The notes under the pieces: generated by a model
Databases searched by the model: none
What the model was told of the DNA's origin: nothing
What the model saw: the letters and a program-made list of their open reading frames with translations, nothing else
Made by a program: the position numbers and the translations under genes
Shown: piece after piece, positions 1 to 64,000 of the stretch
Layout: every line of letters starts with the position of its first letter
How positions within the stretch are numbered: position 1 is the stretch's first letter
DNA from: Planctomycetaceae bacterium
GTDB lineage: Bacteria > Planctomycetota > UBA8742 > UBA2392 > JABWBM01
Direction: 5' to 3'
Assembly: GCA_013360495.1 (NCBI GenBank)
Contig: JABWBM010000011.1
Location: 42-64,041 of the forward strand
DNA length: 64,000 nucleotides

Positions 1-11
1 GGCCCTCGACA

Positions 12-1262
12 GTGATCCTTGCTCTGACCTTGCTGGCGTCGGGATCGTCGGCGCTCAGGCGGCTCGCCCTCAACGTGCTCGCCCGCTGCGAACGGGAGGA
101 TGACACCGCCCTGATGATCGAGGCTCTCCGCTACGCTGGGCCGGATGTCACGGGCCGCATCGTGCGTCGCATGAAGACGATTCCCTGGATGCGCGCGGTG
201 CAGGACTCCCTTGAACAAGTGGGTGAGGAGAGCGTCGTTGCCTGGGTTGAAGCTCTGGTGAGCTCATCCACCAACGGCGACATTGGCAAGAAGCTGCTCT
301 TGCTGCGCCGTTGCATCGCTATCAAGAGCGAACTCGTCGCCAAGACCGTGATCGGCGCGATGACGCAGCACTATTCGTCGCTTGTCCGCCCTGTGCTGAT
401 GGAACTGCGCGAGCACCCCTACGAGCCGGTGCGCTACTATGCGCTTGCTGCGCTGAGCCGCACGAGCTTCGATGGCAAGCATACGATCCTTAAGGAACAG
501 CTTGGCAGCGATTCCGCCCGTATCCGCGCGCTCGCCGCCAACGCCATCGTCACCAACCAGTTCGACGAACTTTTCGCCCGCTTCGACGCGATGAGCGAGG
601 AGCGCCGGCGCGAGAGCACAAGTCTGATCAAGCGCATCGACCCGATGCTCTTCGACAAGCTCTCCGAACGCCTCAACTCCCGCGACGTCGAGGAGCGCCT
701 GAAGGTTCTGCGCATCCTCACGTATACCGGCGTCGACGAAAAGATCGAAGAAGACCTGATCCGCGCCGCCGAGGATGCCAATAGCCGCGTGCGCGCGAGC
801 GTTCCTTATATCTTGGGGCGCGTGGCGTCGCCGGATGCGGCGCGTTCCGTCTTGATGCTGCTCAAAGATTTCGACATGCGCGTGCGCGCCAACGCCGTCG
901 AGGGAATCGAGCTGACCGGCAGGAGCGCATTCGCGAAGGTCCTCGTCCCCTTCCTCGGCAGCGGTATCGCCCGCGTACGCGCCAACGCCGCCAAGGCGAT
1001 GTTCACGCTGGGGAGCCAGCGCGCGCAGGCGATTCTCGACGCCATGGCCATTTCCCGTCAGGAAGACATGCGTCTTGCGGCCGTATGGGCGCTGACCCGC
1101 ATCGGCAGCGAGCAGACGGTGGAAAACGCGCTCGAAACCGCGTTGCGCGAACGCAACCAAATCTTGCAGCGCCGCATGATGGCCTTTATCGAGCTTGCGC
1201 AGGAATTGCGCCGCGAGCAAGAGAAACGCGCCGCTTCCCGTCGTCTCCGGGTCGTAGCATAG
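12..1262 (+). CDS. HEAT/PBS-lyase repeat protein (probably 5' truncated by the window edge)
   Basis: Repeated ~30-aa motifs (RVRANAVEGIELTG, RVRANAAKAM, RLAAVWALTRIG, ARIRALAANAI). The frame is open back to base 3 with no upstream stop. Confidence 0.55.
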   Translation: MILALTLLASGSSALRRLALNVLARCEREDDTALMIEALRYAGPDVTGRIVRRMKTIPWMRAVQDSLEQVGEESVVAWVEALVSSSTNGDIGKKLLLLRRCIAIKSELVAKTVIGAMTQHYSSLVRPVLMELREHPYEPVRYYALAALSRTSFDGKHTILKEQLGSDSARIRALAANAIVTNQFDELFARFDAMSEERRRESTSLIKRIDPMLFDKLSERLNSRDVEERLKVLRILTYTGVDEKIEEDLIRAAEDANSRVRASVPYILGRVASPDAARSVLMLLKDFDMRVRANAVEGIELTGRSAFAKVLVPFLGSGIARVRANAAKAMFTLGSQRAQAILDAMAISRQEDMRLAAVWALTRIGSEQTVENALETALRERNQILQRRMMAFIELAQELRREQEKRAASRRLRVVA

Positions 1263-1271
1263 CCGTATACA

Positions 1272-4049
1272 TTGTCATCGCGGATGGAGCCGCCCGCCAT
1301 GTCCGCATCCTTCCGCGTCAAACTTCTCTACCTCGCCGCCGGGTTCGGCATCGTGTTATTGCTTCTGCTTGGCCGGCTTTACACCATGCAGGTGGTGAAC
1401 GCCGCGAGCTACCGCAACAAGGCCGAGGGTACAACCTATCGTCATGAACTGCTCTTCCCGCCGCGCGCTCCGATTGTCGATCTTCATGGCCGCGTGATCG
1501 CCTCGAACGAATCGGTGTGGGATTGCTCCATCGATCTGTATGAAATGACGCGGCAGGAGGCGTTGCTGGCTCGCGCGCGCCGCTCGCCCGAGAGTTACCC
1601 GCCGCTTGAGGAGGTGCTTGCCTACTATCAAGCGGCGATGGCGATCAAGGAGTCGCAGGACGTCTCCACGCCTCGCAGCGCGCGCAGGTTCTTTGCCCGC
1701 TGGCAACTCCGGCAGCATCCCGTCGCGCAACACGATTTCGCGCAGATGACGGCGCAGCTTGCGGGCATTCTTGGCGTCGACGAGACGGCGTTACGCGCAC
1801 AGTTCGCGTTGGTGAATGACGAAGTTGACACCATAGCCGCCACGGTGGGGGACTGGCGTTCGGCGTCACGCGGTGCGATTCAAAACGCCTACAACGAAGC
1901 GCGCACAGCGTTGCGCGATCCCGAGTATTGGGAGCGGATTCGTCGGTTTCCAAAATCCATTATGCTCGAACCGCTGCTGGTGCGGCGGCTCGAACTCTCG
2001 AAGCAACGTTCGGACATCATCGAAGCCCTCGCCGACAACATCGACGACCACCCGGAGCTTGCTCTCGACCTCTTGATGAACGCTTCGACGGCATTTGAAA
2101 CGAAATACACGGAAGCCAAAGCAAAGTTTGAACAGTTCAACGAAAGCGACGAAGGGCTGGAGGCCCAGCTTCTCCGCGAGGATGAAACATTCTGGTCGGG
2201 CATGTGCCGCGACGCGGGTGTCTGGCTTGCCATGGCCGAGAAGCCAGATCAGCTCCACGAAGACCTTGAGCGGCGACTCGAGCAGGATGACGAACGATCC
2301 ACGATCGAAAATCGCTTGCTCCGTCTGCGCGAGAAGACGCTTGTTCCCTACATCGATGCTTACCAGTCCCGCTGGATTCACTACCTGACGCCGGGCGTGG
2401 ACGGACAGCCGCGCTTGAGCGGCAATCCATTGCGCCTTGCGCGCAAGGTTGACCGCATGGTTGTCGAGGCGCTCGCGTGCCACGACGAAGAACTGCCCGG
2501 CGTGCGTTGCGAGTCCCGCCCCGAACGCCTCTATGGTGAGTCGCATCTTTTTGCCCATGTGCTCGGCGGCTTGACCCAGCCTGACGAAGAGCGTCTACGG
2601 GAAATATTCGCCACGGGTCAGGCAGGCGTGAATCTTGGCGACATGATCGAACGCTGGTTCGACGGCGACCTCGAACATTTTCAGGACGCGTTTCGCGGCA
2701 GCCTTGCGCGGCAGATGGTGGGGGCCGCCGGTATCGAGCGTATGTACGACCTCGGCCTCGCGGGCAGTCCCGGCGCGCGCGTGGTCTATGCCGACGCACG
2801 AGGCGACGTGCGCGAAGTGACCTTCGAGCGCGATCCATTGGCCGCTGAGGCGTTGCGGCTCACGCTCGACATCGACTTGCAACGCTTTGCCATGGAGCGC
2901 ATTGCGGCGTGGGAGCCGAAGCTGAAGCAAGCAGCAGTGGACGGGCGGCCTCAGAAGGAAACATGGAAAACCGTCGGCAAAGACCAATGGAGTCTGCGCG
3001 GCGCGTTCGTGATGATCGATGTGAAGACCGGCGCGGTGCTGGCGCTCGTTAACTTCCCGAGCTACGACCCCGAACTGTTGCGCGCGCCGACGCCGGAAGG
3101 GGAGGCATACCGGCAGCGCGTCCTTCGCGGCGACGACGATTTACCGAAGAGCCAGTATTGGCTTAAACGCGCGCCGATGCTCAATCGTGCCGTCAGTGGC
3201 CGCTATGCACCGGGATCGACATTCAAGATTCTCACCGCCATCTCCATGCTCGAGCAGGGCGTGATCAATGCGACCAGTGAGTTCGACGAGGGGACAGGGG
3301 CGCAAGTTTTGGTGGGGGATAAGAAGACTTTTAAGTTGCGCACATCCCACGGCGCGGGCTTCGACCTCGACATCATCGACGCCATCGCCCGCAGCTCCAA
3401 CGGCTTCTTTTGGCACTTTTCCGAATACATGCCGGGCAACTCGCCCTATGAACGTTATGCCGGGACATTGCTGCCTTGGGCGCATGTCTTCGGTTTCGAT
3501 CATGCGCCGGGCATTGATCTTCCCTCGCAGACCTCCGGCCATCTTCCCGCGCCGACGCCGCGCGAGGTTCCGGGGGGCGGCGAACTTGCCCAGTTGTGCA
3601 TCGGCCAATACCGCAACCTTGCGAGTCCTTTGCAAGTAGCGCGCTTCATGGCCGCCGTGGCAAGCAAGGGGCGCCTAATGACGCCGCGCTTGGCCGCCGA
3701 TGGAAAGACTGATGGTGTGTACGTCAAGGTCAGCGACGAAACATGGCGGCTGGTGCACGAGGGTATGAGGCAATGCGTGTTCGATAGGGATGGAACGGCC
3801 CATAGCAGGGGGCCTCTTTGCCAAGAGCTCAAAGTTGCTGGAAAGACAGGAACCTCTCAAAACGGAAAGTTCATGGCCGCCGATGGGAATCTCCACGACA
3901 TTCCCGACCATGCATGGTTTGCGGGATTTGCGCCCTATGACAAGCCGGAGGTCGCGTTCGTGATGCTGGCGGAGTACAGTGGGTTGTGGGGCGGCGACGT
4001 GGCCGACCTCGCGGCGGAGATTGTGAAGTACCATCTGGAACGCAAGTGA
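1272..4049 (+). CDS. penicillin-binding protein 2-family transpeptidase, extended to 925 aa
   Basis: N-terminal TM helix and SxxK active-site motif (GSTFKILTA) with a C-terminal transpeptidase fold. A ~300-aa charged helical insertion sits between the TM anchor and the catalytic module. Confidence 0.8.
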   Translation: MSSRMEPPAMSASFRVKLLYLAAGFGIVLLLLLGRLYTMQVVNAASYRNKAEGTTYRHELLFPPRAPIVDLHGRVIASNESVWDCSIDLYEMTRQEALLARARRSPESYPPLEEVLAYYQAAMAIKESQDVSTPRSARRFFARWQLRQHPVAQHDFAQMTAQLAGILGVDETALRAQFALVNDEVDTIAATVGDWRSASRGAIQNAYNEARTALRDPEYWERIRRFPKSIMLEPLLVRRLELSKQRSDIIEALADNIDDHPELALDLLMNASTAFETKYTEAKAKFEQFNESDEGLEAQLLREDETFWSGMCRDAGVWLAMAEKPDQLHEDLERRLEQDDERSTIENRLLRLREKTLVPYIDAYQSRWIHYLTPGVDGQPRLSGNPLRLARKVDRMVVEALACHDEELPGVRCESRPERLYGESHLFAHVLGGLTQPDEERLREIFATGQAGVNLGDMIERWFDGDLEHFQDAFRGSLARQMVGAAGIERMYDLGLAGSPGARVVYADARGDVREVTFERDPLAAEALRLTLDIDLQRFAMERIAAWEPKLKQAAVDGRPQKETWKTVGKDQWSLRGAFVMIDVKTGAVLALVNFPSYDPELLRAPTPEGEAYRQRVLRGDDDLPKSQYWLKRAPMLNRAVSGRYAPGSTFKILTAISMLEQGVINATSEFDEGTGAQVLVGDKKTFKLRTSHGAGFDLDIIDAIARSSNGFFWHFSEYMPGNSPYERYAGTLLPWAHVFGFDHAPGIDLPSQTSGHLPAPTPREVPGGGELAQLCIGQYRNLASPLQVARFMAAVASKGRLMTPRLAADGKTDGVYVKVSDETWRLVHEGMRQCVFDRDGTAHSRGPLCQELKVAGKTGTSQNGKFMAADGNLHDIPDHAWFAGFAPYDKPEVAFVMLAEYSGLWGGDVADLAAEIVKYHLERK

Positions 4050-4111
4050 AGAAGATAGATAGCGTACCCGTGATGTCATGCCCGCGCAGGCGGGTAATGA
4101 CTTTGTTTCTT

Positions 4112-4197
4112 GACGTAGCGTCACGCCTATGGCGTGACGTCTTCGCCCCATTCTCAATATCGCTTACAAGACGTCACGGCATAGCCGTGACGCTACA
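4112..4197. repeat. MITE-like palindromic element, family C (TGTAGCGTCACG hairpin pair)
   Basis: gacgtagcgtcacgcctatggcgtgacgtcttc ... aagacgtcacggcatagccgtgacgctaca. The two hairpins lie in inverted orientation and the family recurs 8 times in the window. Confidence 0.8.
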
Positions 4198-4251
4198 AGA
4201 CTCCGTCCGCTTATCGTATGGTGTCACGCAACAAGGGATAGGTGACGCTGA

Positions 4252-5037
4252 ATGACTGAACTGCGGTTCACCAGTACGGACGGCCCGAAGCTCAAGAAGG
4301 CGCTCGCGCTCAAAGGCGTGACGCTTGCCGTTGATCTTCCGGAAGAACTAAGCGCCACACTTGGCATCAAGCGCGAGCACATTCTTGACCGCAACCAGTG
4401 GCGCGAATGGCTGCCGAAGTTCTCGAAGTCTAAGGCTCTCCTGATCTGGATCGGCGGCCGCCGCGATGATGACCAACAGTTTTTCGAGGCGCTGGCGGCA
4501 CACTTGCCCGTCGATGCGGCGCTCTGGAGTTTTCACGCTATGGGCGCGCTGATCACCGATCGCATGACGGGTGACGCGGTGCAGTTACTCCTGGTGAGCG
4601 CAGGTCTCCTTGACAAAGAATGTGTCAACATCGGTCACGGCTACTACGCGCGGCGATTTGTCCGGGCGCGGGGAAGTAAACCGCGTTCGACCGCCAAGGT
4701 TGAGCCGGAAACGGCCGCGCCGGATCCGAGCGCCGATGTCACCCGGCGCGACACGATCCGCATGCAGAAGGTGCGCGAAGCGCTGCAGTTCTCTCAAGCT
4801 TCCGCCACGGCATCATCCATGCAATCGGCCCTTGATGGCTTCGGCAAGCCGCGCAAGACGACGCGCGTGGTCAAGCCCGCGAAGGTCACGACCAAGCACA
4901 TCACCAAGCCAACGGCCAAACATCCCACCTCGAAAAAAACGGCTTCCGTGAAGAAAACTGCCTCTGTTTCAAAGAAGGCCGCCACTGCAAAGTCAAAGAA
5001 GTTCGGTCGCGCAACATCGGCCAGGCGCAAACGATAA
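4252..5037 (+). CDS. hypothetical protein with lysine/alanine-rich histone H1-like C-terminal tail
   Basis: The last ~60 aa read KPAKVTTKHITKPTAKHPTSKKTASVKKTASVSKKAATAKSKK. The N-terminal domain is unrecognised. Confidence 0.5.
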   Translation: MTELRFTSTDGPKLKKALALKGVTLAVDLPEELSATLGIKREHILDRNQWREWLPKFSKSKALLIWIGGRRDDDQQFFEALAAHLPVDAALWSFHAMGALITDRMTGDAVQLLLVSAGLLDKECVNIGHGYYARRFVRARGSKPRSTAKVEPETAAPDPSADVTRRDTIRMQKVREALQFSQASATASSMQSALDGFGKPRKTTRVVKPAKVTTKHITKPTAKHPTSKKTASVKKTASVSKKAATAKSKKFGRATSARRKR

Positions 5038-5088
5038 CGGGCCGCGTTGTCGCGGCCCGTTATTCGAGTTGAGCAGTGCTTTTTGTCG

Positions 5089-6996
5089 CTATTTCACGGT
5101 ATCGCCTGGTGTTCCGCCGATAGTCTTCAACAGATGCCACGCCTGTCTTTTCGCAATCGCTTCAGGTGAATCTCCCATGCCGATATTTCCGGTGCCTCCA
5201 ATGTTCATTTCGACGTGAATCGCTCGTTTGCTTCTCGGGAGCACGATCATGGCATAGGGTTCTCCCTTATCCAGCTCTTCATTAGGGTCGTTCCCCGACT
5301 GCCACGTCTTGATTGGGTCGAGACGCACGACCGTGGACGAATCGTTTTCAACCACCTCCTCTAGATTGAATCCGTAATAGTGCATGGATTCAAAGAGACC
5401 GTAGACAACGATCACATCGTGGGTGTCGAAGTTGAGACCACCCTTGATGAATTTGTCGCCATAAGGGTCGATGTTGTCCTCCTTGAGCGCCTCGCCCCAG
5501 TCGGTGTCGAACTGGCGCTTGACCTGATCTGTTCTGTCGCCTACGGTTTGCACGCGTTCATCGACGGAGTAATAACGAATAAGGTTTTTGACGACATTTC
5601 CGGATTGGTCTTTCACTTGTCCGTCGTAAGCGGCCCCTCCGTCGAGGAGTGAGGTATAAGCGGCGGTCTCCGGAAGATAATGCTCAACCTGAATGATATT
5701 TTCCTTGAACCATTTGGGGTTGCGTGCCACGCCGATGGAGAGGGTTCCAAGATATTTCCAGGAATCGAGAATGCCTTCTTTGGTGAGATCGATTCGTGAC
5801 TTTCCCGGAACTGCCATCGTGCGAAGCTGATATTCCACCCTCACCTTGCCCGGCTGCGGCGCATCGGCGGCAGGCACCACGAAGCATCCATAGAGGGTCC
5901 GTGACATGGCATCGTCAAATGGTCCTCGTTTCTTTGCGTCACCGGCGGTGACCGGGTCACGCCACAGAATCGTTTCGCCCTTGGACGTCACGGGCTTGCA
6001 GCGCAGGACGCAGGCTATATCGTCGGAAGTACGGACCTCACGATAGATCGCCTCGAGCTCGATGCCCGCGCCGGTGTCATCGCCGGCATCCGTCGGCTCC
6101 ATGTATTCTACGCGGTCGATGACCGCGATGACGGCATACTTGGTGAAGTCAATGTTTGGCGTTCCCAAGTCGGCTCTTTTTGAACGCTGCTTTTCAATCT
6201 CCCAGAGTTTGTCCCAAAAGGCCTCCCAAGCGTTCGCGTCAACAATGAGTTGTGCGGACGGAGCGAAAGTCTCCGTCATCGTCGTTCCCGACTGCTTGTC
6301 GAATACGTTTTCGATCACCTCGAACGATTCCGCCCAGGTCTTCGCGGCAACCCCATCGGACGGAACTTCACCCGCCACGCCGTCCTGCGCCGTATAAGTG
6401 ACGCCGTTGCATACGAACGACCCCGACAGCGCGATCAATGCCACGCTGCCTGTATTGATCCATCGCTTTGTATTGCCGAGCATTGTTCTTTCCTCCTGTG
6501 TCAGTGTTGTATCGAACCATTCTGCGGCCGCTTCGAGCGCCGCCCTGTCCGGAACGCCACCGGCTCTCGCCAACACCTTCCCGCGCACGGATTCGACGTG
6601 GCCATTGTCTGTCCGCAGCAAGGGAGAGGCGCTATCAATCAAAAGCCAGCCTTCCAAAAGCTTGATCTCATTGTTCTCGATCTCATACCGGGCTTCGAAC
6701 GAGACGGGTTTCTGATGACGCTCCGGCCCGAGAACGATCAACATAAGACCGATCACCACGCTCGCTGCCGCCGTGGCGATGCCGATCCAGCGGGGACGGG
6801 GGTGCGCGATAATCTTTCCCTTACCCCGCTCCTCTCCGTGAGAGGGAGAAAGGGATCGCGCCGTGACCGCAGCAACGATGCGACCGCTCAAATCCGGAGG
6901 CGATTCTTTGCCGTGGAAGTCGCGCAGCGCGAAGTCCAGCAGTGTATCGGTGTAGTGGTCGCGGTCTGTCATTGTTCCAGCCTCGCTTCGATGCAC
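5089..6996 (-). CDS. putative membrane-spanning anti-sigma factor with large extracytoplasmic domain
   Basis: Short cytoplasmic N-terminus and a single TM (WIGIATAAASVVIGLMLIVLG). It overlaps the upstream ECF sigma gene by 28 bp. GC content is lower than neighbouring genes. Confidence 0.45.
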   Translation of the reverse strand: MHRSEAGTMTDRDHYTDTLLDFALRDFHGKESPPDLSGRIVAAVTARSLSPSHGEERGKGKIIAHPRPRWIGIATAAASVVIGLMLIVLGPERHQKPVSFEARYEIENNEIKLLEGWLLIDSASPLLRTDNGHVESVRGKVLARAGGVPDRAALEAAAEWFDTTLTQEERTMLGNTKRWINTGSVALIALSGSFVCNGVTYTAQDGVAGEVPSDGVAAKTWAESFEVIENVFDKQSGTTMTETFAPSAQLIVDANAWEAFWDKLWEIEKQRSKRADLGTPNIDFTKYAVIAVIDRVEYMEPTDAGDDTGAGIELEAIYREVRTSDDIACVLRCKPVTSKGETILWRDPVTAGDAKKRGPFDDAMSRTLYGCFVVPAADAPQPGKVRVEYQLRTMAVPGKSRIDLTKEGILDSWKYLGTLSIGVARNPKWFKENIIQVEHYLPETAAYTSLLDGGAAYDGQVKDQSGNVVKNLIRYYSVDERVQTVGDRTDQVKRQFDTDWGEALKEDNIDPYGDKFIKGGLNFDTHDVIVVYGLFESMHYYGFNLEEVVENDSSTVVRLDPIKTWQSGNDPNEELDKGEPYAMIVLPRSKRAIHVEMNIGGTGNIGMGDSPEAIAKRQAWHLLKTIGGTPGDTVK

Positions 6997-7493
6997 TCGC
7001 GCAGTTTCTTGCGTAGCCGCGCGAAGTGGGTCTTAACGCTGTCCTCGGTCATATCGAGGGAACGGGCGACCTCTGCAAGTGACCGTTCATCGTTGTATTT
7101 GAGCCGCACTGCGTTCCTGTCGCGTGGTTCGAGCGTGTCGAGGCAGTGCTCAAGCGCGCCAAGATATTCGGTTCGTGCTGCTGCCTCGTAATAACGCGCC
7201 CAGACGTCATCGGCGATCTCGACGGCAGCTTCGTCGAGCGTGGTTCCCCGATTCTCGCGGCGCAGGCGATTGAGCCATGCGAAGCGAGCGGCTTTGCGCA
7301 GGTAGGCAGCGGTTTCCGGTTCGCTGCGCTGGACGAAGCCGCCTTCGATGACACTCACGAAGGCTTCTTGCGTCAGGTCGTCTGCCATTGCCGGTTCACA
7401 ACCCAAATAGCGCAGATAGCGCCAGACGCCGTGCTGGTGGTCGCGGATCAGGTGTTCGAGCGTTTCGTTGTTCACGGTGCTGACCATCATCAT
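6969..7493 (-). CDS. RNA polymerase ECF-type sigma-70 factor
   Basis: Region 2 (DDLTQEAFVSVIEG, ARFAWLNRLRRE) and region 4 HTH (SLAEVARSLDMTEDSVKTHFARLRKKLRE). Confidence 0.8.
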   Translation of the reverse strand: MMMVSTVNNETLEHLIRDHQHGVWRYLRYLGCEPAMADDLTQEAFVSVIEGGFVQRSEPETAAYLRKAARFAWLNRLRRENRGTTLDEAAVEIADDVWARYYEAAARTEYLGALEHCLDTLEPRDRNAVRLKYNDERSLAEVARSLDMTEDSVKTHFARLRKKLRECIEARLEQ

Positions 7494-7565
7494 CGCTTGA
7501 AAGCGCAGGAATCGCCAAGGTAAGCAGGAAAAATGAGAAAAATGTGGGGAAGAGCCACGTCGCGC

Positions 7566-7643
7566 GTCATGCCGACGAAAGTCGGCATCCAGCTACAATC
7601 AGATTTCTCGTCGCATCTGGATCCCCGCTTTCGCGGGGATGAC
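7566..7643. repeat. MITE-like element family A (forward hairpin, 24-nt spacer, reverse hairpin)
   Basis: gtcatgccgacgaaagtcggcatccag ... ctggatccccgctttcgcggggatgac. Confidence 0.85.
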
Positions 7644-7662
7644 GCCGCAGCAAGCTGCGGCG

Positions 7663-9039
7663 TCACTTACCGATGCAAAACTTGGCGAAGATGTGGTCGA
7701 GGACATCCGCCGAGGCTCCGTGGCCAAAGGCTTCGCGTATGGCGGAGAGCGCCGATCGGGCGAGGTCACTGACCACTTCGATGGGGGCGCCGCGATCCAA
7801 TTCCGAAACGGCTTCCTCCAGACGTGAGGCTGCCTCGGTAATCAGGGCTCCTTGGCGGGCGGATACAGCAGTAGTCTCCGGCGCGAGGGAGCGTTTGACG
7901 AGGGAAGTGATTCGGGACTTGAGCTCGGCGATGCCGTCGTTGGTGAGCGCGCTGACGGAGAGGGACGGATAGTCGCAGAATGGCTCTGGTAGGGGACTGG
8001 AGTTTGCGCACAGGTCGCGCTTGGTACGCACGATCAACGTACGATCATTTGTAAGATATGAGGCATTCCGGTGAAGGGGAGAATCAAAATGTAAGCAATC
8101 AAAGACTGGATTCCCGCCTTCGCGGGAATGACATGCCTTACTATCGATCACGAGTAACACAACATCGGCGCGATCCTGTTGTTCGTGGGTGGATTCAAGG
8201 GCGTGATTCTCGATCATATCGGCCGCCTGCTTCATGCCGGCGGTGTCCACGAGTTCCACGGCAATGCCGCCAAGATCGGCGGTTTCCAGCACGGCGTCGC
8301 GCGTGGTTCCGGCCTCATCGCTCACGATGGCACGCTCGCGCCCAAGGAGCGCATTGAAGAGCGTTGACTTTCCCGCGTTGGCCGGGCCGATGAGAACGAC
8401 CGACGGTTTCGCGTGGCCGGCGTGGCGCGGCGCTTCCGTGAACCGCCGCAGATGGTCAAGGGCCGCGCGCGCCATGTCCTTGAATCGGTCAAGCAATGCC
8501 TGTTCCGCCGCCTCCTCGTCAAAGTCAAAGCTCAGCTCGAACTGCGCGCACAGTGACTCAAGTTCGCTGACCAAGCGCTGGCCTTCTCGGGAGAGCGCCC
8601 CGTCCAGTACCGCGGAAAACCTGCGGGCATCTTCCTTGCCGCTGCTCGACACCAGTGCCATCACCGCTTCGGCTTGCGAGAGGTCGAGCACTCCGTTGAG
8701 ATAAGCGCGTTTACTGAACTCGCCCGGATCGGCCATGCGCGCACCGGCCTTGCACAGCTCACGCAGCACGGCGTCCACCAGCAATGGCGAGCCCGACAGG
8801 TGAATCTCCACGCAGTCTTCGCCGGTGGCGGAGTGCGGCGCTGGGGATATCCAGAGTTGTGCAGGACAAGCGCCTGCGGAAAGTTTGAGCCGTGTGCGAA
8901 CGATAGAACGCTTGGATTCAATAGATGCATCGGGGCAGAGCTTTCGCACGATCCCGATTGCCTCGTCGCCGCTCACGCGAATGGCCGCGCGGACTGCGGG
9001 AACAAGCGGCGTGGCTGGCGCGAAGATGGTTTCGGTCAC
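7663..9039 (-). CDS. mnmE: tRNA modification GTPase MnmE
   Basis: G1 motif GPANAGKSTLFNAL, G2/G3 DEAGTTRD..DTAG, and the C-terminal CIGK tetrapeptide. The gene overlaps yidC by 4 bp as in the classical arrangement. It carries an in-frame repeat insertion (next feature). Confidence 0.9.
   Translation of the reverse strand: MTETIFAPATPLVPAVRAAIRVSGDEAIGIVRKLCPDASIESKRSIVRTRLKLSAGACPAQLWISPAPHSATGEDCVEIHLSGSPLLVDAVLRELCKAGARMADPGEFSKRAYLNGVLDLSQAEAVMALVSSSGKEDARRFSAVLDGALSREGQRLVSELESLCAQFELSFDFDEEAAEQALLDRFKDMARAALDHLRRFTEAPRHAGHAKPSVVLIGPANAGKSTLFNALLGRERAIVSDEAGTTRDAVLETADLGGIAVELVDTAGMKQAADMIENHALESTHEQQDRADVVLLVIDSKACHSREGGNPVFDCLHFDSPLHRNASYLTNDRTLIVRTKRDLCANSSPLPEPFCDYPSLSVSALTNDGIAELKSRITSLVKRSLAPETTAVSARQGALITEAASRLEEAVSELDRGAPIEVVSDLARSALSAIREAFGHGASADVLDHIFAKFCIGK
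8062..8132. repeat. MITE family A copy embedded in-frame inside mnmE
   Basis: ggcattccggtgaaggggagaatc (degenerate unit) plus a 20-nt spacer plus ctggattcccgccttcgcgggaatgac. It is translated as CHSREGGNPVFDCLHFDSPLHRNASYLTND between the G3 and G4 (TKRD) motifs. Confidence 0.8.
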
Positions 9040-11138
9040 ATGGCGGTTCCCGGCATGGCGGACGCGCCGCGCGGGTCATCGATCAGCCCCTTGGCGTAGA
9101 GGTAACGGCGCACCAGCGTCGACTCAATCCACGAGAACATGATGCTGGCCACGAAGTAGAGCACGAAACCCGCCGGGAGCGCGTAGAAGAAGAGGATCAT
9201 CAAGGGGTTCATGATCCAGGTCATCATCACCTGCATCTGGCGCTGTTGGGGGTCGGTGGCCTTCGGCGTGCGGCTCTGCATGATGAACATCATCGCACCC
9301 CAGATCAGCGGGAGAATGTTGAGCGTGACATAGCCATGGAAGCTGATGCCGATGAAGGTGCTCTCGATCGCGCCGTAGATGGCGTCGGGGCGCGAGAGGT
9401 CGTTGATCCACAGGAACGATTCGTGATGCAAGAGGAATGAGTGGCGCAGCGAATTGTAGAGCGCGATGAAGATCGGGAATTGCAGGAGCAGCGGGAGGCA
9501 GCCGCCAAGCGGAAAGAAGCTCGCGCCCGCGGCTTTCATCGCGGCGCGGGTTTCCTGGAACATTAACATTTGCGCTTCGCGGCTCTTATCGTTCTTGTAC
9601 TTCTCCTTGATCTCGTCGATCTTGGGCTTGATCTTCTTCATTCTCGCGCCGTGAATCTGCATGGACATCTGGCCCTTGACCGAGAGCGGCGACATGCACA
9701 GACGCACGATGATGGTGAGCAGGATGATGGCGATGCCGACGCTGTTGGTGGTGTCTTTCAGCCAGCGCAGCAGCCACGTGATCGGCCCGGAAATCACCAG
9801 CGGCCAGCCGGTGGGGACGAGCTCGGTCCATGAAATCTTCTCGTCGTGTCCGGCAGGCCAGCCGGCGGCGAGCGCGGGTTCGATGTATTTCTCGCTGTTC
9901 GGGCCGACGTAGAGGGCGGCGCGGCGTTTCAGCGGCTCAGCGCCGGGGGCGATCTGGGTCTCGGGGAAGTTGAACGTGACACAGGTGTAGAATTCCTCGA
10001 GGGCTGCCTTCCGGGCGATGCGGTCCGGGCGCTCGACGACGTCCGCGCCCGCGCGCCCTTCAAACTCCGGAAGATAATCCATGCCGATGGCGGCGATGAA
10101 GTAACCGTTGGTCAGGCCGGCGAGGAGCAGCTCCCTTTCGGGATCTGGTTCAAACAGCTTGTGGAAGGGGACGGACGTCGTCCGGCCAGCCTTGCCCTGT
10201 TCGCGCAGTTCTTCGTCGATTTCGGCCATGGCGCCAGCGGCGTCGACGAACATGCGATGGTCGCCGGAGTAGGAGAGTCCTCCGCCGGATTGATAGAGGG
10301 CGACGATGCCAGTGTTGGTGTTCTCGAGCATGGATTCGCGGAACTCTTTGAAATTTTCGGCAATGCCGACCGGGCCATAGAGGAAGAGCTGCGGCGACGC
10401 TTGCTCCGCTCCGGAGTTGCGTACTTCGAGTTCGCAGACAACCTTGTGCGCGCCATAGATGAGGAAACGTTTGGCGATGCTGACGCCACGCGAGTCGGCT
10501 GGGGAGGTGAAGGTCAGCTCGGTATGGTCGCTATGGACGACGGGGCCGCTCGTCTCCCAGCGGACGGCGTTTCGCCATGCTTCGCTTCCGGCGAAGCCGA
10601 AGGTTGATGGTAGCGAATCGTCCCAATAGCCCGCGAACTCCGCGCTCGCCGGGTCGTACAGCTCGGGTTTGCGATCGGCGAACTCTTCTTTGAGGTGCTG
10701 GTGGCTCAGGAGTTGAAGCGGGTGATTAGGCGACTCCATCGGGTGGAGTGGCGTGCGCGCGAAGGTGATCTTCCCGTCCTTGTCGACGAAGCGCAGGATG
10801 GAGAGCACGGCGCCGCGGTCGCAGAAGACGGCGGTGTAGGACTCGTTCGCGACGGTGATGAAACGCGAGTCTTTGTAGGAAATGGTTGACGCATCCGCCG
10901 GAGGCGCCGGCGCAGGCTGTGTCTCTGTGATGGATGGGGGAGTGAGGTTTTCGAGTACCGGTGGAGTTTCGGACTTCGAGGCTGGAGGATTTTCGTTTGT
11001 GACAGGGGGCTGCGGCTTGTCAGCAGGCTTTTCGATCAACGATTCAAAATAGGAAAGGGAAGCGAAGAGCGCGCCCACGAGCAGAGCCGTCACCACCAGC
11101 GTGATCTTGGCGTACGAGCGTTTGATGTCCTGTGCCAT
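9036..11138 (-). CDS. yidC: membrane protein insertase YidC, extended to 700 aa
   Basis: Conserved C-terminal core (IILLTIIVRL...GGCLPLLLQFPIFIALYNSL...PAGFVLYFVASIMFSWIE). N-terminal TM plus a long periplasmic region. Confidence 0.9.
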   Translation of the reverse strand: MAQDIKRSYAKITLVVTALLVGALFASLSYFESLIEKPADKPQPPVTNENPPASKSETPPVLENLTPPSITETQPAPAPPADASTISYKDSRFITVANESYTAVFCDRGAVLSILRFVDKDGKITFARTPLHPMESPNHPLQLLSHQHLKEEFADRKPELYDPASAEFAGYWDDSLPSTFGFAGSEAWRNAVRWETSGPVVHSDHTELTFTSPADSRGVSIAKRFLIYGAHKVVCELEVRNSGAEQASPQLFLYGPVGIAENFKEFRESMLENTNTGIVALYQSGGGLSYSGDHRMFVDAAGAMAEIDEELREQGKAGRTTSVPFHKLFEPDPERELLLAGLTNGYFIAAIGMDYLPEFEGRAGADVVERPDRIARKAALEEFYTCVTFNFPETQIAPGAEPLKRRAALYVGPNSEKYIEPALAAGWPAGHDEKISWTELVPTGWPLVISGPITWLLRWLKDTTNSVGIAIILLTIIVRLCMSPLSVKGQMSMQIHGARMKKIKPKIDEIKEKYKNDKSREAQMLMFQETRAAMKAAGASFFPLGGCLPLLLQFPIFIALYNSLRHSFLLHHESFLWINDLSRPDAIYGAIESTFIGISFHGYVTLNILPLIWGAMMFIMQSRTPKATDPQQRQMQVMMTWIMNPLMILFFYALPAGFVLYFVASIMFSWIESTLVRRYLYAKGLIDDPRGASAMPGTAM

Positions 11139-11318
11139 GGGGCCTTTGCGGTAGAGACGTCACCAAAAGACAGGGCTGTATAGGCCAGCGCGTAGCCAAA
11201 ATCAAGCGTGGCGTGGGCGGTTTGTTTTTCCCGAAACCCGGCTATACTTTTCATGTGGCAGCGCCGTCACGCCGGGGCGCGGGGCTTCACGATCCATGAC
11301 GGGCAATGAGGCAGAAAG

Positions 11319-11531
11319 ATGAAGATTACCTGGACCGATACGGAGGAGATCGCGCTGCAATTGCTCGAGCGCTACCCCGACGTCGACCCGCTCAAGGTGC
11401 GCTTCACGGACTTGTACCTTTGGGTAACGCAACTCGACGGGTTCACGGGCGACACGACGCCCGGAGCGTCGAAAGAGAAAATCCTCGAAGCCATTCAGAT
11501 GGCTTGGTACGAGGAAAAGAACGATCATTAA
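11319..11531 (+). CDS. iscX: Fe-S cluster assembly protein IscX
   Basis: 70 aa. ITWTDTEEIALQLLERYPDVDPLKVRFTDLYLWV matches the IscX/YfhJ signature ([33 protein letters not shown]). Confidence 0.7.
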   Translation: MKITWTDTEEIALQLLERYPDVDPLKVRFTDLYLWVTQLDGFTGDTTPGASKEKILEAIQMAWYEEKNDH

Positions 11532-11554
11532 AACACGCCGCCGCCGGACGGTAA

Positions 11555-11977
11555 TTATTGCCCGGCGCCCTTCGAAAGATATGCGCGATAACGTTGGGAC
11601 GCTGTCGCGTTGAGGTTGAAGCGAACGTCAACATTATCTTTCACGGGATCGAGCAAGAGCTTGCGTGTTCCCGTAGGTTCGATCAACTCCCGCACAAGCC
11701 CTTGGGTAAGCTCGCTGGCGCTCTTGTTGTTTTGTAAGGAAGCCGCTTGAATACCCTGAACAACGGCGTCGGCGCCACGGAGCTGACTGGAAAGCACTGT
11801 GCTTTCCGCTTTGTTCTTTGAGGGAATCGTCTCGCGCATTTCACGAAGCTGGGCGGAAATCTCGATCGAACTGGTGGCAGCGTTTATGGCATTGACAGGC
11901 ATGGTGTTCCTCCGTGTTCGCAGTCCTGTGCCATCCGATGGCGGCGCAATTGTAATGTTTGAACACAGGGGAGACAA
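11555..11977 (-). CDS. hypothetical protein
   Basis: ORF only. The start is uncertain, possibly the internal MPVNAI. No recognisable motif. Confidence 0.3.
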   Translation of the reverse strand: MSPLCSNITIAPPSDGTGLRTRRNTMPVNAINAATSSIEISAQLREMRETIPSKNKAESTVLSSQLRGADAVVQGIQAASLQNNKSASELTQGLVRELIEPTGTRKLLLDPVKDNVDVRFNLNATASQRYRAYLSKGAGQ

Positions 11978-12044
11978 TAAAACCTATAAAAAAATCCTAA
12001 AAAACCCGCACGGTGTGGGTCGATTATGCGCCGAACTTCCTGTG

Positions 12045-12074
12045 TTGACCCCCTCCTTTCCCTTCGGGTATGAT
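12045..12074 (+). promoter_or_regulatory. candidate sigma-70 promoter (TTGACC-18 nt-TATGAT) upstream of the Rrf2 regulator gene
   Basis: ttgacc at 12045-12050 and tatgat at 12069-12074. This is a sequence match only. Confidence 0.25.
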
Positions 12075-12214
12075 GTTCTTTGCATTTAAGGCCGTTGAAA
12101 AGCGGCCTGATATCGGGACCATGGATGGTTCGGCGTTTCGCGAGGCGTGAGGCAAGCACGCAAAGCGTGCGTTGCGCCGGGCGCTACCGAGCAACACCCT
12201 GTTATGGCGTTTTT

Positions 12215-12682
12215 TTGCAATCGAAAGGGCTTCCCATCTTTTCCCGGAAAAGCGATTACGGCCTGCGCGCGCTGATCTATCTCGCCGAACATCGTGAGCA
12301 AGGCCCGATTACGCTCAATGAAATTGCCGAGGAACTGGACATTCCGAAGGCTTTTTTGTCCAAAATCCTCCAGCAGCTTTGCCATAACAGCATCGTCAAG
12401 AGCCTCAAGGGACCGAGCGGCGGCTTCGTCCTTGCCCGCGAGCCGCAGCAATTGACCATGGGCGAGATCGTCAAGGAAATCGACGGCCCGCTCAACGTCT
12501 TTGAATGTTTCTCCAGTTCCCACGACCCTTGTACCCACCACGGCAACTGCAAGATCCTTGCCGTCTTTGATAACGTCGGGCGCGAGGTGGAGCGCGTGCT
12601 CGGCAGCGTCAAGCTTTCCGATATGCTTTCGGAAGCCTGCGCGAAGCAGGGGTGCGCCGGCGCCGCGACCTGCAAGCCATAG
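12215..12682 (+). CDS. Rrf2-family transcriptional regulator with three-Cys Fe-S ligand cluster (IscR/NsrR-like)
   Basis: SRKSDYGLRALIYLAEH wHTH N-terminus and a C-x7-C-x5-C cluster (ECFSSSHDPCTHHGNCK). Likely TTG start at 12215, because there is no ATG or GTG upstream of the HTH. Confidence 0.65.
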   Translation: MQSKGLPIFSRKSDYGLRALIYLAEHREQGPITLNEIAEELDIPKAFLSKILQQLCHNSIVKSLKGPSGGFVLAREPQQLTMGEIVKEIDGPLNVFECFSSSHDPCTHHGNCKILAVFDNVGREVERVLGSVKLSDMLSEACAKQGCAGAATCKP

Positions 12683-12786
12683 GAAGAACAAGCCGTGCTA
12701 AGTGCAACGTGCAAAGTGCGGGGGAAGATATTTTCTTCGTCGTCGCACATTGCACTCTGCACCTTGCACTCTTTATAAGGCAACCC

Positions 12787-13269
12787 ATGAGCGACGCATC
12801 AGGCATCGACGTGCTCGGGCGCACGCCTTCGGGGCTTTTCATCGTTACCCATGCGGGAGAGCGCCAGAACCACGGCTTTCTCGCGAGCTGGGTGATGCAG
12901 TGCGGCTTTCATCCGCCGACGATCACCATCGCCATCAAGCAGGACAGACCCATCCTGCGCGACCTCAAGCCCGGTAAAATTCTCTGCGTGAATCTTCTTG
13001 GCAAAGACGACACGGGCAAGAAGCTCATGGGCGCATTCGCGCGCGGCTTCGGCATCGGGGAAGACGCCTTCGCGGGTCAGGCCATGGCCGAGTCGCCGAA
13101 CAAGGGCCGCTATCTCACCGATGCCCTTGGATATATGGAATGCAAGATGACGCGGCTTCTCGAGCCAAGCACCGAGCATAACCTCGTCGTTGCTCAAGTG
13201 ACTGGCGGGAATATGTTGGGCGACGGCGAGCCTTGGGTGCATATCCGCAAGTCCGGCGCGAACTATTGA
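12787..13269 (+). CDS. flavin reductase-like (FMN-binding split-barrel) protein
   Basis: LFIVTHAGERQNHGFLASWVMQCGFHPPTITIAIKQD is typical of HpaC/flavin reductase-like domains. Confidence 0.6.
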   Translation: MSDASGIDVLGRTPSGLFIVTHAGERQNHGFLASWVMQCGFHPPTITIAIKQDRPILRDLKPGKILCVNLLGKDDTGKKLMGAFARGFGIGEDAFAGQAMAESPNKGRYLTDALGYMECKMTRLLEPSTEHNLVVAQVTGGNMLGDGEPWVHIRKSGANY

Positions 13270-13308
13270 CCGGCTCCGCGTTCCCAATTCATCACGCATG
13301 AACGCGCT

Positions 13309-13782
13309 TTACCGGGCTTTGGCTTGACGGCGGGCATCGTAGCGCGCTTTTGCTTCCGCGTTGAGCGCACGGTCTTCGGCGGTTTCAAGTTCGACGGGAG
13401 GGACCGGGACCGATTGGTTGTCGCTATCGATGGCGACAAAGGTGAAGTAGGCGCGGCACACTTCCTTGAGGTCGCCCGACACATGATCCTCCCGCACGGC
13501 GGTGCAGAGCAACTCCATCGAACTGCGCGCCGTGAAGTGCAGCCGTGAACGCAGCGTGACGATGTTCCCCATACGCACCGGGGCGAGAAAGCTTACGTCG
13601 GATATGCTGACGGTGACGCAGCCGCGCTTTGAATGGCGCATGGCGGTGATGGCGGCGCAATTGTCCATCAGCGAGAGCATCTTCCCGCCGAAGAGGCTTC
13701 CGTGCATGTTGAGATCTTCCGAGCGGATGATGTGCGTGAGAATCGCTTCGGATGCGCTCGCCTTAACCGGTGTCATGTTCAT
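13309..13782 (-). CDS. acyl-CoA thioesterase (hotdog fold, YciA-like)
   Basis: MHGSLFGGKMLSLMDNCAAITAMRH...CVTVSISDVSFLAPVRMGNIV pattern. Confidence 0.65.
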   Translation of the reverse strand: MNMTPVKASASEAILTHIIRSEDLNMHGSLFGGKMLSLMDNCAAITAMRHSKRGCVTVSISDVSFLAPVRMGNIVTLRSRLHFTARSSMELLCTAVREDHVSGDLKEVCRAYFTFVAIDSDNQSVPVPPVELETAEDRALNAEAKARYDARRQAKAR

Positions 13783-13806
13783 AAGAGTGTTTCGCTTTTG
13801 TCTTCC

Positions 13807-13925
13807 GTAGCGTCACGGCTATGCCGTGACGTCTTGCTCTATTCGAAAGCCGCCACAGCAAGCCGTGGTGTCACGGAAAATGTCTATCAAACGTTTGTCC
13901 GTCACGCCATAGGCGTGACGCTACA
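13807..13925. repeat. MITE-like element family C
   Basis: gtagcgtcacggctatgccgtgacgtcttg ... gtcacgccataggcgtgacgctaca. The terminal gctaca overlaps the trmB stop codon. Confidence 0.8.
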
Positions 13926-14541
13926 TTCGCTTCGTTCGGCATACCATCTTATGGATCGTGCGCCCCTCTTGCCGGTACTTCACTTCGTAATTGGTGACGC
14001 CCTCGGGGGCTTCGCTGCCGGCATGGCGTTCGATCACCTCGATCTGTTTGTGCCCGTTCATCACCGCCTCCATCTGCGCGAAGTAATCCGCGTGGTCAGT
14101 GGCGAGGTGGATCAGGCTATCGTCTTTCAATGCTTTCACCGCCAGATCGACGAAGGCGGGCTGGATCAGGCGGCGTTTCCTCTGCCGGGTCTTGGGCCAA
14201 GGATCGGGGAAGTAGACGTGCAGGGCGCTCAAGGACTGCGGCGCCAGCGCGAGCTTGAACGTATGCAGCGCGTCATCGCGCAGGAAGCGGATATTGGTGA
14301 GTGCACGCTTTCCTGCGCGCTCCATGGCCATCAAATGATAGGCCCGCGCCCACTCGATCCCGACGAAATTCGTGCCGGGCCGGGTCTCGGCTGACTGGAT
14401 CAGAAAGCGTCCTTTGCCGATGCCCACTTCCAGCTCGACGGGATGAGTGTTTCCGAAGATCGCCCCGAAGTCGTAAGGCGTTTCTTGGATCGGCAATTCA
14501 AGCTGTGCGGCAGTCGCGCTCACTCTGTTACTCCAGCTCAA
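13921..14541 (-). CDS. trmB: tRNA (guanine46-N7)-methyltransferase TrmB
   Basis: SAM-MTase motifs with FPDPWPKTRQRKRR (compare FPDPWPKKRHHKRR). Confidence 0.85.
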   Translation of the reverse strand: MSWSNRVSATAAQLELPIQETPYDFGAIFGNTHPVELEVGIGKGRFLIQSAETRPGTNFVGIEWARAYHLMAMERAGKRALTNIRFLRDDALHTFKLALAPQSLSALHVYFPDPWPKTRQRKRRLIQPAFVDLAVKALKDDSLIHLATDHADYFAQMEAVMNGHKQIEVIERHAGSEAPEGVTNYEVKYRQEGRTIHKMVCRTKRM

Positions 14542-14543
14542 GA

Positions 14544-14693
14544 TTTTACCACGGGGGACGCGGGGATCACGGGGAACGAAATGGACTTGAATGTTCTGTC
14601 CATTCTGAAATTGTTCTATGGTTGTTGATCCGAAGAAGTCTTTTTATCGCTCGTGTTTCCCCCCGTGCTGCCCCGTGTTCCCCGTGGTGAGAA
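14544..14693. repeat. MITE-like element family B (TTCACCACGGGG... terminal inverted repeats)
   Basis: ttaccacgggggacgcggggatcacggggaacg ... ccccccgtgctgccccgtgttccccgtggtga. Confidence 0.7.
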
Positions 14694-14939
14694 CTCTTTC
14701 ATTCGGAGCGCTTGCTCGCGTTCGACGCGCTTGCGGATACTCGCCTCGCTCTCCGGCCAGTAGCGCATGAACACTCCGGCCACCACCAGCGCGAGGCCCG
14801 CGAAGCACCCCACCAACGCAAGGGCTTGGTGCGTGTCCGGGTCGTCCTGTTGCCCCGGAAGAAAGAGCACCAGCAAGCCAACCATCGAAAGAAAGTATCC
14901 CCCGATGCGCAGCAGATTGCCTATGGCTGGGCGTCCCAT
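14616..14939 (-). CDS. small membrane protein (hypothetical); its 3' end runs into the MITE-B copy
   Basis: Two predicted TM helices. The C-terminal ~25 codons are encoded by the repeat. Confidence 0.35.
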   Translation of the reverse strand: MGRPAIGNLLRIGGYFLSMVGLLVLFLPGQQDDPDTHQALALVGCFAGLALVVAGVFMRYWPESEASIRKRVEREQALRMKEFSPRGTRGSTGGNTSDKKTSSDQQP

Positions 14940-17900
14940 GATGCTCCCTCGACTTTACTCCCTGTACCCGCCGGGAAGAAGAGCGCCCGGCAGAATTCCC
15001 GCGCGCGCTCCGCGAGCACATAGAAGAGCGGCAACGCTATTAACGTCAAGAGCGTCGAAAGGATCATTCCGCCGAGGATCGCCCGCCCGAGCGGATAGTA
15101 GGGTCTCCCGACGAACTCCGCCGAACCAATCGCCATCGGCACGATCCCGAGCGCCGTGGTCAGGCTCGTCATCAGGATCGGGCGGATGCGCTGCTCGCCT
15201 GCTTCCTTCAATGCCTCGGCCATCGGTTTGCCCTCGGAGCGCAAGCGGTTCACGAGATCGACGAGCACGATCCCATTGTTCACCGACACGCCGATCAGGA
15301 TGATCAGGCCAAGGTAGCACATCTGGTCGAGCAGCGTGTCCGTCAATAGCAGCGACCACAGCGTCCCCGCGATCGCGCCCGGCACGCACGCGAGAATTAC
15401 CACCAGCGGCAGCACGAACGACTCGAACAGGAACCCCATCACGAACGCCAGCACCAGCACCGTCGCGGCTGCCGCCGTCACGCTCAAGGGTGACTCGTTG
15501 CCGAGCCGCATGCGGCTTCGTCCACCACCGCCGCTGAACCCTGACGACGCCACCTCGACGGCATAGCCTGCGGGAAGCTCCAGCCCGGCGAGGGTATCGC
15601 GCACGCGCTCGGTCACTTCGAAAATCGGGTCGTCGGTCTGGGCGTTGACGGTGAGCGTCGTCTGGCGGTCGAGCCTGCGGATCTCGCCGACGCCGCCCCG
15701 TTCGACGGGATCGGGGATGGTCACGGCGCTGACGGGTACCTGCGTTTCGCCCGCCGCCGGAACCATCACCTGCTGGGCATCCTCGATGATCGCGCGGCGC
15801 GTCTCCCCGCTGCGGCTCTGCGGGTCGTCAAGCACCACTTGAATCGGGCGCGTGATGCCGGGGGCGATATAGTCTTCGATGCGCGTGCCATTGATCTGGA
15901 AGCTCACCACGCGGGCGAGGTCGGCGGGACGAACGCCCATCGCCGCTGCGCGCTTCTCGTCAACCGCGAGGACGAGCTCCTGAAAGGGCGAGCTTTCCAT
16001 GTCCTCTTCGACGCTCTCGAGGCCGCGCAGGCGCGAGAGCGCGCGGATCACCTCGCCCGAAAGTTCTTTCAAGCGCGAGAATTCCTTGCCGCGAAGTTGC
16101 ACGCGGATGGTTGAGCGTCCGCTTGCGCCGCCCGAAAGCCGTAGTCCCGGCGTCTCGGGGAATGCCTCGCGAATGGCGTCTTCCAGCTCCTTGGCCTCGT
16201 CGATGCGCGACGAATCGAGCGTCAGCCACAGGCGAATCGATGACGACGACAGATTCAGCGTTCCGCGCTCGATGCCGAAGCGCTCCCACGCCGCTTGCTG
16301 TGCGCGTTGATCTGTCGAACCGTCGGGATCGATCCCGAGAAAGATGCGCCGTAGATCGAGAAAGTACGCCCATTCGCGCGGCATCCCGGTCTTGCCTTCG
16401 AAGCCCGTACCTTGCGGGTCGAGCTTGAGATCGATGGGCGTCGGGAAGTGAACTCTGAAAGAAAGACTCTTCTGATTGCCGGGATTCGACTCGGTGGTCT
16501 TGATCAGTGAGACGCCGGTAAAGACCAGCGCAGCCATGGCAAGCGCGACGATCATCGCGGCCCGCATGGGATGGACGCACGCCCGCGCGATCATCGCGCC
16601 ATAGATACGCTGAAGCCTTGATAGCAGGGGCGTCGCGCTCGATTGATCGTCGCGGCGTGGCAGCAGACGCACGACGAGTGGCGGGATCAGCAAAATTCCA
16701 GCGAATACGCCGAGCGCGATCAGTGCTGGGAACGGGTCGCCCTCATCATCGTCGCCCCCGCGGCCACGCCTCCAGTCACCCCGTCCTGCGCTGCCGCCGA
16801 ATCCCTTGACGATCCGCTTCCATACTTCGGAGATGCTTTCGTGGTCGCCACCTGCCGCGACGAAAGCCCACACGCCGGCGCCGATGCCGATAGCCGCGAG
16901 CGTGAGCCAGCAGAGTTGGCTGGCGCCGCGTCTCGCGAGAAAGCGGTCCACGGCGTCGCCCATCCCGTCGCGAGATGCCATGCCTTCCGGCCTGCCGAAG
17001 AAGACCGAGAGTAATGTTCCTGCAAAGCGCTTTGTCCCCGATGCCGAGAGCAAGCGGTGGCTCAGGCGTTCATATCGTTGACGGGATGCGCTCTCATGCC
17101 CTTTGGCGAAGAGCCGCGAGGTCGCGTGCGGCACCACGAGCAACGCCACGATCACCGAGAAGCCGAGCGAGAGCCAGATCGGCCACGCGAGCCGCGTCAT
17201 GAAGAAGGACATCTCCGGCGATTTGCTGAATACCACGAAGGAGAGCAGCACCGCCACCGTCGTCGATGTGGCGAGCGCGAGCGCCATGCCGACCTCGCCC
17301 GCGCCTCGCACCGAAGCGATGTATGGTTCGCGGTCGGCCGGTATGCGACGGAAGATGTTCTCGCTCACCACAATGGCGTTATCGAGCAGCATCCCGCCCG
17401 CAACCGTGAACCCCATGAGCGTGAGCAGGTTGATCGTCTCGCCCGCGAAGTACATCACCACCAGCGCCATCGTCATGGAGAGCGGGATCGCGAGCGCGAT
17501 CACCAGCGCCAGCCGGATGCTCTTGATGAACGCCAGCAGGCAGAGCACCGCGAGAACTCCGCCAAGCAGCAGCGACGTGAAGAGCGTGTTGAGCTGGGTG
17601 ACAACTTCCGTGCCGTCGTTGCGCCCCACGCGATAGGTAAAACCCGCGAGCGACGGATCCGCGCGAAGCTCCTCGAGCTTCGTCTCGAAGGCCTGGCCGG
17701 CTTCGACGATGTTGGCCGAGCTGGTCTTGTACACCTGCGTCCAGACGCTGCGCCCGCCGTCATAGACGCTTTCGCCCGTGCCACGCTGATAGGTGTAGGC
17801 GTAGCCGCCGACGTTGTAGGCTTCTGACACATCCGCGATGTCGCCGAGCGATATATTGTCGGTCACCGGGAACGCACGGATGTCATCGAGGGAGCGGAAG

Positions 17901-18676
17901 CGCGCGTCCGCGATGATCGACGTGTCCTGCTCGCCGGAATGAATCTTGCCCACGGCCGTCGTGGTGTTGTCGGCTTGCAGCGCATCCAGCAGGCGGTTGA
18001 GGTGAATCTGCGGGTGCGTGGCGATGGCGTCGCGCTTCAAAGCGATACGGTAATAGGGTTGCAGGTCGCCGTTCATCGTGACGTGCGATATGCCGCCTGC
18101 GGCTTCCAATGCCGGAACGATCTGCTGTGCGAGCTTGTCGAAGGGGTTCTCGACCTGCTCGTCCCACGAGATGCTGACGTTGGCGATCGACTCGCTGCCG
18201 TAGGTCCACTGGCGGTAGCGCACCGCGCCGATGTCTGCGCCGATCTTGGTGCGCGCGCGCTCGATCCGGTCGCGCACCTGATCGTAGGCGATGCCGAGGT
18301 CGGAATCCCCACGGAACGCGATCTCGAAGCGCGCTTCACTGCGCGTGCTGACGGAGATCAGCGACTCGATCCCCGGAATGGTGGACAACTCGCCTTCCGC
18401 GATCAGCGTGATGCGCTTCTCGATCTCCTGCGGCGAGAGCACCGTGCGCTGGGCGCGCAGGGGGATCGTCACCGAGAGGCCGCGAACGTCGAGCCCCGTT
18501 GGCATCATCTCGAGCCGGATGCGGCTCTGGGCGATCGCTCCGGTAAGCAGTGTCGCCAGGACCAGGACGGTGAGCGTCACCGGCCGGCGCGCGAAGGCGG
18601 CGACGATGGGATGCTTGCGCGTGACGTCTTGCGCGTCCATGGCGGGAGTGTACCCGGCGTGGGGTACGCCTGCCAC
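14921..18676 (-). CDS. RND (AcrB/HAE1-like) efflux transporter, 1251 aa with an internal ~200-aa insertion
   Basis: 12-TM RND architecture with conserved N-terminal periplasmic porter domain motifs. No adjacent membrane-fusion or outer-membrane partner gene. Confidence 0.8.
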   Translation of the reverse strand: MAGVPHAGYTPAMDAQDVTRKHPIVAAFARRPVTLTVLVLATLLTGAIAQSRIRLEMMPTGLDVRGLSVTIPLRAQRTVLSPQEIEKRITLIAEGELSTIPGIESLISVSTRSEARFEIAFRGDSDLGIAYDQVRDRIERARTKIGADIGAVRYRQWTYGSESIANVSISWDEQVENPFDKLAQQIVPALEAAGGISHVTMNGDLQPYYRIALKRDAIATHPQIHLNRLLDALQADNTTTAVGKIHSGEQDTSIIADARFRSLDDIRAFPVTDNISLGDIADVSEAYNVGGYAYTYQRGTGESVYDGGRSVWTQVYKTSSANIVEAGQAFETKLEELRADPSLAGFTYRVGRNDGTEVVTQLNTLFTSLLLGGVLAVLCLLAFIKSIRLALVIALAIPLSMTMALVVMYFAGETINLLTLMGFTVAGGMLLDNAIVVSENIFRRIPADREPYIASVRGAGEVGMALALATSTTVAVLLSFVVFSKSPEMSFFMTRLAWPIWLSLGFSVIVALLVVPHATSRLFAKGHESASRQRYERLSHRLLSASGTKRFAGTLLSVFFGRPEGMASRDGMGDAVDRFLARRGASQLCWLTLAAIGIGAGVWAFVAAGGDHESISEVWKRIVKGFGGSAGRGDWRRGRGGDDDEGDPFPALIALGVFAGILLIPPLVVRLLPRRDDQSSATPLLSRLQRIYGAMIARACVHPMRAAMIVALAMAALVFTGVSLIKTTESNPGNQKSLSFRVHFPTPIDLKLDPQGTGFEGKTGMPREWAYFLDLRRIFLGIDPDGSTDQRAQQAAWERFGIERGTLNLSSSSIRLWLTLDSSRIDEAKELEDAIREAFPETPGLRLSGGASGRSTIRVQLRGKEFSRLKELSGEVIRALSRLRGLESVEEDMESSPFQELVLAVDEKRAAAMGVRPADLARVVSFQINGTRIEDYIAPGITRPIQVVLDDPQSRSGETRRAIIEDAQQVMVPAAGETQVPVSAVTIPDPVERGGVGEIRRLDRQTTLTVNAQTDDPIFEVTERVRDTLAGLELPAGYAVEVASSGFSGGGGRSRMRLGNESPLSVTAAAATVLVLAFVMGFLFESFVLPLVVILACVPGAIAGTLWSLLLTDTLLDQMCYLGLIILIGVSVNNGIVLVDLVNRLRSEGKPMAEALKEAGEQRIRPILMTSLTTALGIVPMAIGSAEFVGRPYYPLGRAILGGMILSTLLTLIALPLFYVLAERAREFCRALFFPAGTGSKVEGASWDAQP

Positions 18677-18808
18677 GGCTTCAAACCCACGCTATGGACT
18701 GGACTTGGCCTCGTGCAATTCCAATCGAGCCTTTCGAGCCCTCGCCCGTTAATATGGCCGTCAGGATTCGCTGCCGGCGGGAACGAACCGCCGGCAAAGC
18801 AAGGAACC

Positions 18809-19351
18809 ATGGCCCATGACGATGCCAGCCTCGTAAAGCGCACCCTCGGGGGCGACACAGCGGCATACCGCGAGTTGGTGGAGCGTTACCAGCGCGCGGT
18901 GTTCTCCTGCGCGTATCAACTGCTCGGCTCCCGCCATGACGCCGAGGAGGCGGCCCAGGAAGCCTTTGTGCAGGCTTTCGAAAAGCTCGACCGGCTGCGC
19001 GAGCCGCGCTATTTCTTCTCGTGGGTATGGCGCATTACGAGCACGGTGGCGTTGAAGTGGCGGCTCAAGCAGCGCCGCTCAGAGCTTGGCCTCGAAGCGG
19101 ATATGTTCGCGCGCGAACGTGAACAAGCGCCCGTGGAGCGGGAAGAGCAAAGACTCACTCTCTTGCAAGCTTTGGCGCAGTTGCCCGAAGAGCAACGCGA
19201 AGCCATCACGTTGCGCTTTTGGGAGGAGATGGATTACGCGCAAATGGGCAAGCTGCTCGGTATCAGCCATGACGCGCTCTACCAGCGTGTGTCGCGGGGA
19301 TTGAAGCAGCTTCGGGAACTCCTTGGGCAGGATTTCGTTGTACGAGAGTGA
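18809..19351 (+). CDS. RNA polymerase ECF-type sigma factor
   Basis: AEEAAQEAFVQAFEKLDRL, WVWRITSTVALKWRLKQ and region-4 HTH (EMDYAQMGKLLGISHDALYQRVSRGLKQLRE). Confidence 0.8.
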   Translation: MAHDDASLVKRTLGGDTAAYRELVERYQRAVFSCAYQLLGSRHDAEEAAQEAFVQAFEKLDRLREPRYFFSWVWRITSTVALKWRLKQRRSELGLEADMFAREREQAPVEREEQRLTLLQALAQLPEEQREAITLRFWEEMDYAQMGKLLGISHDALYQRVSRGLKQLRELLGQDFVVRE

Positions 19352-19589
19352 AGATTCACCACAGAGGCACGGAGAACACGGAGGAATACATTTCACGCAA
19401 AGAGAAAAAGATGGGAGAAAAGTGCGATCACGAAAGCGCGAAAGCTCGAAACATGATGGGGATTTTCAAATCTTGAGTTCGTGATTTTTCCATTTCGTGT
19501 TTTCGTGATCTCTTCTCCCTTCCGACTTCGCGCCTTTGCGTGCCAATCCTATTCTTTCTCTGCGTTCTCCGTGCCTCTGTGGTGAATCT
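19352..19589. repeat. MITE-like element family B (~240 bp nested palindrome)
   Basis: Termini attcaccacagaggcacggagaacac ... gttctccgtgcctctgtggtgaat. It fills the whole sigma to downstream-gene intergenic gap. Confidence 0.75.
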
Positions 19590-19598
19590 TGCAAAACC

Positions 19599-20576
19599 AT
19601 GAAGAAGACGCCGCCATTCGAGAAGGAACACGCAACGCTCGTTGAAGCGCTGCGCCGCACGAGGCTGAAGGGCCCCGACGAGCGCTTCGCCGACGGCGTG
19701 ATTGACCGCATCGACGCCGAGCACGGCGTGCGGAGCGAGCTTGAGTCATCCCAGCCCGAAGGCGGCAACGTCGCCAGCCGCGTAATGGCGCGAATTCGCG
19801 GTGATGGCACAAGCCGCGCCCCTTCGCGCAAGCATGGACGCCGGGCGCCGCGGTGGTTCCTGCCCCTCGGTGGAGCTATCGCGGCTGGGCTCGCCATCGC
19901 CGTACTATTCACACCGATGCGGGACTGGTTGAGAGATAGTGGCGCTCAAGTCGTACCCAATGACCCGGCGCCGCCCTCAGCTTTGCAACCCGCTTCTCCG
20001 ATGCCGTCGGGACAGATCCGTTCCGTGCGCGACTTTGGCGGCGAGCGCTGCTATGTCATCGACGCCGGACTTGTCGAAGGACTGCGCGTGGGCGATGTGC
20101 TCGCATGGGAGCGCGACGGGCAGCGGGCGGGCCAGCTTCGTGTCATCGGTGTGAGCGCCTACGCCGCGATTACGAGGCAGGAAGGGCGCTCGGAACGTGA
20201 GCCTCAGCCTCGCGACCACGTTGAACCCCTCTTCCTGACGGATGTCATGCGCCGCGCCGCCAAGGAGATCGAATCTGGCAGTCAGGCCCGTGGCGCGTTC
20301 TACGGTCTCGGCATCATGCTCGCGCGGGGAACCGACGGTATCGTCGTCATGGACGTTGTGCGCGAGCTTTGGCGGCCAGAGGATTCCGCGCCCGAGCCGT
20401 CGCGGGCAAGCAGGCTTGGCCTCGAAGTGGGGGACGTGATCCGCGCGGCGCTTGGCGAGCGGGTCGCGAGCGAAGCGGATCTCGAACGGATTCTTCTGCG
20501 CGTCGATCCTGACGCGACGGTGCTGACGATGACCGTGCTTCGTGACGGGCATGAACTCGCGCTCACCGAACGGTAG
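19599..20576 (+). CDS. membrane protein with C-terminal PDZ-like domain (putative anti-sigma/regulatory partner of the upstream ECF sigma)
   Basis: Single TM (WFLPLGGAIAAGLAIAVLF) and a PDZ-like GLEVGDVIRAALGERV...VLTMTVLRDGHELALTE. Chosen over the arginine-rich antisense ORF 19977..20741. Confidence 0.45.
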   Translation: MKKTPPFEKEHATLVEALRRTRLKGPDERFADGVIDRIDAEHGVRSELESSQPEGGNVASRVMARIRGDGTSRAPSRKHGRRAPRWFLPLGGAIAAGLAIAVLFTPMRDWLRDSGAQVVPNDPAPPSALQPASPMPSGQIRSVRDFGGERCYVIDAGLVEGLRVGDVLAWERDGQRAGQLRVIGVSAYAAITRQEGRSEREPQPRDHVEPLFLTDVMRRAAKEIESGSQARGAFYGLGIMLARGTDGIVVMDVVRELWRPEDSAPEPSRASRLGLEVGDVIRAALGERVASEADLERILLRVDPDATVLTMTVLRDGHELALTER

Positions 20577-20612
20577 AGAGTCTTTCACCGCAGACGCGGG
20601 GAACGCAACGGG

Positions 20613-20667
20613 ATTCAAAAGCTGATTTCGAAGGCGATGAGCCAGCCGCGCATGGTGAAACCGAGGC
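20613..20667. repeat. 55-bp direct repeat copy 1 (duplicate of the 3' end of OMP gene 21347..22141)
   Basis: 51/55 identity with 21347..21401. It encodes ...GFTMRGWLIAFEISF* as a gene remnant. Confidence 0.8.
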
Positions 20668-20679
20668 GGCTTACTTTGA

Positions 20680-21036
20680 TCATCGCACGCGAATCCTTTG
20701 CGGTTCGACAATAACCAGCGAGCCGTCGAGCCGGCGGACAATGTCGCGGTGCTTCAACAGGTCTCGAAGCATTGCCAGCACTTTTGCTCGATTGGCATGA
20801 ACCGGGCATACGAGGATAACGATTCCTGCATACTTCTTCGGAGGATACTGGCGAATGTCGGCGAAATCCCAATCGCGCGTCACAAGACACAACGAATGCC
20901 GTTTGGCGTAAGCGGCGATCATCTCATCGGGTGCGGTTCCCAAACCAATGTCGCGCACGTCAGCAGTTTCATGTTTTGCTCGCTGAAGAACCTCAGCTAC
21001 AGACCGAGGCAGGCTGGCGTCGATCAGGAATTTCAT
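20680..21036 (-). CDS. DUF5615-type PIN-like putative toxin
   Basis: MKFLIDASLPRSVAEVLQRAKHETADVRDIGLGTAPDEMIAAYA...LVTRDWDFADI matches the DUF5615 pattern (LxDENL...RDxGLxxAxDxEI...LVTxDxDF). Confidence 0.65.
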   Translation of the reverse strand: MKFLIDASLPRSVAEVLQRAKHETADVRDIGLGTAPDEMIAAYAKRHSLCLVTRDWDFADIRQYPPKKYAGIVILVCPVHANRAKVLAMLRDLLKHRDIVRRLDGSLVIVEPQRIRVR

Positions 21037-21039
21037 GGG

Positions 21040-21285
21040 CTAACCGGTGGAGCGGCTGCCGGGGAAGTGCTGCTCACCGGAAACAAGCTCGCTGGCGTAT
21101 GCGACAGCAGCGCGAATGTCCGCTTCGGTAATGTCATAATCCTTGGCGATAGCCGCAATCGAGTCGCCGCCCGCGAGGGCGTCGAGAACGACATGCACAA
21201 GCACGCGCGTACCTTTGATCACCGGCTTGCCGTGGCAAACGGCGGGATCGATGCTGATGCGTTTGTGGAGGGTGCTGGTAGCCAT
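21040..21285 (-). CDS. DUF433-domain putative antitoxin
   Basis: ISIDPAVCHGKPVIKGTRVLVHVVLDALAGGDSIAAIAKDYDITEADIRAAVAYASELV matches the DUF433 consensus. 3-bp gap to the DUF5615 gene. Confidence 0.65.
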   Translation of the reverse strand: MATSTLHKRISIDPAVCHGKPVIKGTRVLVHVVLDALAGGDSIAAIAKDYDITEADIRAAVAYASELVSGEQHFPGSRSTG

Positions 21286-21346
21286 TGGCTTTCCTCGCCG
21301 TGCAGTATATCACGCTTGTGTACGTCCGGCCATTGGCGCAGCCAAT

Positions 21347-22141
21347 TCAAAAGCTGATTTCAAAGCCGATCAGCCAGCCGCGCATGGTGAATCCGAGGCC
21401 GTGTTGGTAGCGAAAGCCGACGGAGATGGCGACGGGCGAGATTGGCTTTGGGATATTGATCGAGGCGTCGAACTCGTCGAAACGGTCGCCATTGGAATAT
21501 ACCTCTTGCGCGGCGCACGCGGAAAGTTCCGCCAAGACCGCTCCAAATCTTCCGTGGGTTTCGATTCGAAAGCCTTCATCTCTATCGGCGTTGCCGACAT
21601 CGTGAACCTCTGTGAATCCTCCAGCAACGCCGAAATTGAAGAACAATACGGAAGCTCGCCTCAATACAGGCGTGAGTGTTCCGGAATGCAGTGCTACTCC
21701 CCAGTAGTCCAAACCGAAGGTCAGGACATGATGGTGGCCTTCTTTGCTGGACGACGCGTAGGAGAACCGGTCTTGGACATAGCGAAGCGTTGGCGATATT
21801 CCCTCGCCGCTCGCCCAATCAACGCCGGTCACGAATGGAAGTTGTAACGCGGCTGACCATGTGCGGTAGCGCGCATTGTTTTCGGCTTGGTTGTCTCCAC
21901 TTGCGTAGCGGAAATCGAATCCTGGAAAGAGAATATCGCCCGATGAAACGTAGGTTGTTTCAAAGAGAGAGGGAGTCTCGTCCGGGTTGGGCGTTTCCTC
22001 TGACACTGGCTGATCCGCTGACAGAGGCGACGCCGCAATTATCGCAATCAACGCGATGATCCACGCATGAAACGTGCTTTGCATAGGGACTCCTTGATGG
22101 CACCAAGCCCGCCAAGGGCTCGCCATCAATGAATCCCACAA
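21347..22141 (-). CDS. outer-membrane beta-barrel protein (hypothetical)
   Basis: Signal peptide (IIALIAIIAASPLSA), alternating amphipathic strands, and C-terminal GWLIGFEISF with terminal Phe. Confidence 0.5.
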   Translation of the reverse strand: MWDSLMASPWRAWCHQGVPMQSTFHAWIIALIAIIAASPLSADQPVSEETPNPDETPSLFETTYVSSGDILFPGFDFRYASGDNQAENNARYRTWSAALQLPFVTGVDWASGEGISPTLRYVQDRFSYASSSKEGHHHVLTFGLDYWGVALHSGTLTPVLRRASVLFFNFGVAGGFTEVHDVGNADRDEGFRIETHGRFGAVLAELSACAAQEVYSNGDRFDEFDASINIPKPISPVAISVGFRYQHGLGFTMRGWLIGFEISF

Positions 22142-22177
22142 GATTGAAAAAGGCGCCGGAGAAAAGGGGCTAATTAT

Positions 22178-22642
22178 TCATTTTGGCTCTAAGAGAATGA
22201 CATTTCCTGTACCTTCAGAAGTGGTCACAATCGAATCATATTTGACCGATGACCAAGGAATTTCGAATCCTGATGCGTGAGGTGGTCGGACGGACAACAC
22301 GCTTTCATCTACATGGATTGTGAGAAGAGCGATCTCAACGTCTATTTCGTCCAATGTTAAGCGCCCCTTCCATCCCTTCATGCCTTCGAACAAAATGGGC
22401 TTTCCTTTGAACGTTAACTCAGTTCCATTCTCTACGGTTCTTACCGAGTTTACGGCCTTGTCTTCATAGATCGACCAAGTGACCGCAGCGGCCTGTGTGG
22501 TGGTTTCGCGAACATCAACCATGGCACGCATACTATTGCACGCGCTGCACCAGACAGTGGCAGCAATTGCAAGCAGTGCTATTCGTGCATGAATACTCAT
22601 GATGTTGTTAGCGCTATCTCTCTTCGTGCCTTGGTGGTTCAA
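22178..22642 (-). CDS. small secreted/lipoprotein (hypothetical), low-GC (~45%)
   Basis: Signal peptide with Cys (IALLAIAATVWCSACNS). Composition is clearly AT-richer than the flanks. Confidence 0.4.
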   Translation of the reverse strand: MNHQGTKRDSANNIMSIHARIALLAIAATVWCSACNSMRAMVDVRETTTQAAAVTWSIYEDKAVNSVRTVENGTELTFKGKPILFEGMKGWKGRLTLDEIDVEIALLTIHVDESVLSVRPPHASGFEIPWSSVKYDSIVTTSEGTGNVILLEPK

Positions 22643-22645
22643 AAT

Positions 22646-22753
22646 TCTGGATTCCGGCTTTTACCGGAATGACACGTTGCATTGTTCTGTATTTCTCTGC
22701 GTCCTTTGCGCCTTTGCGGTGAAAAAACTGGATTCCCGCCTGCGCGGGAATGA
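22646..22753. repeat. composite repeat: two MITE-A hairpin units in direct orientation flanking a MITE-B arm fragment
   Basis: ctggattccggcttttaccggaatgac ... tttctctgcgtcctttgcgcctttgcggtgaaaaaa ... ctggattcccgcctgcgcgggaatgac. Confidence 0.75.
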
Positions 22754-22755
22754 CA

Positions 22756-24801
22756 TCAATACGCCAGCACCTTCTTCACCGCGTCGAAGACGATCTTTTC
22801 GTTTGGCTGCATGGCTGCTTCGAGGGTCTTGTTGAACGGGACGGGGATATATTTCTGGCCAACGCGTTCCACGGGCGCGTCGAGGTACTCGAAGCACTCG
22901 TGCATGATCTGCGCCACGATCTCACCGCCGAAGCCGGAGAACACCTTGTCTTCATGAACGACGAGCGCGCGGCTGGTCTTGCAGGCGGATTTGACGATGG
23001 CGCCGGTGTCGAGTGGGTTGAGGCTGCGCACGTCCAAAACCTCGACGGAAATGTTTTCCTTCTCCGCCATTTCGGCCGCCTTCATGGACCACATCACGCC
23101 GCTGCCGTAGGTGATGATGGAGATGTCGTTGCCTTCCTTGCGCAGGCGCGCCTTGCCGAAGGGAACGACGAAGTCTTCCGCGACTTTGCAGCGCGTGAAG
23201 GGATGGTTGTACATCGCCTTCGGTTCGAGATAGAGAATCGCGCCCTGAGAACGCATGGCCGTACGCATCAGTCCGGCTGCGTCGTCGGCGTAGCACGGCG
23301 TCACCACGCGCAGGCCGGGGATGCTGGTGAAAATCGCTTCGAGGTTCTGGCTATGGTAGAGGCCGCCGCCAATGTTACCGCCTGAAGCGAGGCGCAGGAT
23401 CACGTTGGGCGAGAATTGGCCATAGGTGCGCCAGTATTCGTGGGAAAGTTCGATGATCTGGTCCATAGCGGGCCAGACGTAATCGGCGAATTCCGCGGCT
23501 TCCACGACGACGCGAATCTTCTGGTCGAAGCGCGAGAAACCATTGGCGGTGCCGACGATATAGTTCTCGGCGATCGGGGCGTTGAACACGCGCTTGTTGC
23601 CGAACTCGTGCTGCATACCGTCGGAGACCTTGAAGATGCCTTCCTTCTCGCCGCTCGCCATGTCCTGCCCCCACATGAAGGTGTCGGGGTTGCGGCGGAA
23701 CTCGGTTTTGAGCGCCTGATTGATGCCTTGACGCAGCGTGCAGACCTCGCCGGTATCAGAGGCTGGAATGCCCTCCGGGTTTTCTGTGCATGGATAGGCC
23801 GGCGGCAGCAGGTGATCCTCGACGGTGGAGATGTCGGCGATGGGCGCCGCGCTGCCGTATTCGACTGCGGCGTTGAATTCCTTCTCAGCGTCGGCTTCGA
23901 TTTCCTTGAGTTGAGATTCGGTGGCCAGCTTTTCTTTGAGAAGGAAATTGCGGAAGATGGGGAGCGGGTCGCGCTTCTTGGCTTCCTCAAGCTCCTTTTC
24001 GCTGCGGTAGAGTGTGTGGTTATCGGAGTTCGAATGCGGGCCGATGCGCGCGCACATGGCGTAGACGATGGCGCAGCCTTCGCCTGCGCTGACGAAATCC
24101 ACGGCGGCCTGCATGGAACGGAAGCAGGCGAAGACGTCGCGCCCGTCGCAAATCTCGATGTGCAGGTTGCCGATGCCGCGGTAGTTCTCGGCGAGGATTT
24201 CGTTGGCGCTTTGTTCGCGCTTGGGCACGCCGATGCCGTAGCCATTGTCCTGCATGACGAAGACGACGGGGAGTTTCTCGCGCGAGCTGCCATTAATCGC
24301 CTCGAAGACGTAGCCCTCGGAACTTGAGGACTCGCCAAAGCTCGCGTAGGCGATGGCGTCGCTCTTGTAATACTTGGCGGCGCGGGCAACTCCGGCGGCG
24401 TGCTGCGCGTGGTTGGATACACAGCTCGATACGTTTTGGATATTGATCGCGGGTTTAGCGAAGTGGTTCGACATGTGGCGGCCCTTGCCGGCCACGTCTT
24501 CCTCGCGCGACAATCCGTTCAGGATGATTTCCTTCGCCGTGAGGCCCGCAGCCAACGACGTGACCAGGTCGCGGTAATATGGGAAGAGATAGTCCTTGCC
24601 TTGGCGGAAGGTGCAGCCGAGCGCCACCTGAATGGCGTCGTGGCCCGCGCATGGGGCGTGGTAGGACCAGCCCATGTTTTTGCGCAGGAAGTTCGGCGCC
24701 TCCTCGTCAAGCAGGCGGCCGAGGTACATCAGGCGGTAGACCTGCTCATGGCCGGGGTAACGTTCGCTGGGGACTTCAAGCGTCGCGGTTTTCTGTTTCA
24801 T
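22756..24801 (-). CDS. 2-oxoacid dehydrogenase E1 component, fused alpha (TPP-binding) and beta (transketolase-like) subunits
   Basis: TPP motif GESSSSEGYVFEAINGS...VFVMQDNGYGI in the N-terminal half and E1-beta pyrimidine/transketolase C-terminal domains in the second half. ATG at 24801, because the longer ORF runs into a repeat. Confidence 0.8.
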   Translation of the reverse strand: MKQKTATLEVPSERYPGHEQVYRLMYLGRLLDEEAPNFLRKNMGWSYHAPCAGHDAIQVALGCTFRQGKDYLFPYYRDLVTSLAAGLTAKEIILNGLSREEDVAGKGRHMSNHFAKPAINIQNVSSCVSNHAQHAAGVARAAKYYKSDAIAYASFGESSSSEGYVFEAINGSSREKLPVVFVMQDNGYGIGVPKREQSANEILAENYRGIGNLHIEICDGRDVFACFRSMQAAVDFVSAGEGCAIVYAMCARIGPHSNSDNHTLYRSEKELEEAKKRDPLPIFRNFLLKEKLATESQLKEIEADAEKEFNAAVEYGSAAPIADISTVEDHLLPPAYPCTENPEGIPASDTGEVCTLRQGINQALKTEFRRNPDTFMWGQDMASGEKEGIFKVSDGMQHEFGNKRVFNAPIAENYIVGTANGFSRFDQKIRVVVEAAEFADYVWPAMDQIIELSHEYWRTYGQFSPNVILRLASGGNIGGGLYHSQNLEAIFTSIPGLRVVTPCYADDAAGLMRTAMRSQGAILYLEPKAMYNHPFTRCKVAEDFVVPFGKARLRKEGNDISIITYGSGVMWSMKAAEMAEKENISVEVLDVRSLNPLDTGAIVKSACKTSRALVVHEDKVFSGFGGEIVAQIMHECFEYLDAPVERVGQKYIPVPFNKTLEAAMQPNEKIVFDAVKKVLAY

Positions 24802-24837
24802 AGTGTTGCACCGTAAACCGTGTTGCACCGTCAACCA

Positions 24838-24874
24838 AAGACGTAGCGTCACGCGCCCTCGCGTGACGGTCTTC
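24838..24874. repeat. MITE family C single hairpin unit
   Basis: aagacgtagcgtcacgcgccctcgcgtgacggtcttc. Confidence 0.7.
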
Positions 24875-25008
24875 TCCAGCACAGCTGTTTGCCACGACGC
24901 CATGCAGGGGCGCATGGCGCTACGGCGATATGCTGTGAGTCAGCCGAGCAGTTTACTTGCGCAGCGCGTTTTGGGGAATTGAAAACGGCGGGTATGAGAC
25001 GTGAAAAA

Positions 25009-25017
25009 TGCTATAAT
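25009..25017 (+). promoter_or_regulatory. extended -10 promoter element (TGcTATAAT) upstream of the NTase-fold gene
   Basis: atgctataat, then GGAGG RBS at 25027-25031, then ATG at 25038. Confidence 0.35.
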
Positions 25018-25037
25018 AGCTTGTTGGAGGCATTATC

Positions 25038-25628
25038 ATGGCCTTGCCCCATTTGGCTCTACCCAAGTCACGGCACGAGCGCGAAACCATGGCTGGAGAC
25101 ATCGCCGAGGACGTTGCGCGGCTTGCCGCCACGAGAGGCGTCAAGCTGGTGTTGATCGGCGCCCATGCCGCGAATCTGTATACGGGGAAGCCGCGCTCGA
25201 GCAAGGACGTGGATTTTATCGCAGACAAACCTGAGGCGCTCGGCGAACTTGAGGGCCTGAAACGCGAACTTCACGACGACGTCGTTCGCTACGTGGATGA
25301 AAACGGTCACGAAGTCATCGACTTACTCAGGCCTCATCCGCCATTGTTCAAGCATGTCCTGAGTACAACAACGCAACACGGACCATTTTTTGTTCCGAGT
25401 CTCGAGATGATGCTCGGCTTGAAATTCTTCGCCATGGTCAATCCGCGCAGAGAATGGGAAGACCGGAATCAGGACGCCCTCGATTTCACGCGCATCGTGC
25501 GTCATAACAAGACCAGCCTTGACCGGAAGGCGGTCGCTGCCATTGGCGAGCTGGTCTATGCGGGCGGCGCTGATGAAATGCTTGGCTATGTCGACGACGC
25601 CCTTGCCGGTCGGCAGATCATTCTCTAG
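25038..25628 (+). CDS. nucleotidyltransferase-fold protein (minimal NTase, AbiEii/MNT-like), orphan
   Basis: hG[GS]...DhD signature (LIGAHAANLYTGKPRSSKDVDFI). No adjacent HEPN or partner ORF. Confidence 0.4.
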   Translation: MALPHLALPKSRHERETMAGDIAEDVARLAATRGVKLVLIGAHAANLYTGKPRSSKDVDFIADKPEALGELEGLKRELHDDVVRYVDENGHEVIDLLRPHPPLFKHVLSTTTQHGPFFVPSLEMMLGLKFFAMVNPRREWEDRNQDALDFTRIVRHNKTSLDRKAVAAIGELVYAGGADEMLGYVDDALAGRQIIL

Positions 25629-25732
25629 AGCTGCCGAAACAGGGGCGCGGCCGCTCTCATTCCGAAATTCCGTTGCCACCCGCCCGCGCCAAACGAGAAT
25701 AGGCGCACAATTTCAAACGGGAGTGGGAACAT

Positions 25733-26764
25733 ATGAGCAGCAAGACCATCGAAGTCACGGAACTCATGGGCGACGGCATCGGGCCGGAGCTCTCGCAGGC
25801 GATCCATCAGGTGGCCGAGGCACTGCCCCTCAAGTTCAAGTTCGAGCAGATCGACTGGTCGGTGGAGAATCGCGAGGCCCACGGCGACAAGATCGTCGAG
25901 GAGGGCTGCCGCTCGATGCTGCGCACGAAACTCGCGCTCAAGTATCCCACCGAGACGCGAACCAAAAGCCCCAACGCGCTGCTGCGTCGCTTTTGTAATT
26001 TCAGTGTGATCTACCGCCCGGCGATTTCCATCAAGGGCATATCGTCGAACTTCAAGCCCGACGTGAACCTGCATATCGTACGCGTGGCGACGGGCGGCAC
26101 CTACGACGATCCAGGCCGTATGATCGGCGACGACGGCGCGGTCTCCCTGCGAATCGTCGAGCGCAAGCCCTGCGAGCACGCCGCGACCTTTGCCTTTGAA
26201 CTCGCGAAGAAGAAGGGCTGGAAGATGACCTCCAGTTCCAAGCACACCATCCAGCGCGGCACCGACGGCCTGTTCGAATCCATCGTCAACGAGACTCACA
26301 AGAAGTATGCGGACGTGCCTCACGACATCGAACTCTTTGATGCATTGCTGGCCAAGATCATCATCAAGCCGCAGAACTACCGCGTGGTGCTCGTGCTCAA
26401 CGAGTACGGCGACTTCCTTTCCGATATGGCGTCGGGCCTCGTGGGCAGCATCGGCACCGGGGCGAGCGGCAACTACGGCTTCGATAAGGAGCACAAGATC
26501 AACGTCGCCATGTTCGACCCGTCGGGCGGCACAGCCCCCGACATCGCGGGCAAAAATCTCGTCAACCCGGCAGCAATCTTCCTCGCGATGGGCATGTTGC
26601 TCGACCACATCGATCGCTATGACCTCGGCCATGCGCTGCGGCTTTCGCTGCTTGGCTGCATCGAGCGCGGCGAGTGTACCGGAGACATCGGCGGCAAGAT
26701 GAGTTGTACGCAGTTCACGGATGCGGTGATCAAACACCTGCCGGAGCATTTGCCGAAGAAGTAA
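25733..26764 (+). CDS. isocitrate/isopropylmalate dehydrogenase-family NAD(P)-dependent dehydrogenase
   Basis: NEYGDFLSDMASGLVGSIGTGASGNYG and GGTAPDIAGKNLVNPAAIFLAMGMLLDH motifs. Confidence 0.8.
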   Translation: MSSKTIEVTELMGDGIGPELSQAIHQVAEALPLKFKFEQIDWSVENREAHGDKIVEEGCRSMLRTKLALKYPTETRTKSPNALLRRFCNFSVIYRPAISIKGISSNFKPDVNLHIVRVATGGTYDDPGRMIGDDGAVSLRIVERKPCEHAATFAFELAKKKGWKMTSSSKHTIQRGTDGLFESIVNETHKKYADVPHDIELFDALLAKIIIKPQNYRVVLVLNEYGDFLSDMASGLVGSIGTGASGNYGFDKEHKINVAMFDPSGGTAPDIAGKNLVNPAAIFLAMGMLLDHIDRYDLGHALRLSLLGCIERGECTGDIGGKMSCTQFTDAVIKHLPEHLPKK

Positions 26765-26766
26765 GG

Positions 26767-27643
26767 TTACTTATAGCGGTCGTAGCCGAGAAAATCGGTG
26801 TGGTAGACGTACCACTTGTCAAGCCGCCCATTGAGGAAGCGGTACTCCACGACAACGTAGAGGTCGCTGTCGTCGCGCCATGGAATGACGTGGTACCAAT
26901 ATTCGGTCTCGGCCTCTTTTTTGACGTAGCTGCGTTCAAGATTGAGCACGGAGTAAAAATCCGCGTGCGCCTGCGCGCGAAGCCATTCGGCCTCGATACG
27001 GTAATCGCTCAAGCTCGGGGCTGAAAACCCGGCGTAATCTTCATTTGGGGTATCGCGGTGTGACGATGCCGCCGCGGTCTTGTAGCGTTCAAGTTCCGCC
27101 TGCGCCTTTTTGTAAACAGTCGTGATTTCCGATTGGGCCATGCCCATCCTCAGTACGAGGTTGAGGCGGTAGGACAGGACGGCTTCGAGACGGTTCAAGC
27201 CCTTCTCTTCATCGCGTTGCTGGTCGGTAAAGCTGCCCCAGTTGAGCAGCACAGGTTCCTCGGCTTCCGCTGCATCGCCGAAATAACAGTAGATGTGCGT
27301 ACGCGCGATGCCGTTGTAGCAGGAGCCATACAGGTGATAGGCGTCGGAGTCCGACGACCACGCTTCGATGACGGGGTCAAGCGCGTCACGCGCCACGTCG
27401 AGAGTCATGCCGGTGCGAAGACGATCTTCCATGGCGAAACGAACGTCAATGCCGCCGCGCTTGATGAAAAGGTCTTTTTGTTCGGCGTCGGTGATGGCGT
27501 GGAATGCCTTCTGTTCGCGGCCGGTCATGACCTGCAAATAATTGGCCCAGATGGACGTTCCGGGCTTGTGTCCCTTCGGTGGAAGTACACGCGCTCAAAA
27601 CAAGCGATGCAGCAACAGACGATGCAATGAGTGCTCGGTTCAT
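26767..27643 (-). pseudogene. lipoprotein gene with frameshift just after the lipobox (or single-base sequencing error)
   Basis: ORF 27446..27643 encodes a signal peptide with lipobox (MNRALIASSVAASLVLSAC) and then degenerates into an Arg-rich tail. The protein-like body (26767..27537) continues in a different frame and has only a TTG as first start. Confidence 0.4.
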
Positions 27644-27815
27644 GGTGAACGCAGCAGACCAGATTCACTCAAGGGGTGGTTAGTATAGCGGCTTTTCGCG
27701 CGGATCGGCAAGCGACGCGTTGGCTCTGTCTTGAATCTGTCACAGGCCGGTGTGAGTGTTTTCCATAACGGAGCCTAAGAGAGGCACTACACCGGGAAGA
27801 GAACAGAGAACCGCC

Positions 27816-28394
27816 TTACCGCGGCCTCGGTCTTCCCCACTCTGCGGGAACGCCGGAACCCTGACCAGCCGAACCCTGGCCCATAGCCGCCGTTGAAACT
27901 TTGAGCACGAGCGCCTCGCAGTTCTGAAAGATTTTCATGCGCGGATCATCAGGGGATGAAGGGCGCGTCAGGATGGTGTGCTGGCCGTCGTATTCCACGG
28001 CGATCCATTTATAAGGTTTCGCGCGCAGGCCATCCGCGTATCGTACCGGGTCAGTAGCGCCGATGTTCGTGCCGCCGTTGGTGGAGAACATGCCGTAAAT
28101 CTTGAAAGCGTCAAGACAACCCAACATGAGTTCGTTGTCCATCATGGACACGCCGGCGAACGCACCGTCCTTGAAATCCGAATGCGAGACATTGGCATAC
28201 ATCAGCCTGATTGGCAGCGCGCCCTCGCGCTCCGCTTCAGGGGCGACGCCGGGATCGACCACATACCATATTCTCGAATCACGCAGCTTTGCGGGATCAA
28301 GGTTGCTGCTATTCTCTGGCCCCGTAGTGCTGCACGCGCACGTGAGCACCGGCAGGATCCCGAATAGAAATAATGGAAGGATTGATCGCATCAT
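27816..28394 (-). CDS. lipoprotein (hypothetical)
   Basis: Signal peptide with lipobox (LPVLTCAC). Confidence 0.45.
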   Translation of the reverse strand: MMRSILPLFLFGILPVLTCACSTTGPENSSNLDPAKLRDSRIWYVVDPGVAPEAEREGALPIRLMYANVSHSDFKDGAFAGVSMMDNELMLGCLDAFKIYGMFSTNGGTNIGATDPVRYADGLRAKPYKWIAVEYDGQHTILTRPSSPDDPRMKIFQNCEALVLKVSTAAMGQGSAGQGSGVPAEWGRPRPR

Positions 28395-28425
28395 GAGTGA
28401 TTTCGCGGGGAACGTTCAGGGGCTC

Positions 28426-29334
28426 TTAGAATATACCAACTTCGCACAGATGATCCGCGCCAAATCGTAGTTTCGAACTCGAGGCGTCATCGTCGATGGT
28501 CAAGACGCGCGCCATGTTGGTGGCAAGGTAGGGCTTGATGCGCTTGAAGTTCACTTCACCGAGTCCGGGCGCCTGCTCGCCTTGCGCGCCGACAGAATCG
28601 CTCAAGTATACACCAAACATGCGCGGTCCAAACCGGTCGAGCCATTGCTCTTCATTGGCGACGCCAAGGTTTTCCAAACAGCGCGCTGCGCTTGTGGAAT
28701 GCCAGTACCCCACGGCCTTAGGCGGAGCGTCCGACAGCAGATGCTCCATTTCCGTCGGCAGGCATACCCCAAGCGGCGACAAGGGCGTAAGAATCCCGAA
28801 ACGCAACCCTTCACACGCCTTTGTCAACTCAAAGATCGAGCGGCACAGTGCTGGCAATGCCTTATCGATCAGCGCCGCGCGCAGTTCCAATGCCTGTTTG
28901 ACCAGTTTTGCCGTGTCATCGCCTCCCTCTTCAAGGCTTGCCTCTATCGCGGGCCAGATGGCGCCGGGCGCGTCAACCACGCCGCCGTCAAGAACAACCG
29001 TCGCGACGCCGGAGCGGGACAGCCCCTGACAGACCGAAGTTACAAGCGCGACGCTCGAACTCCGCACGCGATCGTTGGGGCTCGCAAGCCTGATGAACGA
29101 CGGTGTGGCTGTATCCTTCCAATCGTTGGGACTCGCGGCGAGCCTCAGGCTTTGCACCTTGCTTCCAGCCGCCTGAATCTCGCGCACAATGCCGGATACA
29201 TCGACCTTGAGGCTGATGGCGAGATCGATGTTGGTAAAGCCCAACTCCTGACTGGTGCGTACCTTGGACAACAGCGTGCCGAGTTCTTCAGGCTTGACCT
29301 TGACGGTGATGGCTTTCATGTGGTGCCCCCGCAC
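28426..29334 (-). CDS. hypothetical protein (possible TIM-barrel sugar-phosphate isomerase/epimerase-like)
   Basis: Weak pattern resemblance only. Confidence 0.3.
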   Translation of the reverse strand: MRGHHMKAITVKVKPEELGTLLSKVRTSQELGFTNIDLAISLKVDVSGIVREIQAAGSKVQSLRLAASPNDWKDTATPSFIRLASPNDRVRSSSVALVTSVCQGLSRSGVATVVLDGGVVDAPGAIWPAIEASLEEGGDDTAKLVKQALELRAALIDKALPALCRSIFELTKACEGLRFGILTPLSPLGVCLPTEMEHLLSDAPPKAVGYWHSTSAARCLENLGVANEEQWLDRFGPRMFGVYLSDSVGAQGEQAPGLGEVNFKRIKPYLATNMARVLTIDDDASSSKLRFGADHLCEVGIF

Positions 29335-29432
29335 AGGACGGGACGTTCGAGTTCGGCTGTATTATAGGCTCTTTCGGGGCGCAAGCTCAACGTATTGTGC
29401 TCAAGGAAGTGAGAAGTATTCTGGAAAGGGAG

Positions 29433-29501
29433 GTAGCGTCACGGCCATGCCGTGACGTCTTCCGGCCGATTAAGACGTCACGCTATAAGCGTGACGCTAC
29501 A
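29433..29501. repeat. MITE-like element family C
   Basis: gtagcgtcacggccatgccgtgacgtcttc ... aagacgtcacgctataagcgtgacgctaca. Confidence 0.8.
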
Positions 29502-29547
29502 AGACTGACAGACCAGTCCGCGCGTATTGCGACATTCAGGGGGCATT

Positions 29548-30534
29548 GTGCGCATTTTTGTCACCGGCGGCGCCGGATTCATCGGGTCCCACCTCTGCCG
29601 CGCTGCTGTGGCGGAAGGGCATGCCGTTGATGTCATGGATAACCTGTCCACAGGAAGCCGCGACAACGTCGCCGATCTCATTCCAAACCCGATCTTTCAA
29701 TTGATCATCGCCGACGGTTCCGATCAGTCGCTTGTCAATTCGCTGGTGTCGAAGGCCGACGCTGTGGTTCACCTCGCTGCCGCTGTGGGCGTGCAACTCG
29801 TGATTGACGACCCCGTGCGCACGCTCGAAACCAACATTGACGTGACACAGGGCGTTCTCAAAGCCTGCCGCGATCTGGGAAAACGTGTATTGATCGCCTC
29901 ATCGAGCGAGGTGTATGGCCGCGGCTCGCAGGAATGGTTTCGCGAGACCGACGACCTCGTGATCGGCCCTCCCACGTCGCGGCGCTGGGGATACGCCGCG
30001 AGCAAGCTTGTGGATGAGTTCCTCGCGCTCGCCTATCACTATGAACATGAATTGCCCGTCACTGTGCTGCGTCTTTTCAACACCGTCGGGCCGGGGCAGG
30101 TTGGACACTACGGCATGGTTATTCCGCGCTTTGTGAGACGCGCGCTGCTTGGCGAGGCGATCACTGTCTACGGCGACGGTGAACAGCGCCGGACATTTAC
30201 CGGCGTCGATCAGGTGGTGAAAGCGATATTGCAGTTGATCGAATGCCGCGAGTCGATCGGCAAGATCGTCAATGTCGGTGGCACGGCTGAAACATCCATC
30301 AACGATCTCGCCAGCGCCGTGATCCGCGCGACAAAAAGTAAAAGCGTTATCGAACACATCCCCTACGAGAAAGCCTACGGAGAATCCTTCGAGGACATGC
30401 GCCGACGCAATCCGGACACGAAAGCGCTTAAGGATTTGTTGGGCTGGGCGCCGCACAGCGATCTCAACGCCATCCTTGGCCCGGTGATCGAAGACATGCG
30501 CAAGAGGCTCAAAAAAGAAGGAGTGCTGTCATAG
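29548..30534 (+). CDS. NAD-dependent epimerase/dehydratase (SDR, UDP-sugar 4-epimerase/decarboxylase-like)
   Basis: Rossmann VRIFVTGGAGFIGSHL and catalytic YxxxK (YAASKLV). GTG start at 29548. Confidence 0.8.
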   Translation: MRIFVTGGAGFIGSHLCRAAVAEGHAVDVMDNLSTGSRDNVADLIPNPIFQLIIADGSDQSLVNSLVSKADAVVHLAAAVGVQLVIDDPVRTLETNIDVTQGVLKACRDLGKRVLIASSSEVYGRGSQEWFRETDDLVIGPPTSRRWGYAASKLVDEFLALAYHYEHELPVTVLRLFNTVGPGQVGHYGMVIPRFVRRALLGEAITVYGDGEQRRTFTGVDQVVKAILQLIECRESIGKIVNVGGTAETSINDLASAVIRATKSKSVIEHIPYEKAYGESFEDMRRRNPDTKALKDLLGWAPHSDLNAILGPVIEDMRKRLKKEGVLS

Positions 30535-30557
30535 GCGCTCAAAGCACCAAACGAGTA

Positions 30558-31448
30558 CTGGTCACTGGCGGTGCGGGTTTCATCGGCGGCCACCTGGTGA
30601 GCGCGCTCGTTGCATCCGGCCACAAGGTGCGCGTGCTTGACGATCTCTCGGGCGGTTCGAAAGAAAATCTCGCCGGCATCGAGCACGACTTTCATCTCGG
30701 CGATGCCTGCTGCAACGTCACGGCAGAGAAAGCCTGCACCGGTATGGACGCCGTTGTTCATCTCGCCGCTAATCCGAGCGTGGCTGTGAGTCTCGAAAAC
30801 CCGCTCGAATGTTTTCGCGTCAACGCGCAGGCGACGCTCGTCATGCACGAAGCTGCCAAACGTTGTGGTGCCAAGCGTTTCGTGTTTGCGTCGAGCTGCG
30901 CGCTCTACGGACACAGTAAGCCACCGTTGAAGGAAGATACGGTGCTTGAGCCGCTTTCGCCTTACGCGGCGGCGAAGCTGGCATCGGAATCGTTTTTGCG
31001 CACGGCCCCAAAGGGCGGCATGTCGTGCGTCATTCTGCGGCTCTTCAATGTCTATGGCCCGCGTCAGAACCCCAAGGGACCATACGCGGCGGTGATTCCG
31101 GCGTTCAAGGAAGCGATAAAGAATGGCCAGTCTCCGGTCATCTACGGCGACGGCAAACAGACGCGCGATTTCGTTCACGTCGATGACGTCACACGCGCGA
31201 TCTTGAACGCTATCGAGCTTGACGCTTCAAAAGTTGATGCAAGCCCCATCAACATCGGCACGGGTGTTGAGACGAGCCTGCTCGACCTTCTCCGTATTTT
31301 GAACGTAGCCATGGGCCGGGAAGTCAAGCCAACCTTCGCGCCCGCCCGCGATGGCGACGTGCGCCACTCCTGCGCCGATATCGGGCGCGCAAAGAGCGTT
31401 CTCAACTGGCAGCCGCAAGCGGCGCTCGATAGTGGTCTCCACAAGTAA
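30558..31448 (+). CDS. NAD-dependent epimerase/dehydratase (second SDR paralogue), start codon non-canonical or uncertain
   Basis: The Rossmann motif KRVLVTGGAGFIGGHL is encoded at 30549-30596, upstream of the first canonical start (GTG at 30597). The open frame back to a TAA contains no ATG, GTG or TTG. CTG at 30558 is a candidate start. YAAAKL catalytic motif. Confidence 0.65.
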   Translation: MVTGGAGFIGGHLVSALVASGHKVRVLDDLSGGSKENLAGIEHDFHLGDACCNVTAEKACTGMDAVVHLAANPSVAVSLENPLECFRVNAQATLVMHEAAKRCGAKRFVFASSCALYGHSKPPLKEDTVLEPLSPYAAAKLASESFLRTAPKGGMSCVILRLFNVYGPRQNPKGPYAAVIPAFKEAIKNGQSPVIYGDGKQTRDFVHVDDVTRAILNAIELDASKVDASPINIGTGVETSLLDLLRILNVAMGREVKPTFAPARDGDVRHSCADIGRAKSVLNWQPQAALDSGLHK

Positions 31449-31505
31449 GGCGCTTCCGCGACAGTTCCGCCGGGTCGTTCATGGTTAGGCCGGAGCAGAT
31501 TGGCT

Positions 31506-32771
31506 TTAACGGCCAGAAAGTTCCGGAACTTCTGTTGGCGTGCCTTGGGCGGAACGAGCATGACGAGCCAGCGCGTTCGCCGCGCGGTGAATTCCAAACC
31601 ACCAGCGCCATAAAAGCCCGAGAGAGAGCCATGTGACGGCAGGAAAAATTCGCTCGAACACCTCGGGAAGATCGATCAGGCCGAATCGCTCCCAGCGTGA
31701 TAGAAAAGTCGACGTAAACATCAAGACGAGCGAGATGTAGAGATTCCAGTATCCATGCTCGACCTTGGAAACTGAGAGATATTTGAGCGAGAGAAGATGA
31801 AACCGCTGGCTCAGACGAAAAGCCGTGACCGCATACCAAATATGCGATACGAGCAGAAAGCCATATCCGATTCCCCAATATGCCGCCGTGTTTTCATGGG
31901 GCGTGAACGGCTTGTTGGGCAGGGGAATGCCGCCGGCAAGCAATAATGCAACACCGATGAGCGCGGGAATAAGCGTTCCCCATACGACTTTCGCCGCCGA
32001 TGGGTCGATAGCTTTACGGCCTGGATGTTCGTTATGAATGTTCCAGAGCCAGACAAAGCTGTACACGCCGAAGGTCGATACAAGGAGCAATACCGAGAGC
32101 CAGCCATTGCGAACAATCGGCGGCTTTGTTGGTTGTAACCAATCGTACTCCCGCTCCTTCTTTTCCGTAACCGGGAATGAAGAAGCAGGAGACAAGAATT
32201 TCTCGGCGCTCAACCGGGACTGGCGTTTGGGAGCGGTCTCTGCGGATGGGCGGACTTCTTCGACTTGTGGCGATTGATCAGTGGCAGCAGTGACCTTCGG
32301 GGCAATCTTTGCCTGTTCGGCCTTTTCCCGCCGCCTGACTTTCCGGTGCCACAAGTAGAGAAACCCGAGAACGGCCGTTGGAGCAGCTGACCACCACAAT
32401 GAATGCTCATGCGGCTTCCAGATCGTCACGACCACGCCGAAGATCAACAGTGGAAAGAGAAGCAATCGATACAGAAACACACCAAACCCGGCGAAGAGTT
32501 CGTATTCCATTTTCAGGAGAAATACGGCCTGAAACTTTGAAGTACGTACGAATGCCCACAACAACCAAAACCCCATTCGTAATGGCGTAAAGGCAAAAAA
32601 AGCAACTGCGATTGTCCAAAACAGATTTGGGTCAGTTTGTGGCAATGCAAGAATGAGCAAAACGACCAACGCGGGTCCCAGGAGAAGCTGAGAAACGATA
32701 ACGATCAATATGAATCTCTCCGGCAGTCCATAAGAACGCGGAGACGATTGGCTGACTTCCTGAAGAACCAT
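31506..32771 (-). CDS. polytopic membrane protein (hypothetical), Trp-rich, two TM blocks joined by a hydrophilic linker
   Basis: Hydropathy only. GC is lower than average. Confidence 0.45.
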   Translation of the reverse strand: MVLQEVSQSSPRSYGLPERFILIVIVSQLLLGPALVVLLILALPQTDPNLFWTIAVAFFAFTPLRMGFWLLWAFVRTSKFQAVFLLKMEYELFAGFGVFLYRLLLFPLLIFGVVVTIWKPHEHSLWWSAAPTAVLGFLYLWHRKVRRREKAEQAKIAPKVTAATDQSPQVEEVRPSAETAPKRQSRLSAEKFLSPASSFPVTEKKEREYDWLQPTKPPIVRNGWLSVLLLVSTFGVYSFVWLWNIHNEHPGRKAIDPSAAKVVWGTLIPALIGVALLLAGGIPLPNKPFTPHENTAAYWGIGYGFLLVSHIWYAVTAFRLSQRFHLLSLKYLSVSKVEHGYWNLYISLVLMFTSTFLSRWERFGLIDLPEVFERIFPAVTWLSLGLLWRWWFGIHRAANALARHARSAQGTPTEVPELSGR

Positions 32772-32774
32772 CCC

Positions 32775-33215
32775 CTAGCACCCCTGCATATCCATGATTT
32801 TGCCGACGCGCTTTTCGTGTTTGCCGCCCGCAAAGCTGGCGGCGAGGAAGGCGTCAAGGCATTCGCGCACAAGCTCAGGTCCCAATACCCGTGCGCCGAA
32901 GCACACGACGTTGGCATTGTTGTGCTCTCGCGCCATACGCGCCGAGAATGTATCCGACAGCAGCGCCGCGCGGATACCCTTCGCCTTGTTCGCAGCCATT
33001 GCCATGCCCTGTCCTGTGCCGCACAACAACACGCCAACCTGAGCGGCGCCTGCCTGCACGTCCTTCACCACGAGTTTCGCGTAGTCCGGGTAATCGACGG
33101 AATCCAGCGTCTTCACGCCGTGGTCTTTCACATCATGGCCGACCTTCCTGAGGTGTTCGGCCATTTGGTTTTTCAGTTCGAGCGCCGCATGATCGCAAGC
33201 AATGGCAATGTTCAT
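32775..33215 (-). CDS. rpiB: ribose-5-phosphate isomerase B
   Basis: MNIAIACDHAALELK...GVLLCGTGQGMAMAANK...ANVVCFGARV. Confidence 0.85.
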   Translation of the reverse strand: MNIAIACDHAALELKNQMAEHLRKVGHDVKDHGVKTLDSVDYPDYAKLVVKDVQAGAAQVGVLLCGTGQGMAMAANKAKGIRAALLSDTFSARMAREHNNANVVCFGARVLGPELVRECLDAFLAASFAGGKHEKRVGKIMDMQGC

Positions 33216-34330
33216 TGTTCCTCCTTGAAGAGTCCACATCCTGACGATAACAGGTGTTTCGCTATCAACTGTTCAACATGCGCGGCCATAGCGACGTAGG
33301 CGTCGGGCGCGCCACCCATGGGGTCGGTCACGTCAACGCGCGTTCGGATGACGCGCGTGCGCTTGCCGATCATACGGCTTTCCACCGCCCGTGTCACATC
33401 GTCGGCAAGCGGGAAAATCAGATCCGCGTTCTGAGCGAGATCGTCGTTGAAAATCTTTGGTTTATGCTGAGCCATCGCTTCGGCGCAGCCATAGCGGCGC
33501 GCGGCTGCCAGCATGAAATCGGGAACGACGTAATCTTCGCTGGCGGAAACGCCGGCGGAGGTCGAATGGTACGCCGGAACGTAATCCCACCCGTGGGAGG
33601 CGACGAATGACCGCTCTTCGTTCGCTATGACGTCTAACCGTGCGCGGGCGAACGCGCTACGGTTGACGTTGCCGATGCAGACGAAGAGCACGCGTTTGGT
33701 AAGTGCCGGGGAGAGGCTTTCCAGGAGCTCATTGTTCGCCCCCTTGACAGCGAATCCCGCGCGTAACACCGCGATCTCGATTCCTCTATCCGCGCCGCTC
33801 AGTGCCCCGAAATCAAGAATATGCTCGGGGAAGGAGCGGTATGTCCGCGCCACATCGGCGGAGCGGATCAGCAATTGGCCCGCCCTGTCGCGCGCTTCGA
33901 CCGCAAGCACGGGACACTTCGCGGCGATAATCAGACGGCTGATGGCTTCATCGCCACTGAACTGCACACGCAAGCCGCTTGGGAATTGCTCATGAGGAAG
34001 ACGGAGAACGAAGCGGTCGCGATCCTCGAGCGCGCGAATGCGTTCCGCGATACGATCGAGTGTCGGGAACACCCGCAAAAAGTGCTCTTCTGATGGAAGC
34101 AGCACCAGTGGTTCATCTTTGGTTTGTTGCACGAGTTCGTCGTGGGCCTCACGGATATCGGCGTTCGTGGCGAGGAGGTAACGCCCGCCTACCGGAAAGG
34201 CAACAATGCTCCCCTTCGTGAGCGCCTTTGCCGGATCCGCGAGTTCGGCATCCGTTACATGGCGAAGGTAGCGGCGGATCGCGCTAAACATCGCGGTCTC
34301 CGCTGGTCTTGCGCCGCTGCGATACCGCAA
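33212..34330 (-). CDS. YrdC/Sua5-like domain fused to low-molecular-weight protein-tyrosine/arginine phosphatase
   Basis: N-terminal GSIVAFPVGGRYLLA (compare YrdC AFPTDTVYGLA). The C-terminal half carries the LMW-PTP P-loop VLFVCIGNVNRS (C-x5-R) and a DP general-acid region. 4-bp overlap with rpiB. Confidence 0.55.
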   Translation of the reverse strand: MRYRSGARPAETAMFSAIRRYLRHVTDAELADPAKALTKGSIVAFPVGGRYLLATNADIREAHDELVQQTKDEPLVLLPSEEHFLRVFPTLDRIAERIRALEDRDRFVLRLPHEQFPSGLRVQFSGDEAISRLIIAAKCPVLAVEARDRAGQLLIRSADVARTYRSFPEHILDFGALSGADRGIEIAVLRAGFAVKGANNELLESLSPALTKRVLFVCIGNVNRSAFARARLDVIANEERSFVASHGWDYVPAYHSTSAGVSASEDYVVPDFMLAAARRYGCAEAMAQHKPKIFNDDLAQNADLIFPLADDVTRAVESRMIGKRTRVIRTRVDVTDPMGGAPDAYVAMAAHVEQLIAKHLLSSGCGLFKEEQ

Positions 34331-35369
34331 AACGGCGGCTCAATCGTCTGCGGTTCCTGATGATCGACCAAGGCACGCGCACGGGACCAGACGCCACGTA
34401 GATGAGTAGCATGCCGCTGACGATCAATTCAAATATGTCCAACGCCGACACCCAGATTCCCCCGAGGATGGCGAGCGTGAGTACGAAAAACCCGACCGAT
34501 CGTTTACCTGAGAGCAAACGATTGAAGACGTGAACGTAACGGATGCGGCTCACCATCAAGAGCGCCAGCGCAACCCCGGTGGCAGGAATAGCAACAGCCA
34601 TGGCGTCCACGGCGCCGAGCTGTCCCGTCGCTGGATCGCGAAAATGCCAACTGATAAGAAAGAGGCACATGCATGTGGCCGCGGCGCCCGGAGTTGGCAA
34701 TCCGCGGAAGCTCATGTGATCGTCGTCTTCATCGGCCGATTCGACGTTGAAGCGCGCGAGACGGATCAACGCGCACATCAGGTAGAGCGCGGAAACGAAC
34801 CAGAGCAAGCGGACAGGTGGGGCGGGCTCCGTGCCGATACCACTGCCGAAAATTGCCTCGCCGAAAATGCGAAGAAAAACGGCGGGCGTGACACCGAAGG
34901 TAATGGCGTCGCACAGGCTATCGAGTTCCTTGCCGAAGGCGCCTTCAGTTCCGGTGATGCGTGCGAGCTTGCCGTCCATCATGTCCAGAAAGGCGCCGAT
35001 ACCGACGTAGAATGCGGCATATAACATCGCCTCTGACGCGTGAGCCCGGTGGTCCGCGCCGAGCTGGAGGTACGTGTAAGCCTTGGCGAGCATGACAAGC
35101 GCGGCGAACCCCATCACGCCGTTGCCGAGAGTGATCAACGATGGAAACGCGGCGAGGTTGAGCACGCGCCGAATCGCCGGTCGGTTGTCTTTTGAAAGTT
35201 GCCCAAACTGCGGCTCCATGAGTCCATCATAGGCGAGGAGCGCATGGAGATGAAAGCTCAATTGTTTCAGCGCCAGGGTGGGGAGGGGGCGAAATGGCTC
35301 AACCTTCCAAAACTCAGACGTATGGCCCGGTTGCGCCGTAGTATCGTCTCGCATCATCGTGGCGTTCAA
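34284..35369 (-). CDS. CDP-alcohol phosphatidyltransferase-family protein (phosphatidylserine synthase-like) with extra C-terminal TM region
   Basis: D-G-x2-A-R-x8-G-x3-D-x3-D motif (DGKLARITGTEGAFGKELDSLCD). Confidence 0.7.
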   Translation of the reverse strand: MNATMMRDDTTAQPGHTSEFWKVEPFRPLPTLALKQLSFHLHALLAYDGLMEPQFGQLSKDNRPAIRRVLNLAAFPSLITLGNGVMGFAALVMLAKAYTYLQLGADHRAHASEAMLYAAFYVGIGAFLDMMDGKLARITGTEGAFGKELDSLCDAITFGVTPAVFLRIFGEAIFGSGIGTEPAPPVRLLWFVSALYLMCALIRLARFNVESADEDDDHMSFRGLPTPGAAATCMCLFLISWHFRDPATGQLGAVDAMAVAIPATGVALALLMVSRIRYVHVFNRLLSGKRSVGFFVLTLAILGGIWVSALDIFELIVSGMLLIYVASGPVRVPWSIIRNRRRLSRRFAVSQRRKTSGDRDV

Positions 35370-35400
35370 CTTCGTTTCACGCTAAACTTCAAACGGAAAG

Positions 35401-35808
35401 ATGAAACGGCCAGACACATCCATCAGCGAACGCGAGCGGCGTAGGGAGGATCGCGTCGCCGCCCGCTTCCCATTGGAATACTTCTTCATTCATGCCTCGG
35501 AGCAGCGCCATACGAAGCAATTCCGGCGAGGTCATACCCATAACGTCAGCCCCCATGGCGTCTTTTTCGAGGCCGATGTGGTAGATCCGTCGATCATTCC
35601 CCTCGCCATGCAGGGGGAGATTCAGATCGCCGTGCGCGTCACGGCCCCGGACTTGCGTACGATCGAAGGCACCACGCGCCTCGCTTGGGCGGAGCCGGTC
35701 AAGGCCGACGGGAAACACCGCTTCTTCGTCGGGGTCGAGTACCTCGACGTATCCGAAGGCGACGCCAAGTATCTCTACGATGCGGCCTGCGATCAGGCCG
35801 ACAGGTAA
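35401..35808 (+). CDS. PilZ-domain protein (putative c-di-GMP receptor)
   Basis: RRxxxR (RRREDR) and N-x-S-x-x-G (NVSPHG) motifs. Confidence 0.55.
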   Translation: MKRPDTSISERERRREDRVAARFPLEYFFIHASEQRHTKQFRRGHTHNVSPHGVFFEADVVDPSIIPLAMQGEIQIAVRVTAPDLRTIEGTTRLAWAEPVKADGKHRFFVGVEYLDVSEGDAKYLYDAACDQADR

Positions 35809-35841
35809 ACCCGCCTCATTGCGTGCAAAGTCCTCCCGAGC

Positions 35842-35921
35842 CGTCACACCGGCGGAAGCCGGTGTCCAGGAGCTATCAGAAAACATTCGTCGTGTCTGGA
35901 TTCCGGCTTACGCCGGAATGA
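35842..35921. repeat. MITE-like element family A (paired hairpins)
   Basis: gtcacaccggcggaagccggtgtccag ... ctggattccggcttacgccggaatgac. Confidence 0.85.
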
Positions 35922-35968
35922 CGGCCGTATCGCATTTTCGAGCGAAGAGTTGGTATAAGCCGCTCCCG

Positions 35969-36913
35969 ATGAGAATCTTCCATAGCTTCGATGAGTTCAA
36001 GGCAGGCGGGGGCGAATGCCGCCGCTCGCGGCCCATCGTCACGGTGGGCAGTTTCGACGGCGTCCACATGGGACACCAGCGGCTGATCGCCGACATGCGA
36101 AGCTGGGCGGACGAGCAGCGCTGCGAAACGCTGATACTCACCTTCCATCTTCACCCGCGCACATTCATGACCGGCGTGCCGATCAAGCGGATCACGAGTG
36201 TCGAGCACAAGCTCGATCTGCTGGCGTCCTTGGGCGTGGACAACACCTTGCTCGTGCATTTCGATGAGGCGCTGCAAGCGACAAGCGCGCGGGACTTTTG
36301 CGCGAACTATCTGGTGCAGATGTTCAATTGCCGCGGCTTGTTGCTCGGCCATAACAACAGCATCGGTCGTGGCCGCGAGGGGACGCCCGAGCGTGTGAAG
36401 GAATACGGTAAGGAGCTTGGCTTCGAAGTGCGCGTCACGGACGCCGAAACTATCGGATCATTGCCGCTGTCGAGTTCCGCCATACGCACAGCGATTGAAA
36501 GCGGCGATTTCATGCAAGCAAAGACCATGCTCGGCCGGCCGTATTCCATCCAGGGCAAAGTGATCGAGGGCCGAAAACTCGGGCGCACCATCGGTGTACC
36601 TACCATGAATCTCTCGCTCGAAGGCATGGTGCATCCGCCCAATGGCGTCTATGGCGTGCGGGTGCGCCTTGATGGGAATGAATATGCAAGCGTCGCCAAC
36701 ATCGGCGTGCGTCCGACGGTCGAGCCGGGCAGGACTGAGCCATTGCTCGAAGTTCACGCCCTTGACTTGAGCGGCGACTGGTATGGTCGTAGCATCGACG
36801 TCGAATTCATATTTCGCGTGCGCGACGAGCGGCAATTCTCCGGCGTGGAGGAATTACGCGCGCAGTTGCAACGCGACATCGCGGAAGTGCGAAAGCGCTT
36901 TCAGACTACATAG
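35969..36913 (+). CDS. ribF: bifunctional riboflavin kinase / FMN adenylyltransferase
   Basis: VTVGSFDGVHMGHQRLI (FAD synthetase) and C-terminal riboflavin kinase (GRTIGVPTMNL...GVYGV). The longer ORF N-terminus is repeat-derived (WIPAYAGMT). Confidence 0.85.
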   Translation: MRIFHSFDEFKAGGGECRRSRPIVTVGSFDGVHMGHQRLIADMRSWADEQRCETLILTFHLHPRTFMTGVPIKRITSVEHKLDLLASLGVDNTLLVHFDEALQATSARDFCANYLVQMFNCRGLLLGHNNSIGRGREGTPERVKEYGKELGFEVRVTDAETIGSLPLSSSAIRTAIESGDFMQAKTMLGRPYSIQGKVIEGRKLGRTIGVPTMNLSLEGMVHPPNGVYGVRVRLDGNEYASVANIGVRPTVEPGRTEPLLEVHALDLSGDWYGRSIDVEFIFRVRDERQFSGVEELRAQLQRDIAEVRKRFQTT

Positions 36914-36929
36914 TGCAAGGAGATGACGG

Positions 36930-37487
36930 ATGACATTGACGATGATTGACGCGCGTAAGGAACTGCTCGGGATGTTGCGCTCGACGCTGGCGCAGGGGCC
37001 GGTGAAGCTCGCCTCGGGCAAGATGAGCGACTTCTATATCGATGGCCGCATCACCTCGCTTGACGGGCGCGGGCTGCTGCTGATCGGCGAGGCGTTTTAC
37101 AACCTCTATAAAGACCGTGGGCTCGACGCCGTCGGCGGCCCGACCCTCGGCGCCGACCCGATCGTGTCGGCGGTTGCGTACACCTTTGCGCTCAAGGGCA
37201 AGCCCATCAACGCGTTCATCATTCGCAAGGAACCGAAAGGATACGGCAAGCAGGCATGGGTGGAGGGTCCGGCGCTCAAGCCCGGCGCGAAGGTGGCGAT
37301 TCTCGAAGACGTTTGCACCACCGGCGGCTCGGCGTTGAAAGCCATCGAAGGCCTGCGCCAACAGTATGAGCCGGAGATCGTCTCGGTCTCCTGCCTCGTC
37401 GACCGGCAGGAGGGCGCAGCGGAAGCCTTCGCCAAGGCGGGCTTGAAGTTCGAGCCATTATTCACGCGCAAGGACTTCGGAAAATAG
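36930..37487 (+). CDS. pyrE: orotate phosphoribosyltransferase
   Basis: PRPP-binding VAILEDVCTTGGS. Confidence 0.85.
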   Translation: MTLTMIDARKELLGMLRSTLAQGPVKLASGKMSDFYIDGRITSLDGRGLLLIGEAFYNLYKDRGLDAVGGPTLGADPIVSAVAYTFALKGKPINAFIIRKEPKGYGKQAWVEGPALKPGAKVAILEDVCTTGGSALKAIEGLRQQYEPEIVSVSCLVDRQEGAAEAFAKAGLKFEPLFTRKDFGK

Positions 37488-37500
37488 TAGGGCAGAGGAA

Positions 37501-37735
37501 AAGATTGAACCACGGAGATCACGGAGACCACGGAGAGAGAAAGATTTCTCACCACGGGGGAAATCGGGGAAATCGGGGAAAGAAGTTCTCACGCAAAGGC
37601 GCGAAGCCGCAAAGAATTCGTGATTTTCCGTATGAATTCAATTCAATTATTCTTGCTTTCCTTTGCGCCTTGGCGGCTTTGCGTGAAAATCTTTGTTCTT
37701 CCCCGCGAATCCCGGTGTTCCCCGTGGTGAAAAAC
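37501..37735. repeat. MITE-like element family B
   Basis: Arms tctcaccacgggggaaatcggggaaatcgggg...cacgcaaaggcgcgaag // ctttgcgcc...cttccccgcgaatcccggtgttccccgtggtgaaaaa around an AT-rich core. Confidence 0.75.
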
Positions 37736-37789
37736 GTCTTTCTCCCCGGCGTTTGGGCGTTTCGGTCGTATCATCAACGTGGAGAATCG

Positions 37790-39016
37790 ATGCGACGATT
37801 GATCTTAGCCGGCATGTCCTGCCTTGCTGTCCTGTGCGTGGTGCGCGCGCAGGAAGGGCCATCGTCCGCTCCGGACACAAAAACGCCTGCCGCGCCTGCA
37901 CCAAAAAGCGAAGAGCCGCCCGCCGCGCCATCGCCACGCGCCGGAGAGCCGAAGCTCGACACACTTACGTTGCGCGAAACGCGCCCATGTGTGTTCTCCC
38001 CGCGCATCCCGGCGGAGTATCTTCGCGACCATCAAGCCAAGCAACTCGCCACGGCTCGTCTCTCCCTCGACCTTGACAAGGCAGGCGTGCTGGAGCTCGC
38101 CTACGGCGAAGAACGCACGCAGGCCCCTGTGATCGCGGCTTTTGTCGACGAAAAGGAGAGCGAGTCGAAGCTCGACACGGAACTCTATCGCTCGCGCGCT
38201 GACCGTTCGATGTTGCTCGTGTTCACCGTCAAGTCCGCGCCAAAAAATTTCGGCGCGTATACATTGCTGATCGAACATACGCAGGTGAACGAAGCCGGCG
38301 AGCAGGCGGTCAAAAGCATGCAATTTCACAACCTCGAAACCTTCACGCGGCAACGAGTCACGATTCCCGGCATGCTCCCCGGCGTGAACCGCCTTTGCCT
38401 CAAGGTGCGTTTCACGGATGACAACAAGGTCACCACCACCAGTGACGGCATAAGCCATTTCGTGACGGTGAATGAGGTTCCCGCCCTTGCGCTGAGCACA
38501 GAAACAAAGGCCGAAACGAACGTCAAGAAAGCGCAAGGGGTTGGAGTCTATGAGGCGTTGTTGACCACCACGCATACGTTCATACTCTCGCCCTCAGTTG
38601 ATCCCGCGTCGGTACGTCTGCGGGTGCTGAGACGCGGTTCGCGCGGCTTCGACCTAGACGGCGTCGATACGGATGTGCGCGATTTAATCGGCCAGCCTGT
38701 CTACCAAAAGAGCGCGCGGCTCTTGGCCGAAGTGAAACTCGCCAACGAGGCGGCGCCGGGTGTGCGCGTCGAGAATATGGGACAGCGCCGCTATCGAGTT
38801 ACGGTGGAGCATGCGTTGAGCGCTACGGAGAGTTTGATGCCGCTTACCGACGAGTGGGAATATCTCTTTGAGTTGCGGCACAAGGATCACAACGATGCCA
38901 TCGACAGTTTTTCCCATTCGGTTGGCGCGCTTCTCGACACCGATGTTGCCTATGTGACGTATAAGAATCGCGCCGGAGCCGATGTGGTGCGCGTGCCGTT
39001 CAAGCCTGCGGAATGA
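37790..39016 (+). CDS. secreted hypothetical protein
   Basis: Signal peptide MRRLILAGMSCLAVLCVVRAQEG. The upstream part of the longer ORF is repeat-derived. Confidence 0.5.
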   Translation: MRRLILAGMSCLAVLCVVRAQEGPSSAPDTKTPAAPAPKSEEPPAAPSPRAGEPKLDTLTLRETRPCVFSPRIPAEYLRDHQAKQLATARLSLDLDKAGVLELAYGEERTQAPVIAAFVDEKESESKLDTELYRSRADRSMLLVFTVKSAPKNFGAYTLLIEHTQVNEAGEQAVKSMQFHNLETFTRQRVTIPGMLPGVNRLCLKVRFTDDNKVTTTSDGISHFVTVNEVPALALSTETKAETNVKKAQGVGVYEALLTTTHTFILSPSVDPASVRLRVLRRGSRGFDLDGVDTDVRDLIGQPVYQKSARLLAEVKLANEAAPGVRVENMGQRRYRVTVEHALSATESLMPLTDEWEYLFELRHKDHNDAIDSFSHSVGALLDTDVAYVTYKNRAGADVVRVPFKPAE

Positions 39017-39035
39017 GAGCGTGACCGGAAGCCCC

Positions 39036-39119
39036 GTAGCGCCACGCTTCAGCGTGGCGTCTTCGACTGTTCGGAAATCTTCGGTTTCTTCAAGACGCCA
39101 TGCTAAAGCATGGCGCTAC
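39036..39119. repeat. MITE family C variant (GCCACGC stems)
   Basis: gtagcgccacgcttcagcgtggcgtcttc ... aagacgccatgctaaagcatggcgctac. Confidence 0.6.
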
Positions 39120-39699
39120 CGGAAGACGCCGCTCCATTGCCCTTCGCGACTTTCGGAACCGCGCGGCTGAGCCTGAAGGCCGCGAGCAAAATCAAGAGCG
39201 TCACCGCCGCCAGCGCCAACGGCGCCCATGACAAATGCCAACTCATGCTTCCATCAACAGGTAGGTCTGTGTCCAGCGGGGTTTCCGTGGTCTGTCGTAC
39301 AGACATGGCGCTATGTCCGGTGAGCAATGCCGCTGCCGGAACGACGATGCCAAGCGCGATAATAATCATTCCAAAAGCCCCAAGTATCGCTCCGTCTCGT
39401 GTCTTCAACTGTGTTCGTAGCCGCAGCAGCGGAATGCCGCACGAGGGAAGCAATATTAAGAGAAGATAGCCTCCATAGCGGTGGAGAATTTCGAGAGCAG
39501 GGGCAAGAGTATCGTAGAGGGCGCCGATGGTCTGGTCGCGCTCGGCAGGCGCGACGGCGTCCGCATAGTTGCTGAGCGAGCCGCTCAGAGCAAGCAGGAA
39601 GATCAAGGTCATCGCTAGACCCGCCCGCACGGTGAATCGCTTGCGCAGAAGAAGCGCATCGGGGGGCGGCAACATCTTTTGTGCCGGAGAGGATTCCAC
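39103..39699 (-). CDS. membrane protein (hypothetical), last gene of the ABC/GldG-like cluster
   Basis: 4-5 predicted TM helices. Confidence 0.4.
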   Translation of the reverse strand: MESSPAQKMLPPPDALLLRKRFTVRAGLAMTLIFLLALSGSLSNYADAVAPAERDQTIGALYDTLAPALEILHRYGGYLLLILLPSCGIPLLRLRTQLKTRDGAILGAFGMIIIALGIVVPAAALLTGHSAMSVRQTTETPLDTDLPVDGSMSWHLSWAPLALAAVTLLILLAAFRLSRAVPKVAKGNGAASSGSAML

Positions 39700-39702
39700 A
39701 GG

Positions 39703-41958
39703 CTATATCGTAGCTTGAACGTGGCGCTTGCGGCGGCGCAAAAACACGATTCCGCCGGCGACCAGCACCGCAGCCGGAGCAAGCCCGAGCACAAGGCCGC
39801 ACCATAGGCGGATTTCATCGAGTGTCCATTCGTCAAGACGGTGGGGGACGGGTGTCGTGCTGCCCCGAACCCGCACCAATTCCTCACCGAAGATGAAGGC
39901 GTCGAGCACGTTTGCGAGCAGCCTGCGTCGTGAAGACTCCTCTAGCTGATCCGAACCACCGACGAGCGGTGGCTCGCCTTGCCGCCAGCCGCGCACATCC
40001 GTGACCTCGAAGAGGTCCGGCGAGGAGATGACGACGAGCTTGCCGGGTTTTGGGGTGAATGCCGAACCCATGCCGGGGGAGTAGGGGATTCTTCCATCAG
40101 GAAGAGTCGGCGGCGGTTCGTTCGGATCAAAGGGGAACTGACCTTCGATAAGAACGCCGACGATGGCGTCGGGCGCTGAGACCAGTTCGACGCCCGTATC
40201 GTTGTCCCGCTTGGGCGCGAGAACGTCGAGCGGCGACATCGTTGTGGCGCGGTAATTGAGCGTGATACGGCCGGTGTCGTGAAGCGGGCGCAGAAGCTCC
40301 GCATCGCCTGGCGCCTTGAAGAGAACCTGCGCCGAGAGACCAAGGGTCTTGAGGCGCGTTTCATCAAGCTTGAGCGGCGATGCTCCGCGCAGAGGGAGCT
40401 TGTTCACATCGCTCGTCAGTAAATGCCCTGTCGGGGTCGCGTACGGAACGATGCCGAGCACTCCGTTCTGCCGGATGGGGTCGGGGTAGAGTTGTCCGGG
40501 CGTCGTTTGCCCCGGTCCATACACGCGATAAGGAACGCTCTGCCGCTGCGAGAGCAGGATGCCGGCTTCAGTCTCGACGCCGTAATCCTTGAGCAGCCCG
40601 CTCATGGTTTCTTTCATGCGCTGCGCACGCAGTGTGAACGATGGACCGGACTGGTTCGGAAGCCACACGTCAGCAAGCGACGTTGACGCGGGGTTGATGC
40701 CAAAGTAGCGGTCGATCAGCGGCGTATGCCACTCGCCGCCGATCAGCAGCACGTGGCCGCCGCGCGCAAGGAATGCGCGGATTTCATAAAGTTGGCGGGG
40801 ATTGAGCGCGCCCGGCCGGACGAGGACGAGCACGCCAAGTCCCTGCGGGATGGTGTGGTCAAAGTCGATCATGACGCCGGTGGTGATGTAATCGAGGGCG
40901 AGCGAGATGCTTGTCGCGCGGTCTTCTGGCATCGAGTTCCCATATCGCGGGCTATAGAGCACTTTTTGCTCCGGCTCGCTCAGTTCCGGGCGCTGCGATG
41001 GCGTGAAGAAGCCCACTTTCTCCCGGGCGGCGCCGAGAGCCCATGCTCCGCCGGCCAACAGCGTTGCAAGACCTTCGGTATTCTTGATCTGATCGAAGGA
41101 TGATTCTTCCCCGAACTGTCCAATCGCTACTACGGAAGAAAAATAGATGATGCTTTCTGGTGCGCTTCCAGATTCCCCAGACGTGATGTCCTGAACACGC
41201 TTGAGGCGCGGCGTAAAACGGCTCTTGCCGGCAAGCTCCTTGCTGACGCTGATGTATGCCGGGTTGAGTTGTTGGATACGTTCGAGCTCCGCCCAAACGC
41301 CGTCGCGGACATGGATTTTTGCTGAAGGCATCTCGTCGCCATTCATGTCGCCGTAGACATAGACGAAGCGAACGCCGGAACGCAGTCCGCGAAACGTGTC
41401 GTCCGGCGTTGCTGGCTGCACTTTGAGCATTGAAAGACGAAGCGCTTTTGAAATCAGATCGTATTGCATTGACGCCGCGCTCAGGATACGCGGTATCACT
41501 ACCGGCTCTCGCGCTGCGGCATGGGTAATTTTCAGCGCGGAATAGAAGTAGACCGTTTCGGCGCCTGAGGGGAGCGCCACCGGCGGGATTTTGAGGCTCT
41601 TCAATGTTTCGATAGTTTTTGCCGAATCGTCGAGCCGGACGACGTCCCGCGACGGTTCGAAGGCGAAGGCATCGGCCCCCGCCCCATCGGCAATGGCGGA
41701 GAGGCGGCGCACAACCTCCCGTTCAAGTCCGGCAAATGCGGGTGGCAGCGAAGCGCTGACATAATACTCGACGCGCATCGGGGTGTTGAAACGCTTGAAG
41801 AGCGCCGTCACATCGTCGCTCACGCTATGACGGTAATTGGGCGTCAGATCGATGCCCGCATCGACACGGAACGCGAGCGCGTTGAGCGCGACCAAGGTTG
41901 CGCCCAAGAGCAGGACGATCAGCGTTGCGCGCTGTTTGAATGCCCTTGAGCGTTTCAT
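39703..41958 (-). CDS. GldG-like ABC-transporter auxiliary protein (N- and C-terminal TM anchors, ~700-aa periplasmic domain)
   Basis: Topology plus position directly downstream of an ABC ATPase and ABC-2 permease in the same orientation. Confidence 0.45.
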   Translation of the reverse strand: MKRSRAFKQRATLIVLLLGATLVALNALAFRVDAGIDLTPNYRHSVSDDVTALFKRFNTPMRVEYYVSASLPPAFAGLEREVVRRLSAIADGAGADAFAFEPSRDVVRLDDSAKTIETLKSLKIPPVALPSGAETVYFYSALKITHAAAREPVVIPRILSAASMQYDLISKALRLSMLKVQPATPDDTFRGLRSGVRFVYVYGDMNGDEMPSAKIHVRDGVWAELERIQQLNPAYISVSKELAGKSRFTPRLKRVQDITSGESGSAPESIIYFSSVVAIGQFGEESSFDQIKNTEGLATLLAGGAWALGAAREKVGFFTPSQRPELSEPEQKVLYSPRYGNSMPEDRATSISLALDYITTGVMIDFDHTIPQGLGVLVLVRPGALNPRQLYEIRAFLARGGHVLLIGGEWHTPLIDRYFGINPASTSLADVWLPNQSGPSFTLRAQRMKETMSGLLKDYGVETEAGILLSQRQSVPYRVYGPGQTTPGQLYPDPIRQNGVLGIVPYATPTGHLLTSDVNKLPLRGASPLKLDETRLKTLGLSAQVLFKAPGDAELLRPLHDTGRITLNYRATTMSPLDVLAPKRDNDTGVELVSAPDAIVGVLIEGQFPFDPNEPPPTLPDGRIPYSPGMGSAFTPKPGKLVVISSPDLFEVTDVRGWRQGEPPLVGGSDQLEESSRRRLLANVLDAFIFGEELVRVRGSTTPVPHRLDEWTLDEIRLWCGLVLGLAPAAVLVAGGIVFLRRRKRHVQATI

Positions 41959-41990
41959 ACCAACCCTAAATGGGAAAGGTGATTTCGACC

Positions 41991-42070
41991 GTCATTCCGG
42001 CGAAAGCCGGAATCCAGATATAACGGGCGATTCTCGGTAGCCACTGGATGCCGACTTTCGTCGGCATGAC
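41991..42070. repeat. MITE-like element family A (paired hairpins)
   Basis: gtcattccggcgaaagccggaatccag ... ctggatgccgactttcgtcggcatgac. Confidence 0.85.
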
Positions 42071-42103
42071 GGACGCAATCCAACAACCAATTAAGACTTC
42101 GTT

Positions 42104-42862
42104 TCACCGGTAGCGCCTCCCTTCGACGCCGAGCGCCGTAAGCATCAGGAAGAACGCCGCCATTGAGATAAAGAACGTCACGGTCTCAAGCTTCAGGTAC
42201 CCGGCTGCCAGAAGATTGAAATGATCGCCGGCTGCCATGAAGCGGACCATCGACGACAACGCCCCGCTTGAACCCGCCAGCCCAGCGAACGAGCCGAGCG
42301 CCGTGAGCGTCCCGCAAGCCAGCAGCGCCGCCATATATGCGCCAAGCTGGTTCGATGTCAGGGAACTCGCGAACATGCCGATGGCGAGGTATCCGCTGCC
42401 AAGCAAGAGACAGCCTAGGTAGCCGCCAAAGATCGGCCCGCCTTCCCAGCCGCCATTGGCCGCGATCATCACCGGGAAAACGCCAGTCGTCAGTAACATC
42501 AGGCAGAGGACAGCCACGGACGCGAGATATTTCCCCGCGACGAGCCGCCACGAAGGGGCGGGCAGCGTCAACAATAATTGAAAGGTATTGCCGCGATATT
42601 CTTCGGCCCAGCTTCGCATGGCAATTGCAGGCATGACTGCTGCCGCTACCCACGGAAACGCGAGAAAGAACGAGCGCATGGTGAGTTCCTTGGTGTGGAA
42701 CCAGCTTGCGCCGCGCTCAAGCACAGCGGGGAACACAAAAAGTGCGAGCAACCCCATGGCAACGGGAAAGACCGCCATCAGCACGTATCCGGCTGCCGAG
42801 GTGAAGAAGGCCAACAGTTCCCGTCGCAGCACGGAGATCATGCGCGCTCTCCTATCGCCCAT
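42104..42862 (-). CDS. ABC-2 family transporter permease (GldF-like)
   Basis: Six TM helices. Adjacent to the ABC ATPase. Confidence 0.65.
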   Translation of the reverse strand: MGDRRARMISVLRRELLAFFTSAAGYVLMAVFPVAMGLLALFVFPAVLERGASWFHTKELTMRSFFLAFPWVAAAVMPAIAMRSWAEEYRGNTFQLLLTLPAPSWRLVAGKYLASVAVLCLMLLTTGVFPVMIAANGGWEGGPIFGGYLGCLLLGSGYLAIGMFASSLTSNQLGAYMAALLACGTLTALGSFAGLAGSSGALSSMVRFMAAGDHFNLLAAGYLKLETVTFFISMAAFFLMLTALGVEGRRYR

Positions 42863-42871
42863 CTAACGAAC

Positions 42872-42898
42872 GTCATTCCCGCGAAGACGGGAATCCAT
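42872..42898. repeat. MITE family A single hairpin unit
   Basis: gtcattcccgcgaagacgggaatccat, in the 49-bp gap between the ATPase and permease genes. Confidence 0.7.
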
Positions 42899-42911
42899 CT
42901 TTCATGCCTTG

Positions 42912-43640
42912 TCATGGATTCCTCTTCTTCACCAGTGAGATGAACAGATCGGTGAGGCCGCGCTCTTTCCCATCGGCGCCGAGCAGAGCGCTTCGCTCGC
43001 CGAACGCGAGGCACCGGCCATGGTTGATGATCAGGATATGGCTGGCGATCGCTTCGACCTCGGACAAAATGTGCGTCGAGAAGATGACGATTTTTCCCTG
43101 CGCCGCCAGCCCGCGCAGCAACTCGTGCATATCGAGGATCTGCGCGGGATCGAGGCCGGAGGTCGGCTCGTCGAGCACCAGCAAGTCGGGGTCATGCAGT
43201 AATGCCTGCGCGAGTCCGGCTCTCTGCCGGTAGCCCCGCGAGAGCGTCGAAATCGGCATATTGCGTCTCGCACTCAAACCGGTGTTCGCGAGGACGTTCT
43301 CAAGGCGTTCACCTAGTTGTTGCCTGTCCATTCCACGAGCCTCGCCGCAGAAGCGCAGATATTCGCTCACCTCCATGGCGGTGTAGAGAGGCGGGGTTTC
43401 GGGGAGAAACCCGATGCGCGACTTTACGAGCGACGGAGTTGCGTGGACTTCATCGTCCCCGAGGTGGACGGCCCCGCTGTCGGCAGCGAGCAGCCCGGTG
43501 ATGATGGACATGGCTGTGGTTTTCCCAGCACCGTTGGGGCCGACGAAACCGAGAATAGCCCCTTTCCCAATGGAGAAGGAGAGTCCGTTAAGGGCGAGGA
43601 AGCGCCCATAGCTGCGCGAGATAGCTTCGACGTTGAGCAT
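42912..43640 (-). CDS. ABC transporter ATP-binding protein (GldA-like)
   Basis: Walker A GPNGAGKTT, signature LSRGYRQRAGLA, Walker B LLVLDEPTSGLD. Confidence 0.85.
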   Translation of the reverse strand: MLNVEAISRSYGRFLALNGLSFSIGKGAILGFVGPNGAGKTTAMSIITGLLAADSGAVHLGDDEVHATPSLVKSRIGFLPETPPLYTAMEVSEYLRFCGEARGMDRQQLGERLENVLANTGLSARRNMPISTLSRGYRQRAGLAQALLHDPDLLVLDEPTSGLDPAQILDMHELLRGLAAQGKIVIFSTHILSEVEAIASHILIINHGRCLAFGERSALLGADGKERGLTDLFISLVKKRNP

Positions 43641-43996
43641 ACGTTACCGGCAGAGTGCAATAGCCATGCCAGTGAGGAAAGGGCCTTTTGGAGGGTTTTG
43701 TACGCAAATCGGGGGCGGCTGGCAACCAAGTTTCCAGCGTACATGACGAAATCCACGCGTCCCGCGACGAAAGTCAGGTCGCGGCCTACTCGGTACTACC
43801 GTGCAAAGACGTGCCCCTCCCTAAAAGGTTCAATGCCTAATTTACGCTATTTCATGGCCCTCCGGCAGGCCAATGCTTGTGGCGCTTGAAAAGTGTAACA
43901 GCGCCTCTGAAAAGGTCTGGCGTTCAATGCCAGCCAACTTTAAACCATGAATATACCGCTTTTCATGCAGGATTTTCATGGTATGATGCGCTTTCC

Positions 43997-45157
43997 ATGA
44001 TTGTCCGCAAAACCGTTATCAAGCGAATCAGGGAAGCGCTTCGTCGCGCTCCTGTCGTCGTGCTCGCTGGCCCACGCCAGTGCGGCAAAACGACGCTCGC
44101 GCGGGAGCTTCTTTCTGAAGATTCGCCGAACTATTTCGATCTGGAGGATCCGCAAAGTCTTGCCCGCCTCGATGAACCGAAGACCGCGCTTGCGCCTCTG
44201 CGTGACCTCGTCGTCATTGACGAGGTGCAGCGCCGCCCTGATCTTTTCCCCATCCTCCGCGTGCTGGCTGACCGCCGGGGGCATCCCGCCCGGTTTCTCG
44301 TTCTCGGCAGTTCATCGGGGGAACTGCTGCGGCAAAGTTCCGAGAGCCTGGCCGGCCGCATGGAGCGTATCGAGATCGGAGGGTTCACGCTTGCTGAGCT
44401 CGGGGTGGCATCGGCGGACAGGTTATGGCGCCGCGGCGGCTTCCCCCTTTCCCAGCTGGCGCGCTCGGAATCCGACAGTGTTGCATGGCGCAAGCAGTTC
44501 ATCCGGACGTTGCTCGAGCGCGATCTTCCCCAATGGGGTGTGCGCGTTCCGGCGACGGCGCTGCTTCGTTTCTGGGCCATGCTCGCCCACTATCACGGCC
44601 AGACCTGGAATGCGACGGCTCCGGCGCACGCTCTCGGCGTGAATCCGTCCACTACCGGCCGTTATCTGGACCTCCTGACCGATGCGCTGATGGTGCGCCA
44701 ACTTCAACCATGGCACGCGAATCTCGCCAAGCGGCAAGTCAAGGCTCCAAAGCTCTACTTTCGCGACAGCGGCCTTCTTCACCAGCTCCTGGGGATCGAG
44801 AGCGAAAAGGCGCTCCTTACCCATCCCAAGCAGGGCGCTTCGTGGGAGGGATTCGTCATCGAGCAGGTATTGGCCCTTGAGCCGCACGACGAAGCCTATT
44901 TCTGGGCGACGTATCAGGGCGCGGAAATTGACCTGATATTACAAAGAGGCGATCGCTTGTTCGGTGTGGAGTGTAAGCGCGCCGATGCGCCACGGATGAC
45001 GCAATCAATCGGCATTGCTCTTCACGATCTAGGTCTCGAGCGGGTCGCTGTCGTGTACCCGGGATCACAGCGCTATCCTCTGGACAAGCGCGTGGAAGCG
45101 GTGCCGCTCACGGCCCTTGCAAAGGCGGGGGCGCTCTTTCCGGCAAGCGGAACGTAA
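43997..45157 (+). CDS. AAA+ ATPase with DUF4143-type C-terminal domain
   Basis: Walker A GPRQCGKTT and Walker B VVIDEVQ. The architecture is typical of ATPase/DUF4143 proteins. Confidence 0.65.
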   Translation: MIVRKTVIKRIREALRRAPVVVLAGPRQCGKTTLARELLSEDSPNYFDLEDPQSLARLDEPKTALAPLRDLVVIDEVQRRPDLFPILRVLADRRGHPARFLVLGSSSGELLRQSSESLAGRMERIEIGGFTLAELGVASADRLWRRGGFPLSQLARSESDSVAWRKQFIRTLLERDLPQWGVRVPATALLRFWAMLAHYHGQTWNATAPAHALGVNPSTTGRYLDLLTDALMVRQLQPWHANLAKRQVKAPKLYFRDSGLLHQLLGIESEKALLTHPKQGASWEGFVIEQVLALEPHDEAYFWATYQGAEIDLILQRGDRLFGVECKRADAPRMTQSIGIALHDLGLERVAVVYPGSQRYPLDKRVEAVPLTALAKAGALFPASGT

Positions 45158-45365
45158 AGCGTGATTTTAGGGTACCGGGACGACCGGAGAATATCGCTCA
45201 CAACGCTCAAAAGGTCTTGGCGGATTGTTTGGCGGATTCGGGTGACAAATCGTCCTCGTTGGTGCCAAAGTGTGACACTTTAGTCCGGCAAGAATCACCC
45301 GATACCGATAGCCTTCAAACCCGCATAGATTCTGCTATTGAGGCTGTAGATGAGCCTGTAACGCT

Positions 45366-45442
45366 TGGTGGGCTCGGCCGGACTCGAACCGGCGACACAG
45401 GGATTATGAGTCCCCTGCTCTAACCAACTGAGCTACGAGCCC
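45366..45442 (-). tRNA. tRNA-Met (anticodon CAU), elongator or Ile2-type, CCA encoded
   Basis: Cloverleaf GGGCTCG/CGAGCCC acceptor, GCTC/GAGC D-stem, GGGGA-CTCATAA-TCCCT anticodon arm, GCCGG-TTCGAGT-CCGGC T-arm, ACCA end. G1:C72 is paired, so it is not an initiator. Confidence 0.85.
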
Positions 45443-45626
45443 CAAGATCGCTCGGCACATATGTCAGCGCAGAAGTGTGCGCTTCGGTTGGATTGTATGG
45501 CCGAAAGCCTGCCTCGCAAGCGGAAGTGCGAAGAGCGCACGTACAGTAACCAGTGGAAGCGCCTTGATTGCCCGTGAGGGTAACCCTACGCTACAGCGAC
45601 AAGGCCCCAAATACACGGAGACATCG

Positions 45627-46259
45627 ATGACGCAGCAATCCTATATGAAGGGTGTTCGAGAGTTTCTTGACGACCTCGCCTCGGCCAATCCTACGCCCGG
45701 TGGGGGAGCTGCCGCAGCCGTGCTCGGTGGAATCGGATGCGCGCTCGCATCCATGGTGGGCAACCTCACCGCCGGCAAGAAGAAGTACGCCGAAGTGGAA
45801 GGCCGGGCCAGGGAGATCGTGCAGGACGCCGACCGCTTGCGCGCGGAGCTGATCCAGCTCTACGACGAGGATATCGCGGCGTTCGACAAGGTATCGGCCG
45901 CCATGTCTTTGCCGAAGGAAACGGACCAACAAAAAGCAACCCGTACCGCCGCGCTGCAGGCAGCGCTTAAGGGGGCCACGCTTTCACCCCTCAGGTGCGC
46001 GCAAGCAGCGCTCAAGGGGCTCGATCTTTCGAAGGCGATTGCTGAAATTGGCAATACCAATGCAATCTCCGACGCAGGCGTAGCGTCGCTAGCGCTGCAC
46101 GCAGCCGTGAACGCCGCAACGCTCAACATGCGCATCAATCTGGCGTTGATCAAAGACGAGGGCTTTGTCGCCGAGCACACGAAACTCTACAAGGCGCTCG
46201 AAAGCCGTGCGGCTGAATTAGCGTCGGCAACGCGCGAGGTCGTCATCGCGAAATTGTAG
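45627..46259 (+). CDS. cyclodeaminase/cyclohydrolase-family protein (FTCD C-terminal-like, methenyl-THF cyclohydrolase-like)
   Basis: ANPTPGGGAAAAVLGGIGCALASMVG is the hallmark of the formiminotransferase-cyclodeaminase C-terminal domain. Confidence 0.6.
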   Translation: MTQQSYMKGVREFLDDLASANPTPGGGAAAAVLGGIGCALASMVGNLTAGKKKYAEVEGRAREIVQDADRLRAELIQLYDEDIAAFDKVSAAMSLPKETDQQKATRTAALQAALKGATLSPLRCAQAALKGLDLSKAIAEIGNTNAISDAGVASLALHAAVNAATLNMRINLALIKDEGFVAEHTKLYKALESRAAELASATREVVIAKL

Positions 46260-46279
46260 GGAGTCATTGTCCGTCGCAG

Positions 46280-47903
<1,624 letters not shown>

Positions 47904-47991
47904 TCAGGAGTTGAGAACGATCTAGCGGGCTTCTGCCCGCCACTCGCACTCTATGCCGACAAGAAGTAATTAACAAGGGGATGGATAATGG

Positions 47992-48285
47992 TTAGCCGCC
48001 CAATGACTTCTCGATTTCATCTACGGGGCCGTCAAATTCGTGATGGTTCCCACACATGCGATCTACCTGAACGAGTGGATAGAAGACGCGGTACTTGAAA
48101 AGCTCCGCATTGTAGCCGGGTGTACCTGGTCTCAATCCCCACACATTCATTCTATTGCCTTCGAATGTCCAATACCCGTGAGAATCTCGCTGGCCCATCC
48201 AAGCAAACATGAGGTACGAGCCAACGTAGATCACGCATAACGCGACAAACGTCCCGACCAATACGCGTTTTCGTGGAATACGCAT
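47992..48285 (-). CDS. small membrane protein (hypothetical), low-GC
   Basis: One TM helix and ~50% GC. Confidence 0.3.
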   Translation of the reverse strand: MRIPRKRVLVGTFVALCVIYVGSYLMFAWMGQRDSHGYWTFEGNRMNVWGLRPGTPGYNAELFKYRVFYPLVQVDRMCGNHHEFDGPVDEIEKSLGG

Positions 48286-48288
48286 AGC

Positions 48289-48531
48289 CTACAGTCGCTC
48301 GAACATCATGGTTTTGATCATGTCGAGCGCGCGGTTGGTGGACTGGACGATGGGTTCTTCGTCCTTGAAGCCTTCGAGGCGCTGCGAGATTTCCTTTTTG
48401 AAATCGTCCCAGCTTTCGCCGAACGCAATGTTGCAGAGTTCCTGCCACTGTTCCTCTTGCGACATCGACGCTGCCTGATTGGCCGCGACGACTTCCGCAC
48501 GCGCCGACTTCGCTTTTGACTTCGCCGCCAT
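48289..48531 (-). CDS. small hypothetical protein, low-GC
   Basis: ORF only. Start chosen at MAAKSKAKS. Confidence 0.25.
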   Translation of the reverse strand: MAAKSKAKSARAEVVAANQAASMSQEEQWQELCNIAFGESWDDFKKEISQRLEGFKDEEPIVQSTNRALDMIKTMMFERL

Positions 48532-48783
48532 GGCGATCCTTTCGTCCTTGGCGCGCCGATGGTTTCGACGCGCCAGAGCCTGGCCGTTTTGCGCGGCAGA
48601 CCCGAGTCCTGGGTGATGAAGCAACACAGCGCATCGTTTCCGACGCGCCCCGACTCTTTGATTATACTTTACACTTTATAAAATGCAAATATATAGGCGG
48701 ATAATAGAATGGGTACGTTTTGAGTTTGGCTCACGTCCTCGCCATGACGCATTGGGAAGCGCACGTCTTTTCGAGGATGGGTG

Positions 48784-49506
48784 TCACATCCCCGGCATGG
48801 CGGCGAGCAGAAGGTCTGGGAGATAACCGCCGTCGTCCAGCATTTCGCCCGCGCGGCGCACCAATCCAACATTGGGCCATTGCTTGCGTGCCTTGTCGAT
48901 GAGCGTGCGGGCATCATCCTCGCGCCGCGCAGCCTGATGACAGGCCGCGAGCATCACCCACAGGCGCGGCTCGCCGGGCGAGAGCGTCAGCCCTGCTTTG
49001 GTTAGGCGCGTGGCGCGTTCAGTCATACCCTGCGACAGGTGGATCAGCGCGCGCAGTTCGACGGCGGCCGCGTTCGCTCCTGCCTCTCGCAGCAGCCTAA
49101 GAGCCTCGCCAGAATCGCCGTCGAGCAACGCCGCGACACCAAGGCCGTACGTGATGCTCGAGGCGTCCATGCGGTATTCGAGAAAACCCGCGAGCGAGTG
49201 AAGCGCGAAGCGGGCGCGGGCGGTGTCGGCCGCATTGATGGCCAGCCTCGCTTCGGCGATCAAGCGCGCGATTTTTCGTTTGCGCAGGATCAGATAGAGC
49301 GCCAACCCGACTTCGAAGGCCAGCAGCGCCGCCACCAGCACCAGGTAGAGCACGCCTTCCGCGGTCGTGCCTTGGCGCAGCAAGACGACGCCCGCAAAGC
49401 TGAGCCCGCTCGCTGCAAGACCCACGACGGCGGCCTGTACCGCGTGCAGCAGGATGAGCGGGAGGATGAAGCGGCGATTGCGGGCTGGACGAGGGTTGAA
49501 GTGCAT
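48784..49506 (-). CDS. TPR-repeat membrane protein
   Basis: Two N-terminal TM helices and TPR-like helical repeats. The longer ORF N-terminus is repeat-derived (IPAQAGIQ...WMPAYAGMT). Confidence 0.55.
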   Translation of the reverse strand: MHFNPRPARNRRFILPLILLHAVQAAVVGLAASGLSFAGVVLLRQGTTAEGVLYLVLVAALLAFEVGLALYLILRKRKIARLIAEARLAINAADTARARFALHSLAGFLEYRMDASSITYGLGVAALLDGDSGEALRLLREAGANAAAVELRALIHLSQGMTERATRLTKAGLTLSPGEPRLWVMLAACHQAARREDDARTLIDKARKQWPNVGLVRRAGEMLDDGGYLPDLLLAAMPGM

Positions 49507-49558
49507 CCCGGATTCCCGCGAGTTATGCAAACCTTGGGTGCAAATTCGATGTTCAGCC

Positions 49559-49626
49559 GTCATGCCCGCGTAGGCGGGCATCCAGTCTTCTCTTTGTATC
49601 TGGATTCCGGCTTGCGCCGGAATGAC
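49559..49626. repeat. MITE-like element family A (paired hairpins, 14-nt spacer)
   Basis: gtcatgcccgcgtaggcgggcatccag ... ctggattccggcttgcgccggaatgac. Confidence 0.85.
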
Positions 49627-49705
49627 GATACCAATCATCCATGGTATCAAACGAGGCAGACGCGCGGACGTTCGATGAAAGATGCTTTGAGATCCCGCCG
49701 GTGGG

Positions 49706-50950
49706 TTACTTCTTTTTCTTTCCGCTATCGGCGGGTTGCTTCTTGGGTGGTAGCTTGAAGAACTTGGTACGCTCGGCGCCATTACGCTCGAAGACGACGG
49801 TGAATTCGGTCACTCCCTCGTTCCGTAAATTCATGACGAGATTCTTGGCTGCTTCGATAGTGGTTACCGGAGTTCCATTGACAGACTTGAGAATATCTCC
49901 GCCACGCGCACCTGCGCGGTAGGCGAGACTATCCGAAGGAAGGGAGTCATTGAATTTAAGGCCAACGTCGTTGCCTTCCATATCAGTTTGGCGGGAGACA
50001 TAACTGGTCATGGCTTCCAACACTCCCGCGTTCATGTCTTCCCAGCCGAGCTGGACGTTATCGCCGACAACCTTGGTCGTTCTGTTCTCTTCCGACATGT
50101 CCCACGGCGATTCGTCGGCGGCTGCATCGACAGGCGGTATCTGCTTGGAAGCGTCATCTATTTTCTTGTCAGGGCCGGTAAGCCTACTCGGGCTCGAGCC
50201 GCCTATTGTCTTTTTGACGCCGATAAACGCATCCTTGTAATCCTCATAAGGGACTTCGAGCGTGATCTCGTAGCGGCCATTGACGGGTTGCAGCTTCTTG
50301 TCGAGCTTCTCGATCTTCTCCGGTGGCGTTGTTTTGATCGCCTCCGTCAGTTCCTTGGTAGTGACGGCGAGGATGATGTAGTTGCCGTTAATTTCGGTGA
50401 TGATGGCGTCCATGGTGTTGCTGATCTGCGTGCCGTAGTCGGGGTTATCGTCCTTGGGAAATTTCGCCTGAATATTCGTTCCTTTTTCGACGGCCATCTC
50501 CATGCCGTCGAATCCCTTCCCCTTCAGTTCGAGCGCAACCCAACTCCTCAAGCCTTCGACCGACGCTAAAACGTCGGGCATCTTGACGACGCGGATGACG
50601 GAGAATTTGCTCGCGACTTCCTTCTCGATGTTGTCGCGGATTTTCTTGAAGTCGACGCCTTCGTCGATGGGTTTCGTGGTGCCGCCTCCGCTGATTACGG
50701 TTTCAATCTTTGACGCAGGTCCGGGCATGATGTTGACCGGCTTGAACGAGATCGACGTATTCTTGTTCTTGAGGCTTTCCCACGTTTCAGGTGGGTCGAT
50801 CTTCATGATGTTTTTGTCGCGAAGGCGGGCGTCGAGCGATTCGCGCTCGCTCTTCTGGTCGCTATAAAAATCGAATGCCAAGTAGCCGCCCCCCGCGAGC
50901 AGCGCGAGGTTCGTCACCCAAAGGACTGTTGGCAGCGGCGATTTTCTCAT
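49706..50950 (-). CDS. PDZ-domain membrane protein (GspC-like architecture), low-GC
   Basis: N-terminal TM and C-terminal PDZ (GARGGDILKSVNGTPVTTIEAAKNLV...EFTVVFERNG). ~48% GC. Confidence 0.45.
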   Translation of the reverse strand: MRKSPLPTVLWVTNLALLAGGGYLAFDFYSDQKSERESLDARLRDKNIMKIDPPETWESLKNKNTSISFKPVNIMPGPASKIETVISGGGTTKPIDEGVDFKKIRDNIEKEVASKFSVIRVVKMPDVLASVEGLRSWVALELKGKGFDGMEMAVEKGTNIQAKFPKDDNPDYGTQISNTMDAIITEINGNYIILAVTTKELTEAIKTTPPEKIEKLDKKLQPVNGRYEITLEVPYEDYKDAFIGVKKTIGGSSPSRLTGPDKKIDDASKQIPPVDAAADESPWDMSEENRTTKVVGDNVQLGWEDMNAGVLEAMTSYVSRQTDMEGNDVGLKFNDSLPSDSLAYRAGARGGDILKSVNGTPVTTIEAAKNLVMNLRNEGVTEFTVVFERNGAERTKFFKLPPKKQPADSGKKKK

Positions 50951-50974
50951 GCGACTATCCTAACTCTCCCCGTC

Positions 50975-51061
50975 GTCATGCCGGCGTAAGCCGGCATCCA
51001 GTCTTTTTTCTCTACGTCTCTTTCTTTTCAACGTCTGAATTCCGGCTTGCGCCGGAATGAC
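50975..51061. repeat. MITE-like element family A (paired hairpins)
   Basis: gtcatgccggcgtaagccggcatccag ... ctgaattccggcttgcgccggaatgac. Confidence 0.85.
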
Positions 51062-51108
51062 GCTCGTATCCCTTTAATACGCTCCAACGCTGTATTCGTT
51101 TGGAAAAT

Positions 51109-52113
51109 TCAATCTGTTTGTTCCACCTGCACCTGCCGGATCATTTCGAACAGGCGCCTTAACAGTTCCGGCAAGCTCTCTTTTGTAACTGCCGACAATG
51201 CAAAGACTTGCGCTCCGATGGCTTTGCCGAGCTCTTCCGCACGCGCGCGGGCTTCGGGGACGTCGATCTTGTTGCCGACCACGATTTCCTGCTTCCCCGC
51301 GAGGTTCGGCGAAAAACGTTCCAGCTCGCGCCGGATCGTGCGGTAGTTGGTGGCAAGTTCTTCCACGTCGCCGGCGTCCAGATCGATCAGGTGGACGATG
51401 GCGCGCGTGCGCTCGATGTGCCGAAGAAACTGATGGCCGAGGCCCTTGCCCTCGCTGGCGCCCTCGATCAGGCCGGGGATGTCGGCCATGGTGAAGGTAC
51501 CCTGTCCGACGGCGACAATGCCGAGCTGCGGGACGAGGGTGGTGAAAGGGTAATTGGCGATCTTCGGGCGCGCGGCTGAACAGACCGAGAGGAGCGTCGA
51601 CTTACCCGCGTTGGGCATGCCCACCAGCCCGACATCAGCGATCAGTTTCAGTTCGAGGCGCAGTTGCTTTTTCTGCTCGGGCTGGCCGCGTTCGAATTCC
51701 TGAGGCGCTTGGTGGGTTGCGGTGGCGAAGTGCTGGTTTCCGCGGCCGCCTCGTCCGCCGTAGACAGCAAGGTACTCCTGCCCTTCTTTGGAAAGATCGG
51801 CAAGCTGCTCACCCGACTCGCGGTCATAGAACATCGTGCCAACGGGGACAGGCACGCGCACATTGTCGGCGCTTTTGCCCGAGCAGTTCTTGCCCCGTCC
51901 ATGCTCGCCGGCTCGCGCCTTGATGGTGCGCAGGCGGACAAGTTCAAGGAGTGACGTGGTGTGCCGGTCGGCGACAAAGACCACGTCGCCGCCTCGCCCG
52001 CCGTCGCCGCCATCGGGACCGCCTCGCGGGGCGAAGGCTTCGTGCCGGAAACTCAAGCAGCCGTCGCCACCCTTGCCGGAAATGACGGTGATGTCAGCTT
52101 CGTCTTTGAACAT
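51109..52113 (-). CDS. obg: GTPase Obg
   Basis: Glycine-rich Obg fold (GGDGG..GGRGGDV) and G domain (GMPNAGKSTLL, DIPGLIEGA). Confidence 0.9.
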   Translation of the reverse strand: MFKDEADITVISGKGGDGCLSFRHEAFAPRGGPDGGDGGRGGDVVFVADRHTTSLLELVRLRTIKARAGEHGRGKNCSGKSADNVRVPVPVGTMFYDRESGEQLADLSKEGQEYLAVYGGRGGRGNQHFATATHQAPQEFERGQPEQKKQLRLELKLIADVGLVGMPNAGKSTLLSVCSAARPKIANYPFTTLVPQLGIVAVGQGTFTMADIPGLIEGASEGKGLGHQFLRHIERTRAIVHLIDLDAGDVEELATNYRTIRRELERFSPNLAGKQEIVVGNKIDVPEARARAEELGKAIGAQVFALSAVTKESLPELLRRLFEMIRQVQVEQTD

Positions 52114-52227
52114 GGGTGTGGGATTTCTGTGTTCGAAAAGTCGCTGTCGATTGTTCGCTCTAGCGCCACGGATGTGTTCTGCGTAACGCGCTTCGCACAA
52201 TAGAGTGCGATCAGGCCTTTGTCTTCT

Positions 52228-52353
52228 GTAGCGTCACGGCTACGCCGTGACGTCTTGTCCGAAAATCAAGCATTGGGTCGAAGACGTCACGCCATAGGCG
52301 TGACGCTACATTCTTATTCGCACTGCATTCCGCGGGGGCGCGTGACGCTACGA
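52228..52353. repeat. MITE-like element family C (pair plus an extra half-unit)
   Basis: tgtagcgtcacggctacgccgtgacgtcttg ... gaagacgtcacgccataggcgtgacgctaca ... gcgcgtgacgctacg. Confidence 0.8.
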
Positions 52354-52374
52354 CGCAAATCAACCATGGAACGC

Positions 52375-53319
52375 CTATCGCCGTCCCGCCACAGCTGCCG
52401 GTTCGACCACAGTGCGCCAGCCCCACTTGTCGGCGATGCGGCCCTGCACGACGTCGAGATATTTCTTCTGCAGCTTCGCCGTGACCGGCCCGCGCTTGCC
52501 TGAGCCGATCTTGATCTTGTCAAGCGAGCGGATTGGGGTGACCTCCGCGGCTGTTCCGACGCCGAAGATTTCGTCCGCGATATACAGGAACTCGCGCGGC
52601 ATAGCGGTCTCGCGCACCTCGATCCCCTCCTCGCGGGCGAGGGTGATAATCGAATCGCGCGTGATGCCGCCGAGGATGGAATTACCGATGGGCGGCGTGT
52701 GGATCACGCCGTCGCGGATGACGAAGAGGTTTTCGCCCGAACCTTCGGCGACGAGGCCGTTGACGTCGAGCGCGATGCCTTCCGAGTAGCCGTTGGCGAT
52801 GGCGTCCATTTTGATCAATGCGCCGCTGGCGTAGTTGGCCGAGCACTTGGCGAAGGCGGGCGTGGTGTTCGGCGCGTTGCGTGTCCAGCTTGAGATGGCC
52901 ATATCGACGCCCTGCTCGAGCGCCTCGGGCCCGAGGTATTTGCCCCACTTCCAGACCATGATGAACATGCTGACCGGGTTCTTGGCCGGGTAAACGCCCA
53001 TGGGGCCCGCGTTACGGAAGACCACGGGGCGGATATAGCATTCGTCGAATTCGTTGACACGAATGGTCTCGATCATCGCCTCGCGCGTTTCATCGATGCT
53101 GAAGGGAATGTCCATGCGATAGATCTTGGCGGAGTCATGCAGACGGCGGTTATGCTCGTCGAGGCGGAAGACGTTGGCCTTGCCATCGACGTTGTATGCG
53201 CGGATGCCTTCGAACACGCCCGAGCCGTAGTGAATCACGTGGGCGCTGACATGAATCGTCGCGTCGTCCCAATCCACGAACTGCCCGTCGAACCAAACCT
53301 TCTCGCACAACTTGTCCAT
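52375..53319 (-). CDS. ilvE: branched-chain amino acid aminotransferase
   Basis: Class IV aminotransferase motifs (FDGQFVDWDDATIHV, EGSGENLF, PxTRD). Confidence 0.85.
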   Translation of the reverse strand: MDKLCEKVWFDGQFVDWDDATIHVSAHVIHYGSGVFEGIRAYNVDGKANVFRLDEHNRRLHDSAKIYRMDIPFSIDETREAMIETIRVNEFDECYIRPVVFRNAGPMGVYPAKNPVSMFIMVWKWGKYLGPEALEQGVDMAISSWTRNAPNTTPAFAKCSANYASGALIKMDAIANGYSEGIALDVNGLVAEGSGENLFVIRDGVIHTPPIGNSILGGITRDSIITLAREEGIEVRETAMPREFLYIADEIFGVGTAAEVTPIRSLDKIKIGSGKRGPVTAKLQKKYLDVVQGRIADKWGWRTVVEPAAVAGRR

Positions 53320-53450
53320 CGTTCCTCCATGCATTCAAGCGGCCATTGACCGCGGTAGTGAGCGCCAAAGCCTCATTGTAGCGGCGCCTCGCGGCAGGCG
53401 CAAATAAAGCCCGGGAATTCACCACGTCACGCGTAAACACAGGTTTCTTA

Positions 53451-53479
53451 TGTAGCGTCACGCGCCCTCGCGTGACGGG
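53451..53479. repeat. MITE family C single hairpin
   Basis: tgtagcgtcacgcgccctcgcgtgacggg. Confidence 0.7.
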
Positions 53480-53547
53480 CCTACCATTGGTAGTGCAAAG
53501 ACGCCCTTTATCCCGATCGGTCGAAAAATCTTCCTCTTGCCGCAGAG

Positions 53548-54438
53548 ATGCCGATCGCTAGGCTATCAACCGCAATGCTCACCCGTGAACCGCTGCTGCA
53601 TTCCGCCACCGTCACGCGCCAGATCGACTACGGCCACGGCTACTACGTTCTCGAGTTTGACTGCCCCGACCTCGCTGCCTCCATCGGCGTAGGGCAGTTC
53701 GTCAATCTGCGCGTGAGGAACGACTACTCGCCGCTCCTGCGCCGCCCCTTCAGTGTGTTCGATGTGCTCATTGATCGCGCCAACAATCCATCGGGCATCA
53801 GCCTGCTCTACCACATCGTCGGCGCCGGCACAGGCCTGATGGCGAAGATGAAGGAAGGCGAAAAGGTCTCGCTCAACGGTCCGCTCGGCAAGCCCTTCCC
53901 CTGGCCAACCGACGACAAAGCCGCCATCTACATGGTGGGCGGCGGTATCGGCACCGCGCCTTTTTTACTGCAAGCGAAGCGCTGGATGAAGGAAGCGCCC
54001 GGCAGAGAGTACGTCTTCATCGCGGGCGGGCGCAGCGACCACGACTTGAAATATATGACGCACTTCTCGCCACTCACGAAGCAGGGCCTCAACCTCATGC
54101 TCACCACCGAGGATGGCTCGGTGGGCTTCCGTGGGCGCGTGACCGACCCACTGCGTGGCGAATTGCAAGCGCGCGCGAAGAAGAAGCTCACGTCCGCGGT
54201 TTATTGCTGCGGGCCGACGCCGATGATGGCCGCGGTCTCGGCGCTCTGCGAGGAATTCGACGTGACCTGCATGGCCAGCCTCGAATCCGTGATGGCGTGC
54301 GGCTACGGCGTGTGCAACGGCTGCGTGTGCGCGATCGACGACGCGACGAAGGAGAAGGGCTGGCGCTACGCCAAGACCTGCATCGAAGGCACCTGCTTCG
54401 ACGCGCGCAAGATCCAATGGAAGAAGATCAGCGTGTAG
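53548..54438 (+). CDS. PyrK-like FAD/NAD(P)-binding oxidoreductase with C-terminal [2Fe-2S] cysteine cluster
   Basis: RRPFSVFDV (FAD), GGGIGTAPF (NAD) and CGYGVCNGCVC. No pyrD nearby. Confidence 0.65.
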   Translation: MPIARLSTAMLTREPLLHSATVTRQIDYGHGYYVLEFDCPDLAASIGVGQFVNLRVRNDYSPLLRRPFSVFDVLIDRANNPSGISLLYHIVGAGTGLMAKMKEGEKVSLNGPLGKPFPWPTDDKAAIYMVGGGIGTAPFLLQAKRWMKEAPGREYVFIAGGRSDHDLKYMTHFSPLTKQGLNLMLTTEDGSVGFRGRVTDPLRGELQARAKKKLTSAVYCCGPTPMMAAVSALCEEFDVTCMASLESVMACGYGVCNGCVCAIDDATKEKGWRYAKTCIEGTCFDARKIQWKKISV

Positions 54439-54473
54439 AGCTTATCCTCGAAAAAAGATGCGTTTTTGCGTGC

Positions 54474-54553
54474 GTCATGCCGACGAAAGTCGGCATCCAG
54501 GACCCATGAAAAGACAAAAAGTTAAGATGGATTCCGGCTTTCGCCGGAATGAC
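54474..54553. repeat. MITE-like element family A (paired hairpins)
   Basis: gtcatgccgacgaaagtcggcatccag ... atggattccggctttcgccggaatgac. Confidence 0.85.
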
Positions 54554-54597
54554 GTTATAAACGCCAACCATTCATGGGGGCAGTAAGAGCCCTCGTA

Positions 54598-57500
54598 TCA
54601 CTCCGGGATCAGCACCAGCGCGCGGCGCTCGGCATCGGCTGCTGTCTTGACGTGGGTGCGGAAGCTCGCGTAATTCTCGACGTCGATACGCGCCGCCATG
54701 GTGCGTAGCGAGCGTTTGACGGTCAAAGTCCCGCCGTCGAGCGAATACGTTAAGGAATAGAGGAAGGGGTGCGCCGGGATCGCCACATCCTCGGGCATAC
54801 GCTCGAGGCGGTAGCCCTCTGGCAGCTCATAGCGCAGGGTTTCCTCGAAGACGATGCTGTCGGAAATCACGAGGTCGAAGGCCCGGTGTTCCTCGCTGAT
54901 GTAGCGTCCGAAAACGTCGCCCGTGTTTGTCAGGTGTGGCGTGAAGCGCAGGCCATCGCCTTCGGTCTTTTGCGCCGCGGACGCCATGGAAGCGTCGAAA
55001 GTTCTCAGGAAGGGTACGCCAAGCTCTTCGACCTTGACCAACTCGAATGCTCCGATCGAAATGCCCGGCATGAATGAGCCGACCGTCTGCTCGAGCGCGC
55101 GTTTGTTGTCGTTCGGCGTTGCCGTGCGGGCTTGTTCGCGATCGTCGTATCCATAGGCGCCGAAGTCCGTGACGTTTCCGGTCACCGTTGCCGAACCGTC
55201 AGCGGCGAGTTTCAGAGTTAAGGCTACGCCGCGCCGATCGCGGCTCTCGTCGCCCCCCGGGAGGCGAAGGAATGTCCACGCGCCGCTCGCGGGATCGATG
55301 GCCATGGCGGGCGCTTCGAACATGGCGCTCTCCAGTTCACCGAAAGGGGCGAGACGATAGGTCATGTCGATGAATACCTGTTCGCCCTCGTCTTCTATGA
55401 GGAGAAGGCGACTGCGAAGCATATCTGCGTAGTCGAGATAGCGCGGTTTGCGCGTCTCGATATCGGGGTCGTTGCCCGCAAACACATGCTTGTACTCCAC
55501 TCCTGCCGCATCCAGCATCGCGGCCATCAGCGCGAAGCGGTCGCCGGACTTTTGTTCGACGGTGGTGTGCGGATTGGTGCCGCCGCCGGTGGTTCGAATC
55601 GTTGAATTTACCCAGGCGTAGAGGGCGACGGCCTTTTGGATGTCGCCGGCGTCGCGGTCGAGCACGGACAACGCTTGCATGGCAGCCTCGCGCACACGCC
55701 ACGTTACCTCCGTGGCGCGCAGGGAGGAGCGCAGACGCCGCGCCGCACCTGTCCACGGATTTTCGCCCGGACGGTAAAAAGTCACCTTCGGCATGGTTTC
55801 GTCGCGTGTTGGCATGGCGGGTTCGGCCTTGCGGCTTCTCGGGCGGCGCATCTCCCAACTCAAGAGGACGCGGCCATCGTCGAGCTCGCGGCGAGTGAAC
55901 GTAGCGCCCTCCATATTTTCTTCGCGGTAGTGAACGACGAAGTCCTTGGGCGTGACGACCACGAGGCGCGCGAGCGCGGTGGGGGTGCGAACGTCGCGAT
56001 CCTCGAACTGGAACGAGACATCGTCGAGCACGCCCGGAGTGCTCGCGCGAGTGTACCGGCGGTAGGCCGTGTCGATCACTGCGCCCGGCTCGACGCCCGG
56101 GAACTCGAAGTTCGCGCCGGTCACCGTCACCGGTTCAAGCTCGGCGCCATCGCCCTTGATCGTGCGCGCGCGCAGCACTTCGCCGTCGATGCGCTGCCGC
56201 CCGTGGGTGTCGACGGCGTCTTGCAGCAAAATCTTCGTCACAGTCTGCCCATAGGCGACGAAGCTGCCGTCCTTCTCCACGTGCCAGACTTCTTCATCAA
56301 GCAGCCATCCGGCGGAAGCGAGCGGATAGTCTTGCGCTTTCAGCCAGTCGCGCGCCTGTAAGGGATCGAGGGCCGTCGAAAACTCGCTCAACATCTGCGG
56401 TGCTTTGCCGTCAAGCCGCGCGAGGTAGCGCCGGGCGTTGTCGTGGCCGGGGTTGCGCTCGACGGTTTTGAGCAGCGCTTCGCGCGCTTCTTTCTCCAAG
56501 CCATTGCGGTATGCGAGCATGGCCGCGTCGTAATAGCGGTTGGCCCTGCCGCGCTCCGGGCGCTCAGCAAGCGCCATGAGAATGGCGAAGGCTTCGGCAA
56601 TCTTCCCCGACGCCGCGAGAATCGCTGCCCGTTCGCGTTGCGTAGTGGTCGTAGCGCCACCGAGGATTCGTTCCTTGGCCTCTATATATTCGAGGGCCGT
56701 GTCGAAGTCGCCGCCGTTGAGCGCGAGACGTTTGAGTGCGTCGAGAATGTTGGTGTTATTCTTCGCCGGGCCGTCTGCCAGTTGCTCATAGAGCTCCTGC
56801 GCCAGTTCAAGATCGCCGTCCGCTTCCGCCATTTCCGCGCGCATAAGCACCAATTGCGCAGGCCGCGACGAGGTCTCGGTGAAAGCTAGCATACGCTGAT
56901 TGCGCGCCTCGGCCTGCCACTTACGCCGGTCGAAGAAAGCAGCGTAATGGGTCCGGTGAGCCCAGTGCGGCTGGATCGCCAGCGTTTCATCGTAGAGTTT
57001 GCGGGCGTCGCCATCGCGGTCTTCGCCCACGCGGATATTGGCGAGCTTCAAGCGCGACACCACTGCGCCGGGTTGGTTCGCGTTGAGCCACGTGTAACGC
57101 TCGGCGAGGATGCGGCGCTGCTCGGCAGCCGTGGCGACGCTTGTCCGCTCGTAATACATGGCGTCGAGGCAGGCTTCCATTAAAGGATGAGACTTGCGGT
57201 AGCCCTCCGCTTCGTGCCAGAGATCTTCGGCTTGTTCCGGGCTTTGCGCTCCAAGCAATTCCAACGCGAGTAAACAGCGGGCTTGCATTTGTACCTTCGG
57301 GTCTTTGGCGCTATCGATGAGTGACGCCAGCCGTTGGTAGCGATAGGGGATGGGCTGCGACGCGGGCGGGACAGAACCGCGTGGCGCGAAGGGCTTCATG
57401 TCCGTCGGATATTGCGAACGGACGGATTCGAGAGAGAGGCGAGTCTTCGGGTCGCAGATGCGGACGGTGGCGGCGCTCAGCGATCCGAGCTTGACCAGCA

Positions 57501-58281
57501 GCGTGCTCGTGCCTTTGGGTATCTGAACGAGCGCCGAGTCGTCGCGGGAATAATCGGCCTCGGGCCTGCGGTTGAAAACCATATTGCCGTTGAGCCAAAC
57601 CTTCACGCCGCCATCGTTGACCTCGATGTCCAGCAGCGCTTCGAATGCGTCGCCATCGTTTACTACTTGTGTTAAGAGGAACCAGCCTGTGCCGTCGTGT
57701 TCGAACACGTCTTGTGGGTTGACGGTGGAACGCGAGGGGAGTTCGGGCGTCCACTTTGTCCAGCTTACCGGGCCGAAGGCGCCGCTCATGGTTTGCTTCG
57801 TGTCCACCCACAGTTCGGGCTGGAGCACGTCGTAATGCCTGTCCCCGTCGTTGGCGCCGAACGGCCCGGCGACAAGCCATTGCTGCAGGCCAAGGGTGGC
57901 GTTCTCGATGCGCCGCGCAGTGTCGAGGTCGTCGTCGACGAGAGCAGCCTCGTGCATCACCCCGAGAAAAGCGCGGGCGCTGAGGCCGAGCACGCCGAGG
58001 CGCTTGGCGTTGCCGGAGATGGCGAGTAGCGTTTTGCCCAGCGCGTCGGGGTTATCGGTATAGAAAAGAGTATGACCGAAATGATTGATATAGGTAAGCG
58101 TGGCAATGTCGTCGGGGGAATTCTGCACGGCGTCGAACATGCGCGCGGCGATCACGTTGTAATCGTTCTTCACCCACGGCTCGAAGTCAAAACACTGGTC
58201 GAGGATTTTCGTGTTGACGGCGGTTTGTGCGTGGAGCAGGCCAGAGAAGGCGAAGAGCATGACAAGTATCAATCGGGTCAT
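54598..58281 (-). CDS. large secreted protein (1227 aa) with TPR-like repeats (hypothetical)
   Basis: Signal peptide MTRLILVMLFAFSGLLHAQTA and helical repeat blocks in the middle third. Confidence 0.45.
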   Translation of the reverse strand: MTRLILVMLFAFSGLLHAQTAVNTKILDQCFDFEPWVKNDYNVIAARMFDAVQNSPDDIATLTYINHFGHTLFYTDNPDALGKTLLAISGNAKRLGVLGLSARAFLGVMHEAALVDDDLDTARRIENATLGLQQWLVAGPFGANDGDRHYDVLQPELWVDTKQTMSGAFGPVSWTKWTPELPSRSTVNPQDVFEHDGTGWFLLTQVVNDGDAFEALLDIEVNDGGVKVWLNGNMVFNRRPEADYSRDDSALVQIPKGTSTLLVKLGSLSAATVRICDPKTRLSLESVRSQYPTDMKPFAPRGSVPPASQPIPYRYQRLASLIDSAKDPKVQMQARCLLALELLGAQSPEQAEDLWHEAEGYRKSHPLMEACLDAMYYERTSVATAAEQRRILAERYTWLNANQPGAVVSRLKLANIRVGEDRDGDARKLYDETLAIQPHWAHRTHYAAFFDRRKWQAEARNQRMLAFTETSSRPAQLVLMRAEMAEADGDLELAQELYEQLADGPAKNNTNILDALKRLALNGGDFDTALEYIEAKERILGGATTTTQRERAAILAASGKIAEAFAILMALAERPERGRANRYYDAAMLAYRNGLEKEAREALLKTVERNPGHDNARRYLARLDGKAPQMLSEFSTALDPLQARDWLKAQDYPLASAGWLLDEEVWHVEKDGSFVAYGQTVTKILLQDAVDTHGRQRIDGEVLRARTIKGDGAELEPVTVTGANFEFPGVEPGAVIDTAYRRYTRASTPGVLDDVSFQFEDRDVRTPTALARLVVVTPKDFVVHYREENMEGATFTRRELDDGRVLLSWEMRRPRSRKAEPAMPTRDETMPKVTFYRPGENPWTGAARRLRSSLRATEVTWRVREAAMQALSVLDRDAGDIQKAVALYAWVNSTIRTTGGGTNPHTTVEQKSGDRFALMAAMLDAAGVEYKHVFAGNDPDIETRKPRYLDYADMLRSRLLLIEDEGEQVFIDMTYRLAPFGELESAMFEAPAMAIDPASGAWTFLRLPGGDESRDRRGVALTLKLAADGSATVTGNVTDFGAYGYDDREQARTATPNDNKRALEQTVGSFMPGISIGAFELVKVEELGVPFLRTFDASMASAAQKTEGDGLRFTPHLTNTGDVFGRYISEEHRAFDLVISDSIVFEETLRYELPEGYRLERMPEDVAIPAHPFLYSLTYSLDGGTLTVKRSLRTMAARIDVENYASFRTHVKTAADAERRALVLIPE

Positions 58282-58331
58282 ATGATCTTCCTTCAGATAG
58301 GTCTGTTATTCGGGAAGAATACAACCACGCC

Positions 58332-58410
58332 GTCATTCCGGCGAAAGCCGGAATCCAGTCTTATGGACATTTTTTGGTCGCTTCTGGATACCGGCTTTCG
58401 CCGGTATGAC
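58332..58410. repeat. MITE-like element family A (paired hairpins)
   Basis: gtcattccggcgaaagccggaatccag ... ctggataccggctttcgccggtatgac. Confidence 0.85.
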
Positions 58411-58494
58411 GCCCTGTGGCGCGTGGGGTTCTTGGGAATGCAATACAACATAGGCCTTCGATCTTACGTTTGTCCGACCTTTGGCAAGCGGAAA

Positions 58495-59199
58495 TCAGGC
58501 GCTCAAGCGCAGGAAATTGCGGAGCAGGTCGTGGCCGTGCTCGGTCAGGATCGCCTCGGGGTGGAACTGCACGCCCCAGATCGGGAGCTCGCGGTGTTCG
58601 ATCGCCATCACCACACCGTCGTCGCTTCGTGCAGTGACGCGCAATGATGGCGGCAGCGTGTCCTCCTTCACCGCAAGCGAATGATAGCGGCACACGCGCA
58701 GTGGATTCGGTAGCCCGGCGAGGAGGCCGCTGCCATTGTGGGTGACGAGTGATGTCTTGCCGTGCACAGGTTCGGGAGCGTGGGTGACGCTTGCGCCGAA
58801 GTGTTGCGCGATTGCCTGATGGCCTAAACATACCCCAAGGATCGGCACGTGGCCCGCGAACGCCTTGATCACGTCGAGCGTCTTTCCGGCGCACTCCGGC
58901 GTCCCCGGCCCGGGAGAGATGCAGACGCGTTTTGGTTGCAATTGTTCAGGAAACCGTAGTCTCGAGTAGGTCGTCCTGAGCTTGTCGAAGGGCGGCCGTA
59001 TCGAGAGACGGTCCTTCTCGTGTCCCGTATCTCGATACGCGCCTCCGGCGCTACTCGATATGACGGATTTTGAATGTGGCTCATCCAAAAGATCTACAAC
59101 AAATGCGTCATTGCGCAGCACGGTCACGTCCTCGCCCAGCTCGTGGAAATACTGCACGAGGTTAAACGTGAACGAATCGTAGTTATCGATCAAGAGCAT
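58495..59199 (-). CDS. glutamine amidotransferase (anthranilate/aminodeoxychorismate synthase component II)
   Basis: [18 protein letters not shown]...ISPGPGTPE...[13 protein letters not shown]...HSL...FHPE catalytic triad. It contains a 46-aa in-frame insertion (next feature). Confidence 0.8.
58942..59079. repeat. 138-bp palindromic element inserted in-frame in the amidotransferase gene
   Basis: ccgtatcgagagacgg / cccgtatctcgatacg and ctcgagtagg / ctactcgata inverted pairs. Translated as [46 protein letters not shown] at a position where homologues have ~8 aa. Confidence 0.7.
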
Positions 59200-59264
59200 G
59201 GGGGAATTATGCTGATCTACTGGGCGATACGCCACGTTGTAAAGCCCCATATGATGGATAAAAT

Positions 59265-60035
59265 ATGGCAATGCTCCTGACCATAACGCCCAGCATGCTG
59301 ATCTCGGCGCTGGTCATCTTCATCGCTCTCGCATTCTTCATCATGGAGCGCGTTCGTCCGGGGCGTGGTTTACCCAATTCTCGCGGTTGGTATGTGCGCG
59401 CCCTCTTCCTCAATCTCGCCCAATACGGTGTCGTGACACTGGCCGGGGTAACATGGGAAGACTGGCTCCACGGTTCTTCATGGCTCGATATCGCCTCCGT
59501 CATGCCATCGCCAGTTCAGGGAGTGTTGGCATGGTTCATCGGCACGTTTATTTTCTATTGGTGGCATCGCATACGTCACGATTCTGATTTTCTGTGGCGG
59601 AGTTTACACCAGATTCATCACAGCGCATCACGCATAGAAGCCTTGACGGCGTTCTACAAACATCCAGCGGAGATGATCGTCAACTCGGTGATCATCAGCC
59701 TGGTCTTGTTTACGATGCTGGGCGCTGACCTCGAGGCGGCTGCATGGTTCAATCTCTTCGCTGTTTCAGGGGAATTTTTCTACCACAGCAATATCAAGAC
59801 TCCTCACTGGGTGGGTTATTTCATGCAGCGTCCGGAGCACCATTCGATTCATCATCAGTACGATGTCCACAAATTCAATTTTGGCGACATTACGTTGTGG
59901 GACAGGCTCTTTGGGACATTCAAGGATACACGAGAATTCGCGCCGCGATGCGGTTTTGACGAGGGCAAGGAAGAACAGATTGGGAAGATGCTCGTATGGG
60001 TGGACGTCAATCGAGCACAGGCTGCAAGAAGCTGA
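59265..60035 (+). CDS. fatty acid hydroxylase / sterol desaturase-family membrane protein
   Basis: Histidine boxes [17 protein letters not shown] and HHSIHHQ. Confidence 0.75.
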
Positions 60036-60220
60036 TAAGGCGTCTTCAATCCCCCCGAATGACGTAAATCATTGCCTAGAACCCCTTAAGCGCACAATCA
60101 CGCCACAAATTTTTCCTAAAAAGTTCAAGTCGCACCTGCGCTTTTCCCGATAAACATAGCAGAGGTGTTCTACCGAAGTCTTGGGTAACGGCAACGCACG
60201 GCGAGAGCCTCAAACGTGCG

Positions 60221-60496
60221 ATGTCGTCGAACTCGGAGGATTCTCCTCTCCCCGCCCTGAGGCTCAGGGCCCGAAGCCACGGATGGCGACGGCAGAAGAT
60301 GAAAGGATTCATCATGCGGACCGGTCGTGCCGCACGTCGGGACCGGATCCTGATGTCGCTCCCGGAGTCACGGCAGCAGAGAGTTCTGAGTCTCAAGTCA
60401 TTGATCGACTCGGAACACTATGCGCCTGACATTGATGGGAAGCTTGAACTGGTGGTCGACGATCTGATCGACGAAGCCATCAAACTTCGAGCCTAG
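60221..60496 (+). CDS. small protein with FlgM-like C-terminus (possible anti-sigma-28 factor)
   Basis: RVLSLKSLIDSEHYAPDIDGKLELVVDDLIDEAI compared with the FlgM C-terminal consensus RVAALKAAIAAGTYKVDAEKIADKLL. Weak. Confidence 0.3.
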   Translation: MSSNSEDSPLPALRLRARSHGWRRQKMKGFIMRTGRAARRDRILMSLPESRQQRVLSLKSLIDSEHYAPDIDGKLELVVDDLIDEAIKLRA

Positions 60497-60588
60497 ACAT
60501 TCAGTATTCGGTCTGGCACACCCAGACGAGGCAACACGCGGGGTAACTCGCGTGTTGCCACTTTAGGCGAACGTCAGGTTGATTTTCA

Positions 60589-60661
60589 TGTAGCGTCACG
60601 CGCACCCGCGTGACGGACTAGTTCAAAGACAAGACGCCATGCGAGGGCGCATAGCGCTACA
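60589..60661. repeat. MITE-like element family C
   Basis: tgtagcgtcacgcgcacccgcgtgacgg ... aagacgccatgcgagggcgcatagcgctaca. Confidence 0.75.
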
Positions 60662-60669
60662 AAAATGTC

Positions 60670-63318
60670 CTACCGCTTCTCTCGCGCCCGGATCACCGCT
60701 TGCGCAGCCGCAAGCCGGGCGATCGGAACGCGGTAGGGCGAGCAACTCACATAGTCAAGGCCTGTATCGTGGCAGAAGCCGATCGACGACGGGTCGCCGC
60801 CGTGCTCGCCACAGATGCCGAGCTTTAACTTGGGGTTGACTTTGCGGCCAAGCTTGCAAGCCATGTCGATCAATTGCCCCACACCCTCGCGGTCGATGGT
60901 GGCGAAAGGGTCGGTGGGGTAGATGCCCCGCGCCACATACTCGCGCAGGAAACTCTTCTCCGCGTCGTCGCGCGACACAGCAAGCGTCATCTGCGTGAGA
61001 TCATTTGTCCCAAAGCTGAAAAAGTCGGCGTGGCTTGCAATCTTGTCGGCGATCAGAGCTGCGCGCGGCACCTCGATCATCGTGCCGATCATCATGGGCG
61101 GGCAATCTTTATAGCCCGCGATCAGGGTTTCAGCGCGGCGGCGCAGGCGGCGCAATTCCTCCTCGGTGCCGACGAGGGGAATCATCACCTCGCAATGGAC
61201 CTTCACACCCGCCTTGCTCGCTTCGATGGCGGCTTCCGCGATGGCGCACACCTGCATGTCGTAGATTTCGGGCAGCACGATGCCGAGGCGGCAGCCGCGA
61301 AAGCCGAGCATGGGGTTCATCTCGTGCAGGCGTTCGGTGGCTGCTGTGATCATCTCCACCGAGACGCCGATGGTGCGCGCGACGTCCTTCTGCAAGATTC
61401 GCCCTTGTGGCAAAAACTCATGGAGCGGCGGGTCGAGCAGGCGGATGGTGACGGGCAAGCCGTCCATGGCCTTGAAGATGTCGACGAAATCGCCCTTTTG
61501 CATGGGCTTGAGCTTGTCGAGCGCTTTGCGTCTGCCCTGATCGTCGGCGGCGAGGATCATCTCGCGCATGGCGTTGATGCGATCCTCGGCGAAGAACATG
61601 TGTTCGGTGCGGCACAGCCCGATGCCTTGAGCGCCGAATTCGCGGGCTTTCGCTGCGTCCGGGCCGGTGTCGGCGTTGGTGCGGACCTTCAGCGTTCGCA
61701 GCTCGTCGGACCAGCGCATGATCGTGGCGAAATCATCATCAAGGCGCGCAGGTATCGTGCCTACCGAGCCGAGCATCACGTCGCCGCTGGTGCCGTCGAG
61801 GCTAATGACATCTTCTTCGCGTACTCTCGTACTGCCGATTTCGAAATACTTTTCTTCTTCATTAATCGTGATGTCCGAGCAGCCGGTCACGCAGCACTTG
61901 CCCATTTGGCGCGCCACCACGGCAGCGTGGGACGTGCGTCCGCCCCGCGCCGTGAGGATGCCGACGCTCGCCGCCATGCCCTTGATGTCCTCGGGGCTGG
62001 TTTCAAGGCGCACGAGAATGGTGGACATGCCGCGCCCGGCCAGTTCCACGGCCTTGTCGGGTGTGAAGGCAACCTTGCCGACGGCGGCGCCGGGGGACGC
62101 GGGCAGCCCCGTGGTGAGGACGGTTCGCTTGGCGTTGTGATCGAAGGATGGGTGCAGCAGTTGGTTGAGGCTCGATGCATCGATGCGCATCAGCGCTTCG
62201 TCCTTCGTCGTGATGCCCTCGCGCGTCATGTCGAGGGCGATGCGGATGGCTGCCCGGCCCGTGCGCTTGCCGTTGCGGGTTTGCAGCAGGAAGAGCTTGC
62301 TCGACTGGATGGTGAACTCGATGTCCTGCATATCCTTGTAGTGGCGTTCGAGCTTTTGGCGCACGTCGAGAAGTTGTTGATAGGTTTTCGGCTGGCGGAG
62401 TTTGAGCGCGCCGATGTCTTCGGGCGTGCGGATGCCGGCGACGACGTCCTCGCCTTGAGCGTTGAAAAGCACATCGCAGAAGAAGGCGTTCTCGCCGTTG
62501 GACGGGTCGCGGGTAAAGCCGACGCCCGTGCCTGAGTCGTCGTTGAGGTTGCCGAAGACCATGGCCTGCACGTTGACGCCTGTGCCGTAAAGGCCCGCGA
62601 TGTGATTCAGTCTGCGGTACTCGATGGCTCGCTCGTTGTTCCACGAGCGGAAGACCGCTTCAATCGCCGTGAGAAGCTGCTTCCATGGGTCGGTGGGAAA
62701 GTCTTGTCCGGTGCGGTCGCGGTAAAGGGACATGAGCTGGCCGCAGAGTTCTTTGAGCGCCGGGCCGGGGACGTCAGAGTCCTTCGTGATGTTCAAGCGC
62801 TGCTTGAGATCATCGAACATATGCTCAAAGGCCTTGCGCGACACGCCCATCACCACGTCGGAATACATCGTGATGAAGCGGCGAAAGCTGTCATAGGCAA
62901 AGCGCGGGTTGTTGGTCTCTGCTGCGAGCGCCTCCGCCGTGTTGGGATTGAGGCCAAGGTTGAGGATCGTGTCCATCATGCCGGGCATGGAGGCTGCTGC
63001 GCCGGAGCGCACGGAGAAAAGCAGCGGTTTTGCGCCGCCGAAGCTGCGGCCAAGCTCGGCTTCCACCGTTGCGACGGATTTCCGCACATCGGCTTCGAGG
63101 CCGTCGGGGAGTTTATTGTCGGTGTTGAGATAGTCAGCGCAGGTCTGCGTGGTGATGGTAAAGCCGGGCGGAACAGGCAGGCCGATGGCCGTCATCTCGG
63201 CGAGGTTCGCGCCCTTGCCACCGAGCAAGTGCTTCATCGTCGCATTGCCCTCAGCGCCCTTCGCACCGAAGGCGTAAACATGTTTGGTTGGTGGGGGAGT
63301 TGGCATGGAAGGCTCCAT
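60670..63318 (-). CDS. ppdK: pyruvate, phosphate dikinase
   Basis: Phosphohistidine domain GGRTSHAAVVAR, ATP-grasp N-terminus and PEP-utilising C-terminus. 882 aa. Confidence 0.95.
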   Translation of the reverse strand: MEPSMPTPPPTKHVYAFGAKGAEGNATMKHLLGGKGANLAEMTAIGLPVPPGFTITTQTCADYLNTDNKLPDGLEADVRKSVATVEAELGRSFGGAKPLLFSVRSGAAASMPGMMDTILNLGLNPNTAEALAAETNNPRFAYDSFRRFITMYSDVVMGVSRKAFEHMFDDLKQRLNITKDSDVPGPALKELCGQLMSLYRDRTGQDFPTDPWKQLLTAIEAVFRSWNNERAIEYRRLNHIAGLYGTGVNVQAMVFGNLNDDSGTGVGFTRDPSNGENAFFCDVLFNAQGEDVVAGIRTPEDIGALKLRQPKTYQQLLDVRQKLERHYKDMQDIEFTIQSSKLFLLQTRNGKRTGRAAIRIALDMTREGITTKDEALMRIDASSLNQLLHPSFDHNAKRTVLTTGLPASPGAAVGKVAFTPDKAVELAGRGMSTILVRLETSPEDIKGMAASVGILTARGGRTSHAAVVARQMGKCCVTGCSDITINEEEKYFEIGSTRVREEDVISLDGTSGDVMLGSVGTIPARLDDDFATIMRWSDELRTLKVRTNADTGPDAAKAREFGAQGIGLCRTEHMFFAEDRINAMREMILAADDQGRRKALDKLKPMQKGDFVDIFKAMDGLPVTIRLLDPPLHEFLPQGRILQKDVARTIGVSVEMITAATERLHEMNPMLGFRGCRLGIVLPEIYDMQVCAIAEAAIEASKAGVKVHCEVMIPLVGTEEELRRLRRRAETLIAGYKDCPPMMIGTMIEVPRAALIADKIASHADFFSFGTNDLTQMTLAVSRDDAEKSFLREYVARGIYPTDPFATIDREGVGQLIDMACKLGRKVNPKLKLGICGEHGGDPSSIGFCHDTGLDYVSCSPYRVPIARLAAAQAVIRAREKR

Positions 63319-63385
63319 CTTGAGAGTCCGGAGTCCGGCGTGCGGAGTCCGGTGTCGAACCCATAGAAAGCGGGTTCACTTATAT

Positions 63386-63412
63386 GTCATTCCCGCGGAG
63401 GCGGGAATCCAT
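63386..63412. repeat. MITE family A single hairpin unit
   Basis: gtcattcccgcggaggcgggaatccat. Confidence 0.7.
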
Positions 63413-63427
63413 GTTTTCTGGAGATTG

Positions 63428-63898
63428 CTACCCCCGCATCCTATGCAAATGACACAGCGCTACCGCCAGCGCGTCCGAAGCGTCCAAACTCGGCGTTTTT
63501 CGCAGGCTCAAGAGCGTCGTCACCATCGTTTGAACCTGTTCCTTGGTCGCGCCGCCGCGTCCTGTGACGGAACGTTTAATCGTAGTGGGCGCGTATTGAT
63601 GAACAGGCAAGCCCGCGAGGTGGAGCGTTAGGAGCAGCGCGCCGCGTCCCTCGGCGGCTTTGATGGCCGTGCGCACATTGCGGCCTGCAAAGACTTCTTC
63701 GATGGAAGCTGCGACTGGCGTCCACTCTTTGATGATGGCGTTGAGTTCGCTGTGGATGGTGGCAAGTCGCGTGGGGAAATCGTCCACATTGTTGACGTCG
63801 ATCACGCCATAGCCGAGCGCCGCCATGCGGCTGCCCTTGCGTTCGATGACGCCAAAGCCAAGGCGGCGAGTGCCGGGGTCTATGCCGATGACGCGCAT
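63428..63898 (-). CDS. ruvC: crossover junction endodeoxyribonuclease RuvC
   Basis: MRVIGIDPGTRRLGFGV with catalytic D/E residues. 156 aa. Confidence 0.9.
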   Translation of the reverse strand: MRVIGIDPGTRRLGFGVIERKGSRMAALGYGVIDVNNVDDFPTRLATIHSELNAIIKEWTPVAASIEEVFAGRNVRTAIKAAEGRGALLLTLHLAGLPVHQYAPTTIKRSVTGRGGATKEQVQTMVTTLLSLRKTPSLDASDALAVALCHLHRMRG

Positions 63899-64000
63899 GA
63901 AGCGAGAATGCCAAGGTCAATTCGGGGAACCAACACGTTTTCATTTTTGGGTGGACAGGAAAACATGAGCGACCAAAATCGATCTCTCATCGAAGAGCGA

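Follow-up and report, generated by a model that had tools for sequence, protein, structure and literature searches.

A toxin-antitoxin operon bracketed by a 55-bp duplication of the end of an outer-membrane barrel gene in a planctomycete genome

A complete vapBC-like toxin-antitoxin (TA) operon lies directly behind a gene whose product models as an outer-membrane beta-barrel protein (OMP), between two copies of the last 55 bp of that gene. On balance, and with somewhat better than an even chance of being right, the arrangement is explained by insertion of the operon behind the OMP gene, with duplication of the gene end, through a crossover performed by host functions or by a recombinase acting in trans. 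The movement of chromosomal TA loci without a recognisable mobile element is poorly understood, and this locus offers an unusually clean footprint: a TA operon alone, a 55-bp duplication that preserves the gene end, and a housekeeping region around it.

Anatomy of the repeat pair and the bracketed operon

The window (the whole 64-kb stretch of DNA that was analysed) contains, REP-like elements aside, a single long local direct repeat. A repeat search placed its two 55-nt copies at 20613-20667 (copy 1) and 21345-21399 (copy 2), with a spacing of 732 nt and identity at 51 of the 55 positions (93%). Shuffled sequence gave a chance expectation of zero for such a match, the longest exact run common to the copies is at most 20 nt, and the 55-mer has no further copy within the window. 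A preceding sequence-only reading had reported the same 51/55 pair but set copy 2 at 21347-21401, whereas in register it occupies 21345-21399; the gene-end duplication described there is confirmed, with an extent of 16 sense codons, the stop codon and 2 nt instead of 14 codons. Copy 2, on the minus strand, belongs to the intact OMP gene and covers its final 16 sense codons (LGFTMRGWLIGFEISF), its stop (21347-21349) and 2 nt beyond. Copy 1, also on the minus strand, is a displaced remnant of the OMP 3' end that reads LGFTMRGWLIAFEISF followed by a stop; OMP homology ends at its inner edge, 12 nt from the toxin stop. Because tblastn of the OMP against the window gave no match other than its own gene and the remnant of 16 codons, copy 1 is not part of a longer paralogue and is a remnant, as first proposed. 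Neither the 91-aa open reading frame (ORF) containing the remnant nor the opposite-strand ORFs gave a Pfam match, and the ends of the bracketed segment share no homology with the flanks beyond the repeat. A 36-position spacer (20577..20612, unstranded), with a degenerate REP-like unit at 20583-20612, separates copy 1 from the stop of a convergent PDZ gene (19599-20576, plus strand) and would be the original OMP-PDZ intergenic spacer.

The two copies differ, on the coding strand, by T/A, C/G, C/G and C/T. Three of these four mismatches are synonymous third-position changes and the fourth exchanges Gly and Ala; the remnant carries neither indel nor stop. Such a pattern has P=0.033 under neutral decay, while by our own calculation the synonymous bias has a non-significant P of about 0.13 if selection filters mutations of the functional copy. 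The divergence is what two OMP alleles of a population would show, and the mismatches may pre-date the event as differences between donor and recipient alleles. A diversity-generating retroelement (TR/VR) was considered and rejected: copy 1, the copy external to the gene, lacks an adenine at all four mismatches, and no reverse transcriptase was present among the ORFs of the window. Rfam returned only spurious sub-threshold miRNA matches for the region, on the REP-like palindrome at 19353-19588, and a known RNA element was likewise rejected.

The target OMP gene (21347..22084, minus strand) encodes a near-orphan protein of 245 aa, or 264 aa if the TTG at 22141 is the start. Its predicted structure (pLDDT 78) shows about 12 strands besides a signal helix, and the top PDB fold matches are without exception outer-membrane barrels; the product therefore models as a signal peptide plus an outer-membrane beta-barrel, in agreement with the original assignment of copy 2 to the true 3' end of such a gene. 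A search of 1.8 billion representatives gave only five homologues, all distant; conservation is highest in the C-terminal strand. Upstream on the same strand lies a 154-aa orphan gene (22178..22642, minus strand) with a very low GC3 of 0.49, a probable operon partner of the OMP gene. The block formed by this gene, the OMP gene and the TA pair is atypical in composition and orphan-like.

The segment between the repeats, taken as the inserted cassette (20668..21344, minus strand; 677 bp; GC 0.575), consists of a leader, an antitoxin gene, a toxin gene and a tail, all read from the same strand. The 59-nt leader (21286..21344) upstream of the antitoxin ATG contains the ribosome-binding site GAGGAAA, and a consensus scan called no sigma-70 promoter in it. 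The antitoxin gene (21040..21285; 81 aa) belongs to DUF433 (COG2442; E=8.9e-23, 80.3 bits versus a cut-off of 23.6) and weakly matches the Mycobacterium tuberculosis VapBC49 structure 5AF3 (E=0.0018). The toxin gene (20680..21036; 118 aa) starts 3 nt past the antitoxin stop and matches DUF5615 (E=3.5e-22; 78.8 bits, cut-off 23.8) and PIN_10 (E=1.4e-7; 31.9 bits, cut-off 26.2), with no sequence relative in the PDB. Its acidic residues D6, D26, D29, D37, D55 and D57, which are 92-100% conserved in 105 homologues, are all present, and of the residues conserved in at least 92% of these homologues it lacks only K21. A 12-nt tail (20668..20679) leads from the toxin stop to copy 1. Read-through of the toxin into the remnant was rejected, as the toxin stop is backed by a second one and the remnant lies in another frame. 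The DUF433 and DUF5615 genes thus lie exactly between the repeats and the cargo is a TA pair alone, both as the sequence-only reading had it. From its sequence, the cargo would be one intact-looking type II TA pair of the VapBC-like PIN-COG2442 kind with predicted activity; experiments have validated pairs of this kind as TA systems, vapBC10 (PMC3834315) being one.

Strain variants aside, the closest relatives of the toxin are only 53-56% identical, and the pair therefore looks acquired. Its GC3 is 0.57, compared with 0.74-0.82 in the flanking housekeeping genes. Near-identical TA copies at other loci were not found (identity to the next relatives does not exceed 56%), nor were relatives of the toxin in plasmids or viral contigs. 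The 677-bp segment holds only the two TA genes and leaves no room for an integrase, and among the roughly 50 long ORFs of the window, whose gene content is housekeeping, there is no integrase or transposase, which upholds the earlier remark that no integrase remains. A 6-bp hairpin, ATTGGC-NNN-GCCAAT (21332-21346), spans the boundary between repeat and cassette; neither junction has a significant hairpin or other secondary structure (z -0.5 to -1.2 against shuffles), and reading of the junction sequence revealed no integron core site (GTTRRRY/RYYYAAC). An integron cassette was rejected, with no attC-like palindrome, core sites, integrase or array in the window.

The locus in other assemblies and in a divergent strain

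All 19 same-strain contigs fetched have the identical structure. The Logan contigs, which stem from 11 or more sequencing runs, match it at 100%, and so do contigs belonging to two other NCBI assemblies. Because it recurs unchanged in independent runs and assemblies, the locus is not an assembly artefact. Public runs with this organism are SRR25608314-40, SRR25569716, SRR17665567 and SRR24576371, the last of which holds the L014 lineage described next; its metagenome-assembled genomes are those with the locus-tag prefix HUU29, GCA_026647195.1 and GCA_023150505.1.

One fragment, L014, represents a divergent strain. Its OMP body, as far as a point 7 nt short of copy 2, departs from that of the window at 22 of 101 nt (22%), with nine purely synonymous codons among the differences; the following 426 nt (copy 2, leader and antitoxin) match the window perfectly, as do the last 313 nt, copy 1 among them (Fisher p=2e-17). 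Since the repeats and most of the cassette are identical despite the 22% difference in the OMP body, the TA unit is decoupled from the OMP allele. The pattern is equally well explained by a swap of the OMP body for a divergent allele, and L014 cannot tell the resident from the incoming copy because both of its repeat copies are identical to those of the window. The four mismatches between the copies had been taken to mean that the event is not recent. That conclusion is unjustified: three of the four are synonymous and both copies are unchanged in a strain with a 22%-different OMP body, so that the mismatches are better read as allele-level divergence, which does not date the event.

An empty site would consist of the OMP stop, a 38-nt spacer and the PDZ stop. 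Its junction would read OMP body …CGCTACCAACACG plus one 55-mer plus CCCGTTGCGTTCCCCGCGTCTGCGGTGAAAG, and the junction of a circle …CGCGTGCGATGATCAAAGTAAGCC plus 55-mer plus TGGCTGCGCCAATGGCCGGACG; under a site-specific model the junction of the circular form would read …AAGTAAGCC, then GCCTCGG…TTTTGAAT, then TGGCTGCGCC…. No related sequence retrieved has an empty site, and every contig with the OMP gene, L014 included, also has the TA pair; the lineage is almost unsampled, and for that reason no empty site was retrievable. Exact-protein look-ups with the toxin, the 245-aa OMP, the antitoxin and the 154-aa protein returned same-strain contigs with the insert only, and the 264-aa OMP ORF had no record. 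Homologue searches found, for the OMP, only itself and, for the PDZ protein, only a truncated same-strain form in a second assembly. Scans of genome contigs for the PDZ protein and for a degenerate C-terminal peptide pattern gave no matches, the peptide-level pattern having no match in 185,579 species genomes. The pattern scan of JGI metagenome contigs yielded a single, distant and unrelated family member (L015), on a contig ending at the stop codon, and neither the genome nor the metagenome scans turned up relatives of the locus. The OMP-family alignment is too divergent for a related-locus search, and a partial sigma-factor variant from the same 90% cluster led to a contig that shows 100% identity and extends in the wrong direction.

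Homologous TA loci were surveyed for flanking repeats at L019, L021 (a and b), L026 and L029. One of 152 nt was present at L021a alone. At L021 the adjacent paralogous pairs have homologous promoters, and unequal crossing-over within a paralogue array is an equally good explanation of that bracket. The documented loci of the kind in which a TA pair sits within a gene-end repeat number one, with L021 as an ambiguous second candidate.

Possible origins of the bracketed operon

Counted in favour of insertion is the precision with which the 55-nt repeat brackets the TA operon alone; because no empty site was retrieved, the insertion itself is something we infer. In the favoured sequence of events, the 677-bp operon with its own leader would have entered directly behind the beta-barrel gene in a recombination event that duplicated the last 55 bp of the latter. 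The most likely route would be a single crossover, Campbell-type or unequal. Incoming DNA from a related lineage, in which the OMP allele was different, would have carried a homologous 55-bp segment, and this would have recombined with the conserved 3' end of the OMP gene already in place. Joining would have been done by host recombination functions or a recombinase in trans, with no recombinase encoded by the element. Barrel assembly needs a C-terminal beta-strand ending in Phe. The product of the crossover would be one intact OMP frame, including such a strand, and a second copy of the 16 terminal codons stranded past the toxin gene; the TA pair may then promote its own retention by post-segregational killing. 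A length of 55 bp is short for RecA-dependent recombination, which speaks against the crossover route. Both the mismatch pattern and the mosaic seen in L014 suggest conserved gene ends as possible anchors for recombination between otherwise divergent alleles.

Other histories would leave a similar footprint. Dedicated site-specific integration, in which a non-autonomous cassette with a 55-bp attP mimicking the OMP 3' end is moved by a tyrosine or serine recombinase in trans, would be comparable to tRNA-targeting islands, integrase-less att-flanked elements and integron cassettes. It accounts for repeats of att-like length, the exactly rebuilt target gene, the compactness of the cassette (59-nt leader and 12-nt tail) and the start of the identical tract of L014 within 7 nt of the inner edge of copy 2, as if copy 2 travelled with the element. 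It is at odds with the lack of a recombinase in the cassette or the window, the single occurrence of the 55-mer pair there, the absence of the peptide pattern from the species genomes scanned (with one unrelated family member in the JGI metagenomes), the junctions with neither significant secondary structure nor a visible integron core site and the lack of a near-identical TA pair elsewhere; copy 1, moreover, is also identical in L014, which is unexpected for independent entry into a 22%-diverged allele. The comparison with tRNA islands drawn in the sequence-only reading is accordingly not borne out, there being no integrase, recurrent site use, second 55-mer or significant junction hairpin, and such a mechanism is possible and, in our judgement, unlikely. 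Less probable still is break-repair with fill-in, whereby a staggered double-strand break or end-joining captured a linear TA fragment and an initially perfect 55-bp duplication later diverged at four positions. The cassette ends, which have no homology with the flanks beyond the repeat, suit this history, but 7% divergence of once-identical copies implies an old event, yet the remnant is free of indels and stops and shows three synonymous changes and one conservative change (the P=0.033 pattern), and the cassette and both copies are identical across lineages with 22%-different OMP bodies.

It may also be that no mobile unit was inserted and that the remnant was left by local rearrangement, a tandem duplication of the OMP 3' end or a second paralogue followed by deletion, with the TA pair already resident beside the OMP gene. 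That an empty site was never seen fits this account, as do the atypical, orphan-like block of 154-aa gene, OMP gene and TA pair, which could have arrived together, and the 152-nt bracket round a homologous pair at L021, explicable by unequal crossing-over. At least two events with boundaries exactly at the ends of the TA operon would be needed, however, no further OMP trace adjoins copy 1, and the mismatches resemble two functional alleles and not a decaying duplicate; we regard local rearrangement as rather improbable. The idea that the two copies resemble each other by chance, or through an error of assembly, has in its favour only that the source is a metagenome-assembled genome. With zero matches expected from shuffling, the same structure in the independent runs and assemblies, and no exact run above 20 nt between the copies, so that k-mer collapse is no issue, it is scarcely credible and in practice refuted.

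Beyond the favoured single insertion, the 732-bp unit formed by the 55-bp mimic of the OMP end and the TA operon might be a minimal mobile cassette of a new kind, without an integrase. Such a unit would home to the sequence of the OMP C-terminal strand, rebuild the gene and cross between lineages with very different OMP alleles, as the L014 mosaic hints, mobilised in trans or by host recombination. We consider this doubtful. If true, type II TA pairs could spread by long target duplication of the RM type (RM, restriction-modification), through a route independent of DNA cleavage by a restriction enzyme.

Comparison with known systems

Of known classes, the nearest is insertion with long target duplication, on record for RM units (Nobusato et al. 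2000, Gene 259:99; Furuta, Abe & Kobayashi 2010, PMC2853133), a precedent that the sequence-only reading had overlooked. RM units of this class have no mobility genes and are flanked by target duplications of 46-423 bp, some of which overlap the 3' end of a neighbouring gene; their repeats are near-identical without always being identical (for example 44/46), the insert is often compositionally atypical, and the footprint was tentatively ascribed to DNA breakage by the restriction enzyme (PMC2853133). Furuta et al. 2010 required repeats longer than 30 bp, an insert below 20 kb without a mobility gene, an empty site, a repeat that is not dispersed, and RM cargo. The present locus has a 55-nt repeat and a 677-bp insert without a mobility gene, and its cargo is a TA pair, which makes it a variant of the kind outside the RM set. 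It shares with that set an addiction-type unit without a mobility gene and target-duplicating direct repeats above 30 bp. It differs in its cargo, a type II TA pair with a PIN-like toxin, to which the explanation by DNA cleavage is not obviously applicable; in its duplication, which is almost wholly coding and rebuilds a functional gene end; and in the one-copy empty site in a relative, which defines the RM set and is missing from the sequences retrieved here. The footprint is already known for RM genes, and literature searches found no direct description of TA pairs with long target duplication.

Integrative islands target tRNA or protein genes at their 3' ends, and their integrase-less derivatives in streptococci are att-flanked, cis-mobilizable elements. 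As in these islands, repeats that include a gene 3' end (attL/attR-like) flank the cargo, the target is intact and rebuilt, and the far end holds a displaced partial copy. Unlike them, the unit is 0.7 kb in size, has no integrase, excisionase or transfer gene in or near it and no recombinase beside an att site, and recurrent use of the 55-mer site was not found in the collections scanned. TA cassettes of integrons are similarly compact (about 0.7 kb), consist of a TA pair only with its own expression signals and are possibly mobilised in trans, but here attC palindrome, core sites, integrase and array are missing and the flanks are a duplicated gene end. With one locus and the empty site missing, the value of the present case is limited. 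Among TA systems, Synechocystis vapBC10 (PMC3834315) and VapBC49 (PDB 5AF3) have the same antitoxin-then-toxin order, a DUF433 antitoxin and a PIN-like toxin, in a similarly small pair (81 and 118 aa here), whereas the present toxin belongs to the DUF5615/PIN_10 branch and its activity is predicted. A PIN-like TA pair with a footprint of the RM type would point to a more general, cargo-independent mechanism for addiction modules.

Anatomy of the repeat, target and cargo

The direct repeat consists of two 55-nt copies, 20613-20667 (copy 1) and 21345-21399 (copy 2), which are 51/55 identical, spaced 732 nt apart and bracket the TA cassette, as the sequence-only reading had described. Its position for copy 2 was 2 nt out of register, and the duplicated segment comprises 16 sense codons, the stop and 2 nt rather than the 14 codons proposed. 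Copy 2 closes the OMP gene (21347-22084, minus strand), which ends LGFTMRGWLIGFEISF before the stop, and copy 1, on the same strand, reads LGFTMRGWLIAFEISF and a stop. Only 38 nt separate the remnant stop from that of the convergent PDZ gene downstream of copy 1. As a query with up to 3 mismatches, copy 2 matched itself alone (none expected in shuffles), and all other local direct repeats of at least 30 nt in the whole 64-kb window were REP-like hairpin units. A tblastn search of the window with the OMP recovered the gene itself and the 16-codon remnant, nothing else; copy 1 is thus not part of a longer OMP paralogue.

The source MAG is deposited at NCBI as Planctomycetaceae bacterium (locus tag HUU29_01680). 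Its OMP is 245 aa long from the called ATG, or 264 aa from a TTG at 22141. The 245-aa protein has no match in Pfam, and of 1.8 billion cluster representatives only five are related to it, all distantly (28-35% identity); the C-terminal strand is the best-conserved portion of this family. An AlphaFold model built from the small family alignment (pLDDT 78, pTM 0.70) contains a signal-peptide helix, a disordered linker and ~12 long antiparallel strands. The top Foldseek matches in the PDB are all outer-membrane barrels (FapF, autotransporter beta-domains, Pla/OmpT, OmpG and porins), with probability ~1 and TM-scores of only 0.3-0.38, so the model supports the earlier designation as a beta-barrel OMP at class level. 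Barrel assembly usually relies on recognition of a C-terminal strand with a terminal Phe, and for this reason only insertions that rebuild the OMP end would be tolerated. The OMP and the upstream 154-aa gene (21347-22642, minus strand) are near-orphans with low GC3, and on the contig of an OMP homologue (P0118) the end of the upstream gene coincides with the OMP start; the two genes may represent an acquired accessory operon in their own right.

The 677-bp segment between the copies (20668-21344, minus strand) comprises a 59-nt leader with a GAGGAAA ribosome-binding site, an 81-aa DUF433 antitoxin gene (21040-21285; E=8.9e-23), a 118-aa DUF5615/PIN_10 toxin gene (20680-21036; E=3.5e-22) 3 nt past it, and a 12-nt tail, which bears out both family assignments made from the sequence. 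No family match was found for the opposite-strand ORFs or the 91-aa ORF bearing the remnant. The remnant frame differs from that of the toxin, whose stop is backed by a second stop. The toxin retains D6, D26, D29, D37, D55 and D57, acidic residues with 92-100% conservation in 105 homologues, and the antitoxin has a weak match to the structure of M. tuberculosis VapBC49. As a TA type, PIN-COG2442(DUF433) pairs have been validated, and toxicity, neutralisation and ClpXP-dependent activation were demonstrated for Synechocystis vapBC10 (PMC3834315). Given the family matches, the intact acidic residues and this precedent, the cargo looks like an intact vapBC-like TA operon of predicted activity. 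Toxin relatives were absent from plasmid and viral collections.

Variation and surroundings of the locus

The sole informative relative is L014, a 901-bp contig fragment of a divergent strain from a different run. Its OMP body differs from the window at 22 of 101 nt, with nine codons carrying synonymous-only differences and seven replaced, which indicates real divergence and not merely loop selection. The next 426 nt (copy 2, leader, antitoxin and toxin start) are identical to the window, as are the final 313 nt, which include copy 1 and 6 nt past it (Fisher p=2e-17 for the contrast between divergent and identical parts), and the switch from divergence to identity lies at most 7 nt from the inner edge of copy 2. 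The unit of copy 2, TA pair and copy 1 is thus decoupled from the OMP allele: either lineages recently exchanged the unit through recombination that used the conserved 3' end as its anchor, or a divergent allele replaced the OMP body through a crossover in the same end. Since the two lineages share identical versions of both copies, there is no support for independent integration into two diverged alleles. The L014 toxin has 7 changes within a 61-nt patch, giving four replacements (A20V, T24A, A25V and M39T) and one synonymous change (L014:472-828 against window 20920-20980), which could reflect gene conversion or selection on the toxin surface.

All contigs encoding an identical OMP, toxin, antitoxin or 154-aa protein had the same structure at 100% identity, and none held an empty site, with a single repeat and no TA pair. 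At least 11 sequencing runs contributed to this set, and contigs of two further NCBI assemblies also match the window, which rules out an assembly artefact. Neither protein queries nor a degenerate pattern for the C-terminus recovered further relatives of the locus from species-genome and JGI metagenome collections. A contig of another MAG (GCA_026647195.1 JAPKHD010000073.1) is 99.95% identical to window 19739-26000; past 19739 it carries ribosomal protein L9/S18 genes absent from the window, and its PDZ gene is cut to 191 aa; the junction is either a chimera or a genuine rearrangement.

A Pfam scan of ~50 long ORFs of the 64-kb window revealed housekeeping functions (PBP, MnmE, YidC, RND pump, ECF sigma factor, 2-oxoacid dehydrogenase E1, epimerases, RibF, enolase, Obg, PPDK and RuvC). 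GC3 was 0.82 for the RND pump, 0.81 for the E1 dehydrogenase, 0.74 for both the PDZ gene and the sigma factor, 0.72 for the antitoxin, 0.61 for the OMP, 0.57 for the toxin and 0.49 for the 154-aa gene; the TA pair, and likewise the OMP and 154-aa genes, are atypical in composition. A 196-aa ORF (25038-25628, plus strand) 4 kb from the cassette has a weak partial match to AbiEii, a type IV TA toxin nucleotidyltransferase (E=1.3e-5, profile positions 12-62 of 238 only), and may be what is left of a further addiction or defence module.

The REP-like hairpin unit, TGGATTCC(C/G)GC…GC(G/C)GGAATGAC, occurs in eight intergenic copies (7618-7647, 8107-8136, 22648-22677, 22729-22758, 49601-49630, 51036-51065, 54528-54557 and 58385-58414), and many independent Logan contigs end at 22724, within a cluster of these units. 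A second family (TTCACCRCAGAGGC…GGAGAAC…), for which Rfam returned only spurious sub-threshold miRNA matches, forms an inverted repeat with 36-nt arms and a 168-nt spacer between the sigma-factor and PDZ genes (19351-19590); it recurs at 22692-22724 and as a degenerate REP-like copy (20583-20612) occupying the 38-nt spacer that adjoins copy 1. Two composite REP-like clusters of a 41-nt unit and the 30-nt hairpin unit (49558-49630 and 50974-51065, ~1.42 kb apart in direct orientation) bracket most of a 414-aa PDZ-domain ORF (49706-50950).

Origin of the duplication

Three of the mismatches between the copies are synonymous on the coding strand (GGA/GGT, CTG/CTC and TTT/TTC) and one is Gly/Ala (GGC/GCC). 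Of single-base changes in the repeat codons, only 21.5% are synonymous; under neutral decay, three or more synonymous changes out of four have a probability of 0.033, or ~0.13 if selection filters changes in the functional copy. With 3 synonymous changes in 16 codons, the copies have diverged about as far as the OMP alleles of the window and L014. Most simply, the copies would derive from two functional alleles, donor and recipient; the mismatches would then be uninformative on the age of the event, and the earlier conclusion that it is not recent is unsupported. Break repair, in which fill-in would give an initially perfect duplication, is improbable, and we give equally little credence to a local duplication and deletion around an already resident TA pair.

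The account to which we lean, at slightly better than even confidence, is insertion with long target duplication by a single crossover. Incoming DNA would have carried the TA operon and a 55-bp segment homologous to the resident OMP 3' end, and a Campbell-type or unequal crossover would have joined the two without a recombinase encoded by the element. Site-specific integration, the model of the sequence-only reading, here by a recombinase acting in trans, seems unlikely, if somewhat less so than break repair. No integrase, transposase or reverse transcriptase was found among the ~50 long window ORFs, in agreement with that reading; the junctions hold no integron core sites, neither folds better than shuffled sequence, and Rfam gave nothing relevant. 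The insertion footprint and TA cargo it recognised stand, while its analogy to tRNA-targeting islands and its inference on age are not supported. Artefact or chance can be given almost no weight.

Relation to known insertions

In a check for operon-flanking repeats that covered five homologous TA pairs from four loci, one pair was bracketed, by a 152-nt direct repeat (91% identical) in which the ribosome-binding site and initial 46 codons of a neighbouring DUF433 gene are duplicated (L021a, GCA_037024495.1). Both adjacent pairs there have homologous promoters, and unequal crossing-over within an array of paralogues would therefore explain the repeat equally well. This array (JBAIGM010000044.1, L021:1900-4450) contains HEPN, Phd/PIN, a truncated DUF433 fragment and two DUF433/DUF5615 pairs, the first surrounded by the repeat (2555-2706 and 3826-3977); a 456-nt spacer holds two CGACCCCTCCGGGGTCG hairpins.

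Insertion with long target duplication was described for RM units of all types (PMC2853133; reviewed in PMC3874152). Those inserts are <20 kb and lack a mobility gene; the direct repeats on either side measure 46-423 bp, are often slightly imperfect and in some cases overlap a gene 3' end, and it was proposed that DNA breakage by the restriction enzyme might drive insertion (PMC2853133). Full-text literature searches turned up no account of such a footprint around type II TA pairs, which is absence of evidence only. By its anatomy, the locus would be a single example of a known footprint type with a new kind of cargo: the footprint matches that of the RM units, but the cargo is a TA pair with a PIN-like toxin, which would argue for a cargo-independent mechanism.

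Follow-up and report, generated by a model that had tools for sequence, protein, structure and literature searches.

A GTAG-tagged palindromic element, probably of the REP/REPIN kind, in frame within a planctomycete pabA/trpG gene

The Rickettsia palindromic elements (RPEs) that Ogata et al. reportedly described in 2000 are said to be about 100-150 nt long and to lie in frame in housekeeping genes, whose proteins gain a surface peptide but are not destroyed by it. REPs are palindromes of which two superfamilies, tagged GTAG or CGTC, have been distinguished; between them they occur in over 80 species from 8 phyla, Planctomycetes and Verrucomicrobia included (Di Nocera, De Gregorio, Rocco, BMC Genomics 2013, PMC3733652). 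Most GTAG and CGTC REPs are head-to-head dimers with units 20-100 bp apart, and REPs lying wholly inside open reading frames have been catalogued as well, most of them in Opitutus terrae and in Rickettsia conorii, where they correspond to the CGTC-type RPE-4 and RPE-6; the coding capacity of such intragenic REPs is 20-30 aa for dimers and 43-82 aa for clusters (PMC3733652). The mobiliser proposed for GTAG REPs is a RAYT, i.e., an HUH/Y1 transposase acting on the GTAG-tagged hairpin in single-stranded DNA (PMC3733652; PMC3479197; PMC8266576). In-frame intragenic REPs are already known, in the PVC superphylum too, and the phenomenon as such is not new.

Here we describe a 138-nt palindromic segment within a pabA/trpG-like gene of a Planctomycetaceae bacterium (GCA_013360495.1), located in a stretch of 64 kb that was analysed as a whole (hereafter, the window). 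Both halves of the segment consist of a stem-loop with a GTAG tag at one end, as in a GTAG REP (stem of 5-13 bp), and the two units are inverted around a short spacer and can together form one long hairpin, as in a REPIN. We consider it likely, with a probability of roughly 0.75, that we are dealing with a non-autonomous REP/REPIN-type palindrome, built as a head-to-head dimer of TCGA-GTAG-(GC-rich hairpin)-CGTA-TCGA and tolerated inside the gene. It is filed here as REP-like (GTAG-tagged) by the shape of its units and not under any of the 24 published GTAG families.

The host gene and its 46-codon insert

The gene (Table 1) encodes a class-I glutamine amidotransferase (GATase; Pfam PF00117, E=9.6e-56), and its best solved relatives are the E. 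coli-type PabA structures 8rp1/8rp0 (phmmer against the PDB, E=9e-63). The phmmer match is split by the insert, with residues 2-36 and 85-231 aligning to residues 4-38 and 41-187 of PabA 8rp1, and in an alignment with homologues of 185-239 aa the insert columns are empty in 119/119 sequences. Since the homologues have 0-2 residues at this place and the PabA alignment is split between residues 38 and 41, all 46 aa are a net insertion. An earlier reading of the window made from the sequence alone (hereafter, the sequence-only reading) had delimited this in-frame segment exactly and had proposed an alignment with orthologues, which bore out its insertion; the figure of about eight residues that it gave for canonical TrpG/PabA was imprecise. 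Its statement that the reading frame and the catalytic triad are preserved agrees with what we found. Two of the six frames are open across the insert, the gene reading one of these two, and C124, H213 and E215 of the GVCLGHQ and QFHPE motifs, which we take to be the catalytic triad of class-I GATases, are present in columns that are invariant among the homologues. Altogether, 42 invariant GATase columns are intact in the host gene.

Table 1. Coordinates of the features discussed, counted from the first nucleotide of the window.
Feature	Position	Strand	Description
mnmE gene	7663-9039	-	family-B (CGTC-type) unit in frame, G domain
pabA/trpG-like glutamine amidotransferase gene	58495..59199	-	234 aa; NCBI NUQ33673.1 in sister assembly
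In-frame insert, 46 codons	58942..59079	-	residues 41-86, PHSKS...RFPEQ; exactly 138 nt; absent from homologues
Outer stem / terminal inverted repeat, left arm	58951..58969		AAACCGTAGTCTCGAGTAG; inverted repeat I1
Element body per covariance model of Sphingomonadales copies	58953..59067	+	cmsearch 57.2 bits, E ~1e-10, model positions 1-134/134
REP-like unit 1	58960..59006	+	TCTCGA-GTAG-(GGTCGTCCT / loop GAGCTTGTCGA / AGGGCGGCC)-GTA-TCGAGA; inverted repeat I3
GTAG tag of unit 1	58966-58969	+	
18-mer, apex of unit 1	58975..58992	+	CCTGAGCTTGTCGAAGGG; exact motif in many phyla
Central hairpin	58997..59039		arms CGTATCGAGAGACGG / CCGTATCTCGATACG, 13-nt loop; family inner stem CGTATCGAGACC...GGTCTCGATACG
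REP-like unit 2	59028..59066 (about)	-	ATATCGA-GTAG-(GCGCC GGA GGCGC)-GTA-TCGAGAT
Outer stem / terminal inverted repeat, right arm	59051..59069		CTACTCGATATGACGGATT; inverted repeat I1
Terminus of pabA element			CGGTGGTCGAGTAG...

The pabA gene region was 100% identical to the window in 13 contigs from separate sequencing runs or assemblies (12 across the full 900 nt and 1 across the 851 nt covered), and one further contig differed by a single base. Logan contigs from numerous sequencing runs encode the identical protein, as do two MAGs at NCBI, GCA_026647195.1 (Planctomycetaceae bacterium, NUQ33673.1) and GCA_023150505.1 (Planctomycetota bacterium); the assembly accessions are not mentioned in the searchable literature. 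The insert is fixed in the sampled population. Since 13 independent contigs are identical over the aligned gene region, an assembly artefact is ruled out, and the same identity leaves no polymorphism to exploit. The databases searched held no pabA allele with an empty site, and the nearest orthologue lacking the insert is 54% identical, so that the insertion event is inferred and not seen. When the six-frame concatenated peptide of the element was compared with 5.8 billion proteins, the sole match was the pabA/trpG gene itself.

AlphaFold2, run with a 120-sequence alignment, modelled 160 residues with pLDDT >90 and residues 37-81 with pLDDT <50. When compared by Foldseek with E. coli PabA 8rp0, from the ADC synthase complex, the model gave a target-normalised TM score of 0.94-0.95 at an rmsd of 1.5 A. 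The insert site lies at the C-terminal end of helix alpha-2, just ahead of the L-x-P that leads into strand beta-3. Based on this model, the GATase fold is intact and the insert probably protrudes from it as a disordered loop, in line with the surface-loop position that the sequence-only reading had suggested checking. The predicted fold is compatible with a working enzyme, and the protein would be expected to retain its activity. An origin from a palindromic element would also account for these 46 unusual loop residues, which in annotation pipelines and structure prediction are otherwise taken as protein proper.

Architecture of the palindrome and its occurrence in the host and elsewhere

The pattern GAGTAG-N(6-36)-GTATCGA has exactly 2 matches in the 64-kb window, at 58964-59004 (+) and 59032-59056 (-), both within the insert, and was absent from shuffles of the window (0/100). 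The two units are inverted and 27 nt apart with GTAG pointing outward, and thus form a head-to-head dimer. The hairpin of unit 1 has GTAG, a 9-bp stem and an 11-nt loop, and that of unit 2 has GTAG, a 5-bp stem and a 3-nt loop, a shape like the GGCGC-GAA-GCGCC of locus L172 (see below). Both units keep 18/18 of the flank bases conserved in the family, and these flanks form the central hairpin (58997-59011 with 59025-59039, 15 nt, 93% complementary; inverted repeat I2) and the outer stem (19 nt, 79% complementary). Internal direct repeats of a 16-mer-like motif (D1) were also observed inside the insert. Because the central hairpin joins the units and the outer stem closes them, a single strand can be folded into a cloverleaf or a four-way junction. 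The predicted free energy of the insert as RNA (mRNA strand) was -57.3 kcal/mol, compared to -40.4 +/- 3.8 kcal/mol for dinucleotide shuffles (z = -4.41), and as DNA the insert reached z = -4.48, with the outer stem enclosing three hairpins on a single strand; no shuffle was as good, for RNA or for DNA (0/200).

No second copy of the pabA-type family was found in the 64-kb window by BLASTN (word size 7), motif searches or the covariance model described below, nor in about 16 kb of further host DNA (about 80 kb in all). Logan contigs cross the pabA element but end at the neighbouring family-B REP, from which it follows that no 31-mer of the pabA element recurs at other loci. Given a single dimer per about 80 kb and contigs that cross it, the pabA-type family is at most low-copy, or diverged, in the host. 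The host DNA is dense in REP dimers of two other families. Family A (GTAG-CGTCACGSC-TAT-GSCGTGACG-TCTT) is a classical GTAG REP with four head-to-head dimers in the window and a variant A', and family B (CGTC-ATTCCGGC-GAAA-GCCGGAAT-CCA) is a CGTC REP with about 8 dimers and single units there. The family-A REP of the host had 0 matches in the JGI metagenomes. Two REP types, GTAG-tagged in pabA and CGTC-type in mnmE, are thus tolerated in frame within 64 kb of one genome, and REP sites can be flagged as causes of contig breaks in these MAGs.

Several further statements of the sequence-only reading can be judged against these results. The two inverted repeats that it quoted are real, the folding that it proposed to examine proved far better than that of shuffled sequences, and its view that the pabA palindrome is of another type than the one in mnmE agrees with a GTAG-tagged unit in the former and a CGTC-type REP in the latter. 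The BLASTN search that it recommended yielded no further copy of the 138-bp segment in the 64-kb window. For its suggestion of a genome-wide process, the basis lies in families A and B and the mnmE case and not in the pabA-type family, with one copy in about 80 kb. It had also named, as evidence against its own proposal, a segment unique in the genome and lacking conservation of the inverted repeats; the segment is unique in the available host DNA, but its architecture is conserved in other organisms.

Relatives of the unit occur in metagenomes and in genomes of other phyla. A metagenome scan with TCGAGTAG-N(5-35)-CGTATCGAGA returned at least 120 loci, and among the metagenome matches listed there were 185 units, forming 31 head-to-head dimers versus 5 tail-to-tail pairs, with the consensus GGTGGTCGAGTAG-(hairpin)-CGTATCGAGACC-(11-66 nt)-GGTCTCGATACG-(hairpin)-CTACTCGACCACC and element lengths of 75-158 nt. 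Across the family, what lies between the two tags always folds as a hairpin, although the sequences are unrelated (26 distinct segments, mean z = -2.6), and the stems vary in a compensatory manner, with 1039 Watson-Crick pairs versus 65 isolated mismatches in 181 distinct apex segments among the matches listed. Judged by its sequence, the pabA insert can be classed as a diverged yet complete member of this metagenome dimer family. The GTAG unit with arms CCGTTCGYCCTGAG or CCTCATCCTGAG was also detected in alphaproteobacterial and Sphingomonadales genome loci, several of which share the apex 18-mer CCTGAGCTTGTCGAAGGG with pabA unit 1.

Among these, five Sphingomonadales loci (L164, L168, L181, L186 and L189) carry elements of 118-160 nt in which the parts follow each other as in the pabA insert, i.e., an outer arm ending in GAGTAGG, the 18-mer hairpin, CCGTATCGAAGG...CCTTCGATACG, a third arm and then CTACTC... 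A covariance model built from these five loci only recovered the pabA element over its full length with 57.2 bits (E ~1e-10), the runner-up in the 64-kb window scoring 20.6 bits; part of the 57-bit score is circular, since the model loci had been fetched with a 26-nt pattern from the pabA element itself. In about 1.5 Mb of fetched loci, 30 GAGTAG...GTATCGA units were counted, versus 1 in shuffled loci, and 4 units lie within 6.8 kb of L181. Because the 18-mer used for fetching is absent from 18 of the 30 units, these are by-catch; examples are GAGTAG-GCGCGAAGCGC-CGTATCGAG (L172) and GAGTAG-CCCCCGCAGGGGG-CGTATCGA (L153). The independent evidence that the pabA insert belongs to a repeat family abundant in other bacteria consists of these by-catch units together with pabA unit 2, all without the 18-mer and with matching shape and variable hairpins. 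Rfam, at gathering and E<=10 thresholds, had no match for the pabA element or for nine 18-mer loci, and a plasmid collection searched by blastn in distant mode gave none either. In the searchable literature, the strings of the 18-mer, of the unit flanks and of the encoded peptides had no matches other than primers that agree by chance.

A further intragenic dimer of the pabA type was met by chance: an unrelated contig from activated sludge (L212) has it in frame within gcvP. The PDB homologue 4lgl is gapped there by about 15 residues, and the reading frame of the unit is identical in this gcvP and in PabA (S-S-S...A-Y-R-D).

Origin of the insert and alternative explanations

The occurrence of the 18-mer would also allow a reading other than a lineage-bound REPIN. 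The exact 18-mer was found in at least 120 IMG/VR contigs, where chance would give about 1-2 by a rough estimate, and in the viral contigs listed it is usually part of a palindrome built as CCGTTCGCCCTGAGCTTGTCGAAGGGC...GCTTCGACAAGCTCAGCACGAACGG. One genome of each GTDB species was scanned with GTAG-N(0-8)-18-mer-N(0-10)-CCGT, which yielded 57 loci from at least 10 phyla, none of them in the host species. Planctomycetota, Alphaproteobacteria and metagenome organisms of high GC content share near-identical conserved bases, and the 18-mer extends to at least 10 phyla and to viral contigs. It is conceivable, albeit unlikely, that the insert belongs to a cross-phylum family of four-way-junction palindromes, dimers of the unit with conserved inner and outer stems, which has so far not been catalogued; the near-identity would then reflect horizontal spread or recognition by a conserved trans-acting factor and not the lineage-bound co-inheritance of REPIN and RAYT. 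The cross-phylum conservation of the unit flanks and of the exact 18-mer is the only part of these results with real potential for novelty. It fits poorly with the view of REPs and REPINs as lineage-specific and vertically inherited, and may be more interesting than the pabA case.

As for the 18-mer itself, a role as conserved loop in local hairpins whose stems covary was considered and rejected, since at least 5 extra local pairs were present in just 11/131 viral instances, near the control level. Among the viral instances listed, it usually pairs with a distal inverted copy. The 18-mer resembles the unit flanks without their hairpin (CCTGAG-CTTG-TCGAAGG versus CCTGAG-(TAG hairpin CGTA)-TCGAAGG), and may be a hairpin-less 'solo' or empty-site form of the unit.

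A domesticated element is the next alternative, in which an mRNA structure would regulate the translation or decay of pabA, or the loop would have a role of its own, e.g., in binding the partner PabB/TrpE. The very stable structure (z = -4.4), the retention of all 18 conserved family flank bases in both units and the fixation of the insert, invariant in 13 contigs, are in its favor, and many REPs have been suggested to act as RNA elements (Di Nocera et al. 2013, PMC3733652). The invariance, however, reflects a near-clonal population, as the whole 900-nt gene region is identical, and not a constraint on the insert; besides, the insert peptide has no relatives among 5.8 billion proteins and is modelled as disordered. 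G.T wobbles were considered as a marker of a functional RNA strand and discarded, since the apex stems contain 15 G.T versus 21 A.C mismatches in 181 stems among the matches listed; as G.T does not outnumber A.C, nothing points to selection on the RNA strand in particular. We regard a functional role as improbable.

Small size and terminal repeats could also point to a classical MITE, i.e., a deletion derivative of an IS moved by a DDE transposase that recognises terminal inverted repeats. The imperfect terminal inverted repeats of about 19-25 nt and the size of 115-138 nt, within the MITE range, agree with this. On the other hand, flanking direct repeats were no more common than in controls, and target-site duplications were present in 0/32 dimers, the window copy included, among the matches listed, which fits a mobilisation of the HUH type rather than of the DDE type. 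A parent IS was not found, and dimers of GTAG-tagged hairpin units with variable length (75-158 nt) and variable hairpins follow the REP/REPIN pattern and not that of a fixed-length IS derivative. A MITE origin is thus quite improbable.

A lineage-specific loop of local origin, produced by duplication or slippage, palindromic by accident and neither mobile nor repeated, would accord with the lack of a further copy in the about 80 kb of host DNA and with the internal direct repeats of the 16-mer-like motif. It is very improbable given that hundreds of units in unrelated organisms have their parts in the same order and 16-18 conserved flank bases each, with a chance expectation of 0 in shuffles of the window. 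Readings as an intein, an intron or a tRNA-like element were dropped for a segment of 138 nt, in frame and with no matching Rfam or Pfam signal. Finally, an assembly error or a decaying pseudogene, which a MAG contig (L134) broken inside the element and with a mosaic patch further along the gene might suggest, can practically be dismissed: 13 independent contigs, drawn from different runs and from two NCBI assemblies, agree in every base of the aligned gene region, the frame is open with Cys/His/Glu and 42 invariant GATase columns intact, and the GATase fold is modelled with high confidence.

If the insert is a non-autonomous element of the REP/REPIN type, it would have arrived in the pabA/trpG gene by transposition, and its likeliest mover would be a RAYT-type HUH/Y1 transposase recognising a single-stranded hairpin, as proposed for GTAG REPs. 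The presence of other GTAG REPs in the host fits such a RAYT-type mobilisation. A tblastn search with 10 RAYT/TIRYT sequences (Additional file 5 of PMC3733652) found no RAYT/TIRYT gene in the window or in the host, genome and metagenome loci (about 1.1 Mb), a result that is uninformative because one gene per genome is expected. For a REPIN, the cognate RAYT would be a single-copy gene of the same genome with the REPs on either side of it. The insert would have survived because its length is a multiple of three, its open frame coincides with that of the gene and its site lies in a surface loop. After the insertion, PabA would presumably still work, and the insert would be neutral rather than useful.

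Comparison with described repeat systems

The pabA-type family is closest to the GTAG REPs and REPINs (PMC3733652; Bertels and Rainey 2011, PMC3116915; Messing et al. 2012, PMC3479197), with which it shares GTAG next to a short GC-rich stem-loop, covarying hairpins, head-to-head pairs 10-70 nt apart that can be folded into a larger hairpin, the lack of target-site duplications and the occurrence of in-frame intragenic copies. A classical GTAG REP, family A, is present in the same host. Nevertheless, the unit is more elaborate than a textbook REP, in which an unpaired GTAG marks one end, since its hairpin lies between two GTA (GTAG...CGTA) and a TCGA/TCGA stem closes it, and the dimer differs from those of GTAG REPs and REPINs by its conserved inner (CGTATCGAGACC) and outer (GGTGGTCGAGTAG) stems. 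Moreover, the family is represented by one dimer in about 80 kb of host DNA with no RAYT linked, and its sequence is conserved across several phyla, in contrast to the lineage specificity and vertical inheritance described for REPIN-RAYT systems.

Bacterial MITEs such as Correia/NEMIS, RUP and ERIC (review PMC10969869) are likewise small, non-coding, dispersed, bounded by inverted repeats and sometimes intragenic or co-transcribed. They are set apart from the pabA-type family by its lack of target-site duplications and of an identifiable IS parent, its modular hairpin units and its variable length. BIMEs of E. coli and RIMEs of Rhizobium are mosaic intergenic elements, defined within single genera and extragenic. 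The pabA-type family is likened to them by build alone, as a combinatorial mosaic of short palindromic modules.

The RPEs resemble the pabA insert in their in-frame insertion at a predicted surface site, with the frame open and, in the pabA case, Cys, His and Glu kept. By their descriptions, RPE-4 and RPE-6 are of the CGTC type and thus closer to the mnmE insert, whereas the pabA insert is GTAG-tagged; besides, RPEs are multi-copy in their hosts, with many intragenic copies, whereas the pabA-type family is single-copy in the host DNA examined. By analogy with the RPEs of Rickettsia, the pabA insert can be regarded as an intragenic REP/REPIN-like palindrome, and as a clear planctomycete case, affecting an enzyme of core biosynthesis, it joins the few bacterial genes listed so far in which an in-frame palindromic repeat is tolerated.

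Units within coding sequences

A head-to-head dimer of the unit that makes up the palindromic pabA element was also found in frame within gcvP (glycine dehydrogenase) on the activated-sludge contig UOYA01001088 (L212), where the unit is read in the same frame as in PabA (S-S-S...A-Y-R-D). At the site of this dimer, the solved homologue 4lgl has a gap of about 15 residues. In the window, the REP insert in mnmE consists of an intact unit (GTCATTCCCGCGAAGGCGGGAATCCAG) and a degenerate partner; the peptide that it encodes reads approximately ACHSREGGNPVFDCLHFDSPLHRNASYLTND, and the Pfam MMR_HSR1 match of MnmE ends at residue 301. Two further long palindromes in the window, of 208-240 nt, are made of CACGGAGA/TCTCCGTG-type repeats, and the true start codon of the ORF at whose 5' end one of them lies is probably downstream of it.

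Positions of the repeats (window coordinates unless a locus is named)
Feature	Position	Strand	Remarks
Imperfect palindrome 1	19351-19590		between ORFs
Imperfect palindrome 2	37537-37744		5' end of long ORF 37505-39016
mnmE with REP insert	7663-9039 (insert about 8062-8134)	-	CGTC-type, in frame, GTPase domain
Intact unit, mnmE insert	8106-8133		CGTC-type
Degenerate partner, mnmE insert	about 8062-8084
Family A REP	4115-4197
Family A REP	13807-13924
Family A REP	29433-29500
Family A REP	52228-52310
Family A variant	39036-39119
Family A variant	24923
Family A variant	60660
Family B REP	7561-7644
Family B REP	35841-35927
Family B REP	41986-42078
Family B REP	49558-49627
Family B REP	50974-51070
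Family B REP	54466-54554
Family B REP	58329-58412
Family B REP	22723-22756		single unit
Family B REP	42864-42905		single unit
Family B REP	63384-63417		single unit
Exact 18-mer	58975-58992		further copies in loci L011-L130, L136-L192
pabA-type dimer	L212 8298-8359		in frame, gcvP

The 18-mer across phyla

Exact matches to the 18-mer at the apex of unit 1, CCTGAGCTTGTCGAAGGG, occur in more than 120 viral contigs and in genomes from at least 10 phyla, mostly accompanied by the left arm CCGTTCGC and an inverted partner. With its sequence CCTGAG-CTTG-TCGAAGG, the 18-mer resembles the flanks of the REP unit joined directly, the GTAG hairpin being absent. No Rfam family matched it, nor was it found in the searchable literature.

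Assemblies of the host species

Both public MAGs of the species are more fragmented than the window (compared with JAPKHD010000005.1, L313, and JAPKHD010000071.1, L317); in GCA_026647195.1, its first kilobases and the pabA region fall on two different contigs. The sister-assembly contig JAKLKV010000284.1 of GCA_023150505.1 (L134, 1-540) begins within the pabA element, inside the central hairpin's right arm. It is 100% identical except for a patch of about 90 nt in the 3' third of pabA that is only about 60% identical, suggesting either that the assembly is chimeric or that the gene recombined with a different trpG/pabA allele. The host species was not among the matches in a scan of GTDB representative genomes (one per species).

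REP families of the window

Family A (GTAG-CGTCACGSC-TAT-GSCGTGACG-TCTT) is a classical GTAG REP whose copies in the window are paired head to head. Its presence implies that a gene for a RAYT, the transposase proposed to mobilise such REPs, lies somewhere in the host genome. Its pattern gave 0 matches against JGI metagenomes. Family B (CGTC-ATTCCGGC-GAAA-GCCGGAAT-CCA) is dense in the window, most commonly as head-to-head dimers, and all pabA-carrying Logan contigs end at its copy at 58331-58358. The CGTC-type superfamily also includes Neisseria dRS3 and Rickettsia RPE-4/RPE-6 (PMC3733652).
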